Counted from the first letter of the stretch, positions 1 to 64,000 are shown. The stretch: 64,000 nt of DNA from Chloroflexota bacterium (GCA_963662335.2 CAXXVD010000003.1:576001-640000), one strand, 5' to 3'. Notes: generated by a model not told the origin, from the letters alone. Numbers and translations are program-made.

Positions 1-102
1 TTGCTCCGTGCGCCGCCCGCAGTCGGTGATGCTGTCGCCAATGAAGACGATCTTCTCGCCCGCGCCGAAACACAGTGACTGAATTGGAATATCTCCTTCC
101 AT
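1..102 (-). CDS. SGNH/GDSL hydrolase family protein, N-terminal fragment (runs off window)
   Basis: Manual minus-strand translation MEGDIPIQSLCFGAGEKIVFIGDSITDCGRRTEQ contains the block-I motif FIGDSIT. Confidence 0.8.
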   Translation of the reverse strand, partial: MEGDIPIQSLCFGAGEKIVFIGDSITDCGRRTEQ

Positions 103-425
103 CTGATGCGCCGTCGCTCACGTGCGCGGCTTCCCGCGCTGAGTGCGGCGCTTGCATCGCTCATCTTCTCTCGGAACGCAGGCTTGCAACCTGCGCCGCT
201 CCCGTGGGGCGTACACCCTTGCAGACCTAGCGAAGTATGCAGTGGCGCGCCGATTCGCCTAACAGAGACGGCACTGCGGGAGAGGATGGTTTCGGTCGCA
301 CCGCCGGCACAGTGTCAACGGAAGCGCCTCGCGGCGCAGCATACGTTGCGCTGTATCCCGGCCCGTTGGCTCGGCGGTATTGACGGTGAGTCGTCACGCC
401 CGTGTTGGGCCGGGCGGACTGTGGC

Positions 426-1088
426 CTAAGCCGGCTTTTGGCGCAGGTACATAATGACCAGGCCCAGGGAGCCGATACCCATCAGAAGGCCGTTGTAGGT
501 TTGCAGGTCGTCGTCGTAACTGGTGAGCAGGATGACGCCGCACACGATGATCAGGTTGAAGCAGACCAGCGTCGCCCTGGAGAGCCAGGGCACAGAGATT
601 TCGCGCGAAACCGCGTAGACAGCCGGCATGAACGCTCCCACGAAGGAGACAATGTAGAGCAGCAGCACCAGCGGTTGGGCATTGAAGTAGAACAACCCGC
701 GTTCCGAGAATCCCGGCTCGGATGGCGCGACAAAGGTACGCAACACGAATAGGACAAGCAAATACGCGGCGGCAATGCTCAGCGCCAGATAGCGGTTCTT
801 GGGCAGCCAAGTGTGAGTCGCTGCGTTTAGAAAGAAGAGATAGCCCGGGAAGAACAGCGCGGCGCCGGCCGAAGTCCACAAGTGCAGGTTTTCCGGGCGA
901 ATCCAGACAATAGCGGTCCACACGGCAAACGCCGCCGCGGTCCAGGCCAAGCCAATGCCAAACTGCCGGAACACGGGCGCCGGGCTAGTCGCAAACCGCC
1001 ACGCCAGAAAAGCAAAGACGAGAGTGCCAAGGAGGAAGAACCCCACAACGCCATAGTTTGGTGCTCCAGCAGCCACAGATTCTCCCAT
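426..1088 (-). CDS. Hypothetical integral membrane protein, about 7 TM helices
   Basis: ORF 426..1124 with about seven hydrophobic stretches; start placed at ATG 1088 behind GAGGAGG. Confidence 0.75.
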   Translation of the reverse strand: MGESVAAGAPNYGVVGFFLLGTLVFAFLAWRFATSPAPVFRQFGIGLAWTAAAFAVWTAIVWIRPENLHLWTSAGAALFFPGYLFFLNAATHTWLPKNRYLALSIAAAYLLVLFVLRTFVAPSEPGFSERGLFYFNAQPLVLLLYIVSFVGAFMPAVYAVSREISVPWLSRATLVCFNLIIVCGVILLTSYDDDLQTYNGLLMGIGSLGLVIMYLRQKPA

Positions 1089-1239
1089 TACTGCCTCCTC
1101 AAACGAGGTATTCGGCGTATCCAAGATTATTGGGGATTAGCCCACACACCTTCTTGGCGGCAACGGGACGCCAAACTTGGCGCACCTACTCGTGACAGGG
1201 CGCCAAGCACTCTACGACGTATGTTGTGCCTTCCAGCGA

Positions 1240-1647
1240 CTAGTAGAGGGGGTGGTCCTGTCGCAGCCAATTCACCGGCTCCACCGATTCGGCCGGCCCG
1301 GCGTCGTCCGTCAGGTCCGGCTCGATGTCCGTATCGTCGTAGATGCCTTTTATCTGATTTGATTCAAGCACCTGCATTTCCACCAGGTCGTCGAAGAAGC
1401 GTTCCAGCACCTTATAGCGGTCGTACCATTCTTCAGGGTCATCGAACTTCTCGGCCCACTCCGCGAAGTAGAGCACAACGTCGCGCACCGTAACTTCCTC
1501 GATGGTCTTGCGCACGCACATACAACGGCTGAATTCCTTGAGCCACTTGATGCGTCTGCCCGTCTCCGTCCGCGAGAGTCGCCTTTGATTAGCGAGATAG
1601 GAGGTATATATGCGAAGGACAGAATCAACATCGCTGCTACTGGCCAT
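1240..1647 (-). CDS. Small protein resembling the tyrosine-recombinase N-terminal core-binding (SAM-like) domain, with acidic tail and no catalytic domain
   Basis: Pattern YLANQRRLS..T...W L..F....EVTVRDV..Y....LERFFDDL....LESN parallels XerC/XerD N-termini; GGGAGG RBS; upstream promoter. Confidence 0.6.
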   Translation of the reverse strand: MASSSDVDSVLRIYTSYLANQRRLSRTETGRRIKWLKEFSRCMCVRKTIEEVTVRDVVLYFAEWAEKFDDPEEWYDRYKVLERFFDDLVEMQVLESNQIKGIYDDTDIEPDLTDDAGPAESVEPVNWLRQDHPLY

Positions 1648-1690
1648 CTATTGCCTCCCGGCGCGGTCATGCAAGTGAACGTACCTTTTC

Positions 1691-1720
1691 ATTCTAAGCT
1701 AATTCTAAGCATTCTGTCAA
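1691..1720 (-). promoter_or_regulatory. Sigma70-type promoter TTGACA-18-TAGAAT overlapped by two GCTTAGAAT direct repeats
   Basis: Minus strand reads TTGACAGAATGCTTAGAATTAGCTTAGAAT; repeats at 1691-1699 and 1702-1710 (11-bp period). Confidence 0.6.
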
Positions 1721-1863
1721 CCACGCGCGCAAGATTTCAAACGTTAAGGTAGCGTCGGGGAGAGCGTCGCTTCAGGCGCGGGATGCGTTCCCGCGCCGCC
1801 TATGTCATAGTATGAGGGAAGACCTCGCTCCAGCCCGAAGGTACCTGATGAACCGCAATCGCA

Positions 1864-2994
1864 ATGAGTAACGCCGTGACTCCGCCGGAGAACGCCGACG
1901 CGCCCAAGATGGGGCCGAACGCCGACGCATTCCCACCGCCGGACGGGTTTCGCCTTTCGCAACGCGCCAAGACGATCATCGTACTGAGTCTCGTTGCCGC
2001 TGCGCTCCTGTTCGTATACGGCGTGCGCGCCATCATCTGGCCGTTCATTTGGGCGGCGGTGCTGGCGTATCTGTTGGCGCCGTTGGTCACGTGGCTCTGC
2101 CAGCGCACGCGCCTGCACCGGTTCTGGGTATCGCTGCTGCTCGTGGGCTTCCTGGTTGGCCTCATCGTGCTGCTCTTCGCGTTTGGCTACCCGCCGCTGA
2201 GCCGCGAGCTTGAAGGGCTCCGCCTCAGCCTGCCGAGCATCGTACAGAATCTGGAGAGCACACTTGCCGCGTATTCTCAGATCAATCTCTTTGGCCTGGA
2301 GGGACTGATCGGCCTCTCCGGTGAACGCCTTGCCAGCGCGTTGGACGCCGCCGCCCCCACCCTGGTCGACGCCGTGCTGCACCTTGCATTGAACGTCGTA
2401 GAGCTATTCCTCAAGTTCCTGCTCTGTTTCTTCGCCACGTTCTATCTCCTGTTGGAATCGAACCGCATTGGGGCCTGGGCGCGGCGCATGGTACCCGCGC
2501 CGTACCGCCAGGAACTGGGCGCGCTTGGCGGCCAGGTCGATTACGTGCTCGGCCGCTTCCTGCGCGGCGCGCTCATGCTGGTGGCAATCATGTCGGTCGC
2601 TACCTACATCGGCCTGCGGCTTCTGGGCGTGCCCTATGCGCTGGTGCTGGCGCCGGTAGCCGGCGTGCTGGAGTTGATCCCCCTGGCTGGCCCCTTCCTG
2701 GCGGCCACGCCGGCCGTGCTGCTCGCGTTGGTCTACCCCAGCCCCTACGGGTGGTCGCCCGTGGTAAGCGCGATCGTGGTCGCGCTCATGTATACCGTAC
2801 TCCGCCTGCTCGAGGACTACCTCATCATTCCCAACGTGGTAGGGCGCTACGTGCACCTCAACCCGGTGCTGACGATCTTTGCCATTCTCGCCGGCGGCGC
2901 GTTGTTCGGCGTGTCCGGCATGTTGCTGGCTATCCCGGCGGCGGCAATTCTTCGCATCGTGTTCAACTACCTCTATCTGAAGCTCACTACCTAG
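1864..2994 (+). CDS. AI-2E family transporter
   Basis: Polytopic 376 aa; LAYLLAPLV, ELIPLAGP and LEDYLIIPNVVGRYVHLNP motifs typical of PerM/AI-2E. Confidence 0.9.
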   Translation: MSNAVTPPENADAPKMGPNADAFPPPDGFRLSQRAKTIIVLSLVAAALLFVYGVRAIIWPFIWAAVLAYLLAPLVTWLCQRTRLHRFWVSLLLVGFLVGLIVLLFAFGYPPLSRELEGLRLSLPSIVQNLESTLAAYSQINLFGLEGLIGLSGERLASALDAAAPTLVDAVLHLALNVVELFLKFLLCFFATFYLLLESNRIGAWARRMVPAPYRQELGALGGQVDYVLGRFLRGALMLVAIMSVATYIGLRLLGVPYALVLAPVAGVLELIPLAGPFLAATPAVLLALVYPSPYGWSPVVSAIVVALMYTVLRLLEDYLIIPNVVGRYVHLNPVLTIFAILAGGALFGVSGMLLAIPAAAILRIVFNYLYLKLTT

Positions 2995-3007
2995 GCCAGG
3001 CATTCAC

Positions 3008-3544
3008 ATGCGTGTACGGCGCGCGGAACGCAACGACATCGCCGCCTGCGTACGGCTGGACGCTTCCTATCAGACGCAGACCGTGTGGGCTATGGAAACC
3101 CGCTGGGAGGGCAACCGCAAGCTGGCCGGCTTCCAAGCCCGCCGCCTGCCGCGCGTCCTCACGCTGCGGCCGCCGCTCGACCCGGACGAACTGCATGAAG
3201 ACTGGCGCAACGGCGACTTCTTCTTGGTGGCGGAAGAAGACGGCGTGATCCTCGGCTATCTGGACATGGTTACGCCCCGGCGGCTGGGCAGCGGCCTCAT
3301 CCAGGGCGTCGTCGTCCGTCCCGATCTGCGGCGGCGCGGCGTCGGCTCCGCCCTGCTGCGCACCAGCGTGAATTGGGCACGGCACAACCGGCTGCAAGGG
3401 CTCTGCATGGACGTGCAGTCGCGCAACTTCCCGGCGATACAGTTCCTGCAAAAGAACGGCTTTGTTTACAGCGGGTACAATGACCGTTACTATCCAACCC
3501 AAGACGTGGCGCTCTTCTTCGTCCACCGCGTGGGCTCCACCTAG
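3008..3544 (+). CDS. GNAT family N-acetyltransferase
   Basis: V.PDLRRRGVG acetyl-CoA motif A and N.PAI.FL.KNGF motif B. Confidence 0.88.
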   Translation: MRVRRAERNDIAACVRLDASYQTQTVWAMETRWEGNRKLAGFQARRLPRVLTLRPPLDPDELHEDWRNGDFFLVAEEDGVILGYLDMVTPRRLGSGLIQGVVVRPDLRRRGVGSALLRTSVNWARHNRLQGLCMDVQSRNFPAIQFLQKNGFVYSGYNDRYYPTQDVALFFVHRVGST

Positions 3545-3653
3545 CGCCATGCCGGATGGATTCTCCAGATGTCTTGGCAAGAGTGGGCTCCGCTCGTATC
3601 CCCTCTTGCTCTGGGAGAGGGAGAGGATGGGTGATCAATACTGTCGCATTAAC

Positions 3654-3675
3654 GTAGCGCGGGGGCTTGTCCCCC
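3654..3675 (+). repeat. REP-like palindrome, GTAGCGCGGGGGCTTGTCCCCC family
   Basis: Same sequence recurs at 46985, 47022, 50754 (inverted) and 57693 onward. Confidence 0.8.
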
Positions 3676-3963
3676 ACCAGAGCTATTGAAACTGGCACGT
3701 CAAGGATTGACCTAACAGCTTCATAGGTTTCAACCTGCGCTACTGGAGATTTGAGACGCGGGTTTTGCTGCCGCTCTGTCTAATACGACAGCATTGGGAT
3801 GGACGATCGCCAACGCGCTGGCAAGGCATCACCCGCGAGGCTGGGGCGCGGCGCATATGCGCCACTAATTCCGGTGACAGGGGAATGCGAGGCCGCATCG
3901 CGCAAACCCGCGCAAGAAGACCGCGACGCCGCGCTGCAGAAACACGACCAAGGAGCAATACGC

Positions 3964-5286
3964 TTGGTGAATGACGAGAAGACGATCAACATCGGACTGA
4001 TGGGTCTCGGCGTCGTCGGGACCGGCGTCCTCCGCATCCTGCGCGCGAAGGCCCGCGTGCTCGCGCGGGAAACGGGCCGCAGCCTGCGCGTCAAGAAGAT
4101 TCTCGTGCGGGAGAAGGAGAAGGCGCGCGGCGTGGACGTGGAGTCCGCTCTGCTTACCACCAATCCCGACGACATTCTGGACGATCCGAGTATTCACATC
4201 GTGATCGAGTTGATCGGCGGCGTGGAACCGGCCTACACCTACGCCACGCGCGCGCTCCAGGCCGGCAAGCACCTGGTTACCGCCAACAAAGACGTCATGG
4301 CGGCGCACGGGCCGGAACTCCTGCGCCTGGCCAACCGGCAGGGCGTGGACGTCTACTTCGAGGCGAGCGTGGGCGGCGGCATCCCGTTGATTGGCTCGTT
4401 TCGCTCCGACCTGGTGGCCAATGAGATTCGCGAGATCTACGCCATCATCAACGGCACCACCAACTACATCCTCACCCGCATGTCGCGGGAAGGCGCGGCG
4501 CTGCCGGACGTGCTGGCCGAGGCCCAACGCCTGGGTTACGCTGAAGCCGACCCCACCAAAGACGTGGAAGGCATCGACGCCGCATTCAAGCTGGCAATCC
4601 TGGCCTCGCTGGCGTTTCGCGCGGAGGTCGATCCCGCGGCCATCTACCGCGAAGGCATCATGCAACTGGAGCCGGCCGACTTCCGCTACGCCCACGATCT
4701 GGGCTACGTCATCAAGCTGCTGGCGCTCGCCCGTCACGAAAACGGCTGCTACGAAGCGTCGGTGTACCCCGCGCTGGTGCCGCAGGCTGCGCCGCTGGCC
4801 AGCGTTGACGGCGTGTACAATGCGGTGTACGTTGTCGGCGACTTGGTGGGGAACGTGATGTTCTACGGCCGCGGCGCGGGTTCGGAGCCGACGGCCAGCG
4901 CGATCGTGGCCGACGTGATCGACGTGGCGCACAATATCATCAGCCACGTGACCAACCGCATTCCCTACACTATCGACTCCACCAAGGCCATGCGGCCCCT
5001 GGACGAGGTTGAGACCCGGTTCTACTTCCGTTTGTGGGTGAAAGACCGGCCGGGCGTGCTGGCCAAGATCGCGACGGTCTGCGGGGAGAACCACATCAGC
5101 ATCGCTTCGGTCATCCAAAAGGAGACGGACCCGGCCAACCAAACGGCGGAAATCGTAATCACGACCCACCACGCCCGCGAACGCCCGATGCAAGATGCGC
5201 TGCGCGACATCGCGGCCCTGGACGTGGTGGCCAAGGTGGCGGGATTTCTCCGCATTGTGGATCTGGGCGAGACGGCGCGGACGTGA
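3964..5286 (+). CDS. hom: Homoserine dehydrogenase with C-terminal ACT domain
   Basis: GLGVVG Rossmann motif, VTANK, EASVGGGIP, NGTTNYIL, GRGAG, ACT DRPGVL; start TTG 3964 or GTG 3967 after AGGAG. Confidence 0.96.
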   Translation: MVNDEKTINIGLMGLGVVGTGVLRILRAKARVLARETGRSLRVKKILVREKEKARGVDVESALLTTNPDDILDDPSIHIVIELIGGVEPAYTYATRALQAGKHLVTANKDVMAAHGPELLRLANRQGVDVYFEASVGGGIPLIGSFRSDLVANEIREIYAIINGTTNYILTRMSREGAALPDVLAEAQRLGYAEADPTKDVEGIDAAFKLAILASLAFRAEVDPAAIYREGIMQLEPADFRYAHDLGYVIKLLALARHENGCYEASVYPALVPQAAPLASVDGVYNAVYVVGDLVGNVMFYGRGAGSEPTASAIVADVIDVAHNIISHVTNRIPYTIDSTKAMRPLDEVETRFYFRLWVKDRPGVLAKIATVCGENHISIASVIQKETDPANQTAEIVITTHHARERPMQDALRDIAALDVVAKVAGFLRIVDLGETART

Positions 5287-5317
5287 ATGCCGCCGCCTGA
5301 GCGTGCGCAATTCCCCG

Positions 5318-5469
5318 GTAGCGCAGGTTTGTAACCTGCGCCCACCGCCTGCGAGCGGAGAAGATGGATTCCTACCCGTCATTCCGGCGCAAGCCGGAAT
5401 CCATCTTGGCCGCGGGTACCCTGGATTTCGGCTTGCACCGGAATGACGGACAGTTTCCGCAGGAATGAC
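5318..5469. repeat. Cluster of REP-like palindromes between hom and thrC
   Basis: GTAGCGCAGGTTTGTAACCTGCGC at 5318-5341; GTCATTCCGGCGCAAGCCGGAATCC at 5378 with inverted partner ending GGAATGAC. Confidence 0.8.
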
Positions 5470-5551
5470 GGGCGAACGGTGTGATAGCCTATGCTCATGG
5501 CACTGCCGCAATTGAGGCATCTGGGAATGCGGAGATGAAGGACTGTATATC

Positions 5552-6658
5552 GTGGCTTCAGACGCAGGCCCCCTGACGAAGATGGCAAGCAGCACGACTG
5601 ATGCCGCGGGCCGCAACCTGCTGGCGCACTACCGGACGTATCTACCAATTACGGAGCGCACGCCGCTCATTGGCCGGGGCGAGGGTTTCACGCCGCTGGT
5701 GCGCGCCCAGGCTCTGGAAGAGCGCGTGGGCTGCGCGGAGCTCTGGCTGAAGCTGGAAGGCTGCAATCCGACCGGCTCCTTCAAAGACCGGGGCATGGTG
5801 ATGGCGGTGGCCAAGGCGCTGGAGGAAGGCTCCCAGGCCATCATGTGCGCCTCCACCGGCAACACCAGCGCCGCCGCCGCCGCCTATGCCGCCGCCGCGC
5901 AGATAAAAGCGGTGGTGGTGGTGTCCGCCGGCAAGATTGCCCTGGGCAAACTTGCCCAGGCGCTGATCTACGGCGCGGTGGTCATCGGGCTTGACGGCAC
6001 CTTCGACGACGCCCTGCGCATTGTGCGCGAAATCACGGCCCGCAACCCGATTACGGTGGTAAACTCCATCAACCCCTACCGGCTGCAGGGACAGAAGACG
6101 GCCGCCTTCGAATGCAGTGACGCCTTGGGCGACGCGCCGGATATACTCGCCATCCCGGTCGGCAACGCCGGCAACATCACCAGCTATTGGCTGGGCTTCC
6201 GCGAGTACCACCGCGCGGGCAAGACCACCCGCCTGCCGCGCATGTGGGGCTTCGAGGCCGAAGGCGCGGCGGCGATCGTGGAAAACCGTCCCATAGACAA
6301 CCCCGACACCGTCGCCTCTGCCCTGCGCATCGGCAACCCGGCCAACTGGCAGCGCGCCGTGCGCGCCCGCGACGACTCCGGCGGCCTGATCGACACGGTG
6401 AGCGATCCCGAAATCCTGGAGGCCTACCAACTCCTGGCAGCCGGCGAGGGCATCTTTGCCGAACCGGCCTCCGCCGCCTCCATCGCCGGCGTCCTCAAGC
6501 TGGCCGCCGCCGGCGAGGTCACGCCCAGCGACCGCATCGTCTGCGTCCTCACCGGCCACGGCCTGAAAGACCCCCAAATCGCCCTGGACGTGGCAAGCGA
6601 CGTGGTGCCGGCCCCCAATGACGTGCGCGAGATCGAGAAGATACTCGACTTGCGCTAA
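5552..6658 (+). CDS. thrC: Threonine synthase
   Basis: [13 protein letters not shown]-lysine motif, [22 protein letters not shown]; follows hom. Start may be ATG 5582. Confidence 0.96.
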
Positions 6659-6814
6659 CCGCAGATGACCTCTTGTAGATCACGTCATGCGCATGCGCAC
6701 TGCGAGGGGTGGGTGGCGAGCGGCACGAGACCTTCCCGCATCAACGTCAAACAGGGCGCACTCCCCGTGTAAACGCAGCGCCACAGGACGTCCGTTCATA
6801 GGAAGCAAAAGCAC

Positions 6815-6862
6815 TTGCAAGCTTGCGCCAGAATACGTATACTATGAAGTGCTATACGTATA
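6815..6862 (+). promoter_or_regulatory. TA operon promoter TTGCAA-17-TATACT with two palindromic operators
   Basis: TTGCAA 6815-6820, TATACT 6838-6843; ATACGTAT 6833-6840 and TATACGTATA 6853-6862. Confidence 0.7.
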
Positions 6863-6887
6863 CTCTCTTGGGAGGTAACAGGCCGGA

Positions 6888-7115
6888 ATGAAGCAAAAGC
6901 TCACCATCACTGTGGACGCCGAATTATTGCCGGCGGCCAAACGGTACGCCCGGTCGCGCGGCGTGTCCCTTTCGTCGTTGATCGAGCGGTCACTCAGGGA
7001 GATGGCCGGGGAGTACTCGCTGTCCTTCTCGTCTCGCTGGCGGGGTAAGTTTCAGGCGGCAGAACGTGAAGACGACCCGCGGTACGCTGCGCTCGCCGAA
7101 AAGTACCTGAGATGA
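6888..7115 (+). CDS. Ribbon-helix-helix antitoxin (DUF6364-like)
   Basis: MKQKLTITVD..L...AKRYA..RGVSLS.LIE pattern; GGGAGG RBS; overlaps the PIN gene by ATGA. Confidence 0.85.
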   Translation: MKQKLTITVDAELLPAAKRYARSRGVSLSSLIERSLREMAGEYSLSFSSRWRGKFQAAEREDDPRYAALAEKYLR

Positions 7116-7519
7116 TACTCCTCGACACCGACCTGCTCATAGACATAGCCTTGGACAGGCGTCCACACGCCGACGCGGCTGCGGAACTACTGGACCGGAT
7201 CGAGCATGGGGCGGAAGCGGCAGCAGTCGCGTGGCACTCCGTCTCGAACTTCTACTATATCGTGGCTCCGGCGCTTGGAGGGGTGGGCGCCCGGGACTTC
7301 ATTCTCGAACTGACCCGCTTCGTAGCGGTAGCGTCGGCCGGCGCCGAGGGCATTCGCTTTGCCGCCGAGTTGCCAATGGCCGACTTCGAGGACGCCATGC
7401 AAGTGGCAGCCGCCCGCGCTTGCGGGGCGCGGCACATAGTCACGAGGAACGTCAAGGACTACGAACGGTCTCCAATTCGTGCGGTTGCTCCCCAAGAGGC
7501 GCTCAGCGAACTGTTCTGA
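7112..7519 (+). CDS. PIN-domain (VapC-like) toxin
   Basis: LLDTD..ID, DFEDA.Q, IVTRN.KD PIN acidic motifs. Confidence 0.9.
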   Translation: MILLDTDLLIDIALDRRPHADAAAELLDRIEHGAEAAAVAWHSVSNFYYIVAPALGGVGARDFILELTRFVAVASAGAEGIRFAAELPMADFEDAMQVAAARACGARHIVTRNVKDYERSPIRAVAPQEALSELF

Positions 7520-7590
7520 CACCCAGTGTCCAGTCCCAACCCCATGGTTCGTTCTCCTCGGCGTAGAGGCGGTGCCTAGTTGCGACTCAC

Positions 7591-8403
7591 CTACCGCTCC
7601 CCATGCTCGCCATGCAGCCAGCGCAGGCCGCCAGGCCAGCCTTGGTTGCCCATTGTCAAGATAGCGCGATAGTAATCGTTCAATCTGCTCACCGTGTAGT
7701 CATAACGCTGCGCATCGCGCACGTAGTAGTTGACAACACCGGCTGCTGTAAACTGTTCTGGCGACGTGCACCATGCTTCCGGGCTTTTGTGCCGGTTTAC
7801 CAGTGCAGCGTCATTCATGAGTTCCCACGTGGTCGCGGGCGCGCCGTCGTCCTTGCGATAGATGACGCCCGAATTGGTGTCGACAGCGCCCCAAGTCTCG
7901 GAACGATAGACTTCGACGATAACATGGCCGTTGTACGCCGCATTGAGATTGAAGAGATTCACGATTCGACTTGGAAAGCCGGCAACTTGATACAGTGCAC
8001 ATCCCACGCGCGCCACATCGGTGCACCACTCTGAGCCTCTTTCGATGATCTGCTCTTCTGTTCCGCCGAAACGCATCGCATCCAGTCCACGTGGTCTCTT
8101 CTCGGCTAGACCTCGTGTCGTGTTCGTGATCGCACGAACCAACCGCCCGGGATCGATGACTGAGGGTTTGATTTCAGAAAGGGACTCTTCAAGAGCGGGA
8201 CGAGACCCCTTAGCGTAACCGATATGCAGGCCCGTGAATGCGTCGTATACGTAGGTAGCAGTATCTTCGCAGAGCCTAATCATGCCCGCTGCGAGTTCAC
8301 GATCGACACTTCCCGGAGCATGCGTGTCGTTTTTGAGCATGTATTGGTACGCGCTGCCAAACGCCTTGGGGCCTGTAAATGGTGCAAGTTCCAACATCGC
8401 CAT
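7591..8403 (-). CDS. Transglutaminase-like domain protein
   Basis: Cys-His-Asp triad pattern WCTDVAR...AGFPSR...GHVIVEVY...W..VD. Confidence 0.8.
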   Translation of the reverse strand: MAMLELAPFTGPKAFGSAYQYMLKNDTHAPGSVDRELAAGMIRLCEDTATYVYDAFTGLHIGYAKGSRPALEESLSEIKPSVIDPGRLVRAITNTTRGLAEKRPRGLDAMRFGGTEEQIIERGSEWCTDVARVGCALYQVAGFPSRIVNLFNLNAAYNGHVIVEVYRSETWGAVDTNSGVIYRKDDGAPATTWELMNDAALVNRHKSPEAWCTSPEQFTAAGVVNYYVRDAQRYDYTVSRLNDYYRAILTMGNQGWPGGLRWLHGEHGER

Positions 8404-8626
8404 ACCGACAGAGTTTCCTGATAGGGGGGCCGGGCAATATCTGTCTCATTGGAGACCTTTGCGATCTCCCTCTCGGGATCAAGGGAGGAGTGCGGGATGA
8501 GCGTGAAGGATGGTTCTACAGCTATTGGTCGCAATCTATCCACGCGCTACTTAAATCCGGCGTACGTCGGAATGACCGGGTGAATTGGGGGTCTCCAATC
8601 GTGAAATTGGTAATCGTCTACGTCTT

Positions 8627-8652
8627 AGATTCCTCGCTTCGCTCGGAATGAC
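8627..8652 (-). repeat. REP-like palindrome, GTCATTCCGAGCG(C/A)AGCGAGGAATCT family
   Basis: Inverted copy of the element seen at 19395, 20544, 35265 and 37089. Confidence 0.8.
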
Positions 8653-8673
8653 AGGTAACATCAACACTGCCGC

Positions 8674-9945
8674 CTAGCACGAAAGCGCCTGCTTCCGCGC
8701 CTCGTCCCGGTTTGCCTCGCTGGTGCGGCCCATGGCGCGGTAGATTTGGGCGCGGATGCTGTAGACGTCGCGCTCGTTGGGTCCGCTTTCCGCCGCCGCG
8801 TTGGCGTCGGCCAGGGCCGCATCCAGCCGGTCCTTGGCCAGGAAGACCTTGGCGCGCCCCACGTAGGCCCAACTGGCGTTATCGCTCAGTTGCAGCGCTC
8901 TATCCGCGTCGGACTCGGCCGCGCTGAGATTGCCCAGGCCAAGCTGGGCCAGCGAGCGGGTATCGTAGCACTCGGCGCACTCATCGTCGATCTCAATCGA
9001 CCGGTTCGCGTCCTCCAGCGCCTGCTCATACCGGCCGGCCTTGGCGTACGCCCACGCGCGGGCGTTGTAGCCATAGCTGCCCTCCGGCGCCATGGTTATC
9101 TCGCGCGTCGCGTCGTCGATGGCGTCCTCGTACTGCTCCAGCGCCAGGTAGACGGCAATGCGCGCCAGGTACGCCCCCGCCAGGCTGGGCGCCATTTCCG
9201 TAATCACGTTGGCGTCGGCCAGCGCGCTCATGCACGCGCCCACCTTGACGCCCAGATACGCCCGCACGCGGTAGGCCTCCAGGTTTGCCGGATCCAGGAG
9301 AATGGCGTCATCGGCGTCGGCGAGCGCTCGCTCATACTCGCCCATCCCCTGGTACACTTTTGCCCGGGTCAGGTAGCGATGGCCGGTCTCGCTATCCAGC
9401 GAAAGCGCCTGGTTGGCGTCGTCCAGCGCCCGTTCGTAGTCTTCCCGCAGCAAATAGATGTGGGCGCGCAGGCCATAGGCGTCGGCCATACTGGGGTCGG
9501 CCGCGATTACCACGTCCAGGTCTTCCAGCGCCTTGCTCACGCGGTTGAGTTGCAGCGCCACCAGAGCGCGCAGCAAGCGGTACTGCAAGTTCTCGCCGTC
9601 CAGTTCCACCGCGCTGTCCAACTCGCGCATGGCGCCGTCGAAATCGTACTCGTTGAGGTACGCGGCCGCGTTTTGGTAGTGCTCCAGCGCCGCCGCTTCC
9701 GGCCCGCCGCGCATATTGGCAACGGTCTGCTGCTGGAGCGGCTGCAGGAAGCGCGGGTAGATGACGAAGGCGACAAGCGCGACGGCGGCGATGATGCCAA
9801 CGACGATGATGCCGAGCATGCGCTCGCGTTGGGACTTCCACTGCGCCTCCAGGTCGTCAGGGTCGGAGTCCCGAGGGCCGCGCGGCGGTTGCGCGCCGTT
9901 GCCGTCCTCATCCGGGGGCATTTGTTCACTCATAGTACCCTCCAC
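8674..9945 (-). CDS. Membrane-anchored tetratricopeptide-repeat protein
   Basis: One N-terminal TM helix followed by about nine 34-aa TPR units (AY..RA..Y....YE.AL.DA..A). Confidence 0.9.
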   Translation of the reverse strand: MEGTMSEQMPPDEDGNGAQPPRGPRDSDPDDLEAQWKSQRERMLGIIVVGIIAAVALVAFVIYPRFLQPLQQQTVANMRGGPEAAALEHYQNAAAYLNEYDFDGAMRELDSAVELDGENLQYRLLRALVALQLNRVSKALEDLDVVIAADPSMADAYGLRAHIYLLREDYERALDDANQALSLDSETGHRYLTRAKVYQGMGEYERALADADDAILLDPANLEAYRVRAYLGVKVGACMSALADANVITEMAPSLAGAYLARIAVYLALEQYEDAIDDATREITMAPEGSYGYNARAWAYAKAGRYEQALEDANRSIEIDDECAECYDTRSLAQLGLGNLSAAESDADRALQLSDNASWAYVGRAKVFLAKDRLDAALADANAAAESGPNERDVYSIRAQIYRAMGRTSEANRDEARKQALSC

Positions 9946-9972
9946 GCCAGCGCAATCGGAACAGCGCCGCCG

Positions 9973-10866
9973 TCACGCCTTTGCTACTTTAGGAAACTCC
10001 ACCCACGACGTTACGTCCAAGCCGCAATTGGCGGCCTGGCCGATGCGCACGTCGCCATAGGCGCTGATGAGCATGAAGCCCTCATGGTAGGGCAGGTCCA
10101 GTTCCCGCGCCAGCAGCGCCGACATGTCCGCCACCGCCTCACGGGTGGCGATTTCCAGTGTCTCGCCGTGGCCGTAGGTAATCCACGATGTTTCCGTTTC
10201 CCACCACACCTTCTCCCAACCGGCGTTCTTCACCACCTCGATCTGCACGGTCACGTCGGCGGAGATTTCGATCGCGCCGCCGGTGGCTTCCGCGTCGCCC
10301 ATAGCGGCGTGCACGTCGCCCAGGCCGAACTGCGCGCCCGGTACCCACACCGGCAGGTGCACCACCGTGCCTTCCGCGACGCTGTTGCAGTCCATGTTGC
10401 TGCCGTTGACGTCGGGGTCGGCGGTGTAGACCACCCGGTCCGGCAGCGCCGTGCCCACCACGCCGACCATGGGCCGGGCCGGCAGGCGAATGCCGTTGTC
10501 GAGCACGAGGGAGTCGCCCTCCACGTCCACCATGACAATGGCGGGAAAGTCCGCCGCGTCGTTCAGGATGCCGAATCCGGGCGTAAAGCGCAGGATGCCG
10601 GGCGGCACCAGTTTTATCTCTTCGATGCGGACGTTCAACCCATCGCCGGGCAGCGCGCCGCGCACGGTCACCGGCCCGCACGCCGGGTTCGACTCGCGGG
10701 TCTTGCGCACGGAGAGGTAGTAGTCCAGGTCTTCGCGGCGCTTGATGCGTCCGGTGGAAGAATCGTGGGTCTCGAGCGTGAGGCGGTCGCCGGAATCGAT
10801 CTCGGCTATCGCCGGTACGTCTTTGTCGAAGCTGTACGTGTAGTGCTCCCGCGCGATCCGCTGCAT
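9973..10866 (-). CDS. Acetamidase/formamidase family protein
   Basis: NPACGPV.V.GA.PGD, PMVGVVG, N(G)SNMD, GDVHAAMGDAE motifs; start placed at ATG 10866. Confidence 0.88.
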   Translation of the reverse strand: MQRIAREHYTYSFDKDVPAIAEIDSGDRLTLETHDSSTGRIKRREDLDYYLSVRKTRESNPACGPVTVRGALPGDGLNVRIEEIKLVPPGILRFTPGFGILNDAADFPAIVMVDVEGDSLVLDNGIRLPARPMVGVVGTALPDRVVYTADPDVNGSNMDCNSVAEGTVVHLPVWVPGAQFGLGDVHAAMGDAEATGGAIEISADVTVQIEVVKNAGWEKVWWETETSWITYGHGETLEIATREAVADMSALLARELDLPYHEGFMLISAYGDVRIGQAANCGLDVTSWVEFPKVAKA

Positions 10867-11050
10867 CGTCCGCCTTTCCGCGCCGCCGTCAGCGGCCCGC
10901 CTGCTACCGGCGCTGCCAATTCGCATTCTCTACGGGGACAATAGCACAGACACGCGGCGCATGACTAGGCAGCGCCGCCAGTATCCGTTATTGCCATGAG
11001 AATAACGCGACCGAGTGCGCCCTTGCCCTGAAAATCGCGCCTCATGCTCC

Positions 11051-11120
11051 GTCATTCCCGCGAAAGCGGGAATCCACTGCGTGCGTGGCGAAGATGGATT
11101 CCCGCGTTCGCGGGAATGAC
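11051..11120. repeat. Inverted REP doublet GTCATTCCCGCGAAAGCGGGAATCC ... GGATTCCCGCGTTCGCGGGAATGAC
   Basis: Direct reading; same family at 26813, 48024 and 58489/59574. Confidence 0.85.
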
Positions 11121-11203
11121 GGTCAGCCCCGTTTTCATTCCCCTGGGTGGCCGACGCGCTGCCATGGTGATTGCCATGCGGCCGTCCTCGACGGCAAATG
11201 GCG

Positions 11204-11231
11204 GTAGGGGCACGGCATGCCGTGCCCCTAC
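11204..11231. repeat. Perfect 28-bp GTAG-type palindrome GTAGGGGCACGGCATGCCGTGCCCCTAC
   Basis: Direct reading; related copies at 30369 and about 30470. Confidence 0.85.
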
Positions 11232-11292
11232 CGCGGGGCGGTGTTTTGTCCGGGGTGTTAGCGCTTTCACTCACTTGTGTAGCCGCCGCGCG

Positions 11293-11301
11293 TGGTATAA
11301 T
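11293..11301 (+). promoter_or_regulatory. Extended -10 promoter (TGgTATAAT) for recJ-rel
   Basis: TGGTATAAT about 45 bp upstream of the recJ start; AAGGA RBS follows. Confidence 0.6.
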
Positions 11302-11346
11302 ACCTGCAAAGGATTACTGCATTGACATTCTAAACAAGGAAACTCC

Positions 11347-13080
11347 ATGCTCGCGCCCCGCTACGAGTGGCACGTCGCGTCCCGCGCGCCGGACCCGCTT
11401 TTCGCCGCGTTTCCGGCGCGCACGCCCCTGGTCGTGCAACTGCTCTACAACCGTGGGTATACCACGCCGGAGACCATTCACGGCTTCTTCACGGGCGCGG
11501 ACGTGCGGGAGCACGACCCATTTCTCCTGAAGAGCATGGATGCGGCGGTTGACCGCATCCTGCGCGCGATTCGGGACGGCGAGCAAATCGGCGTCTTCGG
11601 CGACTACGATACCGACGGCATCACCGCCGCCGTGATCCTCAAAGAGGCGCTGGAGTGCCTCGGCGCGCGGGTCATCGTCCAATTGCCGCACCGGGTGGCC
11701 GACGGCTACGGCTTGACCGAACGCATCGTCGCGGCCCTGGCCGCGCGGGGAGTGAGCCTGCTGGTCACCGTAGACTGCGGCATCAGCGCGGTGGAACCGG
11801 TGGCCGCGGCGGCCGCACGGGGCATTGACGTGATCATCACCGACCACCACCAGCCGCCGCCGCAATTGCCGGACGCGCAGGCCGTCATCAATCCCTGGCT
11901 CCCCGACTGCACCTACCCTTTCGCAGAACTCTGCGGGGCCGGTCTGGCGTACAAACTCGGCTGCGCCCTGCTCGCGGCGGCCGGGCTTGACGGCGAATCC
12001 CAGGCGTTCGCAACTGCCGAACTCCGCGCGCTCGCCGCGCTCGCCACCGTGGCGGACGTGGTGCCACTGCGCGGCGAAAACCGCGCGCTCGTTGCGGCCG
12101 GCATCGAGGCGCTGCGGCGCACCGCGCAGCCGGGACTGCGGGCGCTCATGGACGTTGCCGGCGTGCAGCAGGCAGCCATCGACAGCCGCAGCATCGGCTT
12201 CGCGCTGGCCCCGCGCCTCAACGCCGCCGGGCGCATGGCGCATCCCAGCTTGGCCTACGCGCTTTTAACTACCAAGGATCCGGGCCGCGCCGAGGACCTG
12301 GCGGCGGAGTTGCAGCAACTCAACCGGCAGCGCCAGGACGAGACGAAGCGCCTGATGGACGAAGCCCAGCGCCAGGTAGCGCCGGGCCAGGCAGACGAGG
12401 CGCTGCTCTGGGTGGAAGGCGGCGACTGGCCGGCCGGCATCATCGGCCTGGTGGCGGGCCGGCTCAGCGAGGAATACGGCAAACCGACCCTTGCCGTCGC
12501 GGTGGGTGAGGCGGAAGCGGTGGGTTCCTGCCGCAGTATCCAGGGCTACGACATTGCCGCCGCGCTCGCCGCGCACGGCGGCCTGATGCGGCGCCACGGC
12601 GGGCACCCGCAGGCGGCCGGCTTTGCCGTTGCGAATGAACGGCGCGCCACGCTGCGGGACGCGCTGCAAGCCGACGCCCGCCACGCGCTGGACAGCGCGG
12701 CGTTGCAGCCGCAACTGGCCATCGACTGCCAGGTGCCGGCGCAGCGCCTGAACCTGGATACCCTCGCCGACATCAACGTGCTCGCCCCCTTTGGCGCGAG
12801 CAATCCGGAACCGCGCTTCCTCAGCCGCGGCCTCAAGGTGAGCAACAAGCGCACCGTCGGCGCCAACCACCTGCGCGCCACCTTCAAAATCCGGGACGGC
12901 GCGTCCGTGACCGGTATCGGCTTCAACATGGCCGATCGCGCCCGCGGCCTGCGGCAAGGGCACGCGCTCGATGTGGTATATTCGTTGCAAGAGAACACGT
13001 GGGGCGGCTTTTCGCGGCTGGAGTTCGTCTTGCAGGACTTGCAGACGGCCGGCTTCGACCGCGGCGCCCCCGGCCAGTAG
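11347..13080 (+). CDS. recJ: Single-stranded-DNA-specific exonuclease RecJ
   Basis: GDYDTDG, TVDCG, TDHH, ADVV, PRLNAAGR, GGH..AAG, PFG..NPEP. Confidence 0.96.
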   Translation: MLAPRYEWHVASRAPDPLFAAFPARTPLVVQLLYNRGYTTPETIHGFFTGADVREHDPFLLKSMDAAVDRILRAIRDGEQIGVFGDYDTDGITAAVILKEALECLGARVIVQLPHRVADGYGLTERIVAALAARGVSLLVTVDCGISAVEPVAAAAARGIDVIITDHHQPPPQLPDAQAVINPWLPDCTYPFAELCGAGLAYKLGCALLAAAGLDGESQAFATAELRALAALATVADVVPLRGENRALVAAGIEALRRTAQPGLRALMDVAGVQQAAIDSRSIGFALAPRLNAAGRMAHPSLAYALLTTKDPGRAEDLAAELQQLNRQRQDETKRLMDEAQRQVAPGQADEALLWVEGGDWPAGIIGLVAGRLSEEYGKPTLAVAVGEAEAVGSCRSIQGYDIAAALAAHGGLMRRHGGHPQAAGFAVANERRATLRDALQADARHALDSAALQPQLAIDCQVPAQRLNLDTLADINVLAPFGASNPEPRFLSRGLKVSNKRTVGANHLRATFKIRDGASVTGIGFNMADRARGLRQGHALDVVYSLQENTWGGFSRLEFVLQDLQTAGFDRGAPGQ

Positions 13081-13099
13081 GAGTGCAAGGGGTTTTCCT

Positions 13100-15517
13100 A
13101 TGGCGCTCGTCCACACTGCCGCGTCGCTTGCGGAGCCGCGCCTGCGCACTATTGACGAGTTGCTGGCGGCCGTAGCCGCCTATGCCGGTGAGCAACCGGC
13201 GGCGCGCAAGCGAGAGCTTGACCGCATTCGCCAGGCCTACGCCTTTGCGGCCCGCGCCCACGCCGGCCAGGTGCGCAAGTCCGGCGAACCCTTTTCACAG
13301 CACCCGCTCTGCACCGCCCTGCTGCTGGCCGAAATCCGCATGGACGCCAGCACGATCTGCGCCGGCTTGCTCCACGACTGCGTGGAAGATACCGAGGTCA
13401 CGCTGGACGACGTGCGCGCCCAGTTCGGCGACGACGTGGCGTTGCTCGTGGACGGCGTCACCAAGCTCACCCAACTCGATTTCCTCAACCTGGAGGACAC
13501 CCAGGCCGAAAATCTGCGCAAGATGTTTCTGGCCATGGCGCGGGACATCCGGGTGGTCATCGTCAAACTGGCGGATCGACTGCACAACATGCGCACGCTC
13601 GCCTACGTGGAACCGGAACGCCAGCGCCGCAAGGCGCAGGAAACCCTGGAAATCTACGCGCCGCTGGCAAATCAACTGGGCATGGGGCAGTGGAAGTGGC
13701 AGTTGGAGGACGCGGCCTTCAGAGTGCTCCACCCGGACGTCTTCCGGCAGATCGAAGCCACGCTGGCGGAAAGCTCCCTGGCGCAGAACGACGTGCTGCA
13801 AGAAGCGGTGCAGACTCTCACCCACGAGCTTGAGAAGGCGGGCATCCAGGGCGAGGTCAGCGGACGGCCGAAGCACATCACCAGCACGTGGTTCAAGATG
13901 CAGCGCAAAGGCGTGGGCATCCTGGAGATCTACGACCTCATCGGCGTGCGCGTGGTCGTGAGCACCGTGCAGCAGTGCTACGCCGCGTTGGGATTGGTGC
14001 ACACGCTGTGGAAGCCGATACCCGGCCAGTTCGACGATTACATTTCGGTGCCCAAGTCGAACAACTACCGCTCGCTGCACACCGCCGTGATTGGCCCGGG
14101 CGGACAGCCGGTGGAGGTGCAACTGCGCACCCAGCACATGCACCAGGAAGCGGAGCTTGGCGTGGCCGCCCACTGGCGCTACAAAGAGGGTGAGCGGGGC
14201 GCCAATGTGCAGGAGCGCCTGGCTTGGCTCCGGCAGTTGCTGACCTGGCAGGAAGAGCTTTCCAGCGCGCGCGACTTTGTGGAGACCGTGAAGGCGGACA
14301 TCTTCCAAGACCAGGTCTTCGTGTTTACGCCCCGGGGCGACGTGAAAGACCTGCCGGCCGGCTCTACCCCGATTGACTTTGCCTACCGCATCCATACCGA
14401 CGTGGGGCACCGCTGCCTGGGCGCGAAGATCAACGGCCAGATCAGGCCGCTCGATACGGAACTGCAGAACGGCGACGTGGTCGATATTCAGGTGAGCAAA
14501 GCGCCCAAAGGCCCCAGCCGCGACTGGATCAACGTCGTCAAGAGCAGCCACACCCGCGAGCGCATCCGCCAGTGGTTCAAGAAGCAGGAGCGAACCGAGA
14601 ACGTCGCCCGCGGCCGGGAGATGCTGGACAAGGAAATCAGGCGCCTGGGACAGGGCGACTTGAATAGCGTGGACGATGCCCGCTTCCGCACGCTCTGCAA
14701 GTCGTTTACCTTCCACACGGCGGAAGACCTCTTTGCCGCCATTGGCTACGGCGCCATTTCCACCCAGCAGGTGGTGGCCAACCTGAGCCGTTCCGGCGAG
14801 CAGGCCGCGCCCGCGAGCACAGAACCGGAATTCTTGCCCACGGAGCCGCGCGCGGATAGGACCACCGGCACCGTGCAGGTCATGGGCGAGGGCAACATGC
14901 TCACGCGCCTGGCAACCTGCTGCAAGCCGCTGCCCGGCGATCACATCGTTGGCTACATTACCCGGGGCCGGGGCGTCACCGTCCACCGCCGCGACTGCCG
15001 CAACGTGCACGGCGCCAAAGACAAGGAGCGCCTGGTGCCGGTGGACTGGGGCGACCAGGTCATTTGCCAGGAAGCGCGCAACCTGCCGCTGCACCTGGCG
15101 CAGTGCTGCGGCCCGCAGGCGAGCGATAAGATACGCGGCTACGTTGTTGACGGCAGCGTGGAAGTCCACCGCAGCGACTGCCGCCGCATTCGCCAGAACG
15201 GCCCGCCGGGGACGCTGGTCACCGTTTCCTGGTCCCGCGCCAGCAAGCAAAACGCCCTCTACCCGGTGGCCCTGCGCGCCGAGTGCCTGGACCGGCCGGG
15301 CCTGCTGCGCGACATCAGCGCCGTTGTGACGGAAGAGAAGTTCAATATCAGCGCCGCCAGCGTGCTCACCGACGGCGGCACGGCCACGATTACGTTTACC
15401 GTGGAAGTAAGCGGCGTGGGCCGCCTGGCCGACCTGATGGCCAAGATCGAGCGCGTGAACGGCGTGGTGGGCGTCCAACGCGACGTGCGCGCCGACCGCC
15501 CGCGGCGCGGGAACTGA
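13100..15517 (+). CDS. rel: Long RelA/SpoT (p)ppGpp synthetase/hydrolase with duplicated RIS/zinc-finger domain
   Basis: LLHDCVED hydrolase, KLADRLHN, YRSLHT, EVQLRT, AAHW.YK, TGS (DFAY.IHT.VG), two CC...H...C modules, ACT; start ATG 13100. Confidence 0.95.
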   Translation: MALVHTAASLAEPRLRTIDELLAAVAAYAGEQPAARKRELDRIRQAYAFAARAHAGQVRKSGEPFSQHPLCTALLLAEIRMDASTICAGLLHDCVEDTEVTLDDVRAQFGDDVALLVDGVTKLTQLDFLNLEDTQAENLRKMFLAMARDIRVVIVKLADRLHNMRTLAYVEPERQRRKAQETLEIYAPLANQLGMGQWKWQLEDAAFRVLHPDVFRQIEATLAESSLAQNDVLQEAVQTLTHELEKAGIQGEVSGRPKHITSTWFKMQRKGVGILEIYDLIGVRVVVSTVQQCYAALGLVHTLWKPIPGQFDDYISVPKSNNYRSLHTAVIGPGGQPVEVQLRTQHMHQEAELGVAAHWRYKEGERGANVQERLAWLRQLLTWQEELSSARDFVETVKADIFQDQVFVFTPRGDVKDLPAGSTPIDFAYRIHTDVGHRCLGAKINGQIRPLDTELQNGDVVDIQVSKAPKGPSRDWINVVKSSHTRERIRQWFKKQERTENVARGREMLDKEIRRLGQGDLNSVDDARFRTLCKSFTFHTAEDLFAAIGYGAISTQQVVANLSRSGEQAAPASTEPEFLPTEPRADRTTGTVQVMGEGNMLTRLATCCKPLPGDHIVGYITRGRGVTVHRRDCRNVHGAKDKERLVPVDWGDQVICQEARNLPLHLAQCCGPQASDKIRGYVVDGSVEVHRSDCRRIRQNGPPGTLVTVSWSRASKQNALYPVALRAECLDRPGLLRDISAVVTEEKFNISAASVLTDGGTATITFTVEVSGVGRLADLMAKIERVNGVVGVQRDVRADRPRRGN

Positions 15518-15672
15518 GCGCACGTGCGCGAAACGGGGATTGACTGCCGCCGCAGTAGCTAGGTGTCGCAGGCGGCACGTTATGCAAAGCTACGCTTGCC
15601 ACAATTCTCGCCGGCGCTCATGCACTGCAAAGGACGCAGAGCGCCGTTGGAAAGGAGACTGACAGAATCACC

Positions 15673-16257
15673 ATGGCCACTACCATTTCCGCACCGGCAA
15701 TCGCGCCGACCCGCCGCCGTTTCACCGTGGCCGAGTATTACGCCTTGGCCAAGAGTGGCATCCTGGCTGCAAGCGAACGGGTTGAATTGCTGGAGGGAGA
15801 CATAATCGTCATGCCGCCTATTGGCGACTGGCACGCAACTTGCGTTGACCGCTTTACCAATACGCTACCGCTTCGCTTGCAGGGGCGGGCCATCGTGCGC
15901 GTTCAAGGCCCGACTCGGCTGAATCTGCGCAGCGAACCGCAGCCGGACGTGATGCTGCTTCGCTGGCGAGATGACTTCTACCGGGGAGGCCACCCTAGCC
16001 CCGGTGACGTGCTGCTGTTGATTGAGGTTGCTGACACCAGCGTCGACTACGACCGCGGCGCCAAGTTAACTGCCTATGCCCGCGCCGGCATCCCGGAAGT
16101 GTGGATTGTCATGCGGGAGAACCGCCGCATCGAAGCCTACACCGGGCCGGAAGGGGACACATACACGCAGACGCGGCAGGCCGGTCCCGGCGCTAGCATT
16201 GCGCCGGAGGCGTTCCCCGACCTGGTCTTGGAAGTCAACCAGGTTGTGGCCGGCTGA
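15673..16257 (+). CDS. Uma2 (DUF820) family putative endonuclease
   Basis: RVELLEG.I..M.P...H, EPQPD, LLIEV.D.S..YD...K...YA.AGIPE.W. Confidence 0.92.
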   Translation: MATTISAPAIAPTRRRFTVAEYYALAKSGILAASERVELLEGDIIVMPPIGDWHATCVDRFTNTLPLRLQGRAIVRVQGPTRLNLRSEPQPDVMLLRWRDDFYRGGHPSPGDVLLLIEVADTSVDYDRGAKLTAYARAGIPEVWIVMRENRRIEAYTGPEGDTYTQTRQAGPGASIAPEAFPDLVLEVNQVVAG

Positions 16258-16338
16258 CGCGGCGGAGCGGCGCACACGTCCACTGTGAAAGAGCCATAGG
16301 CGCTTCCAAATCGACGAGACGATGCTGGAGTTTCAACC

Positions 16339-17052
16339 ATGGCAACGACTGGAACCATCACCAACGCTTGGAAAGTAAGAACGCTGCCGGACATCTTCTA
16401 TGAAGATCCGGAGCCAATCGAGGACGGCATGCTGCAAGACCCGTTCATTCGCCGGATCGCCTATCTGCTCGCTGAGCGCTACGAGGACTCTCCCGACGTG
16501 TTCGTCTCCAGCGGCGGCTTCGTCTTCTACAATCCCAAGAACGGCAACGAGCGGGTCGCGCCTGACTGCTACATCGCCTTCGGCGTGGACGTGGCGGCCA
16601 TCTACGAGAACCTGCCCAACTACTGGATTTGGGAGATTGGCAAGCCGCCTGACTTCGTGCTGGAAGTGGCGTCCAAGAGCACGGCTCAGCGCGACCTGGG
16701 GGTGAAACGAGCGCTCTACGAGCGCTTGGGCATAGCCGAGTACTGGCGCATGGATCCGACCGGCGGCGACTTCTACGGCCAGCCGCTGGCGGGCGACCGG
16801 TTGGTCGACGGCGCGTATGCGCCGTACGAACTAGAGATTGGGCCGGCAGGTACCGTGCGCGGCTACAGCGCGTTGCTGGACGTGGTGTTCTGCTGGGACG
16901 GACGGGAATTCGACGCGCTCGACCCTGAAACCGGCAAGACGATCGGCAAGCGGGAAGCGGCTGAAGCCCGCGCGGAAGCTGAGCGCCAAGCGCGTCTTGA
17001 AGCCGAAGCCGAACTCGCCCGGCTGAGAGCGCAACTCCGCGAACGGGATTAG
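16339..17052 (+). CDS. Uma2 (DUF820) family putative endonuclease with coiled-coil tail
   Basis: APD, KPPDFVLEVAS.ST...D...K...Y..LGI.EYW..DP; C-terminal AEARAEAE tail. Confidence 0.92.
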   Translation: MATTGTITNAWKVRTLPDIFYEDPEPIEDGMLQDPFIRRIAYLLAERYEDSPDVFVSSGGFVFYNPKNGNERVAPDCYIAFGVDVAAIYENLPNYWIWEIGKPPDFVLEVASKSTAQRDLGVKRALYERLGIAEYWRMDPTGGDFYGQPLAGDRLVDGAYAPYELEIGPAGTVRGYSALLDVVFCWDGREFDALDPETGKTIGKREAAEARAEAERQARLEAEAELARLRAQLRERD

Positions 17053-17113
17053 GCCGTATTGGTGGGCGCGCGGCGCCAATGAGCCTGCGCTCAGAATGCG
17101 CAGCGGTTCCCGC

Positions 17114-17737
17114 TCAATCCAAGTCCAGCGCGTGAGGATTGAATCCGGCGATGTCGAACATAGAGTAGGCGTAGCCGCTGGTCTGGCCGGCGAACGCCGA
17201 AGCGGTTAGCGGCGCGGCGGGTGTTTCCAGCGCCATCTGGGCGAAGTACTTGCTAACCGGCGCGAGTTCCGCCAGTGCCTCGTATTCGTGGGCCGCCAAG
17301 AACTCGGCGCGATCAACCTCCACCCCGTCGCATTCCGGCCCGCCCCCAAGGTCCTTGAGCGCGAACACGATGTACACGTTGCTATCGCGCTCGTTGAGGC
17401 TGTTGCGCGCGGCCAGGATGCCTTGCACTTCGCTGCGGACTCCCGTCTCTTCATACATCTCCCGCACCACCGCCTCCTCGAACGGCTCGTCCTGCTCCAC
17501 GTAGCCGCCCGGAATGGTCCAGCGGCCCTTGCCGGGGTCTTGCCCGCGCCGGATGAAGAGCACCTTGTTGTCGCGCACCACGATGCCGCCCACGCCCAAC
17601 GAAAACGTGCTGAAGTGGATGAAGCCGCATGACTGGCAGGCGGCGCGCTGCCGCCCGCCTTCCGGCCGCAGCGCGAGCGCCTGGCCGCAGCGGGGACAGT
17701 AGCGGTAGTGGTTGGGCACAATCGGGAGTCCTGCCAT
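17114..17737 (-). CDS. NUDIX hydrolase with N-terminal zinc ribbon
   Basis: CPRCG...CQSC ribbon and Nudix box GGYVEQDEPFEEAVVREMYEETG; start ATG 17737. Confidence 0.92.
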   Translation of the reverse strand: MAGLPIVPNHYRYCPRCGQALALRPEGGRQRAACQSCGFIHFSTFSLGVGGIVVRDNKVLFIRRGQDPGKGRWTIPGGYVEQDEPFEEAVVREMYEETGVRSEVQGILAARNSLNERDSNVYIVFALKDLGGGPECDGVEVDRAEFLAAHEYEALAELAPVSKYFAQMALETPAAPLTASAFAGQTSGYAYSMFDIAGFNPHALDLD

Positions 17738-17914
17738 GTCACCTATTCGCTCTTGGCTCTTGGAAACGCTTGACTTGATGATAGGGCGCGCCGCGGGGTC
17801 GGTCAACAACCCGGAGGCATCCGCATTGGCTGCGCCGTGTTCCTTGCTGGGCGCGCCGCCGTGTGATAGCATTAATGCACCCTCCGCTCGCTTACCCCCA
17901 GCGCAAGGATACGC

Positions 17915-18529
17915 ATGTCTTCTCCGGTAGAGCAGCGTCGGTCGCGGCGCGCGCGCACGCGCAGGACGGGTTCCGCAACCGCACCGCCGACCGCCATACC
18001 GCGCATCGAGCCTATCCTCACTTCCGCATCTACGCGCGGCGCCGCGGAGCCCCTACAAAAGCCGGCTGCCGCGAGAGCGCTGTCGCCGGCCGCGCGCGCC
18101 AGACGCCCCCGGACGCGGCGCGTCTCCACGCCCAAGCGGGCCTTTTCTTTCCGCCGGTTCGTGCCGGGCTGGCTGGTGCGGGCAGTTGTCATGCTCGCCC
18201 TCGTCGGCGCAAGTTGGCTCGGGCTGACGTGGGTGATGGTTACGCAAGATCCGGCCCAAAGCGGCAGTCGCGTGTTCTTCCTGGCCGCGGTATTCGCCAC
18301 CGTCTTCGTTACCAGCCTGCCGGTCATGCACCGCATCTTTTCGTGGTTCGCGCCCTCGCGCTTGCAGCAAGGCAATCCGGTGCTGGTGGCCGGCCACTCC
18401 TTTCTGTTGGCCAGCTTTCTCGTGGCGAACTTGAGCCTGCTGCTGGTGGGAAGTTGGAACGTGACCATGTTTATTCTCATCTCCGCGCTCGCCGCCGTGG
18501 TGGAATCGCTCTTCCTGGCGCGCAAGTAA
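17915..18529 (+). CDS. Hypothetical membrane protein (basic N-terminus, about 4 TM helices)
   Basis: Four hydrophobic helices in the C-terminal half; AAGGA RBS; co-oriented with the next gene. Confidence 0.65.
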   Translation: MSSPVEQRRSRRARTRRTGSATAPPTAIPRIEPILTSASTRGAAEPLQKPAAARALSPAARARRPRTRRVSTPKRAFSFRRFVPGWLVRAVVMLALVGASWLGLTWVMVTQDPAQSGSRVFFLAAVFATVFVTSLPVMHRIFSWFAPSRLQQGNPVLVAGHSFLLASFLVANLSLLLVGSWNVTMFILISALAAVVESLFLARK

Positions 18530-18578
18530 GCGGGGCCGCCCGGCGCCGGGTCTACGACGAAGCCGGCTACGGATCGCT

Positions 18579-19352
18579 ATGCTCGCTACCGACGAACTCG
18601 CCCGCCTCTATGACTTGGAATACGACGATTGGCACGAGGATGCCGCGTTCTGGCAGAGCCTGGCGGCGCGGACGGGCGGGCCAATCGTCGAGTTTGGCTG
18701 TGGCACGGCCCGCGCGTTGGCCCCGCTGGCGCAATGCGGCTACGACGTGATCGGCGTCGATTCCTCCCAGCCCATGCTGGCCAGGGCCTCTGAGCGGTTC
18801 CGCGCCTACGACGTCCCGGCCGCGCAGTTCCGGCTTCTGCAACAACCCATGGAGTCCGCCACGCTCCCTATCTCTGGGCAAGCGCGCCTCGTATTTTCGG
18901 CGCTCAACGCCTTTGCGCACCTGGCCACGCCGCAGCAGCAATCCCAGGCGCTGGACGCCGCCCACCGCATGATGCATCCTGACGGACTGCTGGCGCTCGA
19001 CCTCTTCAATCCCATAACCCAGGAGTACGGCCTGCGCGACCGCATGGTCACCTTGCGCAATGTGCTGGCGGACCCCCGGACCGGCGCGCCCATTCAGCAG
19101 TTCGAAATATGGGAAGTAGACCGCGCTGCGCAGGTGGCGCACACCACCTATCTCTACGACCACTTGCAGACCGACGGCTCCATACGCCGGGTGACGACGA
19201 CGTTTCCCATGCGCTACTCGTACCGCTACGAGATCGAAGCGCAACTGGCGCACGCCAACTTCGCGGTGGAGAACGTCTTTGGCTCATACGAGGCCGACCC
19301 GTTTACGGGCACGGAGGAGAAGATGATCTTCGTCGCCCGGCCGCGAGGGTAG
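18579..19352 (+). CDS. Class I SAM-dependent methyltransferase
   Basis: IVEFGCGTAR motif I, GVD.S..ML, PDGLLALD. Confidence 0.9.
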   Translation: MLATDELARLYDLEYDDWHEDAAFWQSLAARTGGPIVEFGCGTARALAPLAQCGYDVIGVDSSQPMLARASERFRAYDVPAAQFRLLQQPMESATLPISGQARLVFSALNAFAHLATPQQQSQALDAAHRMMHPDGLLALDLFNPITQEYGLRDRMVTLRNVLADPRTGAPIQQFEIWEVDRAAQVAHTTYLYDHLQTDGSIRRVTTTFPMRYSYRYEIEAQLAHANFAVENVFGSYEADPFTGTEEKMIFVARPRG

Positions 19353-19394
19353 GCGGCGCTGTAGTATCCGGTGGTTCACATGCCGCCCCCGGCA

Positions 19395-19420
19395 GTCATT
19401 CCGAGCGCAGCGAGGAATCT
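19395..19420 (+). repeat. REP-like palindrome GTCATTCCGAGCGCAGCGAGGAATCT
   Basis: Identical copies at 20544 and 37089. Confidence 0.8.
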
Positions 19421-19628
19421 CGCGCCCAGCGCGGAGACTCTTCTGCAGTGCCGCCGCGACCGAAAAGCGCGCATCTAGGGCCGCGCCTCACACCATCGGT
19501 AGGCAGGTTTGAGGCCTGAACCACCACTGTTCGCGCTGGCGCCATTGTGAACAGGCTTGCCAGACGTGCTATTCTGAGTGAGAGTTTTCCCATTACACGC
19601 AACACGACTCTTGTAGAGTGAAGGCTCC

Positions 19629-20507
19629 ATGGCAACGACCCTGGAACGCAAACCGGACTGGATCCGCGTCCGCTGGAAAGAAGGCGACCAGTACCGCGAA
19701 CTCAAGCAGATCATGCGCGGCATGGACCTGCACACGGTCTGCGAGGAGGCGCGCTGCCCGAACATCAGCGAGTGCTGGAATTCGCGCACGGCCACCTTCA
19801 TGATTCTCGGCGATACCTGCACCCGCGCGTGCAGTTTCTGCGCGGTGAAGAGCGGACGTCCCGCCGGCCTGGACAAGATCGAGCCCATCCGCGTGGCCTG
19901 GGCCGTGAAGCAAATGGGGTTGCGCCACGCCGTCATAACCTCTGTGGCGCGGGACGATTTAGAAGACGGCGGCGCGCAGGTTTTTTCCGAGACGATCCGC
20001 AAGGTGCGCGAACTCAACCCGGATTGCTCCATCGAGGTGCTCATTCCCGACCTGGGCGGCAAGCGCGACGCCCTGCAGGAGCTCGTGGCCGCCAAGCCGG
20101 AAATCCTGAACCACAACGTGGAGACCGTGCCCCGCCTGCAACGCCGGGTGCGCCCCAAAGCCCGCTACGAACGCAGCCACTGGGTGCTGCGCACCGCCAA
20201 GCAACTCGATCCGGACATCCTCACCAAGTCCGGCATGATGCTGGGCCTGGGCGAGACCTGGGATGAAATCCTGCAAACCCTCACCGACATGGCCGCCACC
20301 GGCGTGGACATCTTCACCATCGGCCAGTACCTGCGCCCCTCAAAGAAGCACCAGAAACTGGAACGCTACTACCGCCCCGCGGAATTCGCCGAACTCAAGC
20401 AAATCGGCGAGTCCCTCGGCATCCGCCACGTCGAATCCGGCCCCCTCGTCCGCTCCTCCTACCACGCCCGCGACCAGGTGGAGACCCTGCACGACAAGGC
20501 AGAGTAG
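19629..20507 (+). CDS. lipA: Lipoyl synthase
   Basis: [12 protein letters not shown] auxiliary cluster, CTRACSFC radical-SAM motif, RSSY. Confidence 0.98.
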
Positions 20508-20543
20508 CCAACCTTGTCGGAGACGTCGCTCCGCGCTCAACGT

Positions 20544-20569
20544 GTCATTCCGAGCGCAGCGAGGAATCT
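20544..20569 (+). repeat. REP-like palindrome GTCATTCCGAGCGCAGCGAGGAATCT
   Basis: Direct reading downstream of lipA. Confidence 0.8.
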
Positions 20570-20632
20570 CGTGTGTAGGTTAAGCCTAAGTGCACAGGTG
20601 TTCTTTGGGCCACATCCGCTCGGCAGGACGCC

Positions 20633-21382
20633 ATGACACAATGGTTCGAGGACGAATCGCTCTGGATTGACACCTATCCGTGCATGTTTTCCCCGGCGCG
20701 CATCGCCGCCGCTGCGGAGGAGGTCGAGCCGCTACTACGGCTTGTTGGGGGAAAGCCGAAGTCAATCCTTGATCTCTGCTGCGGGCCGGGGCGGTTTGCC
20801 ATTCCCTTGGCGCAGCGCGGCTTGCGCGTCACCGGCGTGGACCGGACGGCGTTCTTGCTCGAAAAGGCCAGAGAACAGGCGGCCGCTGCGGACGTTGAGG
20901 TCGAATGGGTCCAAGACGACATGCGCACGTTCGTGCGGCCGGGGGCGTTCGACCTCGCCCTCAGTATGTTCACGTCATTCGGCTACTTCGACGACGAAGA
21001 AGACGACCTAACGGTGCTGCGCAACATCCACGAGAGCCTGCGCCCCGGCGGCGCGCTGGTGATGGACGTGGTGGGCAAGGAACTCGTGGCGCAAGCGTTC
21101 AAGCCCGCCGTCTCCCGCAAGCATCCGGACGGCGCCGTGGTGATCGACCGCCGCGAAGTCTATGCCGACTGGACCCGCGTGCGCATGGAGTGGACGCTCA
21201 TCCGGGGCGATTCCGTGCGCATGTACACCGTCCACCACACAGTCTACTCAGGGCAGGAACTCAAGGACCGCTTCACGACCGCCGGCTTTGCGGACGTGAA
21301 GCTCTACGGCAGCACGGACGGCGCCCCCTACGACCGCCAGGCCGAGCGCCTCATCGCCATTGGCCGCAAGCCCACTGCATGA
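20633..21382 (+). CDS. Class I SAM-dependent methyltransferase
   Basis: ILDLCCGPGR, TGVD, QDDMR, FTSFGYF, LRPGG. Confidence 0.92.
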   Translation: MTQWFEDESLWIDTYPCMFSPARIAAAAEEVEPLLRLVGGKPKSILDLCCGPGRFAIPLAQRGLRVTGVDRTAFLLEKAREQAAAADVEVEWVQDDMRTFVRPGAFDLALSMFTSFGYFDDEEDDLTVLRNIHESLRPGGALVMDVVGKELVAQAFKPAVSRKHPDGAVVIDRREVYADWTRVRMEWTLIRGDSVRMYTVHHTVYSGQELKDRFTTAGFADVKLYGSTDGAPYDRQAERLIAIGRKPTA

Positions 21383-21613
21383 GTTTGGTGGGCTGTTGTC
21401 CAGCGCACGGCAATGCACATACAGTCTTACTGTCATAATCTGCCTATATTTCCATATGGGAAGCGCCCCGTCCCGAACGCCATGCGATAATGGACTCAAC
21501 CCTTACGTGCGGCGCGTAGTGGCGCTATCCAATGTATGAGGCGAAGCTCTGGCGCGCAGCACTGTTTCTCGCACCGAACAGAGCGATGGCTTTCACGTGT
21601 GGGAGGGAGCAAG

Positions 21614-21934
21614 TTGGCACAGCAGATGCAGGCCACACCGCAAATCCCGGTGCCGCGGGAGCAGATTGCCGTGATCTGCCGCCGGTACCACATTCGCACC
21701 TTGGCGCTTTTCGGCTCCGTGTTGCGGGATGACTTCACAGCCGAAAGCGACGTTGACGTGCTGGTGGAGTTCGAGCCGGGACGGACGCCGGGGTTCTTCA
21801 CGCTGGCCCGCATTGAGCGGGAGCTTTCGCCGCTCCTAGGTGGGCGTAAAGTAGACGTTCGCACTCCGCAAGATCTATCCCGATACTTCCGTAGCGAAGT
21901 AGTCAATTCGGCATATCCGGTCTATGGAGACTAA
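21614..21934 (+). CDS. Minimal nucleotidyltransferase antitoxin (MntA-like)
   Basis: GS-X10-DXD (GSVLRDDFTAESDVD); start TTG 21614 after GGGAGG, or ATG 21626. Confidence 0.9.
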   Translation: MAQQMQATPQIPVPREQIAVICRRYHIRTLALFGSVLRDDFTAESDVDVLVEFEPGRTPGFFTLARIERELSPLLGGRKVDVRTPQDLSRYFRSEVVNSAYPVYGD

Positions 21935-22256
21935 TGACAGTGCGCGGCTGCGCCACATGCTGGAGGCGGCGCAAGAAGCGCTTGAATTCACTCAAGACGC
22001 CACGCGCGAGGACCTGGACTCGAGTCCCTTGTTGAAGCACGCGCTCGTATACTGCCTGCTCATCGTCGGCGAGGCGGCGCGGAATGTCTCTCCGGAGACC
22101 CGCCGTGCGTATCCTGCCATCCCGTGGCAAGACATCATCGGCATGCGCAACAGACTCGTTCACGTCTACTTTGACATCAACCTCGATGTCGTCTGGCAGA
22201 CCGTGCAAGAGGACTTGCCGCCGCTGATCGATGAACTAGAGAAGCCTCAATCGTGA
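21924..22256 (+). CDS. HEPN/DUF86 ribonuclease toxin (HepT-like)
   Basis: IVGEAA, IPW..I.GMRNRLVHVY (RX4HXY); overlaps the MNT gene. Confidence 0.92.
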   Translation: METNDSARLRHMLEAAQEALEFTQDATREDLDSSPLLKHALVYCLLIVGEAARNVSPETRRAYPAIPWQDIIGMRNRLVHVYFDINLDVVWQTVQEDLPPLIDELEKPQS

Positions 22257-23026
22257 ATGCCGGATCGGCCGCTCCGCAGCCCCACCCGTGTGCCCTGATA
22301 CAACTCGGCACGGCGCCGTACCGCACGGCGTGGGAGTTGCAGCGCCGCTTGGTGGCCGCGCGGCACGCGGGCGCTATCCCCGACGTTGTGCTGCTGCTGG
22401 AGCATCCGCACACCTACACGCTCGGCCGCCGGGGTGACGACAGCGAGGTACTCGCCTCGCCGTCGCATCTGCGCGCGCTGGGCGCGGAAGTGGTGGCAGT
22501 AGATCGCGGCGGGCTGGCGACCTATCACGGACCGGGGCAATTGGTGGGGTATCCCATCCTGGACCTGCGCCCGCGCGATCGCGACGCGCGCCGCTACTTG
22601 CGTGACCTGGAAGGGGCGCTCATCAACACGTTGCGGGAGTGCGGCATAGCGGCACGGCGCGTGGAGCGGATGACGGGCGTGTGGGTGGCCGACCGCAAGA
22701 TCGCCTCGATCGGCGTGCGCTTCAGCCGCTGGATCACCAGCCACGGCTTCGCCCTCAACGTCACCACCGACCTCAGCTACTTCGACCACATCGTGCCGTG
22801 CGGCATGCCCGCGGTCACGATGACGTCTGTTGCGCGAGAACTCGGTTCTGCGCGGCATGAGACGCGCGCGCATGCAGTTGGGGTAACCGACATGGCTCGC
22901 CTCCGCGCCCGCGTGGCGCACCACTTGGCGCAGGTCTTCTCGCTCCATTACCTCGATGATTTCCCTCCCGAATTGGACAAAGCCCTTGCTATGGGCCATG
23001 CAGACCCAGTGGCAGCGCTCCGGTAG
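22253..23026 (+). CDS. lipB: Octanoyltransferase
   Basis: EHPHTYTLGR, DRGG..TYHGPGQLVGY, KIASIG, HGFALNV, IVPCG. Confidence 0.96.
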   Translation: MNAGSAAPQPHPCALIQLGTAPYRTAWELQRRLVAARHAGAIPDVVLLLEHPHTYTLGRRGDDSEVLASPSHLRALGAEVVAVDRGGLATYHGPGQLVGYPILDLRPRDRDARRYLRDLEGALINTLRECGIAARRVERMTGVWVADRKIASIGVRFSRWITSHGFALNVTTDLSYFDHIVPCGMPAVTMTSVARELGSARHETRAHAVGVTDMARLRARVAHHLAQVFSLHYLDDFPPELDKALAMGHADPVAALR

Positions 23027-23259
23027 ACGTTACCGCTACAAGACCGGAAGCTCGACGAAGGGCATCGCTTGGCCGGTTGCAGTCGTCGAGAGCCTCTCGC
23101 TCCAATCCACGAGCGGCTCACTGCGCAAGTCTCGGAATTGCACAGAGGCGGATTGCAGGCAGAAAACTGACTTGCCCGCAGCCGCCAAGCGGAGTACACT
23201 TGCGCTCAATACGGCGAATGCAACCAGACCGTCCCGCACCGGCCCACTAAGCGCAGCCC

Positions 23260-24495
23260 ATGGCATCCACGACCCAGCCGACACGCTCAAACCTCTACGC
23301 CGTTACCTGGGTTGCCATGTCCGCCTTCTTCGTCATCCTCTTCTTTAACGTGGGGGCCGGCAATCCGCCGCGCGCGCAATTGCCGGTCTACGTGGAAAGC
23401 GAATTGGCCGCGGCGCCAATCGTCACCTCGATAGTCCAATCCACGTTTCACATCGTCTTTGCGGCCATGCTGCTGGTGGGCGGCTTTCTGGCCGATCGGT
23501 TTCGTCCCAAGCGCACCTTCATCATTGGCTTGCTCACGCCGGCGGTGGCCGGATTCTTGCTGATTGCGCAGGAAGTCTGGCTGCTCGCGCTCGTGGCCGC
23601 GCTCACCGGCACGTTCTTCGCTTTCCACGCCGCCGGCAGCCGGGCCTACCTCGTGCTGGCGGTGCCGCTCAAGCGGATGGGGGTGCTGGGTAACCTGTAT
23701 GAACTTGGCTTCACCTTGGGCGCGGCCATTGGGAACGCCGCGGTTGGCTTTGTCGCCGCCCGTTCCGGTTTCCCTCTCGCCGGCGCAATCATCGTCGTCA
23801 TGGGTTTGGTCACCGCCCTGGCCGCGCAAATCTGGCTGCCGCCGGTCGCGCCCAAGGTCGTGAGCGCCGCTCCCGTCACTCTGGGCAGCTATTGGCAGTT
23901 GGCGCGGCGGCGCTCCGTGCAACTCTTGCTCCTGCTGCGCGGCCTGCCGACGATCTATTGGGCTACCGGGCAATTGGTGATCGGAATCCAACTCCTGCGG
24001 CTTACGGGGTCTCCGGTTGCGCCGGCGCTCTTCTACGCGGTGAGCCTGCTGGCAATCGGCACGACCATGATGCCGGTGGGTTGGGCCGCCGACCGGTGGG
24101 GCAGCGGCTTGCCGGTGCTCGCGTCTACCGTGCTCGTAATCATTGGGGCGGTATTGGCGGCCATCTTCGTCAACCATGTCTGGGGCCTGGTCTGTGGAGC
24201 TTTCGTTGGACACCTGGGCGCGTGGTGGCTCTCCGGCCTCTTTCCGCTCCTGGTCGCCGAAAGCGGCACGCACGATGAACAGGGCCGCCTCGTGGCCGTC
24301 ACGGAAATGGCGTGGAACATTGGCGCGGTGATAGGCGCTTTGGGAGCCGGGGCGCTCCTGTCCGTCCATCTCAGCGGGCCGTTCCTGGCGGCGGCGTGGC
24401 TGAATATCCCCACGTTCTTCATTGCCATGCTCGTGGCGGGCGGCGGGCACCGGTCCGCCGCACCCGCGCCGGCGGCCGCGGGCGAAACCGCGTAA
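23260..24495 (+). CDS. MFS transporter
   Basis: About 12 TM helices; GFLADRF and GWAADRWG motif-A repeats. Confidence 0.9.
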   Translation: MASTTQPTRSNLYAVTWVAMSAFFVILFFNVGAGNPPRAQLPVYVESELAAAPIVTSIVQSTFHIVFAAMLLVGGFLADRFRPKRTFIIGLLTPAVAGFLLIAQEVWLLALVAALTGTFFAFHAAGSRAYLVLAVPLKRMGVLGNLYELGFTLGAAIGNAAVGFVAARSGFPLAGAIIVVMGLVTALAAQIWLPPVAPKVVSAAPVTLGSYWQLARRRSVQLLLLLRGLPTIYWATGQLVIGIQLLRLTGSPVAPALFYAVSLLAIGTTMMPVGWAADRWGSGLPVLASTVLVIIGAVLAAIFVNHVWGLVCGAFVGHLGAWWLSGLFPLLVAESGTHDEQGRLVAVTEMAWNIGAVIGALGAGALLSVHLSGPFLAAAWLNIPTFFIAMLVAGGGHRSAAPAPAAAGETA

Positions 24496-24528
24496 GGCAC
24501 ACAGCAGTCTAGGAAGCAGGTACGCTAA

Positions 24529-25773
24529 ATGGTTGCAGGTTTGCGCGCGCGCATGGGCCGGTTCGCCTCATGGCGCTCGGTATTGATCATGTTCGGCCTG
24601 CTCTTTCTCAACCTGACCTTCACGAGTCCGGCGCAGGGCTTGATACCGGTCTTCGTTGAAAAGGTACTGGAACGCCCGCCCTTCTTTACCTCGATTGTTG
24701 TCTCGCTGCACACGGTCGTTTACGGCGCGATGCTCTTGGTGGGCGGCGTGTTGGCCGACCGGCTGGGGGCAAAGTGGACGCTCGTGCTGGGATTCTGCGG
24801 GGCGATCGCCGTGGGTCTCATGTTGGGATTGCAGTCGCCGTGGTGGCTGCTCATCATCGCGCCGGTCTACGGCCTGCTCTTCTCGCTCATGACCATCGGC
24901 AGCCGTACCTATCTCGCGCGCGCCCTGCCCTTGGTGCAAATGGGCATCGGCGGCGCGCTCTACTTCTTGTGCCTCACGATATCCATGGCGGTAGGCAGCG
25001 CGCTTGGCGGCAGGATCGCCGATACGGCGGGTTTTGCCACCTTGGGCGTGATTGCCATCGTCGCCGGCATCGTGCTCGTGCCGCTGACCGCTTGGCTCTT
25101 GCCTTCCGTAGAGGCACAAACCGAGGACTCGGAGTCCGGTGAAGATGCGCCGGCAAGCAAGGCGGCGTTTGCGGACTACGTGGGCATGTTGCGCGACTCG
25201 CGCATCCTCTCCCTCTGCGGCCTGCGCTTCTGCGCTACGTATTTCTACGGCACCATGAATTTGCTTTTGGTGCTGCAGATCTTTCGGCTCACGGATTCGG
25301 TCACGTTCGTCGGCCTGTACGGCAGCGCGATTCTGTTCATCATCGGGCCGACCCAGCTTGTGATCGGCTGGGCGGCGGACAAACACGGCCGCGCCGCGCC
25401 GGTGCGCCTGGCAGCCGTGTTCGTGCTGAGCGGCGCCGTGCTCATTACGCTCTTCATCAACCACGTCTGGGCGCTGGCCGCCAGCGGCCTGCTGGCCAAC
25501 ATGGGCGCGTGGTGGTTCTCAGGGCTCTATCCCAAGCTGGTGGCGGAGGCCGGCCCGGCGGAGGAACAGGGACGCCTCATTGCCATCACCGAGTTCTTCT
25601 GGGCGGTGGGCATCCTGGCGGGCACCCTCATCTCCGGCGCGCTGGTGTCGGTCTTCCTGCGGCTGCCCTTCATCGTCTGCATACTGGTGACGATTCCGAT
25701 GTTCCTGCTGGCCATGCTGGTGGCCCGCGGCTACCACCGACCGCCTGAGAGAAAGACCGGCGCCGAAAGTTGA
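24529..25773 (+). CDS. MFS transporter (paralog of upstream gene)
   Basis: GVLADRLG and GWAADKHG; shares GAWW.SGL and EQGRL.A.TE with the upstream MFS. Confidence 0.9.
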   Translation: MVAGLRARMGRFASWRSVLIMFGLLFLNLTFTSPAQGLIPVFVEKVLERPPFFTSIVVSLHTVVYGAMLLVGGVLADRLGAKWTLVLGFCGAIAVGLMLGLQSPWWLLIIAPVYGLLFSLMTIGSRTYLARALPLVQMGIGGALYFLCLTISMAVGSALGGRIADTAGFATLGVIAIVAGIVLVPLTAWLLPSVEAQTEDSESGEDAPASKAAFADYVGMLRDSRILSLCGLRFCATYFYGTMNLLLVLQIFRLTDSVTFVGLYGSAILFIIGPTQLVIGWAADKHGRAAPVRLAAVFVLSGAVLITLFINHVWALAASGLLANMGAWWFSGLYPKLVAEAGPAEEQGRLIAITEFFWAVGILAGTLISGALVSVFLRLPFIVCILVTIPMFLLAMLVARGYHRPPERKTGAES

Positions 25774-25786
25774 TTAGTTTGATTCA

Positions 25787-25989
25787 TTGACAGCGTAGTC
25801 GGCTGCTGTAAGGAGGCTTGGCAACCGCGTGCAGACCCTCACCGTCGCCATCTGCTCTCGGCGCCGGCGCAGGAGCGGCTCGTAGGCGCTGATCTTGAGG
25901 ATGCGACCGTAATGGCGGCAGCAACCAGGCCTACTCACGACTGAAGGGTTTCACTGGCATCGGTGCTCCCTCACGACTAGCTGTTTCAA
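25787..25989. ncRNA. Candidate structured non-coding RNA or long imperfect inverted repeat (about 200 nt)
   Basis: Nested complementary blocks found by eye (see findings); family not identified. Confidence 0.3.
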
Positions 25990-26079
25990 CTCCCCACCTC
26001 CTTCCTCTCTACGGCAATATACAGAGGTATGCGCTATTCTGGGACAGTCTCCACAGGGAGAGGTAAGGAGATTCCTCAA

Positions 26080-26724
26080 GTGACGCAAACACGGGAAGAT
26101 CCCGCCCGCTGGCTCATCGTTGGGCTGGGAAACCCGGAGAAGAAATACGCCGCCAACCGGCACAACGTCGGGTTCTGCGTGCTTGACCGGCTCGCGGCCG
26201 AGGCCGGCGTCTCCATCACGGACCGGCGCTTTCAAGGATGGTTCGGCCGGGCGGCCGTGGGGCGGCATGCCCTGCTGCTCCTGAAGCCGGCGACGTTCAT
26301 GAACGCCAGCGGCGGCGCGGCGGCCCAGGCGGCGCGGTTCTACAAGATCCCGCCGGCGCAGGTCGTGGTGGTCTACGACGACATCGACCTGGAGTTCGCG
26401 CGGTTGCGCCTCCGCGCTGGGGGCAGCCACGGCGGGCATCGCGGCGTCGAATCCGTCATCGACGCGCTGGGCACACGCGACTTTCTGCGCCTGCGGGTCG
26501 GCGTGGGGCGTCCGCCGGCGGGCATGGATCCGATTGCCCACGTGCTCAGCGACTTCTCGGCGACAGAACAGCCGGCAATCGAGAAGACGCTAGAGGAGGC
26601 GGTGGAGGCGGCGTTGAGCCTCGTCATGGATGGTTTAGAGAAGACCATGACCCACTTTAACCGCCGCGCGGCGGCCGTCGCTCAGCCAAGCGCGTGCAAG
26701 GAGCCGCAAGCGGCTCAGCAGTGA
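26080..26724 (+). CDS. pth: Peptidyl-tRNA hydrolase
   Basis: LIVGLGNP..KY..NRHNVGF, KP.TFMN.SG, YDDID, GGH.G; GTG start after AAGGAG. Confidence 0.97.
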   Translation: MTQTREDPARWLIVGLGNPEKKYAANRHNVGFCVLDRLAAEAGVSITDRRFQGWFGRAAVGRHALLLLKPATFMNASGGAAAQAARFYKIPPAQVVVVYDDIDLEFARLRLRAGGSHGGHRGVESVIDALGTRDFLRLRVGVGRPPAGMDPIAHVLSDFSATEQPAIEKTLEEAVEAALSLVMDGLEKTMTHFNRRAAAVAQPSACKEPQAAQQ

Positions 26725-26812
26725 ACGGGCGCCTGTTTGCGCTGCGCCGTGATTGCGCGAGGGATATCGCAATCGAATCCGTCATGGCCATGAAAACAGC
26801 GCAACTGAGTCC

Positions 26813-26882
26813 GTCATTCCCGCGAAAGCGGGAATCCATCGGCAGGGCGGCGAAGATGGATTCCCGCTTTCGCGGGAATGAC
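26813..26882. repeat. Inverted REP doublet GTCATTCCCGCGAAAGCGGGAATCC
   Basis: Perfect inverted pair; degenerate extra half at about 26900-26917. Confidence 0.85.
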
Positions 26883-27091
26883 GGATCGGCGGGCGGCCCC
26901 GCATTCGCGAGAATGACGGACCGGAAGCCGACACTCGCATTCGCCCGGCACGACACTGAGAGTAGACGCGCACAAGCGCAGGGGCGGTTCGTTCAACCGC
27001 CCCTGCGCTTGTGATTGTTGGACTTCCGTGCTTGGCGTGAAGTAGTCATGCCGCGCGCAATACAGGCGCGCCGCGTTCACGCTGCCGGTCT

Positions 27092-28471
27092 CTAGCCAAA
27101 CTCAGCGATGAAGTCGTCCATCGCCGTTTGCGCCTGCTCCTCGAACGTGCGCATACCCTCGGCGACCGTGACCTCATTGCGCATGATCGCCTGCAAGTTC
27201 CTGCTGGTGATCGGCAGGATGTCACCCGCGCCGGGCACGCTCACGACGAAGCGCGCGCCCACCATCACGTCGATGGCCAGCTTGCGCAGTTTGTCGTCGC
27301 CAATGTACGCATCGCTCTGGGCAACGCTATTACGCACCGGGATGCGGTCCATGGCAATCGACCAGCGCAGGTTGACGTCCGCGCCGTACATGAAGTCGGC
27401 CCAGGCGAAACCGCCGTCGGGGTTGCTGCTGCCGTTGGGCAGGCAGAACGCCCAGTCGCCGGAATAGGTGGCCGGCAGGGCCGTGCTGGGATCCAGCGCC
27501 GGGTATGGCCCAAAGTCGTAGTCGAGGCCTTCGGCGTAAGGACCGAGGGAGGCACGGGTAGCATTGGTCAGATACATGTAGGTATTGCCGCCGCTGCCGT
27601 ACTCCTGCAAGCGGTTCTCAAACGTGCCGTGGAACTCGCGCACCTTGTCGTAACCGCCCTGGCTGTCCAGGACTTTCTTGAGCCAATCCACGGTGTTGAT
27701 CGCCATGTCGTTGTTGACCTGGATCTTGGTCCGGTCCGGGCTGAGCATCTCGCCGCCCTGCTGCCAGTAGCCGACCATCCAGGTGTGGATGCCGCCGGAG
27801 CCGCGGAACGGGTCCCAGCCGAGACGGGCGATGTTGTCGCCCTCGACCTTGTGTACCTTGAGCAGCGCCTCGTCCATCTCTTCCCGCGAGGCCGGCGGGG
27901 TCTCGGGATCGAGGCCGGCTTCCAGCGAGTGGTCCACGTTCAGATAGATGACGCGGGCGTCGATGCTATAGCTGATGCCGTAGGTCTGGCCGGCCCACTG
28001 CATGGCCTCGTACTTGCCCGGCCAGAGATCGTCCAACGGCACGTTGGCCGAGGCGGCGATGTAGGCGTCCATCGGCCGCACGAGTTCCAGCAGACCCCAT
28101 TGGGGCTGGATGTAGGACTGGGTCTTGGAGTTGTCGGGCGCAACACCCGCCGCCACCACGGTGGGAATGTCGCCAAAACCGCCGTTGCCGCGAATGAGCG
28201 GCACCAACGTGTAGTTGGTGGTCTCGTCGAATTCCGCGCGGATCTGCATGGGAATCTCTTCGCGGTCGAAATTCCACGGATCAAAGCCGGTGTACCAGAA
28301 GACCACCGGCGACTTCTCCATGGACGGCGCCCCGGCCTCTTCCTTGGCTTCCGGCGCGGCCTCTTCCGCCATGTCTCCGGTGCCGGCTGCCGCGCCGCAG
28401 GCCGCGAGCAGCGCACCCGCGCCGGTTACGGCGGCCGCGCCGAGGAATTGTCGTCTGGACAGTGATGCCAT
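27092..28471 (-). CDS. ABC transporter sugar-type solute-binding lipoprotein (Tat signal), copy 1
   Basis: SRRQFL Tat motif plus LAAC lipobox; YGI....DA..IYLN.D...EAGLDP family-1 SBP pattern. Confidence 0.9.
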   Translation of the reverse strand: MASLSRRQFLGAAAVTGAGALLAACGAAAGTGDMAEEAAPEAKEEAGAPSMEKSPVVFWYTGFDPWNFDREEIPMQIRAEFDETTNYTLVPLIRGNGGFGDIPTVVAAGVAPDNSKTQSYIQPQWGLLELVRPMDAYIAASANVPLDDLWPGKYEAMQWAGQTYGISYSIDARVIYLNVDHSLEAGLDPETPPASREEMDEALLKVHKVEGDNIARLGWDPFRGSGGIHTWMVGYWQQGGEMLSPDRTKIQVNNDMAINTVDWLKKVLDSQGGYDKVREFHGTFENRLQEYGSGGNTYMYLTNATRASLGPYAEGLDYDFGPYPALDPSTALPATYSGDWAFCLPNGSSNPDGGFAWADFMYGADVNLRWSIAMDRIPVRNSVAQSDAYIGDDKLRKLAIDVMVGARFVVSVPGAGDILPITSRNLQAIMRNEVTVAEGMRTFEEQAQTAMDDFIAEFG

Positions 28472-28598
28472 TGCGTTCCCCCTCCTGGGTAGAGAACTAC
28501 TCTCGAACTCTCTCTGCATTCTCTAGCAATAGGCGCGCGCTCCGCGGTGGTTTCCTCCACCGCCAATGCGCACGTCTCACCAGGAATGCTTGGTAGTA

Positions 28599-28628
28599 AT
28601 TCTAGACACATAGTCCGTCAATTTGCAA
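28599..28628 (-). promoter_or_regulatory. Promoter TTGCAA-18-TAGAAT of SBP copy 1
   Basis: CTTGCAAATTGACG...TAGAATT conserved upstream of both duplicated genes while flanks diverge. Confidence 0.6.
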
Positions 28629-28821
28629 GACTCTGCAACGGAAATGTCTCGCCAAAGATCGCCTCATGCAGGCGGCGGCACGCTTCGTTCAAAAGCAAAA
28701 CCAGCGTGCCCAGGGTCTTTGCGACCCGTAGACACGCCAGTTCATGTCTGACTGCGAGCGGTGGAGAGAGAATTCGCGCCTGACGAATTTCAGCGCCAAT
28801 TCCTCACGTCACTGTCAGTGT

Positions 28822-30204
28822 CTAGCCAAACTCCGCGATGAAGTCGTCCATCGCCGTCTGCGCCTGCTCCTCGAACGTGCGCATACCCTCGGCCACCGTC
28901 ACCTCGTTGCGCATGATAGACTGCAGGTTCCTGCTGGTGATCGGCAGGATGTCGCCCGCGCCGGGCACGCTCACGACGAAGCGCGCGCCCACCATCTCAT
29001 CGATGGCCAGCCTGCGCAGCTTGTCGTCGCCAATGTACGCATCGCTCTGGGCAACGCTCTGGCGCACCGGGATGCGGTCCATGGCAATCGACCAGCGCAA
29101 GTTCACGTCCGCGCCGTACATGAAGTCGGCCCAGGCGAAGCCGCCGTCGGGGTTGCTGCTGCCGTTGGGCAGGCAGAAGGCCCAGTCGCCGGAGTAGGTG
29201 GCCGGCAAGGCCGTGCTGGGATCCAACGCCGGATACGGCCCAAAGTCGTAGTTCAGGCCTTCGGCGTAGGGGGCCATGGAGGTACGGGTAGCGTTGGTCA
29301 GATACATATAGGTGTTGCCGCCGCTGCCGTACTCCTGCAAGCGGTTCTCGAAGGTGCCGTGGAACTCGCGCACCTTGTCGTAGCCGCCCTGGCCGTCCAG
29401 GACTTTCTTGAGCCAGGTTACGGTATTGATCGCGAGTTCATTGTTGACCTGGATCTTGGTCCGGTCCGGGCTGAGCATCTCGCCGCCCTGCTGCCAGTAG
29501 CCGGCCATCCAGGTGTGGATGCCGCCGGAGCCGCGGAACGGGTCCCAGCCGAGACGCACGATGTTGTCGCCCTCGGTCTTGTGCACCTTCAGCAGCGCTT
29601 CGTCCATCTCATCCCGGGAGGCCGGCGGTGATTCGGGATCAAGGCCGGCTTCCAGGGAGTGGTCCACGTTCAGATAGATGATGCGGGCGTCGATGCTATA
29701 GCTGATGCCGTAGGTCTTGCCCGCCCACTGCATGGCCTCGTACTTGCCCGGCCAGAGGTCGTCCAATGACACGTTAGCAGAAGCAGAGATGTAGGCGTCC
29801 ATCGGCCGCACGAGTTCCAGCAGGCCCCATTGGGGCTGGATGTAGGACTGGGTCTTGGAGTTGTCGGGCGCGACACCGGCCGCGACCACGGTGGGAATAT
29901 CGCGAAAGCCGCCGTTGCCACGCACGAGCGGCACCAGCGTGTAGTTGGTAGTCTCGTCGAATTCCGCGCGCAGCGCCTGGGGAAGTTCTTCGTTATCGAA
30001 GTTCCACGGCGCGATGCCCGTGTACCAGAAGACCACCGGCGACTTCTCCATCGTCGCCTCGCCGGCGTCGCCGTCGCCCTCGGGCGCGGCTGCTTCCTCT
30101 TCCATCGCCCCCGTGCCCGCCTGCGCGCCGCACGCCGCCAGCAGCGCGCCGGCGCCGGTCAGGGCAGCCGTGCCGAGGAAATGTCGTCTGGACAATGATG
30201 CCAT
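28822..30204 (-). CDS. ABC transporter sugar-type solute-binding lipoprotein (Tat signal), copy 2
   Basis: SRRHFL plus LAAC; nearly identical to 27092..28471. Confidence 0.9.
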   Translation of the reverse strand: MASLSRRHFLGTAALTGAGALLAACGAQAGTGAMEEEAAAPEGDGDAGEATMEKSPVVFWYTGIAPWNFDNEELPQALRAEFDETTNYTLVPLVRGNGGFRDIPTVVAAGVAPDNSKTQSYIQPQWGLLELVRPMDAYISASANVSLDDLWPGKYEAMQWAGKTYGISYSIDARIIYLNVDHSLEAGLDPESPPASRDEMDEALLKVHKTEGDNIVRLGWDPFRGSGGIHTWMAGYWQQGGEMLSPDRTKIQVNNELAINTVTWLKKVLDGQGGYDKVREFHGTFENRLQEYGSGGNTYMYLTNATRTSMAPYAEGLNYDFGPYPALDPSTALPATYSGDWAFCLPNGSSNPDGGFAWADFMYGADVNLRWSIAMDRIPVRQSVAQSDAYIGDDKLRRLAIDEMVGARFVVSVPGAGDILPITSRNLQSIMRNEVTVAEGMRTFEEQAQTAMDDFIAEFG

Positions 30205-30336
30205 TGCGTTCACCCCTCCTGGGTTGACCACTGTAGATGAATACGCCATGCCCCCCAACGAGAGACAGGCGCGGCCGCGGGCGGTTTCCTCTGCCGCTTT
30301 GCGCGCCGGCCGTTCTCAGAGAGCGCTAGCAAAGCA

Positions 30337-30366
30337 ATTCTACGCACACTGCGCGTCAATTTGCAA
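30337..30366 (-). promoter_or_regulatory. Promoter TTGCAA-18-TAGAAT of SBP copy 2
   Basis: Matches the element at 28599-28628. Confidence 0.6.
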
Positions 30367-30404
30367 GGGTAGGGGCACGACCTGTCGTGCCCCTACCCTT
30401 GCAA
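30361..30404. repeat. Long GTAG-type hairpin TTGCAAGGGTAGGGGCACGAC-CT-GTCGTGCCCCTACCCTTGCAA
   Basis: 21-bp perfect inverted repeat; a second degenerate copy ends near 30493. Confidence 0.85.
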
Positions 30405-30541
30405 TGGCAAGAAGCGTCATGCCCTCTGCGTGCCGCCGGCGCGTTCTGCCGTGATCCCGCCGGCGGGACGGCACGACGTGTCGTGCCCCTACCGGCGTTT
30501 GGCCCAAAGCAGGGTTGGCCCGGCACGCCATGGCCGCGCCG

Positions 30542-31897
30542 CTACCGCAGGCAGCCGCCCTCGTTGATCCAGCCCTGCACCTGCTCCTGGGTCTTGGCCA
30601 TGCCCTCGGCCACCGTGAGCGAGCCTTCCACCATGGCGTCCCACGTGGCGCGCCACTCGGTATTGAAGTCGCCCTGCTTCAGCAGTTGCGGCACCGGCCG
30701 GCCCTCCGCCGCCATCCGCTTGTAGACTTCGGGGTCTTCATACGGGAAGAGCGTCAACGGCTCCAGATGCTTGTTGGCGGTGAAGCGGCCCTGGCCGGTG
30801 GCGGCGACCTCCGGCAGGGCGTCGGCGCTCACCGTGTACTTGAGGAAGGCCCAGCCGCCCTCGGGGTTCTTCGCGCCTTCGCCGATGAAGATACCGATGG
30901 GGGTCATGACCGTGGCGCTATCGCCGTTCGGCCCCTTGGGCCGTCCCGCCATGCCGATTTCGAAGAGATCATTGGCCGTGATGCGCTCTTCAAACTGGCG
31001 CACGCCGCCGGTGGCGCGCTCGAACATGCCCAGGGTGCCTTCCAGGAAGTTGCCGCCGACGACCTTGTGCTTGGCAAAGAGGTCAACGCAGAACTGCACC
31101 GCGTCGGCAAACTGCGGGGTGTTGAACGTGGCTTGCGTGCAGCCCTCGTTCCACAGGTCCGCGCCCCACGCCCAGGCGTAGTAGGGCAGGTAGGACGTGT
31201 GCGTGGGGTAGATACGCAAGCCGCCAAACGTGATTTCATCGCCTTCGCGTTTGGTGAGTCGCACGGCGGCCTCCAGCACGGCGTCCCACGTCCAGTTGCC
31301 CTCGGCCTCCAACTCCGCGGGAGTCTTCAGGCCGGCCTCGACGAATTTGTCGTTGTTCGACCAGATAGGGTGCGCGGTGAGCAGCCACGCCAGGCCGTAC
31401 GCCACGCCTTTGTACTTGAGAATGCCGGATTCGTAGAAGTCGTCCGGGGAGACCTCCGTATCCTTTGCCAGCAGCGGCGTGACCGGCTGGATGATCCCGC
31501 CGTCCACAAACGGCCCCAGCCAGCCGAAATAGCCGTAGATGTCGTCGAAGGAGATGCCGGCCGCCAGGGCCGCGCCGGCCTTGGTGGTGACTTCGCCAAA
31601 CGTGGAGTCGGTGATCTCCATCGTGTACTCGGGGTGCTTGGCTTCGAAGTTGGCGAAGATGGTATTCCACGAGTTGATCCACGTCTCGTTCTGGCCCTGC
31701 AGCACCATGAGGGCGTTGACGACGGTCGGCTCCGCAGCCTGAGGCGCTTCTTCCGCCTTGGCCTCTTCCGCGGGGGCGTCGCCTTCCGCAAGCATCATGG
31801 TCGCCGCGCCGCAGGCCGCCAGCGCCAACATGCCCGCGCCGCCCGTGGCTCCCTTGAGCAGGAACCGGCGCGTCACTCGTCTGCGTTCGCCTTGCAT
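30542..31897 (-). CDS. ABC transporter solute-binding lipoprotein (Tat signal), copy 3
   Basis: TRRFLL plus LAAC; N.DKF.EAGLKTP, WTWD motif. Confidence 0.9.
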   Translation of the reverse strand: MQGERRRVTRRFLLKGATGGAGMLALAACGAATMMLAEGDAPAEEAKAEEAPQAAEPTVVNALMVLQGQNETWINSWNTIFANFEAKHPEYTMEITDSTFGEVTTKAGAALAAGISFDDIYGYFGWLGPFVDGGIIQPVTPLLAKDTEVSPDDFYESGILKYKGVAYGLAWLLTAHPIWSNNDKFVEAGLKTPAELEAEGNWTWDAVLEAAVRLTKREGDEITFGGLRIYPTHTSYLPYYAWAWGADLWNEGCTQATFNTPQFADAVQFCVDLFAKHKVVGGNFLEGTLGMFERATGGVRQFEERITANDLFEIGMAGRPKGPNGDSATVMTPIGIFIGEGAKNPEGGWAFLKYTVSADALPEVAATGQGRFTANKHLEPLTLFPYEDPEVYKRMAAEGRPVPQLLKQGDFNTEWRATWDAMVEGSLTVAEGMAKTQEQVQGWINEGGCLR

Positions 31898-31940
31898 CGT
31901 TCTGCCTCCTACTTGCACAGCAAATCTACTACCGGTTTAC

Positions 31941-31970
31941 AGTATGGTACCCGACAAGCGAGAGTGTCAA
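31941..31970 (-). promoter_or_regulatory. Promoter TTGACA-18-CATACT of SBP copy 3
   Basis: Paralogous TTGACC-18-CATACT at 33465-33494 upstream of copy 4. Confidence 0.55.
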
Positions 31971-32059
31971 GGAGGCAGCGTAATAGCGCTTCCGTATTTG
32001 ATGCGCCCGAGCAGCGTCACGCTGCTCCAGCGGCCGCGTAGCCATTGCGCTGACAGCGC

Positions 32060-33421
32060 CTACCGCAGACAGCCTCCTGCGTCGAGCCAGCCCTGCACCT
32101 GCTCCTGGGTCTTTGCCAGGCCCGCGACGACCGTGAGCGAGCCCTCCACCATGGCGCCCCACGTGGCGCGCCACGCGGTGGTGAACTCGTCTTGCCGCAG
32201 CAATTGCGGCACGGGACGGCCGTCCCGCGCCATCTGCTTGTAATACGCGGCGTTCTCATATGGAAAGAGCGTCAGCGGCTCCAGGCGCTTGCTGGCCGTG
32301 AAGCGGCCCTGGCCCATGGCCGCGATCTCCGGCAGGGCCGCGGCGCTTACCGTGTACTTGATGAAGTCCCAGGCGCCTTCGGCGTTGTTGGCGCGTTCGC
32401 CGATGAAAACGCCGCTGGCGGTCATGGCCGTGGCGCGCTCACCGTCCGGGCCTCTTGGCCGCGGCGCCATGCCGATCGCAAACAGGCCGCGGGCCGTTAT
32501 TCGCTCCTCGAACCGGCGCAGACCGCCGGTCGCGCGCTCCACCATGCCTTGCGTGCCCGCCAGGAAGTTGCCGCCAATGACCCTGTGCCTGGCAAAGAGG
32601 TCAACACAATACTGCGCCGCGTCCGCGAATTCGGGGGTATTGAACCCGGCCTGGGTGCAGTCTTCGTTCCAAAGGTCCGCGCCCCACGCCCAGGCATAGG
32701 AGGGCAGGTGAGACGTGAACATGGGGTGGATCTGCAGGCCGCCAAACGTGATGTCATCGCCGTCGCGCTTGGTGAGTCTAGCGGCGGCATCCAGCACGGC
32801 TTCCCACGTCCAATTGCCTTCCGCTTCAAGCGCGGCGGGCGTCTTGAGGCCGGCCTCGGCGAACTTGTCTGTGTTGAACCAAAATGGGCGCCCGGTGAGT
32901 TGCCACGCCACGCTGTAGGGCGTGCCCTTGTGCTTCAGGAGGCCGAACTCATAGAAGTCATCCAGGGAGACGTCGGCATCCCGCGACAGGAAGGGATTGA
33001 GCGACTGGATGATGCCCGCATCGACGAACAGCCCCAGCCAGCCCTCGTTGCCGTAGATGGCGTCGAACGTGAATCCGGCAGCCATAGTGGTGAGCGCCCG
33101 GGAAGGGACTCTGTCCAGTGTGGCGCCGATGACCTCCAGCTTGTACGCAGGATGCGCGGCTTCGAAGCCCGCGAAGATGGAATGCCAGGCGTTGACCCAC
33201 GTCTGGCGCTGGCCCCGCAACACCATGAGCGTACTGACGACGGCCGGCTTCGCGGCCTTGGCGGATACCTCGGTCTTGGTCTCCGCGTGCGGGGCTACAC
33301 CGGATTCCGGCGCCGCGCTCGCCCCGCCGCACGCCGCCACGGCCAATGCCAGCACACCGGCGGCGCTTGCCGCTCCGCTGAGCAGGAGCCGCCGTGTCAA
33401 TCGCCTGCGACCACTTGCCAA
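32060..33421 (-). CDS. ABC transporter solute-binding lipoprotein (Tat signal), copy 4, paralog of copy 3
   Basis: TRRLLL plus VAAC; long stretches identical to 30542..31897. Confidence 0.9.
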   Translation of the reverse strand: MASGRRRLTRRLLLSGAASAAGVLALAVAACGGASAAPESGVAPHAETKTEVSAKAAKPAVVSTLMVLRGQRQTWVNAWHSIFAGFEAAHPAYKLEVIGATLDRVPSRALTTMAAGFTFDAIYGNEGWLGLFVDAGIIQSLNPFLSRDADVSLDDFYEFGLLKHKGTPYSVAWQLTGRPFWFNTDKFAEAGLKTPAALEAEGNWTWEAVLDAAARLTKRDGDDITFGGLQIHPMFTSHLPSYAWAWGADLWNEDCTQAGFNTPEFADAAQYCVDLFARHRVIGGNFLAGTQGMVERATGGLRRFEERITARGLFAIGMAPRPRGPDGERATAMTASGVFIGERANNAEGAWDFIKYTVSAAALPEIAAMGQGRFTASKRLEPLTLFPYENAAYYKQMARDGRPVPQLLRQDEFTTAWRATWGAMVEGSLTVVAGLAKTQEQVQGWLDAGGCLR

Positions 33422-33682
33422 CGCTCTGTCTCCCCGGCGCGTGCCAAGACTGCTACCGGATTTGAGTATGGCGGCGTGCGAGCGAGGAGGTCAAATGATG
33501 CCGGCAATGGAACTGCCGCGCATGGCGCAACGGGAGACCGTCCTTCCCGTGTTTCTTTGAGGACGCGGCGGCGCTATGATAGACTGCCGCTACGCGAGAA
33601 ACGGCCTCAACGCGCGAGGACGATTCGCCGCAATTGGTGTCAAACGTACGTGGCAAAACGCAAGTACTGAGATTGAGGTGAC

Positions 33683-34897
33683 GTGCTCATGGCGTGGGAC
33701 GGCAGAGTACCCGTACTTCTCATCGGCGGCGGCATGATCAGCCAGGACGTGATCATCCCGACGCTCTTCCAAGAACAAGATCGCGGTGTGGTGGGCGACG
33801 TGAGCATCGCCTCCCGGCGGGCGAGCACGCTGCGCAAGGTGCGGGAACTATTTCCCGATTATGCGTTCACGGGCTATCCCGACCCGGATACGAGCGCTCC
33901 GGAGGCGTCCGCGCCGGATTCCTACAAGGCGGCCCTGGACGACCTGGACCCCCACGGCGTGGTGATGGTGGCGACTCCCGACCACCTCCATACCGAGATG
34001 ATCCTGGCGGCAATCGAACGCGGGCATCACGTGGTGGTGCAGAAGCCGCTCTGCCTGAAGGTCGCCGACGTTTACACCATCCTCACCGCCGCCGAGAACA
34101 AGGGCATCTACGTCTACACCGACTACCACAAGCGCCACGACCGCGCCATTCGCGCGGCCCAGCGCTACTACCGCCAGGGACACCTGGGCGAGATGCTGCA
34201 CGGTCACGCCTGGATCGAGGAGCGGCGCGAGATGCCGCTGGACATCTTTTCCCTGTGGGCGGAAGAGAGCTCGCCGTTCGAGTACATTGGCGTGCACTAC
34301 GCCGACGCCTACTACTTCATCACCGGCCTCAAGCCCAAGCGCGTGTGGGGCTTTGGGCAGAAGAAATTCCTGCCCACCCAGGGCCAGGACGCCTTCGACG
34401 CGGTGCAGGGCGTGATCGAGTGGAGTGACGGCTCGGTGCTCTGGGTGCAGACCTCGTGGGTGTGCGCCGAGGCAAACAGCGCGCTCACCAACCAGGGTTT
34501 GCAGCTTTCCGGCACCCAGGGCGAGTATTGGGCCGACCACAAAGACCGCAAACTGCACTTCGTCACCCAGGATAAGGGCTTCGAACACTTCAATCCCAAC
34601 TTCTTCAAGCAGTACGAGCCCTGGGACGGCGCAGGCACGGAATACGTAGGCTACGGCTACGACAGCGTTATGCAGGGCGTGCACGACGCGCGGCGCATCC
34701 TGCGGGAGACCGAGGGCCTGGACGCGGCGCAGGCGCTCCAGGCGCGGCGCGGTATGCTGGCCGAATTCGCCAAGGCGCGGCCCCTGCCGCAGCAGGCCGT
34801 GGTCGGCACCGCGATCGCCGAGGCCGTGCGCCTCAGCATCGCCCACGACAACCGGGCGGTTGCGTTCGACGAGTTGCTCTATCCGGTTTTGGCGTAA
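33683..34897 (+). CDS. Gfo/Idh/MocA family oxidoreductase
   Basis: IGGGMI, VATPDHLH, VQKPL, HKRHD, GVH..D. Confidence 0.9.
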   Translation: MLMAWDGRVPVLLIGGGMISQDVIIPTLFQEQDRGVVGDVSIASRRASTLRKVRELFPDYAFTGYPDPDTSAPEASAPDSYKAALDDLDPHGVVMVATPDHLHTEMILAAIERGHHVVVQKPLCLKVADVYTILTAAENKGIYVYTDYHKRHDRAIRAAQRYYRQGHLGEMLHGHAWIEERREMPLDIFSLWAEESSPFEYIGVHYADAYYFITGLKPKRVWGFGQKKFLPTQGQDAFDAVQGVIEWSDGSVLWVQTSWVCAEANSALTNQGLQLSGTQGEYWADHKDRKLHFVTQDKGFEHFNPNFFKQYEPWDGAGTEYVGYGYDSVMQGVHDARRILRETEGLDAAQALQARRGMLAEFAKARPLPQQAVVGTAIAEAVRLSIAHDNRAVAFDELLYPVLA

Positions 34898-35034
34898 CGC
34901 CCTCTTCTCTCGCGGCGGTCGCGTTGCCGGCGCGGCGGGGCGGGCGCGCATCTCCCTTGAAGCGTCGAGCCGTTCATGCTTCGTCAGGTTCGGCGTCTTC
35001 GACGACGACGTCACGAACGGACTTCGTGGGACGT

Positions 35035-35196
35035 GCAGCACTCTCCAAGAAGGCGGCACTCTCCAAGAACGCAGCACCCTTCAAGAACGCAGCACCCTTC
35101 AAGAAGGCAGCACTCTTCAAGAAGGCAGCACTCTTCAAGAAGGCAGCACTCTTCAAGAAGGCAGCACTCTTCAAGAAGGCAGCACTCTTCAAGATG
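35035..35196. repeat. Tandem repeat, 9 x 18 bp (GCAGCACTCTTCAAGAAG)
   Basis: Nine contiguous units counted; variants concentrated at the left end. Confidence 0.95.
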
Positions 35197-35264
35197 TATC
35201 GTTAACAGGCTCTTTGGCTTGTCCCCTTCATTGGTCTCTATGCCTGTCATTGTTCTCGATGCCT

Positions 35265-35339
35265 GTCATTCCGAGGGCAGCGAGGAATCTAGGGCGCCAA
35301 GCACGCGAGATTCTTCGTCGCTGCGCTCCTCAGAATGAC
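35265..35339. repeat. Inverted REP doublet (GTCATTCCGAG...GAATGAC family)
   Basis: Direct reading; spacer begins AGGGCGCC as at 37089. Confidence 0.8.
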
Positions 35340-35374
35340 ACAGTGAAGAGTGTCTTCGGTGCGATTCTTCGGAG

Positions 35375-35462
35375 TGACACTCACATCTCTACGGGTTGAC
35401 GCTCACATCTCTACGGGTTGACACTCGCGTCTCTACGGGTTGACGTTTACATCTCTACGGTC
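35375..35462. repeat. Tandem repeat, 4 x 22 bp (TGACACTCACATCTCTACGGGT)
   Basis: Four contiguous units starting 35375, 35397, 35419 and 35441. Confidence 0.92.
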
Positions 35463-35539
35463 GAAGTCCAAACCGGCTAAATCCGCTCGGTTTGGTTACG
35501 TGCACCGCTCACGTTTTCATACGACTAAGGACGGAGAAC

Positions 35540-36295
35540 ATGCTCTCATTCCGCAATTCCACAAGACAACTCACCGACTCCGGTGTAGACACTGCGATCA
35601 TCAGCGTGGGCTCCACCGAGCAGTGCGGCCCGTGCTTGCCCCTGCACGTCGATACGCTGGTAGCCGAGTACTTTGCGCGGGCGTTTGGCGAACGGCTCAA
35701 CGCCTACGTGCCGCCGGCTCTGCCGTTCAATACCGCTGAAGAGCACGCTTCATTCAAAGGCACGGTAACGCTGAGTCCCACCACCGTGATGCTCGTGCTG
35801 GAGGAGATCGTAGACGGTCTGCGGGAGCAGGGTTTTACCAAGCAGGTGCTCACGTGCGGCCACGGCGGCTCGTACTGGCTGGCGGCCTTCATCAAGCACA
35901 TAAACCGGCAGTTCCCGGACGTTGTGGTCGTGAACGCGCACCAGGGCGGCGCGGCCGTGTGGGAAGAGGCACGGGAGCACGCCGGCCTGGCCGGTCGCGG
36001 CGAGGTGCACGGCGGCGCCGAATCCCGCGCTCTCGCCCTCTATCTCGCGCCGGACTGCGTGCTGCCGGGCGCGTTCGGAACAGCGATACCGGCAGCCGAG
36101 CAGGCCTACATGGACTACGTGCCGTGGGAGAAGATCACGGCGGACGGCAGTTGGGGCGCGTTTGCGGAGAGCGACGCCGCCGCAGCCACCGCCGCGGCGG
36201 GCCGCGCCCTCCTGGAGTACTTCGTCACACGCCAGGGCGCGTGGCTGGCGGAGCATCTGGCGGGCGCGTGCGCGCGCAAAGGGATACCGGCCTAA
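35540..36295 (+). CDS. Creatininase family protein with atypical metal ligands
   Basis: VGSTEQ.GP.LP..VD, EH..F.GT..L, GHGG, G.WG; ATG 35540 after GGAG. Confidence 0.88.
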   Translation: MLSFRNSTRQLTDSGVDTAIISVGSTEQCGPCLPLHVDTLVAEYFARAFGERLNAYVPPALPFNTAEEHASFKGTVTLSPTTVMLVLEEIVDGLREQGFTKQVLTCGHGGSYWLAAFIKHINRQFPDVVVVNAHQGGAAVWEEAREHAGLAGRGEVHGGAESRALALYLAPDCVLPGAFGTAIPAAEQAYMDYVPWEKITADGSWGAFAESDAAAATAAAGRALLEYFVTRQGAWLAEHLAGACARKGIPA

Positions 36296-36322
36296 CCGCG
36301 CCGGAAGCGAGTCTGCGCACGT

Positions 36323-36940
36323 TCACTCGGCAACGACCAGGCTGCGAATCTGTTCGATGACTGAGGCGCGCACGCCGGCGCGGCTCAGGTCGTCCACACT
36401 GCCAAAGGGGCCGTCGGCCTCACGGGAGGCGATGATCCGGCGCGCGGTCACCTCGCCGATGCCGGGCAGCGTTTCCAGTTCCCGCTGGGTCGCCGTGTTG
36501 ACGTTGAGCGGGCGTAGCGGAGACGGCGCGCTCGAAGACGCGCCCGCCTGGGCGGTCTCGCCCTTGGCCGGCACGTGCACGTGCATCTCGTCCCGCGCGC
36601 GCCGCGCCAGATTGATCGCCACGGCGTCGGCCGCCGCGGTCAGGCCGCCGGCCCGCGCCACCACGTCGCCCACGCGCTCGCCGGACGATGCGGGGTAGAC
36701 GCCCGGTTGGGCTACCGCGCCGGTGACGTAGACCTTGATGTCGCGCAACTCGGTCCGCACCGGCGTCACCATAATCGGCGCCGCGTTGCGCAGTTGCAGG
36801 GCGTACAACCCCAGGGCGACGGCGGCGAGCACTACCAGCAGGAGCACGATGCTCAGGCGGTTGCGCTCGAGCCACTGCAGCGATTCGTGAGCCGCGCCCG
36901 CTTCCGGCGCCGGCGCCGGTCTCTGTTCGTCCTCAAACAC
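36323..36940 (-). CDS. comEA: ComEA family DNA-binding/uptake protein
   Basis: TM anchor, SLBB (VYVTGAV.QPGVY, INLA), HhH (NVNTAT..ELETLPGIG). Confidence 0.93.
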   Translation of the reverse strand: MFEDEQRPAPAPEAGAAHESLQWLERNRLSIVLLLVVLAAVALGLYALQLRNAAPIMVTPVRTELRDIKVYVTGAVAQPGVYPASSGERVGDVVARAGGLTAAADAVAINLARRARDEMHVHVPAKGETAQAGASSSAPSPLRPLNVNTATQRELETLPGIGEVTARRIIASREADGPFGSVDDLSRAGVRASVIEQIRSLVVAE

Positions 36941-37088
36941 CGCATCCCCCGTTAGCGCACAGCGCGGCGCGCCGGGCGCCGCCGTTGCCGCCTACTCTAC
37001 CCAATCGGCCGCGGTCAGTACAAGCGGCAGCGGGCGGTCAATGGGCGATGCAGCGCGTACACGCAGGCCTGGAACAGTTGCGCAACAT

Positions 37089-37157
37089 GTCATTCCGAGC
37101 GCAGCGAGGAATCTAGGGCGCCGGCGTCTTGAGATTCCTCGCTGCGCTCGGAATGAC
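37089..37157. repeat. Perfect inverted REP doublet GTCATTCCGAGCGCAGCGAGGAATCT
   Basis: Direct reading. Confidence 0.88.
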
Positions 37158-37208
37158 ATGCCGGCCGGCGCTGCCGAGAGCGGCAGAGATTCCGTCAGAA
37201 GAATACTC

Positions 37209-37305
37209 AACACGTACAGGAGTGACCGAGCACGCACAGGAGTGATAGAAACCCAGGAGCGACAGAACACGTACAGGAGTGACAGAATACGTTAAGGAGT
37301 GACGG
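37209..37305. repeat. Degenerate tandem repeat, 5 x about 20 bp (AACACGTACAGGAGTGACAG)
   Basis: Units start 37209, 37229, 37249 (17 bp), 37266 and 37286. Confidence 0.8.
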
Positions 37306-37358
37306 AAAGCGCCATTGCCCAAAGCGCTTCACATTGCCCGCGGCGTTAATCGCGTGCT

Positions 37359-38546
37359 ATGCTGAATCCCGTGAAAACTACGGACGACCTCCCCGAACCG
37401 CGCGTCATTCAGATCACGCCCATGAGCTTTCTGCTCGGCGCGGGTGTGGTCTTGCTTGTGCTCTTCATCGGCGTGCTTGCCACGCGCATCGTGAGCGTGC
37501 TGGTCTTGCTCTTCCTCGGCATCCTGTTGGCGGAAGCGATCCGGCCGATTGCCAACAAGCTGCGCGCGTGGAAGATCCCCCGCGGCGTGGCCGTGCTCAT
37601 CGTCTACCTGCTCCTGGCGCTCGTCGTCACCGGCATCGGCCTCATCGTCATACCGCCGCTGGTGGCGCAGATCAGCGACGTGGCGGAGGAAGCGCCGGAC
37701 CTCTACAAGCGGTTTAGCGACGCGTTTCTGAACGTGGTCCCGCCGCTGTACCAGTATTCGGTAGACATGGGCTTCGACGAGCAGGTGCGGGAAGTCGGCG
37801 CCAGCCTCACCAACACCCTCACCCAATTCGTCGGCGCCCTGGCCCAGGTGCCGATCCAGATTGCGGGCTTCCTCTTCGGGTTTGTCTCCGTGCTGGTGAT
37901 CGGCTACTTCTGGATGAGCGCGACGGAGGTCTTCAACCGTTCCGTGGTGGCGCTGCTGCCGCCCCGCCGCGCCGCCGCGGCCCGCGGCCTGGCGTCCGAA
38001 CTCTCCCAGCGCGCCGGCGGCTGGGTGCGCGGCCAGGTCATTCTGATGGTCTTCATCGGCGTGGTGACGTTCGTCGGCCTCGTGCTGCTGCGGGTGCCCT
38101 ATGCGGTGGCGCTGGCCACCTGGGCCAGCCTGATGGAGATCGTGCCCATCATCGGGCCGTTTCTCGGGGCCATACCGGCGATACTCGTGGCGTTCACCGT
38201 CTCGCCGTTGCTGGCGCTGGCCGTGGCCATTCTCTACCTCGTCGTGCAGCAGCTTGAAGGCAACATCCTCGTGCCGAAAGTTATGGAACGCGCCGTAGGC
38301 TTGCATCCGCTGTTGGTGATGTTCAGCGTGCTGGCGGGCGGCGTGCTGTACGGGGTGCTGGGCATCGTCATCGCCGTGCCGCTGGTGGCCGCGCTGCAGG
38401 TATTATTCATGCGCATCTTCTTGCCCTGGCTCATTGCCCAACTGGAAGAAGAGGCTGAGCCGCCGGACGGGGACGCGGCCGCGCTGCCGGAAACCGCGGA
38501 CCATAGTGCGGGCGGCGCCGCCGGCGGGAGCGCCGCGCCAAGCTAA
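37359..38546 (+). CDS. AI-2E family transporter
   Basis: VRGQ, EIVPIIGP, QQLEGNILVPKVM..AVGLHP motifs. Confidence 0.93.
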   Translation: MLNPVKTTDDLPEPRVIQITPMSFLLGAGVVLLVLFIGVLATRIVSVLVLLFLGILLAEAIRPIANKLRAWKIPRGVAVLIVYLLLALVVTGIGLIVIPPLVAQISDVAEEAPDLYKRFSDAFLNVVPPLYQYSVDMGFDEQVREVGASLTNTLTQFVGALAQVPIQIAGFLFGFVSVLVIGYFWMSATEVFNRSVVALLPPRRAAAARGLASELSQRAGGWVRGQVILMVFIGVVTFVGLVLLRVPYAVALATWASLMEIVPIIGPFLGAIPAILVAFTVSPLLALAVAILYLVVQQLEGNILVPKVMERAVGLHPLLVMFSVLAGGVLYGVLGIVIAVPLVAALQVLFMRIFLPWLIAQLEEEAEPPDGDAAALPETADHSAGGAAGGSAAPS

Positions 38547-38583
38547 GCCGAAGCCTCGACATTCTGCGGCCCGCCTGGCGGGC

Positions 38584-39624
38584 TTACGGCAGCGCAACCC
38601 AGGTTCTCTCCGCCGCCGCCCGTTGCACGGCGTCGAGCACGCGCTGCGCCGCCAGGCCGTCGGCGAAATCGGCCAGAAAATCCGTGCCGAGAACGGTACC
38701 CACCAGCCGGCCGGTGTGGTATGCTGGGAACGCCTCGTACGCGACCGTAAACTCCGCCGGCAGCGGCGCTTGCGTGAAGCCGATGTCCCCCGGCTTGGCA
38801 ACGCCCACCGTTGGTTCCGCGCCGCGCTCCGTCGCAAAAGCCACGCTCGCCTCTTCCCCGTAGATTTCTACGCGCAGCGAGTTGGAACGCCCGGCGGCCG
38901 CTTGGCTGGCGTGCAGCGTGAGCGGCACGCCGGAGGCCAGGCGGGCGAGGATGAGCGCGGTGTCGTCGTTGGTCACCGCGCCGCCGCGCCGGGCGGCAAT
39001 GTGCGTGGCGGTGTGCGCGGCTACGGAACTGAATTCGCCGAGCCACCAGCGCACCAAGTCGATCGCGTGGCTGCCCACGTCGCCCAACGCGCCGGGGCCG
39101 GCCGCCTGGGCGTCCATGCGCCAGACGTGGGGACGGTCCGCGCCGTGGCGGATATCTTGCAGATAGACGAGGGCAACGTGTGCAATGCGCCCCACACGGC
39201 CCGCGTCCAGGAGATGCTTGACGTAACGCGCGGCGCCAATCGAACGAAAGGTAAAGTTGACGGCGGTGCGAATGCCGGCCTGCTGGGCGGCGGCCGCCAT
39301 CGTTTCGGCGTCGGGCAGCGTGGACGCGAGCGGCTTCTCGCAGATGACGTGGCAGCCGCGTTGCGCCGCCGCGAGCGTCATGGGCGCGTGGGCGGCGTTG
39401 GGCGTGGCGATCAGCACGATCTCCGGCGCGGCGGCGTCCAGCATCTCCGCGTAATCCGTATAGAACGGCAGCGCCGGGTACTGCGACCGCATCTCGTCCG
39501 CGCGCGCCTGGCTGCGGGTGAAAGCGCCAACCACGCGCACCCGGTCGCACGCCAGCAGGCCGGGCAGCAGCACGCGCTGCGTAAAGGAACCGAGGCCGGC
39601 TACCGCTACGCTGTGTGTTTCCAT
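38584..39624 (-). CDS. Gfo/Idh/MocA family oxidoreductase
   Basis: AGLG, IATPN..H, CEKPL, GALGDVGSH.ID. Confidence 0.93.
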   Translation of the reverse strand: METHSVAVAGLGSFTQRVLLPGLLACDRVRVVGAFTRSQARADEMRSQYPALPFYTDYAEMLDAAAPEIVLIATPNAAHAPMTLAAAQRGCHVICEKPLASTLPDAETMAAAAQQAGIRTAVNFTFRSIGAARYVKHLLDAGRVGRIAHVALVYLQDIRHGADRPHVWRMDAQAAGPGALGDVGSHAIDLVRWWLGEFSSVAAHTATHIAARRGGAVTNDDTALILARLASGVPLTLHASQAAAGRSNSLRVEIYGEEASVAFATERGAEPTVGVAKPGDIGFTQAPLPAEFTVAYEAFPAYHTGRLVGTVLGTDFLADFADGLAAQRVLDAVQRAAAERTWVALP

Positions 39625-39922
39625 CGCGGGACGCCCTCCGGAGCGTGTAGCGCACTGTGCCGCGTTGCGTTCCGCGCCGCTAACGGCATTGTATACTGTA
39701 CCGCCGGACGCTTGTCTACTCCGGCAGGCAGCAGGTGACGCGGCTTGCGCCGTTCTCCCCTTACCCCAGGGAGAAGAGGTTTTCTCGCCTGCCGGTTCAA
39801 GGTTTGCGCAGACCTGCGTGGTGAAGTGTCCAATTTTGAGCAGGAACCTAAGAGAATCGGCGCTTGCTCTGGGCGGCAGGCGCTACTATAGATACTATAG
39901 CTAGCAGAATGAAAGTTGCTTT

Positions 39923-39972
39923 CTTAGAATATCCTTAGAATTGGCGGTTAATCCTAAGAATATCCTTAGAAT
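39923..39972 (+). promoter_or_regulatory. Two pairs of 11-bp-period CTTAGAAT direct repeats (putative operator)
   Basis: CTTAGAATATCCTTAGAAT 39923-39941 and CTAAGAATATCCTTAGAAT 39954-39972 in an AT-rich divergent promoter region. Confidence 0.65.
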
Positions 39973-40153
39973 CTATTTACAGTATCCATATCCGGTGCTA
40001 TGCTGGCAGACATAGATCGCAGCGAGCCGGTGGGCCGCTGGAAAGTGAGAAAGGCAACAACGACGTTGCGCCGCGTCCCACCCAGTCCACGCGACGGCAC
40101 AGCGTCGGGACTGCGCCGAGGGCGACCCGGCTGCGGCGAAGGAGGTACGACCC

Positions 40154-40540
40154 ATGGCCACAGATCTCAAGCAAGATGTCGAGCGCGTGCAGCGCTTGCA
40201 GGAAGCGCGCGAAGCGCTGGCGGCGCTCCTCGCGAACTCCCTGGAAACCGATACGCGGGAACGTGAGCGCGGCAGCGATGCGTCGGCAGACGATGACGAC
40301 TTCGTGGACCTGGCGCAAGACGTCGCCATCCAGGAAGACCGCGAAGCGGTGTTGGACGTGCTGCGGCGCGACCTGCGGGCGTTCGATCAGGCCTGGCAGA
40401 AGGCCGAGGCCGGTACCTACGGCGTCTGCGAAGACTGCGGAGAGGGCATCCCGGCGGAACGCCTGGAGTTCATGCCGGAAGCCACGCTCTGCGTGGCCTG
40501 CCAGACCCGGCGGGAGCGCGCCTGGTTCGGCGTGCGCTAA
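40154..40540 (+). CDS. TraR/DksA family C4 zinc-finger protein
   Basis: Coiled coil with DFVDLA tip; GTYGVCEDCG..I..ERL...P.A.LCV.C; AAGGAGGT RBS. Confidence 0.92.
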   Translation: MATDLKQDVERVQRLQEAREALAALLANSLETDTRERERGSDASADDDDFVDLAQDVAIQEDREAVLDVLRRDLRAFDQAWQKAEAGTYGVCEDCGEGIPAERLEFMPEATLCVACQTRRERAWFGVR

Positions 40541-40662
40541 GCGGACACTACACCGACTGCTGTCTCTTACCCTCTCACTCCCTTGGAGAGGAGGGTGGCG
40601 AAACGCCACCCTCCTCTCGTGCTTTAAGGCCGTGTGTGGGATGCGCGGCCGGCCCTCTGCAT

Positions 40663-41562
40663 TCACTCTTTGGTCCGATTCACCAGATAGATCCCGGCCG
40701 CCACCAGCACCGCGCCCGCAATCAACTCCGGTCCCAGCGGCTCGTCCAGCAGCAGGTTGCTCAGCACCACGCCAAAGAGCGGCGTGGCAAAGAAGAGCAC
40801 CACCAGCCGGCTGGCGCTGTAGTGCTGGAGAATGGACGTCCAGGCCACGAAGCAAAAGCCGGCCACCGCCAGACCCTGGTAGAGAATGGCGGTGAGGCTG
40901 GCGACCGATAGACCGTATTGCCAGCCCCGCTCGAATACCGCGCTGAGCAGAAAGAAGCACGGCAGACTGAAGAGCATGGTCCAGATCAGCAGGCGGTAGG
41001 GATGAATGCTCTGCACCAGCCGCTTGGTGGCGACGATGCGCAACGCCAAGAGTGCGCCGCTGGCCAACACGATCGCGTCGCCCAGCAGGTATGCCCCCGA
41101 GGACAAGCTCATGCTCTCCGCGAACGTAAAGGTGACGCCGACAAAGGCCAGCAGGACGCCGGCGGTCTTGGGCACGGTCAGCCGGTCGCCCTGCAGCATG
41201 AAGTGGGCGAAGAGCGTGGTGAAGAGGGGATAGGTGCTGTTGAGCACGATCGACCGGGACGAGGTGGTGAAGTGGGTGCCGACGTTGAGGGCGATGATCT
41301 GGACCAGGAAGATCAGCGACAGGTAGATGAGCGGCACGAGTTCGCCGGGTTCCAGCTTGATCCGCACCCGCTGCCACCAGGCCCAACCGGTGACCGCCGC
41401 CAACCCGACGATGAAGCGAAACCCGGCCAGGGCCAGGGGCGGAATGTCCTGCAAGCCGATCTTGATGGCAACGGAGTTGCCGCCCCAGAGCAACGCCAGG
41501 AACAACACCAGCGCGATGATGCGGACGTCCGGTTCCCGGTTCGCTCCTGTGGTAGACGCCAT
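40663..41562 (-). CDS. DMT/EamA family transporter
   Basis: LWG.N..AIK, P..LA..RF, two EamA halves with 10 TM helices. Confidence 0.93.
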   Translation of the reverse strand: MASTTGANREPDVRIIALVLFLALLWGGNSVAIKIGLQDIPPLALAGFRFIVGLAAVTGWAWWQRVRIKLEPGELVPLIYLSLIFLVQIIALNVGTHFTTSSRSIVLNSTYPLFTTLFAHFMLQGDRLTVPKTAGVLLAFVGVTFTFAESMSLSSGAYLLGDAIVLASGALLALRIVATKRLVQSIHPYRLLIWTMLFSLPCFFLLSAVFERGWQYGLSVASLTAILYQGLAVAGFCFVAWTSILQHYSASRLVVLFFATPLFGVVLSNLLLDEPLGPELIAGAVLVAAGIYLVNRTKE

Positions 41563-41776
41563 GGCTAGGGGCTAATGCGAGGCAACGAAGAAGGAGGCAC
41601 GAACACTACCCAGTCCCCGCATACCGTACGTGCTCATGCATGTGCGATTCGCTAGGCGCTTTCTACCGTCTCTCATCCCAGAGGAGGGCCCGGAGCGTAC
41701 GTGCAGTCGCTTGCGGCGGAGCCGCATCAGGCCAGTGCACGTGCCGACTCTCCGGTAGTAACCGGCATGCGCTCCG

Positions 41777-41844
41777 GTAGCGTAGGTTTGCAACCTGCGC
41801 CGCCACCGCCATGCGCTGCGGTAGCGTAAGTTGACAACCCGCGC
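41777..41844 (+). repeat. Two degenerate GTAGCG(C/T)AGGTT..CAACCTGCGC REP-like palindromes
   Basis: 41777-41800 and 41821-41844; related to 5318-5341. Confidence 0.65.
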
Positions 41845-41856
41845 CGGCCCGGCCGG

Positions 41857-41928
41857 AGCCGACGGCCGGATTTGAACCGGCGGCCTATGGTTTACGAAAC
41901 CATTGCTCTACCACTGAGCTACGTCGGC
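41857..41928 (-). tRNA. tRNA-Thr (anticodon CGT)
   Basis: GCCGACG acceptor stem, AGCTCAGTGGTAGAGC D-arm, ATGGT-TTCGTAA-ACCAT anticodon arm, GGTTCAAATCC T-arm; followed by CCG, so the full CCA is not encoded. Confidence 0.96.
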
Positions 41929-42174
41929 GTGGCAAATACGTTCCAATTGTACCATACCCGTGCCTCGCCAACTCCCTGCCCGTCCGCTGGCAGCCCTTGT
42001 GTCCCGGCGGCGACGGTCACGTGCGCAGAGACTCCCTACCGTTGCCATGCGCACATGAGACCGCGAGCGCAACGCGAGCGTAAGCCTCTGGCAAACTCGC
42101 CCTAATCTTGGTAGGTTAAAGTTGCTCGCGAGCCCAGTGCGCACGGACGAGCGGCTTAGCGGACACTATCGTAC

Positions 42175-43275
42175 GTGCCTACCACGATTGCAGAGAGAAC
42201 CATCGCCACGACACCGCAGCTTACGCACACGCCGACGTCGTCGAAACCGCCAACTCCGGCGGAAGCGCCAACTTCGTCGCAGACGCAGGTTTCGCCTAAG
42301 CCGCCGAAACGTCCCGGCATCGAGCGGGGTGACACCGCGCGGGAGGCCGCGCGCAAGACCCTGCGCTTCCATTTCAGCCGCATGTTGAAGCACGAAGCCG
42401 GCACGATCGTCGGCAGCGACATCGAGGAACTCCACGACATGCGCGTGGCCGTGCGCCGGATGCGCGCGGCGGTGCAGTTGTTACGCCCGTATCTTCCCAA
42501 GAAGCGCGCCGCTTCCCTGCGCAAGGACCTGCGGCGTCTGGGCCGCGCCCTGGGCCCCACGCGCGACTACGACGTGATGCTGGCCAACCTCGAGACCTAC
42601 CGCGCGGCAATGCCGGCGCACATCCAAGACGGGCTCACGCCGCTCGCGCGGCGTTGGCAGAAGCGGCGCGTGCGGGCGCGCCGGACGATGCTGCGGTACC
42701 TGACAAGCAAACGCTACCGCACGCTCAAGCGCGAGTTGGCCGCTTTCCTCGAACCCGCGGGCGCGTCCCCACAACCGGGCGCGCCTGAATATCCCCAGAA
42801 CGCCGCCGTCGGGCCGCAGCCGCTCGTGGCTGCCGCGGCTCCGGGCCTGGTTGGCGCCCGCTATGAGAAACTGCTGGCATACGGCCCGTCACTCCACGGC
42901 GCGTCCATAGAGACGCTGCACGACCTGCGCATCGACTGCAAGCGCCTGCGCTATGCCCTGGAGTTCCTGCGCGAAATCCTGATCCCGCCGGCCGCGGCGG
43001 CGATCGAGGACGTCAAGCGCGCCCAAGACCACCTGGGCGACCTGAACGACGCCTACGTGGCCGGAACCGTCCTGCGCACGTTCTTGGAGAAACGGCAGCG
43101 CGACCGCGACGACGGGCACTACCCGGCCGCCGCCAAGGAAGCGCTCTGCGGCTACCTGGCGTTTTGCGACGACCGGGCGCGGACGAACGCCCAGACGTTT
43201 CCGGCGCTTTGGCAGCATCTCACCGGAGACGAGTTCCGCCAGCGCCTGCACGAGATCATGAATACCGCGCCGTGA
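42175..43275 (+). CDS. CHAD domain (polyphosphate-binding) protein
   Basis: LHDMRVAVRRMR, LG..RDYDV, LHDLRI..KRLRY..E, QDHLGDLND; start uncertain. Confidence 0.93.
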   Translation: MPTTIAERTIATTPQLTHTPTSSKPPTPAEAPTSSQTQVSPKPPKRPGIERGDTAREAARKTLRFHFSRMLKHEAGTIVGSDIEELHDMRVAVRRMRAAVQLLRPYLPKKRAASLRKDLRRLGRALGPTRDYDVMLANLETYRAAMPAHIQDGLTPLARRWQKRRVRARRTMLRYLTSKRYRTLKRELAAFLEPAGASPQPGAPEYPQNAAVGPQPLVAAAAPGLVGARYEKLLAYGPSLHGASIETLHDLRIDCKRLRYALEFLREILIPPAAAAIEDVKRAQDHLGDLNDAYVAGTVLRTFLEKRQRDRDDGHYPAAAKEALCGYLAFCDDRARTNAQTFPALWQHLTGDEFRQRLHEIMNTAP

Positions 43276-43321
43276 GGCCGCGGCCGCGCTTGCGGGATAG
43301 GCAGCGCAACGAGGAGCGCAC

Positions 43322-44995
43322 ATGACCGGAGAACGGATTGCCGTCATCGACATTGGCTCCAATTCCGCGCGCCTGGCGCTCTTGGAGGTGTATGAAGACC
43401 GCGCGTTCAAGCTGGTAGATGAACTCCGCGAGACGCTGCGGCTGGGCGAACAGCTTGACGCGGACGGCAACCTCACGGCGGAAGCGATCCAGCGCACGTT
43501 GGAAATCTGCCGCGTGCTGGCGCGCTTCTGCACGGCGCACCGCGTGACGCACGTCATCGGCGTTGCCACCAGCGCCCTGCGCCGCGCCCGCAACGGGCCG
43601 GCGGTCGTCGACCGCATCGCGGCCGAAACCGGCCTGCCCATCCGCATCATTTCGGGCGAACAGGAAGCCTACTACGACTTCGTGGCGGCGGTGAATAGCT
43701 CCGCCGCGGCGGATAGCGTGGTGGTTGACATTGGCGGCGGCAGCGCGCAAATCGTCCGCGCCCACCAGCGCGCGGCCACCCACATGGCTAGCCTGCCGCT
43801 CGGCGCAATCACGCTCACCAGCGCGTTCCTGAACCGCGATCGACCGACGAACAAGCAGATACGCGCGCTCGAGAGACACATCCAGGCCAATTTGCGCACG
43901 CTCTCCTGGCTCCACGAAGACGGCGCCGCCGACGCAACCGCTGACGCACGCGCGGCAAATGGCGCGCCGGGCGCCGCGGCCGCTCTCGCATCCAACGGCG
44001 GGCCCGTCTTGATCGGCATCGGCGGCGCCGTGCGCAACCTGGCAAAGATCTACCGGCGGCAGTCCGGCTATCCCCTCCACTTGCTCCACGGCATGAGCGT
44101 CCCCATGGAAGCCGTAGAAGAGATATACGCAACGCTCAGAAAGCTCAACCTGGAGCAACGGCGCAAGGTGCCCGGTCTTTCCACCAAGCGGGCGGACATC
44201 ATCGTGGCGGGAGCGGCGGTGGTGTGTGCCCTGGCGCGGGAGATTGGCGCTTCCGCTTTGGCCATCAGCGGCCGGGGCCTGCGCGAGGGGCTATTCTTCA
44301 ATCATGTTCTGGGCGGAGAACTCGTGGAACCGCGCGTGCCCGACCCGGCGCTCTTCGGCGCGACCAACCTCATGCGCTACTACAACGTGGATGAAACCCA
44401 CGCCAACCACGTGGCCAACCTGGCGCTCTCGCTCTTCGCTCAACTCGCGCCGCTGCACGGGCTGGACGCCAACGCGCGCAAACTGCTCCACATTGCCGCG
44501 CTGCTCCACGACGTGGGCGTGGCCGTTAACTACTACAACCACGACGAGCACGGCTTCTACCTGCTCACGCGCACGGGCATCGACGGCCTGACCCACCGGG
44601 AGTTGCTGATCGTGGCCTGCCTTGTAGCCGCGCACAACGGCAACGTCGGCCCCCTGAAACGCTGGCCGGAATACCGCTCGCTCCTGCACAAGCGCGACGC
44701 TGACGCCGTAGCCAAACTCAGCGCGCTCCTGCAACTCAGCGAGGCGCTCGACCGCAGCGAGTCCGGGCTGGTGGAAGCCGTGCGGTGTGAGATTGTGGAC
44801 AGCCGCCAAGTAACGCTCCATCTCGCCGCAGACCCCGACGCCGTGTGCGAACGCCGCGAAACGCAGGCAATGCTTACTGACATTGCAGCAGCATTTGGTG
44901 TACACTTTACGTTGGACTACGCGCACGAACATTTGGGGGGCGCGCACGCTGAGAGCGCGCCCACGGCGGCGTCCGCGAAGAAGGCAACACACTAG
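43322..44995 (+). CDS. ppx: Ppx/GppA exopolyphosphatase with HD domain
   Basis: IDIGSNS, ATSALR, GEQEA, DIGGGS, RADII, GLREG, LLHDVG. Confidence 0.95.
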   Translation: MTGERIAVIDIGSNSARLALLEVYEDRAFKLVDELRETLRLGEQLDADGNLTAEAIQRTLEICRVLARFCTAHRVTHVIGVATSALRRARNGPAVVDRIAAETGLPIRIISGEQEAYYDFVAAVNSSAAADSVVVDIGGGSAQIVRAHQRAATHMASLPLGAITLTSAFLNRDRPTNKQIRALERHIQANLRTLSWLHEDGAADATADARAANGAPGAAAALASNGGPVLIGIGGAVRNLAKIYRRQSGYPLHLLHGMSVPMEAVEEIYATLRKLNLEQRRKVPGLSTKRADIIVAGAAVVCALAREIGASALAISGRGLREGLFFNHVLGGELVEPRVPDPALFGATNLMRYYNVDETHANHVANLALSLFAQLAPLHGLDANARKLLHIAALLHDVGVAVNYYNHDEHGFYLLTRTGIDGLTHRELLIVACLVAAHNGNVGPLKRWPEYRSLLHKRDADAVAKLSALLQLSEALDRSESGLVEAVRCEIVDSRQVTLHLAADPDAVCERRETQAMLTDIAAAFGVHFTLDYAHEHLGGAHAESAPTAASAKKATH

Positions 44996-45018
44996 TGTGA
45001 GACCAGGAGATACCGCCA

Positions 45019-45744
45019 GTGGCTTTGAAGAAGATCCGCGGGCTCGGCCTGAACAAGAAGTATCCCGGCCGCCTGATCGTGGTGGAGGGCTGCGACGGTT
45101 CCGGCAAGAGCACCCAACTCCACCTCCTGCGCGTCTGGTTGCAGTCGCAGGGGTATCCGGTGGTCTACACCGAGTGGAACTCGTCGGCCATCGTGAAGCA
45201 GGCGACGCGGCGGGCGAAGCGCAAAGAGTTGCTCACGCCCACCACGTTTAGCCTCATCCACGCCTGCGACTTTGCCGATCGCTACGAGAAGGTCATCCTG
45301 CCGCCGCTCCACGCCGGCTGCATCGTGCTGGCCGACCGCTACGTCTACACCGCCTACGCGCGGGACGTGGCGCGCGGCTGCGACCTGCCCTGGGTGCGCA
45401 ACACCTACCGCTTTGCCGTGAAGCCCACCATCGCCTTCTACTTCCATGCGCCGTTGGAGGTCTCGATCTCGCGCATCCTCTTTGGCCGCCCGTCGCTGAA
45501 ATACTACGAGGCCGGCATGGATACGGGCCTCTCGCTGGATCCGGTGGAGAGCTTCAAGCTGTTTCAAGGCAAGATCAAAGAGCAGTACGATAGTATGGCC
45601 CGCAACGAACAGTTCGTCGTGATAGACGCCACGCGCACGATTCACGAGACGTGGGAGGAAGTGCAAAAGGTCGTGCTGGAGAAGCTGGCGGACTACGAGC
45701 CGCCGTCCAAACAAAACCTCCTCTCTCAGGGCATCGTCGCATAG
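45019..45744 (+). CDS. Thymidylate-kinase-like P-loop kinase A (intact Walker A); candidate polyphosphate kinase subunit
   Basis: IVVEGCDGSGKST, LADRY, YYEAGMD; lacks the canonical Tmk TREPG motif. Confidence 0.85.
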   Translation: MALKKIRGLGLNKKYPGRLIVVEGCDGSGKSTQLHLLRVWLQSQGYPVVYTEWNSSAIVKQATRRAKRKELLTPTTFSLIHACDFADRYEKVILPPLHAGCIVLADRYVYTAYARDVARGCDLPWVRNTYRFAVKPTIAFYFHAPLEVSISRILFGRPSLKYYEAGMDTGLSLDPVESFKLFQGKIKEQYDSMARNEQFVVIDATRTIHETWEEVQKVVLEKLADYEPPSKQNLLSQGIVA

Positions 45745-45771
45745 CCCTCTCCGGCGGGAAAGAGGGAAGTC

Positions 45772-46527
45772 TTGGCAAGCGAAAAGGGAGATGAACGAGT
45801 GTCATCCGTGCTGCCGGTGCGTGCGCGCTTCTACGGCTGCGGGCTGCCATACCTGGACGACCTGGAGCCTACCGGGCCGTTGATCGTCATCGAAGGCTCG
45901 GATTGTTCCGGGCGTTCCACCCAGACGCAGATGCTCAAGGAGTCGTTGGAAGCGGCCGGGCACGCCGTGCTGGAGATGGGCATCCGCCGTTCGGACCTCA
46001 TGGCAAAGGCCATTTCCGCCGCCAAGCGGGGCAATCTGCTGGGCAAGACCACGCTCAGCCTGCTCTACGCCACGGACCTGGCCGACCAGTTGGAGAACCG
46101 CCTGGTGCCGGCGATGCAGGCCGGTTTCGTGGTGCTGGCCGACCGCTACATATACACGCTCATGGCGCGGGACCTGGCGCGGGGCGCGGACCTGAAGTGG
46201 CTGAAGCGCCTCTTCGGCATCGCGCTGGAGCCGGACTTGATCATCTTCCTGGACGCGGAGCCGGAGGTGCTCTTCCACCGCACGTTGGCGAAGTACGGCG
46301 AACTGAACTACTGGGAGTCCGGCATGGATCTGCCCATGGGCAGCAGCATGTTCGAGAGCTTTCTCAAGTACCAGGCGTCGCTGCGCAAGCACTTCCACCG
46401 GCTGGGCGACGAGTACGGCTTCCACATGATCGACGCCACGCCCAGCCCCAAGAAGATCCACAAGCAGATTAGCGCGGTGGTTTCCGGCTACCTGGCGGAA
46501 TTGACGCAGCAGTCAGCCGACCGCTAG
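45772..46527 (+). CDS. Thymidylate-kinase-like protein B (degenerate Walker A); candidate polyphosphate kinase subunit
   Basis: IVIEGSDCSGRST (K to R), LADRY, YWESGMD; paralog of the upstream gene. Confidence 0.85.
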   Translation: MASEKGDERVSSVLPVRARFYGCGLPYLDDLEPTGPLIVIEGSDCSGRSTQTQMLKESLEAAGHAVLEMGIRRSDLMAKAISAAKRGNLLGKTTLSLLYATDLADQLENRLVPAMQAGFVVLADRYIYTLMARDLARGADLKWLKRLFGIALEPDLIIFLDAEPEVLFHRTLAKYGELNYWESGMDLPMGSSMFESFLKYQASLRKHFHRLGDEYGFHMIDATPSPKKIHKQISAVVSGYLAELTQQSADR

Positions 46528-46541
46528 CGCCAAACGGGCCG

Positions 46542-46937
46542 CTAGTCGTCCAGCGCGTGGAGGAGCGTGCGCACCCGCGCTTCGATTTGATCCCGGATGC
46601 CGCGCACCACGGCCGCCGGCTGTCCGCTGGGATCCGGGAGCCCCCAGTCCTCCACCGGCCCAAGCGCCGCCGGGCACGATTCGTCGATGGCGCAGCCCAT
46701 GGTGATGATTCTATCCGCCCAGTCGGCCAACTCCTGGGTAAGCAGCGCCGGCCGGTGACCGGCCAAACTGACGCCCCGCTCGGCCATCACCTGCGCCGCG
46801 ATCGGATTCACCCGCGCGCCCGGCTCCGTTCCCGCCGAACGCGCCTCCGCCTTGCCGCCGGCCAGGTGGCGCAGGAACGCCTCCGCCATCTGGCTGCGGC
46901 CGGCATTGTGGACGCAGACGAAGAGCACGCGCATCAT
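46542..46937 (-). CDS. arsC: Arsenate reductase / low-molecular-weight phosphatase family
   Basis: CVHNAGRSQMAE (CX5R), ITMGC....CP, W.L.DP. Confidence 0.9.
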   Translation of the reverse strand: MMRVLFVCVHNAGRSQMAEAFLRHLAGGKAEARSAGTEPGARVNPIAAQVMAERGVSLAGHRPALLTQELADWADRIITMGCAIDESCPAALGPVEDWGLPDPSGQPAAVVRGIRDQIEARVRTLLHALDD

Positions 46938-46984
46938 CGCAGGTTCCTTCCCCATCTCACCCAACAGGTTTCCCCCTCTCCCCC

Positions 46985-47045
46985 GTAGCGCGGGGGCTTG
47001 TCCCCCGCTGGAAGCTGACACGTAGCGCGGGGGCTTGTCCCCCGC
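46985..47045 (+). repeat. Two direct copies of GTAGCGCGGGGGCTTGTCCCCCGC
   Basis: 46985-47008 and 47022-47045 between phoU and arsC. Confidence 0.85.
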
Positions 47046-47061
47046 CGCCCGTAGGCTTTGC

Positions 47062-47733
47062 TCAATCCACCTGCTTCGAGAGGTTGAGGTCCAGCATCTT
47101 GCCGGTCACCAGGTAGATCACGCGCTCGGCGATGTTGGTGGCGCGGTCCGCCGTGCGCTCCAGGTCGTGGGTCACCCAGAGCAAGTAGGTGGCCCGTTGG
47201 ATGCTGCGGGGGTCTCTGATCATGTAGAGCAGCAACTCGTGGTAGATTTGCTCGTGGAGCGCGTCCACGTCGTCGTCCGCGTCGCACACCTGCCGCGCCA
47301 GGTCTACGTCGCGGGAGACCAGCGCGTCGATGCTCTCGCGGAGCATTGTAATCGCCATGTCCGCCATGCGCGGGATGTCGATCAGGGGCTTCAGCGGCGG
47401 CTCGTCGCCCATCATGAGGCTGATCTTGCCGATGCCTTCCGCGTAGTCGCCCATGCGCTCCAACTCGACCGCAATGTGCAGCAGCGCAATGACCCACCGC
47501 AGGTCGCGGGCGGCGGGTTGTTGGGTAGCGAGCAGGTCGACGCAGCGCTCCTCGATGGCAAAGCGCTTCTCGTCGATAACGTCATCGAACGCTACCACGG
47601 CATGGGACGCCTCCAGGTCACGTTCCCGCAAGGCGTCGATGGCGTGCGTAATAGCCTTCTCCACCATGCTGGCCAGCGCGAGAATGCCGTCCTGGATCTC
47701 TTCTAGCTGGGTCTCGACGTTCGTGCGCGCCAT
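47062..47733 (-). CDS. phoU: Phosphate signalling protein PhoU
   Basis: D..ID, QQP.A.DLR, LERMGDYA..I, DDDVD, LER.AD.ATNIAE. Confidence 0.96.
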   Translation of the reverse strand: MARTNVETQLEEIQDGILALASMVEKAITHAIDALRERDLEASHAVVAFDDVIDEKRFAIEERCVDLLATQQPAARDLRWVIALLHIAVELERMGDYAEGIGKISLMMGDEPPLKPLIDIPRMADMAITMLRESIDALVSRDVDLARQVCDADDDVDALHEQIYHELLLYMIRDPRSIQRATYLLWVTHDLERTADRATNIAERVIYLVTGKMLDLNLSKQVD

Positions 47734-48023
47734 GGCGCTCTCCCCCTTTGCCGCGTCCGCGGCGCAGCCTGCCGCCGCCCGGCCACTCTGGCGAATGACG
47801 TTTCCGTTGCAAAGCGCCGGAAACGTCAGGGCGTACCCCTATGCAATATACCATCATGCACTTTTTTCGCCAAATCGCCTGCCGCGCGCCACCCGCGCGC
47901 TCCGATTTGCTCATTCGTTGTCGTCAAGTGTACGGGCACGGCACGTACGGAGGGTTTGTGTGGAGTGAACAACGTGTGAAATGACCCCGCGTTCTTGTGT
48001 CCGTGGGTAGTGGCCGCCTGTCC

Positions 48024-48141
48024 GTCATTCCCGCAAAAGCGGGAATCCATCTTCCCCTCGCACCCAGTGGATTCCCGCGTGCGCGGGAATCCATCTTGGT
48101 CGTGCACCGCGAAGATAGATTCCCGCGTGCGCGGGAATGAC
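48024..48141. repeat. Triple REP cluster (ATTCCCGC-N4-GCGGGAAT)
   Basis: Three palindromic cores between phoR and phoU. Confidence 0.85.
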
Positions 48142-48243
48142 GGAGGACCTCACGCAATCTTCATTGGCAGTGACGCGGTGAGGAAGGAAGCCGGCCTCGT
48201 CATCCATTGCGGGCGGCGCTGTTGAGGACTGCGCGCGGCCTCG

Positions 48244-49674
48244 TCACGATTCCCGCGCGTTGTCGGCCGCGGCCGGCAGGGTCACCGTAAACGTCGTGCC
48301 CTGGCCCTCCACGCTCTCGGCGTCGATCGCGCCGCCGTGCGCCTGCACCACGTGCTTCACGATGGCCAGTCCCAGGCCGAAGCCCTCGCTGTGGCGGGAG
48401 CGGTCCACCTTGTAGAAGCGCTCGAAGACGTGGGGCAGGTGCTTGCGGGGGATGCCCATGCCGGTGTCGCGCACGCGTAGGCGGACGCTGCCGTTCTCCG
48501 CGTGCGCCGAGAGCAGTATGTGCCCGCGCTTGGACGTGAACTTGAAGGCATTGTGCAGCAGGTTGCTCAAGACCTGGCGCAGCTTCTCCTCGTCGCCGCG
48601 GACCCGCGGCAGGCGCTCCGGCAGGGTCACGTCGAGCGCAATCTTCTTCTTCTCCGCCTGCTGGCGGTGCGCCTCCTGTAGTTCCGCCACGAGCGGGCGC
48701 AGATCCAACGGCGTGAGTTCCAGGCCGGCCTGCTCGCTCTCCAGCCGGGAAAGTTCCATCAACTCGTCCACCATCGCGGCCATGCGGTCCACGTCGCTGT
48801 TGATGCGGCGCAGGAAGTCCTTGGCGCGCTTCTTGTCTTTCAGCGCGCCGCTCTCCAGCGACTCGACCAGGCCCTTCACCGCGGCCAGCGGCCCGCGCAG
48901 TTCGTGGGAGACGTTGCTCACGAACTCCCGGCGGGTCGTCTCCACCTGGCGAATGCGCGTGAGGTCGTGCATCGTCAGCAGCACGCTGGAGTCGCCGTGT
49001 TCGGCCAGCGGCGTGGTGATCACGCTGAGATATTTCGCGCCCCACTGCGCCATTTCCACCTCGCCGTGCTGCACCGCGCCCTCCGATGCGCAGCGGGTGA
49101 CGAGGTGCTGCACGCTGTAGTCGCGGATGACCTCGCTGCAGCGCCGGCCGAGCGCCTCTCCGCCGGTGAGATTGAGTATCTGTTCGGCGGCGTGATTTAC
49201 CAGCACGATGCGGCCGGCGCCGTCGATGACGACCACGCCGTCAGCCATGGTGTTGAGCACGGCGGTCAACTTGCCGCGCTCCAGCGAGAGGTCGCGCACC
49301 ACGTCGCGCACGGAAGCGGCCATGCGGTTGAAGGCCTGGGCCAGTTCCTGGGTCTCGCGGCTGTCCTGGGCCTGGACGCGGTAATCGAGTTGGCCGGCGG
49401 CGAGTTGATGGGCGGCCTCGGTGAGCGCGCCAAGCGAGCGCGCCGCGCCGGCCGCGGCGGCGTAGCCCGCCAGCGCCGCCAACGCCACGCCGGCCGCGCC
49501 GATCACACCGAGCGCAACGAGGTCGCGCCCAACACCCGCCGCCGCGTCTCTGCCAACGCCCGCAACGAAATAGGCGCCGGCCGCGCCGAGCGTGAGCACA
49601 ACCAGCGCGGCGCCGGCCAACGTGACGCGCCATTGCAGCGAACGTCGACTTCGTCGCAGATGAGGAAATTTCAT
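48244..49674 (-). CDS. phoR: Sensor histidine kinase, PhoR-like (2 TM, HAMP, PAS, HisKA, HATPase)
   Basis: FVSNVSHELR.PL, NLL.NA.KF, DTG.GI, FERFYKVD.SR, GLGLAIVKH; adjacent to phoU. Confidence 0.85.
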   Translation of the reverse strand: MKFPHLRRSRRSLQWRVTLAGAALVVLTLGAAGAYFVAGVGRDAAAGVGRDLVALGVIGAAGVALAALAGYAAAAGAARSLGALTEAAHQLAAGQLDYRVQAQDSRETQELAQAFNRMAASVRDVVRDLSLERGKLTAVLNTMADGVVVIDGAGRIVLVNHAAEQILNLTGGEALGRRCSEVIRDYSVQHLVTRCASEGAVQHGEVEMAQWGAKYLSVITTPLAEHGDSSVLLTMHDLTRIRQVETTRREFVSNVSHELRGPLAAVKGLVESLESGALKDKKRAKDFLRRINSDVDRMAAMVDELMELSRLESEQAGLELTPLDLRPLVAELQEAHRQQAEKKKIALDVTLPERLPRVRGDEEKLRQVLSNLLHNAFKFTSKRGHILLSAHAENGSVRLRVRDTGMGIPRKHLPHVFERFYKVDRSRHSEGFGLGLAIVKHVVQAHGGAIDAESVEGQGTTFTVTLPAAADNARES

Positions 49675-50375
49675 GCTTCAAACCGGTAGCCCACGCCCCG
49701 CACGGTCACGATGCGGGTCGGTTCGCTGGGTTCCGCCTCGATCTTCTCCCGCAGCCGGCGCACGTGCACGTCCACCGTCCGGCTGTCGCCCACCCAATCG
49801 AAGCCCCAGATGCGCTCCAGGATCTGGTCGCGGCTGAAGACCCGGTTGCGGCCGGACATGAGCAGCGCCAGCAGGCTGAATTCCTTGGGCTTGAGGGCCA
49901 GCGCGCGGTCGCCCAGGGTTGCGGTGTGGCTGCCGAGGTTTAGCTCCAGGTCGGCCGCGCGGAGCACGGTGGCGGCGGCGTCCTCCTGGGGTCGATTCTT
50001 GCCGCCCGGCCCCGCCCGGCGGCGCACGGCGCGCATCCGCGCCAGCAACTCGCGCGTGCTGAAGGGCTTCACCACGTAGTCGTCCGCGCCCAGTTCCAGG
50101 CCGACCACCCGGTCAACCTCTTCACCCTTTGCCGTGAGCATGATGATCGGCGCGGCCGTCTCCTGGCGCAGGATGCGGCAGACTTCCAGGCCGTCGAGCA
50201 CCGGCAGCATGATGTCGAGGATGATGAGGTCGGGCCGCGCCTCTCGCGCCAGTTCCAGACCCTCTTCGCCGTCCCGGGCGCTGTGCACCGCGTAGCCGTC
50301 CTGCTCCAGGCGGTAGCGCAATGCCTCCTGCAGGTTGTCGTCATCTTCGATGATCAGCACGGTTTCGCGTGGCAA
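49671..50375 (-). CDS. phoB: OmpR/PhoB family response regulator
   Basis: IEDD, LDIMLP, GADDY..KPF, RTVDVH..RLR.K, TVRGVGY; overlaps the kinase start. Confidence 0.82.
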   Translation of the reverse strand: MPRETVLIIEDDDNLQEALRYRLEQDGYAVHSARDGEEGLELAREARPDLIILDIMLPVLDGLEVCRILRQETAAPIIMLTAKGEEVDRVVGLELGADDYVVKPFSTRELLARMRAVRRRAGPGGKNRPQEDAAATVLRAADLELNLGSHTATLGDRALALKPKEFSLLALLMSGRNRVFSRDQILERIWGFDWVGDSRTVDVHVRRLREKIEAEPSEPTRIVTVRGVGYRFEA

Positions 50376-50753
50376 TGGCTTCTCCCCAGCAGTACGGTCG
50401 GATTAGCGCGCGGCGCCGCAACGCATCGTGTACGAAGCGATGGAAGCGCGCTCAGCCTCTATTATGTCACACGCGCGCGGCGCGGGGCAGGACGCTCGCC
50501 GTTCGCAACCATGTTGACCGCAAGCGCAGAGCTATCTATGATCGATGGAGCACGCAAACGGAGCGCAGGGAAGATGTCCGGCGCGCCATCGGCAACTCTC
50601 GACTGCTTGTTGGGCTTCAGCGAAGAGATGGTCGCGTTTCACAGGCGGTGCCGAGCGGACACCCCTGCCGCGCATAAAGTACGGCGCGGCGACCGAGAAG
50701 CTATCCAACAAGGCCTTACTAAAGTAGCCCCCTCACTTTAATGCGACAACATT

Positions 50754-50774
50754 GGGGACAAGCCCCCGCGCTAC
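50754..50774 (-). repeat. REP-like GTAGCGCGGGGGCTTGTCCCC
   Basis: Inverted copy of the family. Confidence 0.75.
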
Positions 50775-50880
50775 GATTGGTGGCGTCTCTCTTGTCCGTC
50801 ATTGCCGTAGAAAGGGAGTACGGCTCGAACGTTAAGATGGCGGCCAAAAGAAGAAGTGGTCAGGCAGCCAAGACGTGCTC

Positions 50881-51270
50881 TCAGCCCGCTGTCGCAATCA
50901 TCCAATGGTTGCCGCCGGGATCCAGGACGCGGGCCACGCGGTCGCCGTAGGGCTCGTCCGCCGGCCCGGCAATGGCCGTCGCGCCGGCTGCAACGGCCTG
51001 GGCAAACGTGCGGTCCACGTCCCCGACGTAGAGGTGTATGAGCGATGTGGTGGCGGGAAAGTCGGGCGGGAAGGCATCGGCCACCATTAGAACGGCGCCG
51101 CCGATTTCGACCTCGGCGTGACCGACACCGCCTTGGGGCATGGGCACGCGGCGGCGCTCCACGGCGTCAAACGCAGCCGCCAAGAAATCGATGTACCCGG
51201 CAGCGTCTGCCACGAGTAGATACGGCGTAACGGCCGTGTAGCCATCGGGAATAGGTTTACAGGCGGACAC
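50881..51270 (-). CDS. VOC/glyoxalase family protein (PhnB-like)
   Basis: P.GY..VTPYL, HAE..IGG..LM, LYV.DVD, YGDR...V.DP.GN.W. Confidence 0.9.
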   Translation of the reverse strand: MSACKPIPDGYTAVTPYLLVADAAGYIDFLAAAFDAVERRRVPMPQGGVGHAEVEIGGAVLMVADAFPPDFPATTSLIHLYVGDVDRTFAQAVAAGATAIAGPADEPYGDRVARVLDPGGNHWMIATAG

Positions 51271-51400
51271 TGTGCGTCCTTTCGCGTGGGAACCCCACTG
51301 GACTATAGGAGAGCCTTGTCCCCGCTGTCAAACGAAACGCAACCCGGCATGATAATGATTGATAAGACACGCCCCACCGGGTAGTCTCCGGAGCGAACAC

Positions 51401-51922
51401 GTGGTCGACCCATCCTTTGAAACGTCAATCACTCTACCCGCCCTTGGCGTGGCGCGCTTCTATTGTCTGCGCACAACGGACGCCGACCTCATTTACGCCT
51501 TCTTCCAGGCGCTCGGCAAGCAGACCCGCGCGTGGTTCCGGCCGCATACGCCGTGGACGTATGCCGTGGCGCAAGACCTGGCGGCCCAGGCGGAAGACCC
51601 CGACTATATCCGCTTTCTCGTCCTCGCACAGAGGGAGGGCAAAGAAGAGCCGGCCGGCTACGGATTCTTTGAAAACCTACAGTCCCCGCGCCCGGTGCTC
51701 GGCATCGCGGTGGCCGACGCGTACCAAGAGAAGGGACTCGGTCAGGCAATAATGCAACACCTGAAAGATGTTGCGCGTCAATTGGGCAAGAGGCATATCC
51801 TCCTCACGGTGGACGGCGACAACCTGCGGGCGCGGCACGTCTACGCGAAGCTGGGCTTCACGCAGACGCGGCTGATCCCGGGGAGTTCCCACAACGCCCG
51901 TGATATGGAGTGCGAACTGTAG
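51401..51922 (+). CDS. GNAT family N-acetyltransferase
   Basis: V.DAYQEKGLG and N..A..VY.KLGF; start uncertain (51359 to 51401). Confidence 0.87.
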   Translation: MVDPSFETSITLPALGVARFYCLRTTDADLIYAFFQALGKQTRAWFRPHTPWTYAVAQDLAAQAEDPDYIRFLVLAQREGKEEPAGYGFFENLQSPRPVLGIAVADAYQEKGLGQAIMQHLKDVARQLGKRHILLTVDGDNLRARHVYAKLGFTQTRLIPGSSHNARDMECEL

Positions 51923-52073
51923 CCGGTCGGTTGCCGCCGGCACGTTTGAAACCGCGGGCCGCTTCCGGGCGATTCTTCAGTCTCCGCTCTTGCCGACGCA
52001 CGCTATAGAGTCGTATTCTAGGCGAAACAGCTTCGCCAAATTGCCCATAGGAGCGAGAGGAGCACGAGATCTC

Positions 52074-54770
52074 ATGGCGATCAAGACATGGCCGGCCGAG
52101 GTCAACAGCGTCCGCAAAGCGACCGTGGTTCCCTGGGATGACGTCACGTTGCCGGAGGAGATCTTCATCGTCCCCGGCGCGCACTTCGACTTCGGCTGGT
52201 GCGCGGGCATCTCCGAGTGCCTCGCCTACGCCGACGAACTTATCAAAGGCTCTATCGACGCCATCACCGGCCCGACGCCGGACTACCGCTTTACCGTTGA
52301 GTACGCCGCTTTTCTGCGCCACTTCCTCACACGCTTCCCGGAGTACCTGCCCACGGTGAAGCAACTCATCGCGGAGCGCAAGCTGGAGACCACCGCCGCC
52401 ATGGTCGGCTACATGGAGGACATCCTCGACGGCGAACTCATGGTGCGGGAGATCGTGCACGCCAAGCACTTCGCCCGTGACGTGCTGGACTGCGACCTGC
52501 CCACGGCGCAGCACTCGGACCTGCCCGGCCACACGCCGCAGACGCCACAACTGCTCGCCAAAGCGGGCGTGAAGTACTTTTCCTACACGCGCTTCCGCCC
52601 GTATTCGCCGGTGCACTGGTGGGAAGCCCCCGACGGCTCGCGGGTGCTGGCGGCCAACCACATGAACAACTACGGCTGGGCCTTTCTGCTCACCAACCCG
52701 GAACTGGGCTGGCTGCCCGAGTACGAGGGCGATGAGCCGGAAGTCTACTCGATTTCGGAGGCCATGCGTCTCTGGCCCCTGCCCGTGCTCCTGATGATGG
52801 GCCAGTCCGACTTGCGCCCGCCGGTGCCGGCGGACATGGTCGCCAGGGCCAAGGAATTGACGGCGGAAGGCAAGCTGAACTTCACCTTCTCAACGATCAC
52901 GGGCTTCTTCGAGGCCGCCGAGCGCACCGGCCTGGTGGACGATTTGCCCGTCTACGGCGGCCATTACCCGTACGCCTTCTACTCGATCCCGGCTTTTGCG
53001 ACGCGCGTCTATCTGGAAGCGCGGCGCGCCGAGAATGCCCTTGCCAGCGCGGAGAAACTCTCCGCTATCCGCGGCCTGCTGGGCCTGGGCGCGTACCCGC
53101 GCGCCGAACTCGATCCCGCCTGGGAAGATCTCTATAACTGCCATGACCACAATGTTGGGGGCAGGCATGGGGAGCTCAACGACGACGTGCGCTACAAGAC
53201 CGCCGTGCACGCCCACATGGTCGGCATGGAAATTGCCCGCGAGGCCAACAACCAATTTGCCACCCACGTCAATTACACGCCGCCCAGCGACGCGGCGCGC
53301 ACGCTGCTGGTCAGCAACCCGCTCAACTGGGACCGCGCCGACGTGGTGGTGGACTACATGGAGTTCGGCGGCGATAACGTCACCGGCGTGCGCGTCACCG
53401 ATGGGCAGGGCAACGAGATGCCGTGCCAGGTGCTCGCGGCGCAAAACGCCGGCGATGACCGCGTCGATGCCGCCGGCATGCAGTATTCGCGGGTGGACTT
53501 CGCGTTCCTGGCCAAGGACGTGCCTTCGCTGGGCATCAAGGCCTTCTACCTGGAGCCCCGGGTCGGCGCCAGCGACCAGGATACGCGCCGCATGACCATG
53601 GAACACGTGGTGGAGAACGACCACTTCCGCCTGGACGTCAGCGGCGGCATGGTGAAGAGCCTGCAATGGAAGCGGCCGGACGGCTCGAATGTGGAGTTAG
53701 CCGCCCAGGCCGACCACTACTTCAACGAGGTGGTGGTGATCGAGGACCTGCGCTTCGACCTGGAAGACTCGCAAGACGAGCAGGCCATGAAGGTGCCAAC
53801 CACCGATGAGGCGCTGGACGTGCAGGCCAGAGGCGAACAGTGGCTGGCGGACACGAACTTTACCGGCCGCGAGTGGCGGGCCAGCGACGGGCCGACGCAG
53901 GTGCAGTGGGTCGAGCGCGGGCCGCTCTGGACCACCGTCTGCCTGCGCAGCCACGTGCGGGAAGCGCCGATCACGCAGCAGATCCGCCTGCACAACCACG
54001 AGCCGCGCGTTGACCTGACCACCACTATCGACTGGAACGGCACGAAGAATACCCAGGTGCGCCTGGCCCTGCCGTTCAACGTGGCGGACGGCGCGGTGAC
54101 GTATGAGGTGCCCTTTGGCAACGTGGTCTTTGGCGAGGGCGAGGTGCCGAACACCTATCGCGGCGACGGCACGCGCTGGGTGCAGAAGTGGCTGGACGTC
54201 TCCAACGGCGACTACGGCGTCACCCTGGGCACCAGCAACTGCGGCCACGCCATCAAAGGCACGGACATCTACGCGAATCTCATTCGCACGGCCTACTCCT
54301 GCGGCACGCCGTTCTTCGAGTACCCGAATCTCGGCGTGCACACCTACCACGCCACGCTCGTGCCCCACGCGGGCGATTGGCGCGGCGCGAACGCCGAGCG
54401 GGTCGGCTGGCAGCACTGGAACCCCTTGCAAGCCGCCAAGCTGGCTACCGCCGCGCCCATGCAGCCGTTCGCGGGTAACACGTTCCTGAGTGACGAAGAG
54501 AGTTTCGTGCGTACGGATGCGTCGAACGTGGTGATCACCACCATCCAGGAACACCCGGAGCGCCCCGGCGCCTGGCTGCTGCGCCTCTTCGAGGCCCACG
54601 GCGAAGAGGACACGACGGTCACGCTGCAACTGCCGCGCGCGGTGGCAGCGGCGTGGGTCACCAATCTGATGGGCGATTTGGAGACCGAACTTGCGGTCTC
54701 CGGCAATACGGTCACCGTGCCGTTGGGCGGCTACGAGATCGAGACGCTCGCCGTTGCCTTTGCCGGCTAG
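52074..54770 (+). CDS. Glycoside hydrolase family 38 (alpha-mannosidase-like)
   Basis: HFDFGW Zn site, D.PGH..PQ nucleophile region, W.APDGS, CHD, NPL.W, YEVPFG, LRLFE, YEI.TL; ATG 52074. Confidence 0.9.
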   Translation: MAIKTWPAEVNSVRKATVVPWDDVTLPEEIFIVPGAHFDFGWCAGISECLAYADELIKGSIDAITGPTPDYRFTVEYAAFLRHFLTRFPEYLPTVKQLIAERKLETTAAMVGYMEDILDGELMVREIVHAKHFARDVLDCDLPTAQHSDLPGHTPQTPQLLAKAGVKYFSYTRFRPYSPVHWWEAPDGSRVLAANHMNNYGWAFLLTNPELGWLPEYEGDEPEVYSISEAMRLWPLPVLLMMGQSDLRPPVPADMVARAKELTAEGKLNFTFSTITGFFEAAERTGLVDDLPVYGGHYPYAFYSIPAFATRVYLEARRAENALASAEKLSAIRGLLGLGAYPRAELDPAWEDLYNCHDHNVGGRHGELNDDVRYKTAVHAHMVGMEIAREANNQFATHVNYTPPSDAARTLLVSNPLNWDRADVVVDYMEFGGDNVTGVRVTDGQGNEMPCQVLAAQNAGDDRVDAAGMQYSRVDFAFLAKDVPSLGIKAFYLEPRVGASDQDTRRMTMEHVVENDHFRLDVSGGMVKSLQWKRPDGSNVELAAQADHYFNEVVVIEDLRFDLEDSQDEQAMKVPTTDEALDVQARGEQWLADTNFTGREWRASDGPTQVQWVERGPLWTTVCLRSHVREAPITQQIRLHNHEPRVDLTTTIDWNGTKNTQVRLALPFNVADGAVTYEVPFGNVVFGEGEVPNTYRGDGTRWVQKWLDVSNGDYGVTLGTSNCGHAIKGTDIYANLIRTAYSCGTPFFEYPNLGVHTYHATLVPHAGDWRGANAERVGWQHWNPLQAAKLATAAPMQPFAGNTFLSDEESFVRTDASNVVITTIQEHPERPGAWLLRLFEAHGEEDTTVTLQLPRAVAAAWVTNLMGDLETELAVSGNTVTVPLGGYEIETLAVAFAG

Positions 54771-54863
54771 AGGGCGCGCTACGGCCTGGGCGGTAATGGC
54801 GCTCTGGGCCGGCACGGCTGCGTAACCCCGGTTGCGCCGCATCCGGCCCAGAGCGTGACCGGA

Positions 54864-55841
54864 TTAGTGAAGCGCCGCCGCGCCGTTGCGGTTGCTCAGC
54901 CAGAGGCGCACCAGGTGCCGCCGCCGTTCCGGTTCGGGATAGTCCTCGAACGAGGTGCGGTTGTGCAGCAGCCAGTGGTTGCTGGTGAAGAGCATCTGGC
55001 CCGGCTCCAGCAGCAGTTCCACGTGGAGTTCCGGCCGGCGCAGCGTGGCTTCCACCGCCGCCAGCGCCCGTTCCTGCGCCGGGCTGAACGGCTCGTCCAT
55101 GCGCTCCTGGCCGACCTGGATGTAGTAGTACAGGTAGCGAATGTGCAGGCCGTGGTCGTCCCAGCGGAAGACCGGCGCTTCGAACACCGGCTTTTCGCCT
55201 TCCTTGAACTGCCCGCGCCGGTCGAAGTAGAAATTCTCGTAGAGAGCCGGCAAATCCTGCGGATGCTCCTCGAGCAACGCATTATGCAGCGAATACGCGC
55301 TCAGGAACTGGCTCCGGCCGCCTGACTTCGCCCCGTGCAAGCTGAGCAGGCCCAGGATGTCGGGAATGGGATCGCCGAAGCAGTGGTCCATGTGGAAACT
55401 GCTCTCCACGTTGCTCACGGAGAAGCGCGCCCCTTTGGTCGGGTCTTGGCCGGTGTCGCGCACGTCGTAGAGCAGCGTGCCTTTCACGTCCTGGGCAAAG
55501 GGCGCGCCCAGCAGTTGGCCGACCACCCAGTAGAGCGCCTGCGCTTCCGCGCGGGTGTATCGCTCCAGGGAGAGACGCTCCACGATGGCAAATCCTCGTC
55601 CGGTCTCCAAACCGGCCAGCGCGCCTTCCAAGACGGCGGCGCACGCCGGGAAATTCGCGGGCTCGATGCGCGTTTCCGTAAGCGGCCGGGACGCGCCCGG
55701 CAGTACAGCCAAGAAGCCGTCAAGCTCTCTGAAGCACGCCGGCGTCAACGTGTAGCGCCATGCCGCCTCAGCGTCGATCGTCTGCGCGGTCCACGCCCGT
55801 GAGTCGGTGATCGCTTCCGAGAGAATCTGCGCGGTTGCCAT
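54864..55841 (-). CDS. TauD/TfdA family 2-oxoglutarate/Fe(II) dioxygenase
   Basis: FHMD (HXD), GG.S, N...LHNR..F, R.L.RLW; AGGAGG RBS. Confidence 0.92.
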   Translation of the reverse strand: MATAQILSEAITDSRAWTAQTIDAEAAWRYTLTPACFRELDGFLAVLPGASRPLTETRIEPANFPACAAVLEGALAGLETGRGFAIVERLSLERYTRAEAQALYWVVGQLLGAPFAQDVKGTLLYDVRDTGQDPTKGARFSVSNVESSFHMDHCFGDPIPDILGLLSLHGAKSGGRSQFLSAYSLHNALLEEHPQDLPALYENFYFDRRGQFKEGEKPVFEAPVFRWDDHGLHIRYLYYYIQVGQERMDEPFSPAQERALAAVEATLRRPELHVELLLEPGQMLFTSNHWLLHNRTSFEDYPEPERRRHLVRLWLSNRNGAAALH

Positions 55842-56179
55842 TGTGTTATTCCTCCTGCGTTCTCTGCTGTGCGGTGCCTTGGCGCATGATTCGAGTTTCA
55901 GGTCATCACTTCGATCTTCGGTCTTGGCGTCTCGATGCTTGCGTCACCCCAACGCCACACCGTCGAGGGCGTACCCGGCTGCTACGACCACTGTCGACAT
56001 TCTACACCACTGGGCGCGGCGCTTTCCTGGGGTCACCAACCGCGTTATCCTTCCTTTCCCTTCACGAAGTCTCACGTGATTGAGAGGTCGGCGGCGCGAC
56101 CGCAGCCGGCCGTGCGCGTGTCGGGCCTCCGCCCGTCCTTGAATCCGCCTACCCGCCGCGCTAGAATCGGTACGTCCGC

Positions 56180-57676
56180 ATGGGCAGCGCGGTAGGCTTG
56201 CGTATTCTCCCGCGAGCCCCGGATTACCATTGTGGCGGTATGAGTGGCTTGCGGCGGCTGAGCATGGCAATGAAGAGCGCGGGAATCGAAAGCCGGCAGT
56301 TGCGGGAACCGGCTGCGGAAGCCGACGGGGGCACGTACCTCAGGCGGCTGCGCGACCGGCGGAACGCCTATCTGGCGCGCATGGCGCCGCTGTGGGCGCG
56401 GGCGCACCCGTACGCGCGGCGAGTATTGCGGGAGCGCGGTTTGACGGCGGCGGACTTCCGTACGGTGGACGACATTGCCAAGCTGCCGCCCATGACCAAG
56501 CAGGACTACGTGCGGGAGCCTGAGCGGTTTCGCTTGGACGCCAGCCGGGTACCCGGCCTTAGCTTGGAAGAAAGAACCCTGGCCGACGTCATCTATACCG
56601 CGGGTTCCACCGGCGAGCCGACGCCGTTCTACGACACGGTGCACGACCGGTTCGCGCGCATCGACCTGCTGGCGCGCGGCGCGCGCATCGCGGGCATTGG
56701 GCCGGCCGACACGGTGATAAACCTCTTTCCCCTGAGCGCCGTGCCGCATCAAGGCTTTCTCAGCGCCGCGTGGGGGGCCATGGCGACCGGCGGCAAGCTA
56801 CTCAGCGCCCTGACCGGCCGCGCCTACGCCGACTTTCCCGTGCACCGGCGCATGGACGAGGCCATCGACCTGATCGAGAGCCAGCGCGCCACGGTGCTCT
56901 GGGGCATTACCTCGTACGTGCGGCGCGTGATCCTGCGCGCGGAGGAGTTGGGTAAGGACTTCAGCGCGGTGCGGCTGGTGATGGCAATGGGCGAGCCGTG
57001 CCCCACCGCCATGCGCGAGGACATGCGCGCCCGCCTTATGCGCCTGGGCAGCGCGCATGTTACGGTCAACAATGGCTACGGCATGACGGAGTTGATGGGG
57101 CCGTCCACGGAGTGCCGCGAAAACGGCGGCGCCCACCTGCCGGCGCCGGAACAGTTCCACATCGAGGTGGTAGACCCGGACACCTACGCGCCCGTGCCCG
57201 ACGGCGCGCGCGGCCTGCTGGTGCTTACGCACCTCAACCGGCGGGGCACGGCGCTGCTGCGCTACGTGGCCGGCGACGTGGTTGCCCTGACCCACGAGCC
57301 GTGCCCCCACTGCGGCCGCTACGAGCCGCGCTTCCTGGGCAGCCCCTACCGGGTGGACGGCCTGACGAAAGTGAAAGGCACGCTGGTGAATCCGGCGGTG
57401 CTGCTGGAAGGCCTCTCCGGCTTGCTGCAGCGCGGGGTGAAGGAGTACCAGGTCGTCATTGCGCGGGAGAATGCGCGCGATGCGCTCTCCGCCGACGTGC
57501 TGCGGGTGCGCGCCGCCTGCGCGGCTGACGCACAGGAGCGTTTGCGGCGGGAAATTACGGCCGCCGTGCGCGCCGAAACGGAGATCAGCCCGGAGATCGA
57601 GTTTCTGCCGCCGGACGGCTTTGGCGAGATGGCCGGCGGGTATAAGTTCAAGCGCTTCGTGGACGAGCGGACGTGA
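56180..57676 (+). CDS. Phenylacetate-CoA ligase (PaaK)-like adenylate-forming enzyme
   Basis: LP..TK.D, YTAGSTG, GEP, GYGMTE, EVVDP, LRY..GD, KVKG..V.P; true start likely 56240 to 56270. Confidence 0.85.
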   Translation: MGSAVGLRILPRAPDYHCGGMSGLRRLSMAMKSAGIESRQLREPAAEADGGTYLRRLRDRRNAYLARMAPLWARAHPYARRVLRERGLTAADFRTVDDIAKLPPMTKQDYVREPERFRLDASRVPGLSLEERTLADVIYTAGSTGEPTPFYDTVHDRFARIDLLARGARIAGIGPADTVINLFPLSAVPHQGFLSAAWGAMATGGKLLSALTGRAYADFPVHRRMDEAIDLIESQRATVLWGITSYVRRVILRAEELGKDFSAVRLVMAMGEPCPTAMREDMRARLMRLGSAHVTVNNGYGMTELMGPSTECRENGGAHLPAPEQFHIEVVDPDTYAPVPDGARGLLVLTHLNRRGTALLRYVAGDVVALTHEPCPHCGRYEPRFLGSPYRVDGLTKVKGTLVNPAVLLEGLSGLLQRGVKEYQVVIARENARDALSADVLRVRAACAADAQERLRREITAAVRAETEISPEIEFLPPDGFGEMAGGYKFKRFVDERT

Positions 57677-57692
57677 TACGCGCAATGCTACA

Positions 57693-57950
57693 GTAGCGCG
57701 GGGGCTTGTCCCCCGCCTCTCGCGGGGCGGAGAGAAGATGGATTCCCGCCTGCGCGGGAATGACGAGACGTAGCGCGGGGGCTTGTCCCCCGCCTCTCGC
57801 GGGACGGAGAAAAGATGGATTCCCGCCTGCGCGGGAATGACGAGACGTAGCGCGGGGGCTTGTCCCCCGCCTCTCGCGGGACGGAGAAAAGATGGATTCC
57901 CGCCTGCGCGGGAATGACGGAACGTAGCGCGGGGGCTTGTCCCCCGCCTC
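57693..57950 (+). repeat. BIME-like tandem array, 3 x 77 bp plus a partial unit, fusing two REP families
   Basis: Units start 57693, 57770, 57847 and 57924; each has GTAGCGCGGGGGCTTGTCCCCCGC plus GGATTCCCGCCTGCGCGGGAATGAC. Confidence 0.93.
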
Positions 57951-58016
57951 TTGGCCCCGCACGCAAGCGCCAACGCGGGCCAAGAGGCGCGATAACTTGA
58001 GAAGGGAAACAGATTC

Positions 58017-58460
58017 GTGGCAACGCCTCAACGCACTGACCAACTGGCGGCGGGCGAAGAACTGGCCCCGTTCACGTTCCACGTAACGGAGGAATTCAAC
58101 GAGAACTACCTGCACGCGGTTGAGGATTTTCATCCGCGCTACATGGCGAGCGGCGGCGCGTCCGCGGAGAATGCGGCGGCCCCCATCATCCACGCCGGCC
58201 TGCTCTTCAACTTCAGCAACCTGACGCGCAGCCCCTCGTTCTCCCTACCGGCCGGCGTCGCGGCGATCCATACCCACGAAGAGGCGACGTTTCTCGAGCC
58301 CGCGCCCGTGGGCAGCACGCTGACCGTTTCCTGGAAGATTGTCGAAATGTATGAGAAACGCGGCCGGCGCTACCAGGTGGTGGAGGCGCTCATTGCGACT
58401 GAAACCGGGAGCCAGGTGCTCCGGCGCGTCTCGACGAACATCTACATGGGAGAAGGGTGA
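58017..58460 (+). CDS. Hotdog-fold MaoC-like dehydratase subunit
   Basis: Y..AV.D.HP.Y, IH..EE..F..P..VG..L, YEKRGR.Y.V. Confidence 0.8.
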   Translation: MATPQRTDQLAAGEELAPFTFHVTEEFNENYLHAVEDFHPRYMASGGASAENAAAPIIHAGLLFNFSNLTRSPSFSLPAGVAAIHTHEEATFLEPAPVGSTLTVSWKIVEMYEKRGRRYQVVEALIATETGSQVLRRVSTNIYMGEG

Positions 58461-58539
58461 TTGTTGAGTGCGAGGAGACGCGCGCCGCGTCACTCCGGTG
58501 AAAGCCGGGGTCCAGGAGGTGCGCGGCGAAGATGGATTC

Positions 58540-59573
58540 GGTAGACTCACAGGTGAAGTGCAACATCATGCTAAGGTGTTGCCATGGGAAGATCATACAC
58601 ACAATTCACGTATGCAGAGCGGTGTCAGTTGGCCGGACTTCAGGCCGCGAGACTCACGCAAGCCAAAATCGCTACAGCTCTTGGTCGCTCGCCGTCGACG
58701 ATTTCGCGGGAGGTAAAACGCAACAGTTCGCGGCAAGCAGGGTATCAAGCGGAGTATGCGCAGGAGCAGGCCGAAGCACGTCGCTGTCGCGGCATGCGGC
58801 TGGAGCGAGACGCGGAATTGCGGGAGGATGTGCTGGAGCGCTTGGCATTGGGGTGGTCGCCGGAGGAAGTGTCGGGGCGCTTGGCGCATGACAGGTGCGC
58901 GCCGGTGATCTCTCACGAGAGCATCTATCGCTTCATCTACGGGCAGATTGCGCGCACCAAGGACTACTCGTGGGCAGACCTGCTGCCCCAGGGGCGGACG
59001 GCGCGGCGGCGGCGCAAGCGCAGCAGACGCAGTCCGGCCTCGTTCATCGCGCACCGGCGGCCCTTGGCAGAGCGCCCCGCGGCGGCGGCGGACCGGCAAA
59101 CACCCGGTCACTGGGAGGTAGACCTGATGCTCTTTGGCAGAGGCGGTCAAGCGGTCTTGACCCTGCACGAGCGCCATTCGCGCCTGCTGCTGGCCACCCG
59201 CACCAACGGCAAGGCCGCAGAGCCGATCGCCAGCGCCATGCGCGACCTGCTGGCGCTGGTTCCGCCGGACTGGCGGCAGACCGCCACTTTCGACAACGGC
59301 ACCGAGTTCGCTCGCCATTACCGCCTCCACGACTTGGGCGTACAAACCTTCTTCTGCGACACGCGCGCCCCCTGGCAGAAAGGAGGCGTCGAAAACGCCA
59401 TCGGGCGCCTGCGGCGGGTGCTGCCCCGCAAGACCGACCTGGCGACGGTCTCCGCAGACCGCTTTGCGCAACTGGTGCAGGCCTATAACCACACCCCGCG
59501 CAAGTGTCTTGACTTTCAAACGCCAACCGAAGTGTTCTTGAAACAGGTGTTGCACTTGCAGTGTGAATCCACC
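58540..59573 (+). mobile_element. Complete IS30-family insertion sequence (1034 bp)
   Basis: 26-bp imperfect IRs 58540-58565 (GGTAGACTCACAGGTGAAGTGCAACA) and 59548-59573 (20/26 match); 3-bp TTC duplication at 58537-58539 and 59574-59576. Confidence 0.92.
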
Positions 59574-59594
59574 TTCCCGCGTGCGCGGGAATGA
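58584..59594 (+). CDS. IS30 family transposase
   Basis: HTH IA..LGRS.STISRE..RN, WSPE, SHESIY, GHWE.D, TFDNG.EF, PWQKG.VEN, N..PRK.L. Confidence 0.96.
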   Translation: MGRSYTQFTYAERCQLAGLQAARLTQAKIATALGRSPSTISREVKRNSSRQAGYQAEYAQEQAEARRCRGMRLERDAELREDVLERLALGWSPEEVSGRLAHDRCAPVISHESIYRFIYGQIARTKDYSWADLLPQGRTARRRRKRSRRSPASFIAHRRPLAERPAAAADRQTPGHWEVDLMLFGRGGQAVLTLHERHSRLLLATRTNGKAAEPIASAMRDLLALVPPDWRQTATFDNGTEFARHYRLHDLGVQTFFCDTRAPWQKGGVENAIGRLRRVLPRKTDLATVSADRFAQLVQAYNHTPRKCLDFQTPTEVFLKQVLHLQCESTFPRARE

Positions 59595-59665
59595 CGGAGT
59601 CGGTCGTGCTTTTCCCATGGGCATGAGTGATTGAGCAGCCGCCCAACGTAGCAAGGACTTGAAAT

Positions 59666-60112
59666 ATGTCGCCGTTGACGAATGAGACGCCCGTGGGCCA
59701 CATGGCTACGGGCCGCACGAAGAAGGTCACGTCGTACCGCACGTGGTTGTTTTCCGGTGGCTGGCCGCGGTTCGACGGCTGGCCCGCCAAGAACGTGCAC
59801 ACCGACCTGGCCGCCGCCCAGCAAAGCGGCCTGCCGACCCGCGCCGCTTCCGGCGCCATGTGTCTCGGCTACCTGACGGAGCTTTTGGTAGACCTCTTTG
59901 GCGCGGAATGGCTGAGTCACGGCGCGTTCACCTCCAAGTTCATCGGCATCGTGGACGCCGGTGACGACGTTTTGTGCACGGCGCGGGTAACCGCGAGAGA
60001 GGAAACGGACTCCGGTGTGCGTTTCACCCTGGATGTCCGCTGCGAGAACCAGGACGGCGCGCCGGTGGTGGTCGGCACGGCCAGCGGCCGCATAGAGGAG
60101 AGCGAGGGGTAA
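59666..60112 (+). CDS. MaoC family dehydratase subunit
   Basis: NVHTD...A...GL....ASG, KF...V..GD; start may be ATG 59702. Confidence 0.85.
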   Translation: MSPLTNETPVGHMATGRTKKVTSYRTWLFSGGWPRFDGWPAKNVHTDLAAAQQSGLPTRAASGAMCLGYLTELLVDLFGAEWLSHGAFTSKFIGIVDAGDDVLCTARVTAREETDSGVRFTLDVRCENQDGAPVVVGTASGRIEESEG

Positions 60113-60113
60113 G

Positions 60114-61721
60114 ATGCCCGGCATCGTCGTTTGCGTCCATCCCCGCGCCGCTGAGGCAGGCGCGAATGTCCTGGAAGCCGGCGGCAACGCGTTCGACGCC
60201 GCTATCGCCACCGCTTTCACGCAGATGATCGTCATACCCTTTAGCTGCGGCATCGGGGGCATGGTCTCGGCGCACATCTACTCGCGCGAGCACGACACGC
60301 ACGTGATCGTGGACGGCTGCCTGCGCGCGGGTGCGCGGGTCACGCCCGACATGTGGGCCGCGGACTACCGGGGCGAAGGCGAATTCAACGGCGAGAGCCT
60401 CTTCGACGACTTCCGCAGCACCATGGGCTACTCGTCGATTTGCACGCCCGGCGCGGTGGCCGCGTTGGGCGATGTGCAGCGCCGCTTTTGCACTATGCCC
60501 TGGGCCGAACTCCTGCAACCGGCCATACGCATTGCGCGGCAGGGCTTTCCCGTGCTGCCGGGCATGACGCAAACGCCCGTCGAGGAGCCGGAGCCCTACA
60601 AGCCGAGCCGCGTCGAACGACTGAGCGCCACACCGGACTGCGCCGCGCTCTATCTCAAGCCGGACGGCGCGCCGTTCCACCCGGACGACACACTGCGCAA
60701 TCCGGCCTACGCCGACACACTGGAACAGCTTGCGGCGCGCGGCCCGGACGACTTCTATCGCGGAGATCTGGCGGACAGAATCGGCGCAGACTTAGAGCGA
60801 AACGGCGCGTATGTGACCCGCGAGGACCTGGCGGCCTATCAGCCGGCGTCGTACCCGCCGCGTTCCACCGCCTACCGCGATTACATGGTGTACGGCAACG
60901 GCGCGCCGGGTGGCGGCCCGCTGCTGCTCCAGGCGCTGAACGTGCTGGCCGGGTTCGACCTGCCGGCGTTGGGTCACGGCAGCGCGGATTTCTTTTCCCA
61001 CCTGGGTTCGACGTTGCAATTGGTCAACCAAGACCGGCGCGACTACCTGGGAGACCCGGATTTCTTGTCTCACGCACCGGAGTCCGCGCTACTTTCGGGT
61101 GAACGCACGGCCCAACTCCGTGCGGCGGTGGCGGCCGGTACCGTCGGCGGCGTCGCGCCGCCCCAGGAGCACGGGGATACGACCCACCTCACCGTGGTGG
61201 ACGCCGCCGGCAACATCGCCTGCATCACCCACAGCAACGGCAATCACTCCGGGGTGATTACGCCCGGCGCCGGATTCGTCTACAACAACGGCATGAACCG
61301 CTTCGAGCCCCGGCCGGGACGGGCCAGTTCCTTTGCCCCCGGCAAGGCGCGGCTGCACCTGATGATGCCGGCCATTGCCACGCGGGACGGCGCGCCGGCC
61401 GTGGCCTGGGGCGCGCCGGGCGGCAACGCCATCCTGAGCGCCCTCGCCCAGGCCTTTACGAACGTGGTCGACTTCGGCATGAGCGCCACCGAGGCCGTGA
61501 CCGCGCCGCGCATCCACGCCGAGGGCGAGACCATCTGGTGCGACGCCCGCCTGCGCACGGATACCTGCGACGCCCTGCGCGCGCGGGGCTTCACCGTGGA
61601 GCAAGACCCCATCAGCTATCCGTCGCGGTTCGCGCTGTGCCAGCTTGTCACCATCGCGCCGGACGGCACGGTGGACGGCGGTTCCGACCCACGCGGTGAA
61701 GGGGCGGTCATCGTCACTTAA
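60114..61721 (+). CDS. Gamma-glutamyltransferase-family Ntn hydrolase (no signal peptide)
   Basis: GGNAFDAA, GIGG, FYRG, TTH (Thr nucleophile), NN.M..F, GAPGG, APR.H, SDPR. Confidence 0.92.
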   Translation: MPGIVVCVHPRAAEAGANVLEAGGNAFDAAIATAFTQMIVIPFSCGIGGMVSAHIYSREHDTHVIVDGCLRAGARVTPDMWAADYRGEGEFNGESLFDDFRSTMGYSSICTPGAVAALGDVQRRFCTMPWAELLQPAIRIARQGFPVLPGMTQTPVEEPEPYKPSRVERLSATPDCAALYLKPDGAPFHPDDTLRNPAYADTLEQLAARGPDDFYRGDLADRIGADLERNGAYVTREDLAAYQPASYPPRSTAYRDYMVYGNGAPGGGPLLLQALNVLAGFDLPALGHGSADFFSHLGSTLQLVNQDRRDYLGDPDFLSHAPESALLSGERTAQLRAAVAAGTVGGVAPPQEHGDTTHLTVVDAAGNIACITHSNGNHSGVITPGAGFVYNNGMNRFEPRPGRASSFAPGKARLHLMMPAIATRDGAPAVAWGAPGGNAILSALAQAFTNVVDFGMSATEAVTAPRIHAEGETIWCDARLRTDTCDALRARGFTVEQDPISYPSRFALCQLVTIAPDGTVDGGSDPRGEGAVIVT

Positions 61722-61837
61722 AGCCGCGCGAGCAGACTGGCCGGACACTCTTCCGAGAGCAGGCCGGACTATTTTAGGTGTGCCATGGGGCGCGGCGATT
61801 CTCGCACGGCGCCAGCTTCGCTTGAAGGGAGGAATGC

Positions 61838-62647
61838 GTGATGAGCGCGTCCGCGATGCGACTCTCCGTGCGCCACATCGTCCACGAGCCGAACCCGCCG
61901 CACCTGCCGTACCGGGAGGAGCACTTTGGCTACGTGCAGCTTGACGTGAGCATTCCACCGGAGCGGGCGGCGCTGGTGCTGGTGGACTGTTGGGATCGGA
62001 TCATCGTGGAGAGTTTCCAGGAGCGCGCCGGGCGCATCTGCGCGGAGACGATTCGGCCGGTGCTGGCGGCCTGCCGCGCGGCCGGGATTACGGTGGTGCA
62101 CGCGCCGTCGCCGCCGGTGGCGGCGAAGTTCCGGCAGTTCTGGCCTGAGCCGGAGGCCGCGTCAGAAGCAGCGCCACCATTGCCGGCCGCAGACGCTTGG
62201 CCGCCCCCGGCCTTCGCCCAGCGCCAGGGGGAGTGGGCGGGACTGCAGGCCCGGCGCAGCGGCGCGCATCAGGCGCAGCTTGACCGCATCGACCGGGACC
62301 GCTCTATCCACCCGGCGGTTGTGCCCCGCGCCGGCGACTTCGTAATCGCGACCGGCGACCAACTGCACCGGCTCTGCCGCCAACGCGGCATTCTCTACCT
62401 CTTCTACGCCGGCTTTGCCACCAATATCTGCGTGCCGGACCGGGACTACGGCCTGCGCGCCATGCGCGAGCGCGGCTATGCGCCGGTGCTGCTGCGCGAC
62501 GCTACCACCGGCGTGGAGGCCCGTGACACCTACCCCACGCTGGCGTGCACCAGCGTGATGATCCATCAATTCGAATTGCGCGACGTGGCGGGCACGGTGA
62601 CGTCCGACGCGTTTCTGGCGGCCGTGCGCACGCTGCAAGCGCTGTAG
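61838..62647 (+). CDS. Isochorismatase-family cysteine hydrolase
   Basis: ALVLVDCW, ACR.AG..V.H, YAGFATNICV, LLRD.T. Confidence 0.85.
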   Translation: MMSASAMRLSVRHIVHEPNPPHLPYREEHFGYVQLDVSIPPERAALVLVDCWDRIIVESFQERAGRICAETIRPVLAACRAAGITVVHAPSPPVAAKFRQFWPEPEAASEAAPPLPAADAWPPPAFAQRQGEWAGLQARRSGAHQAQLDRIDRDRSIHPAVVPRAGDFVIATGDQLHRLCRQRGILYLFYAGFATNICVPDRDYGLRAMRERGYAPVLLRDATTGVEARDTYPTLACTSVMIHQFELRDVAGTVTSDAFLAAVRTLQAL

Positions 62648-62692
62648 CGAGACCCTGCGCACGTGCGCTACACTATGAATAGCGGCTGACGT

Positions 62693-63094
62693 GTGCACTC
62701 GGAACGTGGTGTTGAGAAGAGAGACGCTTTGCGTTACGCGCTTGTGGACGAACATTTGCAAGTAAGTTACCAGTTTATTGAACAAGCGCAAGAGGAGCTT
62801 GACCGCGGGGATATTCTCCAGGCTTCAGAGAAAGGCTGGGGCGCGGCGGCGCGCGCGGTAAAGGCTGCCGCCGAAAGCAGGGGACGGAAACACAATGGTC
62901 ACGCTTTGCTGCACAAGCACATCGACAGGATTGCAAGAGAGACCAAGGACAATGAACTACGGCTGCTTTTCAAATCGGCGAATGTCCTTAACGTGAATTT
63001 CTATGAAGGATACCAGGATAGAGAAGGTGTCCAAAACAGCCTCAACGACGTGCGCGCGATTCTCACGAAGTTGGAGAAGTTGGTATACCGCTGA
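62693..63094 (+). CDS. PaREP1-like (HEPN superfamily) protein
   Basis: A.EEL..GD..QASEK.WGAA..AVKA and L..NFYE; start uncertain. Confidence 0.8.
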   Translation: MHSERGVEKRDALRYALVDEHLQVSYQFIEQAQEELDRGDILQASEKGWGAAARAVKAAAESRGRKHNGHALLHKHIDRIARETKDNELRLLFKSANVLNVNFYEGYQDREGVQNSLNDVRAILTKLEKLVYR

Positions 63095-63108
63095 CAGGGA
63101 GGGAAACC

Positions 63109-63375
63109 GTGAATCAGGCAATTGTGCGAGATCTGAATGACATTGACGAGGATTGGACATCCGAGATTGATGTCATACAGGGAACGCACGAAGAGATCAC
63201 TGCTATCAAGATGACCCTCACGGTCCGTGGTCGCAGACGCACGGGCCTAGCGCGCGTGCTCTATCAACGTCCTGTCTTGGAGCCTGGCCCCATAGAGGTC
63301 GACCCCGTAGATGAAGCCACGAAGAAGGCGTTTGTCCAGGCTGCCAGGCAGTTCGGCATCACGTTAAGCGACTGA
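63109..63375 (+). CDS. Hypothetical protein
   Basis: GTG start after GGGAGGG, 14 bp after the previous stop; globular-looking composition. Confidence 0.6.
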   Translation: MNQAIVRDLNDIDEDWTSEIDVIQGTHEEITAIKMTLTVRGRRRTGLARVLYQRPVLEPGPIEVDPVDEATKKAFVQAARQFGITLSD

Positions 63376-63488
63376 GTTGGCTTCGATTACGTTCTGGACC
63401 CATGCCCGGTAAGTGTCTTGCGGCCGGCGGGACGAGAGTCTCTGCCCGACGTGATTCATATGCGGCTTGTTCTTCCTTCTGACGCCGC

Positions 63489-63998
63489 CTAAGGCTCGAT
63501 GCCCGCCAGCCAGCGCACGAATTGCGCCGAACACCAGGCGGCCGGGTCGCGTTCCGCCAGCGCGAGCCACTCATCCACCACCGGCCTGATGCGCATGGAG
63601 CGCAGGCGGGCGGAGCCGATTGTGCCGTACCACAGCAAGCCTTGCTCCGCGAAGCGTTCTTCCGCGACTAGGCGTTTGCCCGTGCCGATGTTGGGCCAGA
63701 CGCCGCCGCGGGTCCAGCCCCGCACCTGTTTCAGCAGCGCCGCGCGCCGGGCGGGGGCGGCGCGGGCCAGCGCCCGGTGGACGAGGCGCGTCTCGACGAA
63801 GTGCACCATGGTCAGGCGTTGGCAATTTACCCCAATGAGGCAGTAGAAGACGTTCCAGTCATAGAAGCGCTGCCAGGGACTCTGGGCGGCGAACGCGCCG
63901 GGCCCCCAGGGACTTTCGCGTAGGCCGGCAGCGCCGTGATTGGCCGTGAGTGCCGCGGCGCGCGGGCCGATGGCGGCTACCGAATGGGTGTAGTGGTT
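63489..63998 (-). CDS. AAC(3)-family N-acetyltransferase, C-terminal part (start outside window)
   Basis: Frame open to the window edge: NHYTHSVAAIGPRA..LTA.H....SPWG....SPW....LIGV....TMVHFVE. Confidence 0.78.
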   Translation of the reverse strand, partial: NHYTHSVAAIGPRAAALTANHGAAGLRESPWGPGAFAAQSPWQRFYDWNVFYCLIGVNCQRLTMVHFVETRLVHRALARAAPARRAALLKQVRGWTRGGVWPNIGTGKRLVAEERFAEQGLLWYGTIGSARLRSMRIRPVVDEWLALAERDPAAWCSAQFVRWLAGIEP

Positions 63999-64000
63999 GC

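Follow-up and report, generated by a model that had tools for sequence, protein, structure and literature searches.

A CHAD–ppx operon of a Chloroflexota bacterium encoding a putative heteromeric family-3 polyphosphate kinase

Four genes at positions 42175-46527 of the window, the 64,000-nucleotide stretch of Chloroflexota DNA analysed here, very probably make up a polyphosphate (polyP) module. Two of their products, A and B, are paralogous proteins of the thymidylate-kinase fold which would together form a heteromeric family-3 polyphosphate kinase (PPK3), with A as the catalytic subunit and B as a weakly catalytic or non-catalytic partner, an activity that we infer. Their sequences identify A and B as bacterial orthologues of the PPK3 subunits and argue against dTMP kinases. 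The PPK3 family has already been published (bioRxiv 2024, JBC 2026), bacterial members beside PPX and CHAD included.

The original prediction referred to a two-subunit polyphosphate kinase of Sulfolobus built from Tmk-like genes beside ppx, and such an enzyme does exist. According to Hofmann et al. (JBC 2026, PMC12995831; preprint 10.1101/2024.08.28.610084), the family-3 enzyme SaPPK3 of S. acidocaldarius consists of Saci_2019 (cPPK3) and Saci_2020 (rPPK3), which form an α2β2 complex. In the same paper neither protein has dTMP-kinase activity, and Saci_2020 alone has neither PPK nor dTMPK activity; the inactivity of rPPK3 is explained by loss of the DRX arginine, and the ATP/ADP-binding residues are described as conserved in r and c subunits alike. 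The reaction is reversible and strongly favours polyP + ADP -> ATP, with ~50-fold higher specific activity in that direction, and polyP synthesis was seen only with an ATP-recycling system (PMC12995831). The same study also predicted PPK3 operons that include PPX and CHAD in bacteria whose genomes have neither PPK1 nor PPK2. A search of the literature found no activity, expression or polyP measurement for the present organism or for any bacterial Tmk-type PPK3.

The features of the locus are as follows.

41855..41928, minus strand: tRNA-Thr(CGT) (ARAGORN; Rfam RF00005, 77.7 bits)
42088..42125, plus strand: conserved block, candidate promoter/activator site of the operon, ~50-90 bp before the CHAD start
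42175..43275, plus strand: CHAD-domain protein, polyphosphate-binding module; 366 aa, N-terminal 60 residues Pro/Thr-rich, start codon uncertain
43322..44995, plus strand: Ppx/GppA-family exopolyphosphatase; 557 aa, Ala-rich insert after residue ~200
45019..45744, plus strand: putative cPPK3-type subunit A ('TmkA'); 241 aa, thymidylate-kinase fold
45772..46527, plus strand: putative rPPK3-type subunit B ('TmkB'); 251 aa, conserved N-terminal FYGxGxPxL extension
46542..47021, minus strand: LMW-phosphatase/ArsC-like protein (PF01451, 83.6 bits; arsenate-reductase models 68-76 bits, all under their cut-offs)
47062..47733, minus strand: PhoU (TIGR02135, 199.9 bits; cut-off 130.25)
48244..49674, minus strand: PhoR/PnpS-like sensor histidine kinase, HAMP-PAS-HisKA-HATPase (PnpS 372.8 bits, cut-off 400; PhoR 298.8 bits, cut-off 334.2)
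49671..50375, minus strand: OmpR/PhoB-family response regulator, Response_reg + Trans_reg_C (PhoB TIGR02154 241 bits, cut-off 296.2)

Subunits A and B

Over 209 residues, A and B share 37% identity. Both match Thymidylate_kin (PF02223) above its gathering score (A 76.4 bits, B 74.4 bits), and both fall about 1 bit under the 83.25-bit cut-off of TIGR00041, the NCBIfam dTMP-kinase equivalog (A 81.8, B 82.2 bits). The genome carries a separate canonical tmk, for which the original prediction had proposed a search, at G000:C1:608777-609361. Its product reaches 154.5 bits with PF02223, against ~75 for A and B, and contains the motif AREPGGT, in place of which A reads YTEWNSS and B reads EMGIRRS. 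Canonical Tmk (TIGR00041/PF02223) resembles A and B in fold, P-loop, DRX motif and the homodimer-like interface of the A-B model described below, but differs in the dTMP-binding TREPGGT region, and the assignment of A and B as canonical thymidylate kinases was rejected on the sub-threshold TIGR00041 scores and the replaced motif. PPK2 (PF03976) is, like A and B, a P-loop kinase using polyP; neither protein matches its profile at E <= 0.01, however, and they were rejected as PPK2 also. A functional analogy with two-domain class II PPK2, in which an active module is joined to an inactive N-terminal domain, has been drawn in PMC12995831.

The motifs named in the original prediction were recovered in the translations. 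Walker A is intact in A (GCDGSGKST) and degenerate in B (GSDCSGRST, Lys to Arg), the TREPG motif is missing from both, and the common Y(Y/W)E(A/S)GMD is present in the lid motifs KYYEAGMD (A) and NYWESGMD (B). A additionally carries DRY along with the invariant EWNSS, H81, R88 and K161. Relative to A, B retains DRY and has the substitutions P-loop Lys to Arg, His to Tyr, R88 to Gln and K161 to Asn.

The solved structure closest to both proteins is that of STK_15430 from Sulfurisphaera tokodaii (PDB 2plr/4nzy/4rzx/5h70), deposited as 'Probable thymidylate kinase' and named the S. tokodaii cPPK3 homologue in PMC12995831. A scores 205.1 bits (E 1.3e-59) with this protein (2plr/5h70), against 79.2 bits for the best canonical Tmk; for B the scores are 138.2 bits with 2plr and 45.5 bits with canonical Tmk. 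EWNSS, DFxDRYE, DRYIYTAYARD and the EAG lid motif are common to STK_15430 and A. STK_15430 was solved on its own, with no r subunit present, and its lid reads KPQEAGAD where A has KYYEAGMD.

Phylogeny, which the original prediction had suggested as a check, points the same way. In a quick IQ-TREE tree of 87 rows, the 9 canonical Tmk rows are split from the 78 A and B rows by a long branch (SH-aLRT 100), and all 39 B-type rows, window B among them, form one clade (SH-aLRT 100). Window A is placed among the A-type (catalytic, c-type) rows, in the same group as L105_A, whose sequence equals that of the PDB chain (100% identity); the gene next to L105_A encodes a B-type partner that lies inside the 39-row clade. 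A is 46-51% identical to Sulfolobales-type c subunits, and B shares a clade with their r subunits.

Subunit-specific residues were tabulated over 109 A-type and 107 B-type rows. At the P-loop position 108 A-type rows have Lys, the other having a gap, and 103 B-type rows have Arg; this Lys-to-Arg replacement, also found in window B, is the near-universal change of the r subunit. H81, R88 and K161 are invariant among A-type rows, whereas every B-type row (107/107) has Tyr at the H81 position and D, N, S or E at that of K161. Window A has K30, K67, R88, D106-R107, R115, R119, R152, R157 and K161, each invariant or nearly so across the 109 A-type rows. Tree and residues agree with the claim that A would be catalytic and B regulatory.

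A predicted 1:1 complex tentatively supports binding of A to B, with an ipSAE of 0.61 against 0.32 for the best control; 58 of 80 solved complexes attain that mark, as do 2 of 110 mismatched pairs. The three runs share at least 90% of their contacts, and the pLDDT of the partner is no lower than 81. The modelled interface is pseudo-symmetric, with equivalent helices meeting (71-91 and 119-132 of A, 90-108 and 137-150 of B). Canonical Tmk homodimerises through a like interface, and the high score may therefore stem from resemblance to Tmk dimers of known structure and not from a specific heteromer. The modelled 1:1 arrangement is not the r2-core tetramer of the published PPK3 model (PMC12995831).

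Genome content and distribution

Pfam searches of the genome (5 contigs, 96.04% complete, 4.29% contamination) gave no match to PPK2 (PF03976) or PPK1 (PF02503, PF13090), in line with the absence of ppk1 and ppk2 that the original prediction had proposed to check. Among 31 related genomes, this one included, the pair is present in 21, of which none has PPK1 and one has PPK2, while 8 of the 10 without the pair have PPK1 and/or PPK2. No PPK1 or PPK2 was found in any of 17 genomes of the genus. The pair and PPK2 are not strictly exclusive, since one relative, G427, has both.

An A-type gene is followed directly by a B-type gene at all 80 related loci. Ppx lies within the examined flanks in 59 of these, being adjacent in 53, and CHAD does so in 33. 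The relatives that carry the pair include the cultivable Dictyobacter alpinus (locus L073). Members of the pair-type family occur in at least 579 bacterial species genomes and in 77 of 401 sampled Chloroflexota; 'a few' understates how widespread PPK3 is among bacteria.

Proposed function and alternative readings

In the proposed mechanism, CHAD would bind polyP, Ppx would hydrolyse it to Pi, and B (rPPK3) would activate A (cPPK3) by oligomerisation. By analogy with the S. acidocaldarius enzyme, A and B together would reversibly move phosphate between polyP and ADP/ATP, so that ATP might be made from polyP at a low ATP/ADP ratio and polyP extended only at a high one. As neither PPK1 nor PPK2 was found, PPK3 would be the only polyP-forming enzyme of the cell. 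The module originally envisaged, one that binds, makes and degrades polyP, is borne out in its gene content; 'make', however, is to be read as a conditional direction, because the published PPK3 strongly prefers ATP formation. The direction of the reaction, its stoichiometry, co-transcription of the genes and Pho control of the operon are points that we infer.

In keeping with the original claim that they are not dTMP kinases, it is hardly credible that A or B, or both, are genuine (d)NMP kinases, extra Tmk paralogues lying next to ppx by coincidence. Their PF02223 scores above the gathering score and the narrow miss of TIGR00041 would suit such a role, but the canonical tmk lies elsewhere, neither protein retains the TREPGGT-type region, and both score far higher with STK_15430 than with any canonical Tmk. 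Moreover, the tree sets them apart from Tmk with a support of 100 and a long branch, all 80 loci keep the pairing, 59 of them with Ppx close by, and the archaeal orthologues are without dTMPK activity according to PMC12995831. It is also unlikely that the complex runs in the cell almost solely towards ATP regeneration, as a polyP:ADP phosphotransferase; some enzyme not yet recognised would then make the polyP, or the cell would store none. The ~50-fold bias towards ATP formation and the need for ATP recycling in polyP synthesis speak for this one-way reading, whereas the reversibility of the reaction speaks against it (PMC12995831). PPK1 and PPK2 were, furthermore, found neither here nor in the 17 genomes of the genus, and the sole CHAD and sole Ppx genes, both in the operon, would make little sense without a source of polyP.

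B may be more than an inert scaffold and carry either a nucleotide-sensing site or a further kinase site that is wholly or partly active, a possibility that we regard as doubtful but of some weight. The DRX of window B is D124-R125, and with this arginine intact B might not be inactive. B also keeps R133 and the Y-W-E-S-G-M-D lid, unlike the 14 Sulfolobales-type r subunits, which have Gly in place of the DRX Arg and Trp/Tyr in place of R133. The 93 B-type rows outside that group all keep Asp-Arg in DRX as well as R133, R137 and lid R170, and their P-loop residue is always Arg, not a random substitution; in this sample, loss of the DRX Arg (Gly in 14/14 Sulfolobales-type rows) looks like a feature of a lineage rather than of the family. 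Conservation among B-type proteins is also good, the mean column identity being 42% across 35 rows. In other P-loop proteins a Walker-A Lys-to-Arg change keeps binding and blocks transfer. On this alternative, the substitution in B would retain nucleotide binding, slow transfer and set the ATP/ADP threshold for switching, and the conservation of ATP/ADP-binding residues in r as well as c subunits is consistent with it (PMC12995831). Against it stand the lack of PPK or dTMPK activity of Saci_2020 alone, as given in the same source, the altered H81 and K161 positions of every B-type row, and the Gln that replaces R88 in window B. A catalytic A with a weakly or non-catalytic B is still preferred.

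The operon and its neighbourhood

CHAD, ppx, A and B form a co-oriented string on the plus strand, with gaps of 46, 23 and 27 bp by ORF reading, just as originally described. The CHAD product matches PF05235 (204.5 bits, residues 63-301) in Pfam, and Ppx matches PF02541 (193.2 bits) with domain III PF21447 (88.4 bits), scoring 290.1 bits with the exopolyphosphatase model TIGR03706 (cut-off 307). Each is the only match of its kind, CHAD and Ppx-GppA respectively, in the whole genome. Shine-Dalgarno-like purine runs precede the ppx, A and B starts; the GTG start of CHAD has no such run ahead of it, and its position is therefore uncertain.

Like SaPPK3, the locus has adjacent Tmk-fold paralogues beside ppx and a CHAD gene, a c subunit with intact P-loop and DRX next to a degenerate r subunit, and a separate canonical dTMPK in a genome without PPK1 or PPK2. 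Unlike SaPPK3, its host is bacterial, and the gene order is CHAD-ppx-c-r instead of the archaeal sixA-ppx-c-r-CHAD (preprint 10.1101/2024.08.28.610084); no SixA was seen at the window locus. A further difference is the PhoU/PhoR/PhoB-like cluster on which the operon converges, the stop codons of B and the ArsC-like gene being 14 bp apart. The convergence on phoB-phoR-phoU-arsC claimed originally is real and phoU is a solid call, whereas phoB, phoR and arsC are family-level calls aided by context; YycF and MtrA models score like PhoB for the response regulator at 49671..50375.

Upstream, the intergenic region is bounded by tRNA-Thr(CGT). Within the 246-bp leader, 42088..42125 is the sole part that aligns across the window and seven congeneric loci. 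This block, of which the genome holds a single exact copy, may serve the operon as a promoter or an activator site. Its counterparts in the congeners contain a pair of AATCT words spaced 11 bp apart, the first of which is AAACT in the window.

The operon and its setting

Four co-oriented open reading frames (ORFs) encode a CHAD protein, Ppx and two paralogues with a thymidylate kinase (Tmk) fold, A and B. Their positions, and the spacing of 46, 23 and 27 bp between them, were reproduced as originally predicted. The operon and the genes upstream of it are as follows.

Features of the operon and its upstream region (position in the window, strand, description)
40154-40540, +, DksA/TraR-family C4 zinc-finger protein, yteA-like (under cut-offs), upstream of the tRNA
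40663-41562, -, EamA/DMT-type transporter, upstream of the tRNA
41855-41928, -, tRNA-Thr(CGT), directly 5' of the operon leader on the opposite strand
42175-43275, +, CHAD (Pfam CHAD, 204.5 bits)
43322-44995, +, Ppx (Pfam Ppx-GppA, 193.2 bits; domain III, 88.4 bits)
45019-45744, +, A, 241 aa, Tmk fold (Pfam Thymidylate_kin, 76.4 bits)
45772-46527, +, B, 251 aa, Tmk fold (Pfam Thymidylate_kin, 74.4 bits)

The starts of ppx, A and B each follow a purine-rich ribosome-binding site. None is found 5' of the GTG chosen for CHAD, and the start of this gene is therefore uncertain. CHAD and Ppx are each present in a single copy in the window's genome, both within this operon. Downstream, and convergent with the operon at a distance of 14 bp, lie in order genes for an ArsC-like low-molecular-weight phosphatase, PhoU, a PhoR/PnpS-like kinase and a PhoB-family regulator. 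This was predicted to be a phoB-phoR-phoU-arsC cluster; PhoU scores above its equivalog cut-off, whilst the names of the other three denote likeness only, the kinase and the regulator both scoring under their cut-offs. The genes for PhoU and the PhoR-like kinase would pass for a single unit but for a 510-bp stretch between them (47734-48243) which holds only short overlapping ORFs and no assigned gene.

The PhoU and PhoR/PhoB-like neighbours, along with a conserved upstream block, suggest phosphate-responsive (Pho) control of the operon. This block of approximately 38 bp (42088-42125) is the sole conserved part of the CHAD leader in the window and seven congeners, that is, members of the same genus. 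In the congeners it reads TCTGGCAATCTCnCGCTAATCTTGGTAGGTTAAnGTTG, with two AATCT words 11 bp apart, the equivalent words in the window being AAACT and AATCT. The words are followed by a -10-like hexamer, TAAAGT or TAATGT, whilst the -35 region is weak and has no good match. This candidate control block looks activator-dependent. No convincing motif is common to the block and the regions upstream of pstS (a single gene in this genome, C1:596873) and of the phoB-like gene. Loose matches to AA[ATC]CT-N6-AA[ATC]CT are scarce in the rest of the genome, and none is tied to phosphate genes. A promoter and terminator scan of 41500-47200 returned one promoter-like and two terminator-like sites, not above shuffled sequences, and Rfam found the tRNA alone over the operon region. 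A search of sequencing runs gave seven sources of this DNA, none of them from RNA.

Identity of A and B

The original prediction held that A and B are not dTMP kinases, and that they form a polyphosphate (polyP) kinase with a catalytic and a regulatory subunit. This proposal is supported by scores against proteins of known structure, by phylogeny and by the presence of a separate tmk. It is also already the published one: the Sulfolobus precedent to which it points is real, and is described by Hofmann et al. (J Biol Chem 2026, PMC12995831). In that account Saci_2019 and Saci_2020, the catalytic (cPPK3) and regulatory (rPPK3) subunits of a family-3 polyphosphate kinase (PPK3), are annotated as thymidylate kinases and adjoin a CHAD gene, ppx and sixA. 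The two assemble into an α2β2 complex which acts reversibly as a polyphosphate kinase and favours the conversion of polyP and ADP to ATP, and neither is a dTMP kinase by activity. The authors further predict bacterial PPK3 operons with PPX/CHAD neighbours and multiple dTMPK paralogues, mostly without PPK1 or PPK2. The A-B locus is thus supported, on sequence grounds, as a new bacterial member of this recently published family. No characterised bacterial Tmk-type PPK3 was found in the literature searched.

The window's genome (3.23 Mb in 5 contigs; 96.04% complete, 4.29% contamination) holds three Tmk-family genes, namely A, B and a canonical tmk (C1:608777-609361). The latter scores 154.5 bits, against approximately 75 bits for A and B, and carries the dTMP-site motif AREPGGT. 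The genome is without a match to PPK2 (PF03976) or to the PPK1 domains PF02503 and PF13090. A and B share 37% identity and narrowly miss the cut-off of the NCBIfam dTMP-kinase equivalog (81.8 and 82.2 bits, respectively; cut-off 83.25). The best PDB match of A is 2plr/5h70 (205.1 bits, E 1.3e-59), with 79.2 bits for the best canonical Tmk; for B the corresponding scores are 138.2 and 45.5 bits. The 2plr/5h70 chain is STK_15430, the S. tokodaii homologue of cPPK3 (PMC12995831); its PDB title is still 'Probable thymidylate kinase'. That A and B are prone to mislabelling as tmk is drawn solely from the Pfam and NCBIfam scores, this title and the wording of the paper.

Phylogeny sets both proteins apart from Tmk. 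A quick IQ-TREE analysis (LG+C20+F+G4, SH-aLRT only) used 87 sequences, comprising 39 A-type, 39 B-type and 9 canonical Tmk from the window's genome and its relatives, chosen for spread from 109, 107 and 30, respectively. The split between Tmk and A plus B has an SH-aLRT support of 100, as does a single clade of all B-type sequences, in which the window's B stands with the archaeal regulatory-type proteins, the Sulfolobales type included. The A-type sequences fall into two groups, and these meet the B clade at a fork which the tree leaves unresolved. For both of the window's proteins the nearest neighbours are their congeners, followed by an Armatimonadota pair (support 91 and 98), and these matching placements argue that the subunits travelled together.

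A 1:1 model of A with B, built from alignments of 35 rows each, reached an ipSAE of 0.61 against 0.32 for the best control, a difference which could reflect likeness to Tmk homodimers. That mark is attained by 58 out of 80 complexes of solved structure, and by 2 out of 110 mismatched pairs. At least 90% of contacts recur between the model runs, with a partner pLDDT of at least 81. The modelled interface is pseudo-symmetric, pairing A 71-91 and 119-132 with B 90-108 and 137-150; these segments are equivalent, given the 18-residue offset in the A-B alignment. Residues 23-27 near the N-terminus of B also take part. Similar Tmk homodimers have been solved, and the passing of the mark by the A-B model may reflect that likeness. 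The published assembly is modelled as a tetramer with an r2 core, an arrangement different from the 1:1 model here.

Signatures of the predicted catalytic and regulatory subunits

The P-loop and the shared motif of each paralogue are as first read, GCDGSGKST and KYYEAGMD in A versus GSDCSGRST and NYWESGMD in B. Selected positions were compared across 109 A-type and 107 B-type sequences, leaving out loci L084 and L113 as duplicates of other genomes and two low-scoring B-type sequences, of which one is split and the other truncated where its contig stops.

Residues at key positions in A-type and B-type proteins (A numbering)
P-loop K30: A-type, Lys in 108/109, one gap; B-type, Arg in 103/107, Lys in 4, all Sulfolobales-type
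H81: A-type, His invariant; B-type, Tyr in 107/107
K161: A-type, Lys invariant; B-type, Asp, Asn, Ser or Glu in 107/107 (Asn in the window's B)
R88: A-type, Arg invariant; B-type, Gln in the window's B and all archaeal sequences, Arg in 50/76 bacterial sequences
DRX Arg (R107): A-type, Arg in all; B-type, Arg in 93/93 non-Sulfolobales-type, Gly in 14/14 Sulfolobales-type

The inactivity of rPPK3 has been explained by replacement of the DRX arginine (PMC12995831). In contrast to the published rPPK3, however, most B-type proteins retain this residue, the replacement being confined among the sampled sequences to the Sulfolobales-type group. By this comparison, that explanation cannot be extended to the predicted regulatory subunits of bacteria and of the Nitrososphaeria type, whose signature is a modest refinement of the published one. 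The window's B also keeps R133, R137 and the lid residue R170, leaving the P-loop Lys-to-Arg change as its only clear catalytic-site lesion. In other P-loop proteins this change tends to leave nucleotide binding in place whilst impairing transfer. The ancestral regulatory subunit may not have been a dead enzyme: with the DRX arginine and lid kept and the Lys-to-Arg change fixed, it could provide a nucleotide-sensing site.

Four of the 14 Sulfolobales-type regulatory subunits (L100, L101, L103 and L109) keep the P-loop lysine (GSGKTT) and are without the DRX arginine, so that a DRX lesion need not be accompanied by one in the P-loop. Conservation is slightly lower among B-type proteins than among A-type (mean column identity 42% versus 51%, 35 rows each), and the B-type proteins share an N-terminal FYGxGxPxL extension.

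Distribution and possible significance

Among the window's genome and 30 relatives the pair is present in 21 of 31, made up of all 17 members of the genus and 4 of the 14 sampled from its class. None of these carriers has PPK1 and one has PPK2; this relative, G427, thus has both the PPK3 pair and PPK2. Eight of the ten genomes without the pair have PPK1 and/or PPK2, and two have neither. Across Chloroflexota, an A-type match (E <= 1e-40) was found in 77 of 401 genomes, a sample in which 12 belong to the window's genus, its own genome included; the matches cover 62 of 323 high-quality genomes and 32 of 217 genera. Two genomes, G646 and G661, have a second A-type copy, with three matches at this threshold.

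A species-level scan of prokaryotes with A, using one genome each, yielded at least 588 stretches, at least 579 of which were confirmed. Among the matches listed, the closest are Chloroflexota metagenome-assembled genomes (MAGs; 93-95% identity), followed by Bacillota, Armatimonadota, Acidobacteriota (Pyrinomonadaceae, Bryobacteraceae), Ignavibacteriota, Planctomycetota and others, along with a Methanocella MAG and Nitrososphaerales MAGs. The closest matches place the window itself in Chloroflexota. In the best 80 of the at least 579 loci, A-type is directly followed by B-type in all 80. Ppx lies in the flanks of 59 and is adjacent in 53 (42 of 54 where full 5-kb flanks are available), whilst CHAD is present in at least 33, a lower bound from a single-sequence query. 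The exact CHAD-ppx-A-B order with convergent ArsC-like, PhoU and PhoR-like genes occurs in only seven of the 80, all congeneric.

An archaeal search found A-type matches in 29 of 401 genomes from the phylum of a Nitrososphaerales locus (E <= 1e-30). One group has 56-63% identity to A and is labelled Nitrososphaeria-type by likeness to loci L051 and L079. The other (n=14; 46-51% identity, order ppx-A-B) is taken to be Sulfolobales-type, since the protein of its member L105 is 100% identical to the 2plr/5h70 chain. A methanogen locus, L011 (Methanocella sp. MAG, approximately 3239-6498), also has the order ppx-A-B; in the tree, both its proteins branch within a mix of Bacillota, Armatimonadota and Chloroflexota sequences, which suggests either that the genes were exchanged horizontally between a euryarchaeon and bacteria or that the MAG was wrongly binned. 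In an Ignavibacteriota MAG (L016, 5658-6448) the B-type gene is present as two overlapping ORFs, by frameshift or assembly error.

Bacterial PPK3 is, from these matches, more prevalent than the published account states, a modest refinement. The main text there refers to 'a few taxonomically scattered bacteria' (PMC12995831), Acidobacteriota are mentioned in the preprint (10.1101/2024.08.28.610084), and 'Chloroflex' appears in the main text of neither, the authors' supplementary tree lying outside this check. CHAD is a polyP-binding domain (PMC6537752). In the operon it would tether or mark polyP, Ppx would release Pi from it, and A with B would interconvert polyP and ATP, going forward when the ATP/ADP ratio is high and in reverse to draw on polyP as a store of energy or phosphate. 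As no PPK1 or PPK2 was found, polyP would be formed by way of A and B only.

A joint reading, which we regard as possible but rather doubtful, is that Tmk-type PPK3 is more than an archaeal curiosity, being a substantial overlooked bacterial family and the sole polyphosphate kinase of entire lineages within Chloroflexota, Acidobacteriota and other groups, that its ancestral regulatory subunit is a nucleotide sensor and that the DRX loss in Sulfolobales came later. If true, the regulatory subunit would set the ATP/ADP ratio at which the enzyme switches between making and spending polyP, and the Sulfolobales change would be a lineage-specific decay. Surveys which score polyP by ppk1 and ppk2 would call lineages like the present one unable to make it, whilst their real kinase genes would carry a thymidylate kinase label. 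The fixation of the pair in a Chloroflexota genus and its occurrence in 32 of 217 genera argue for including PPK3 in phosphorus-cycling marker sets and for biochemical work on the bacterial enzymes. The label PPK3 or rPPK3 also occurs in another paper (PMC13634411). There it reportedly denotes an enzyme from Ruegeria pomeroyi that belongs to the PPK2 family, and such a clash of names could confuse annotation.
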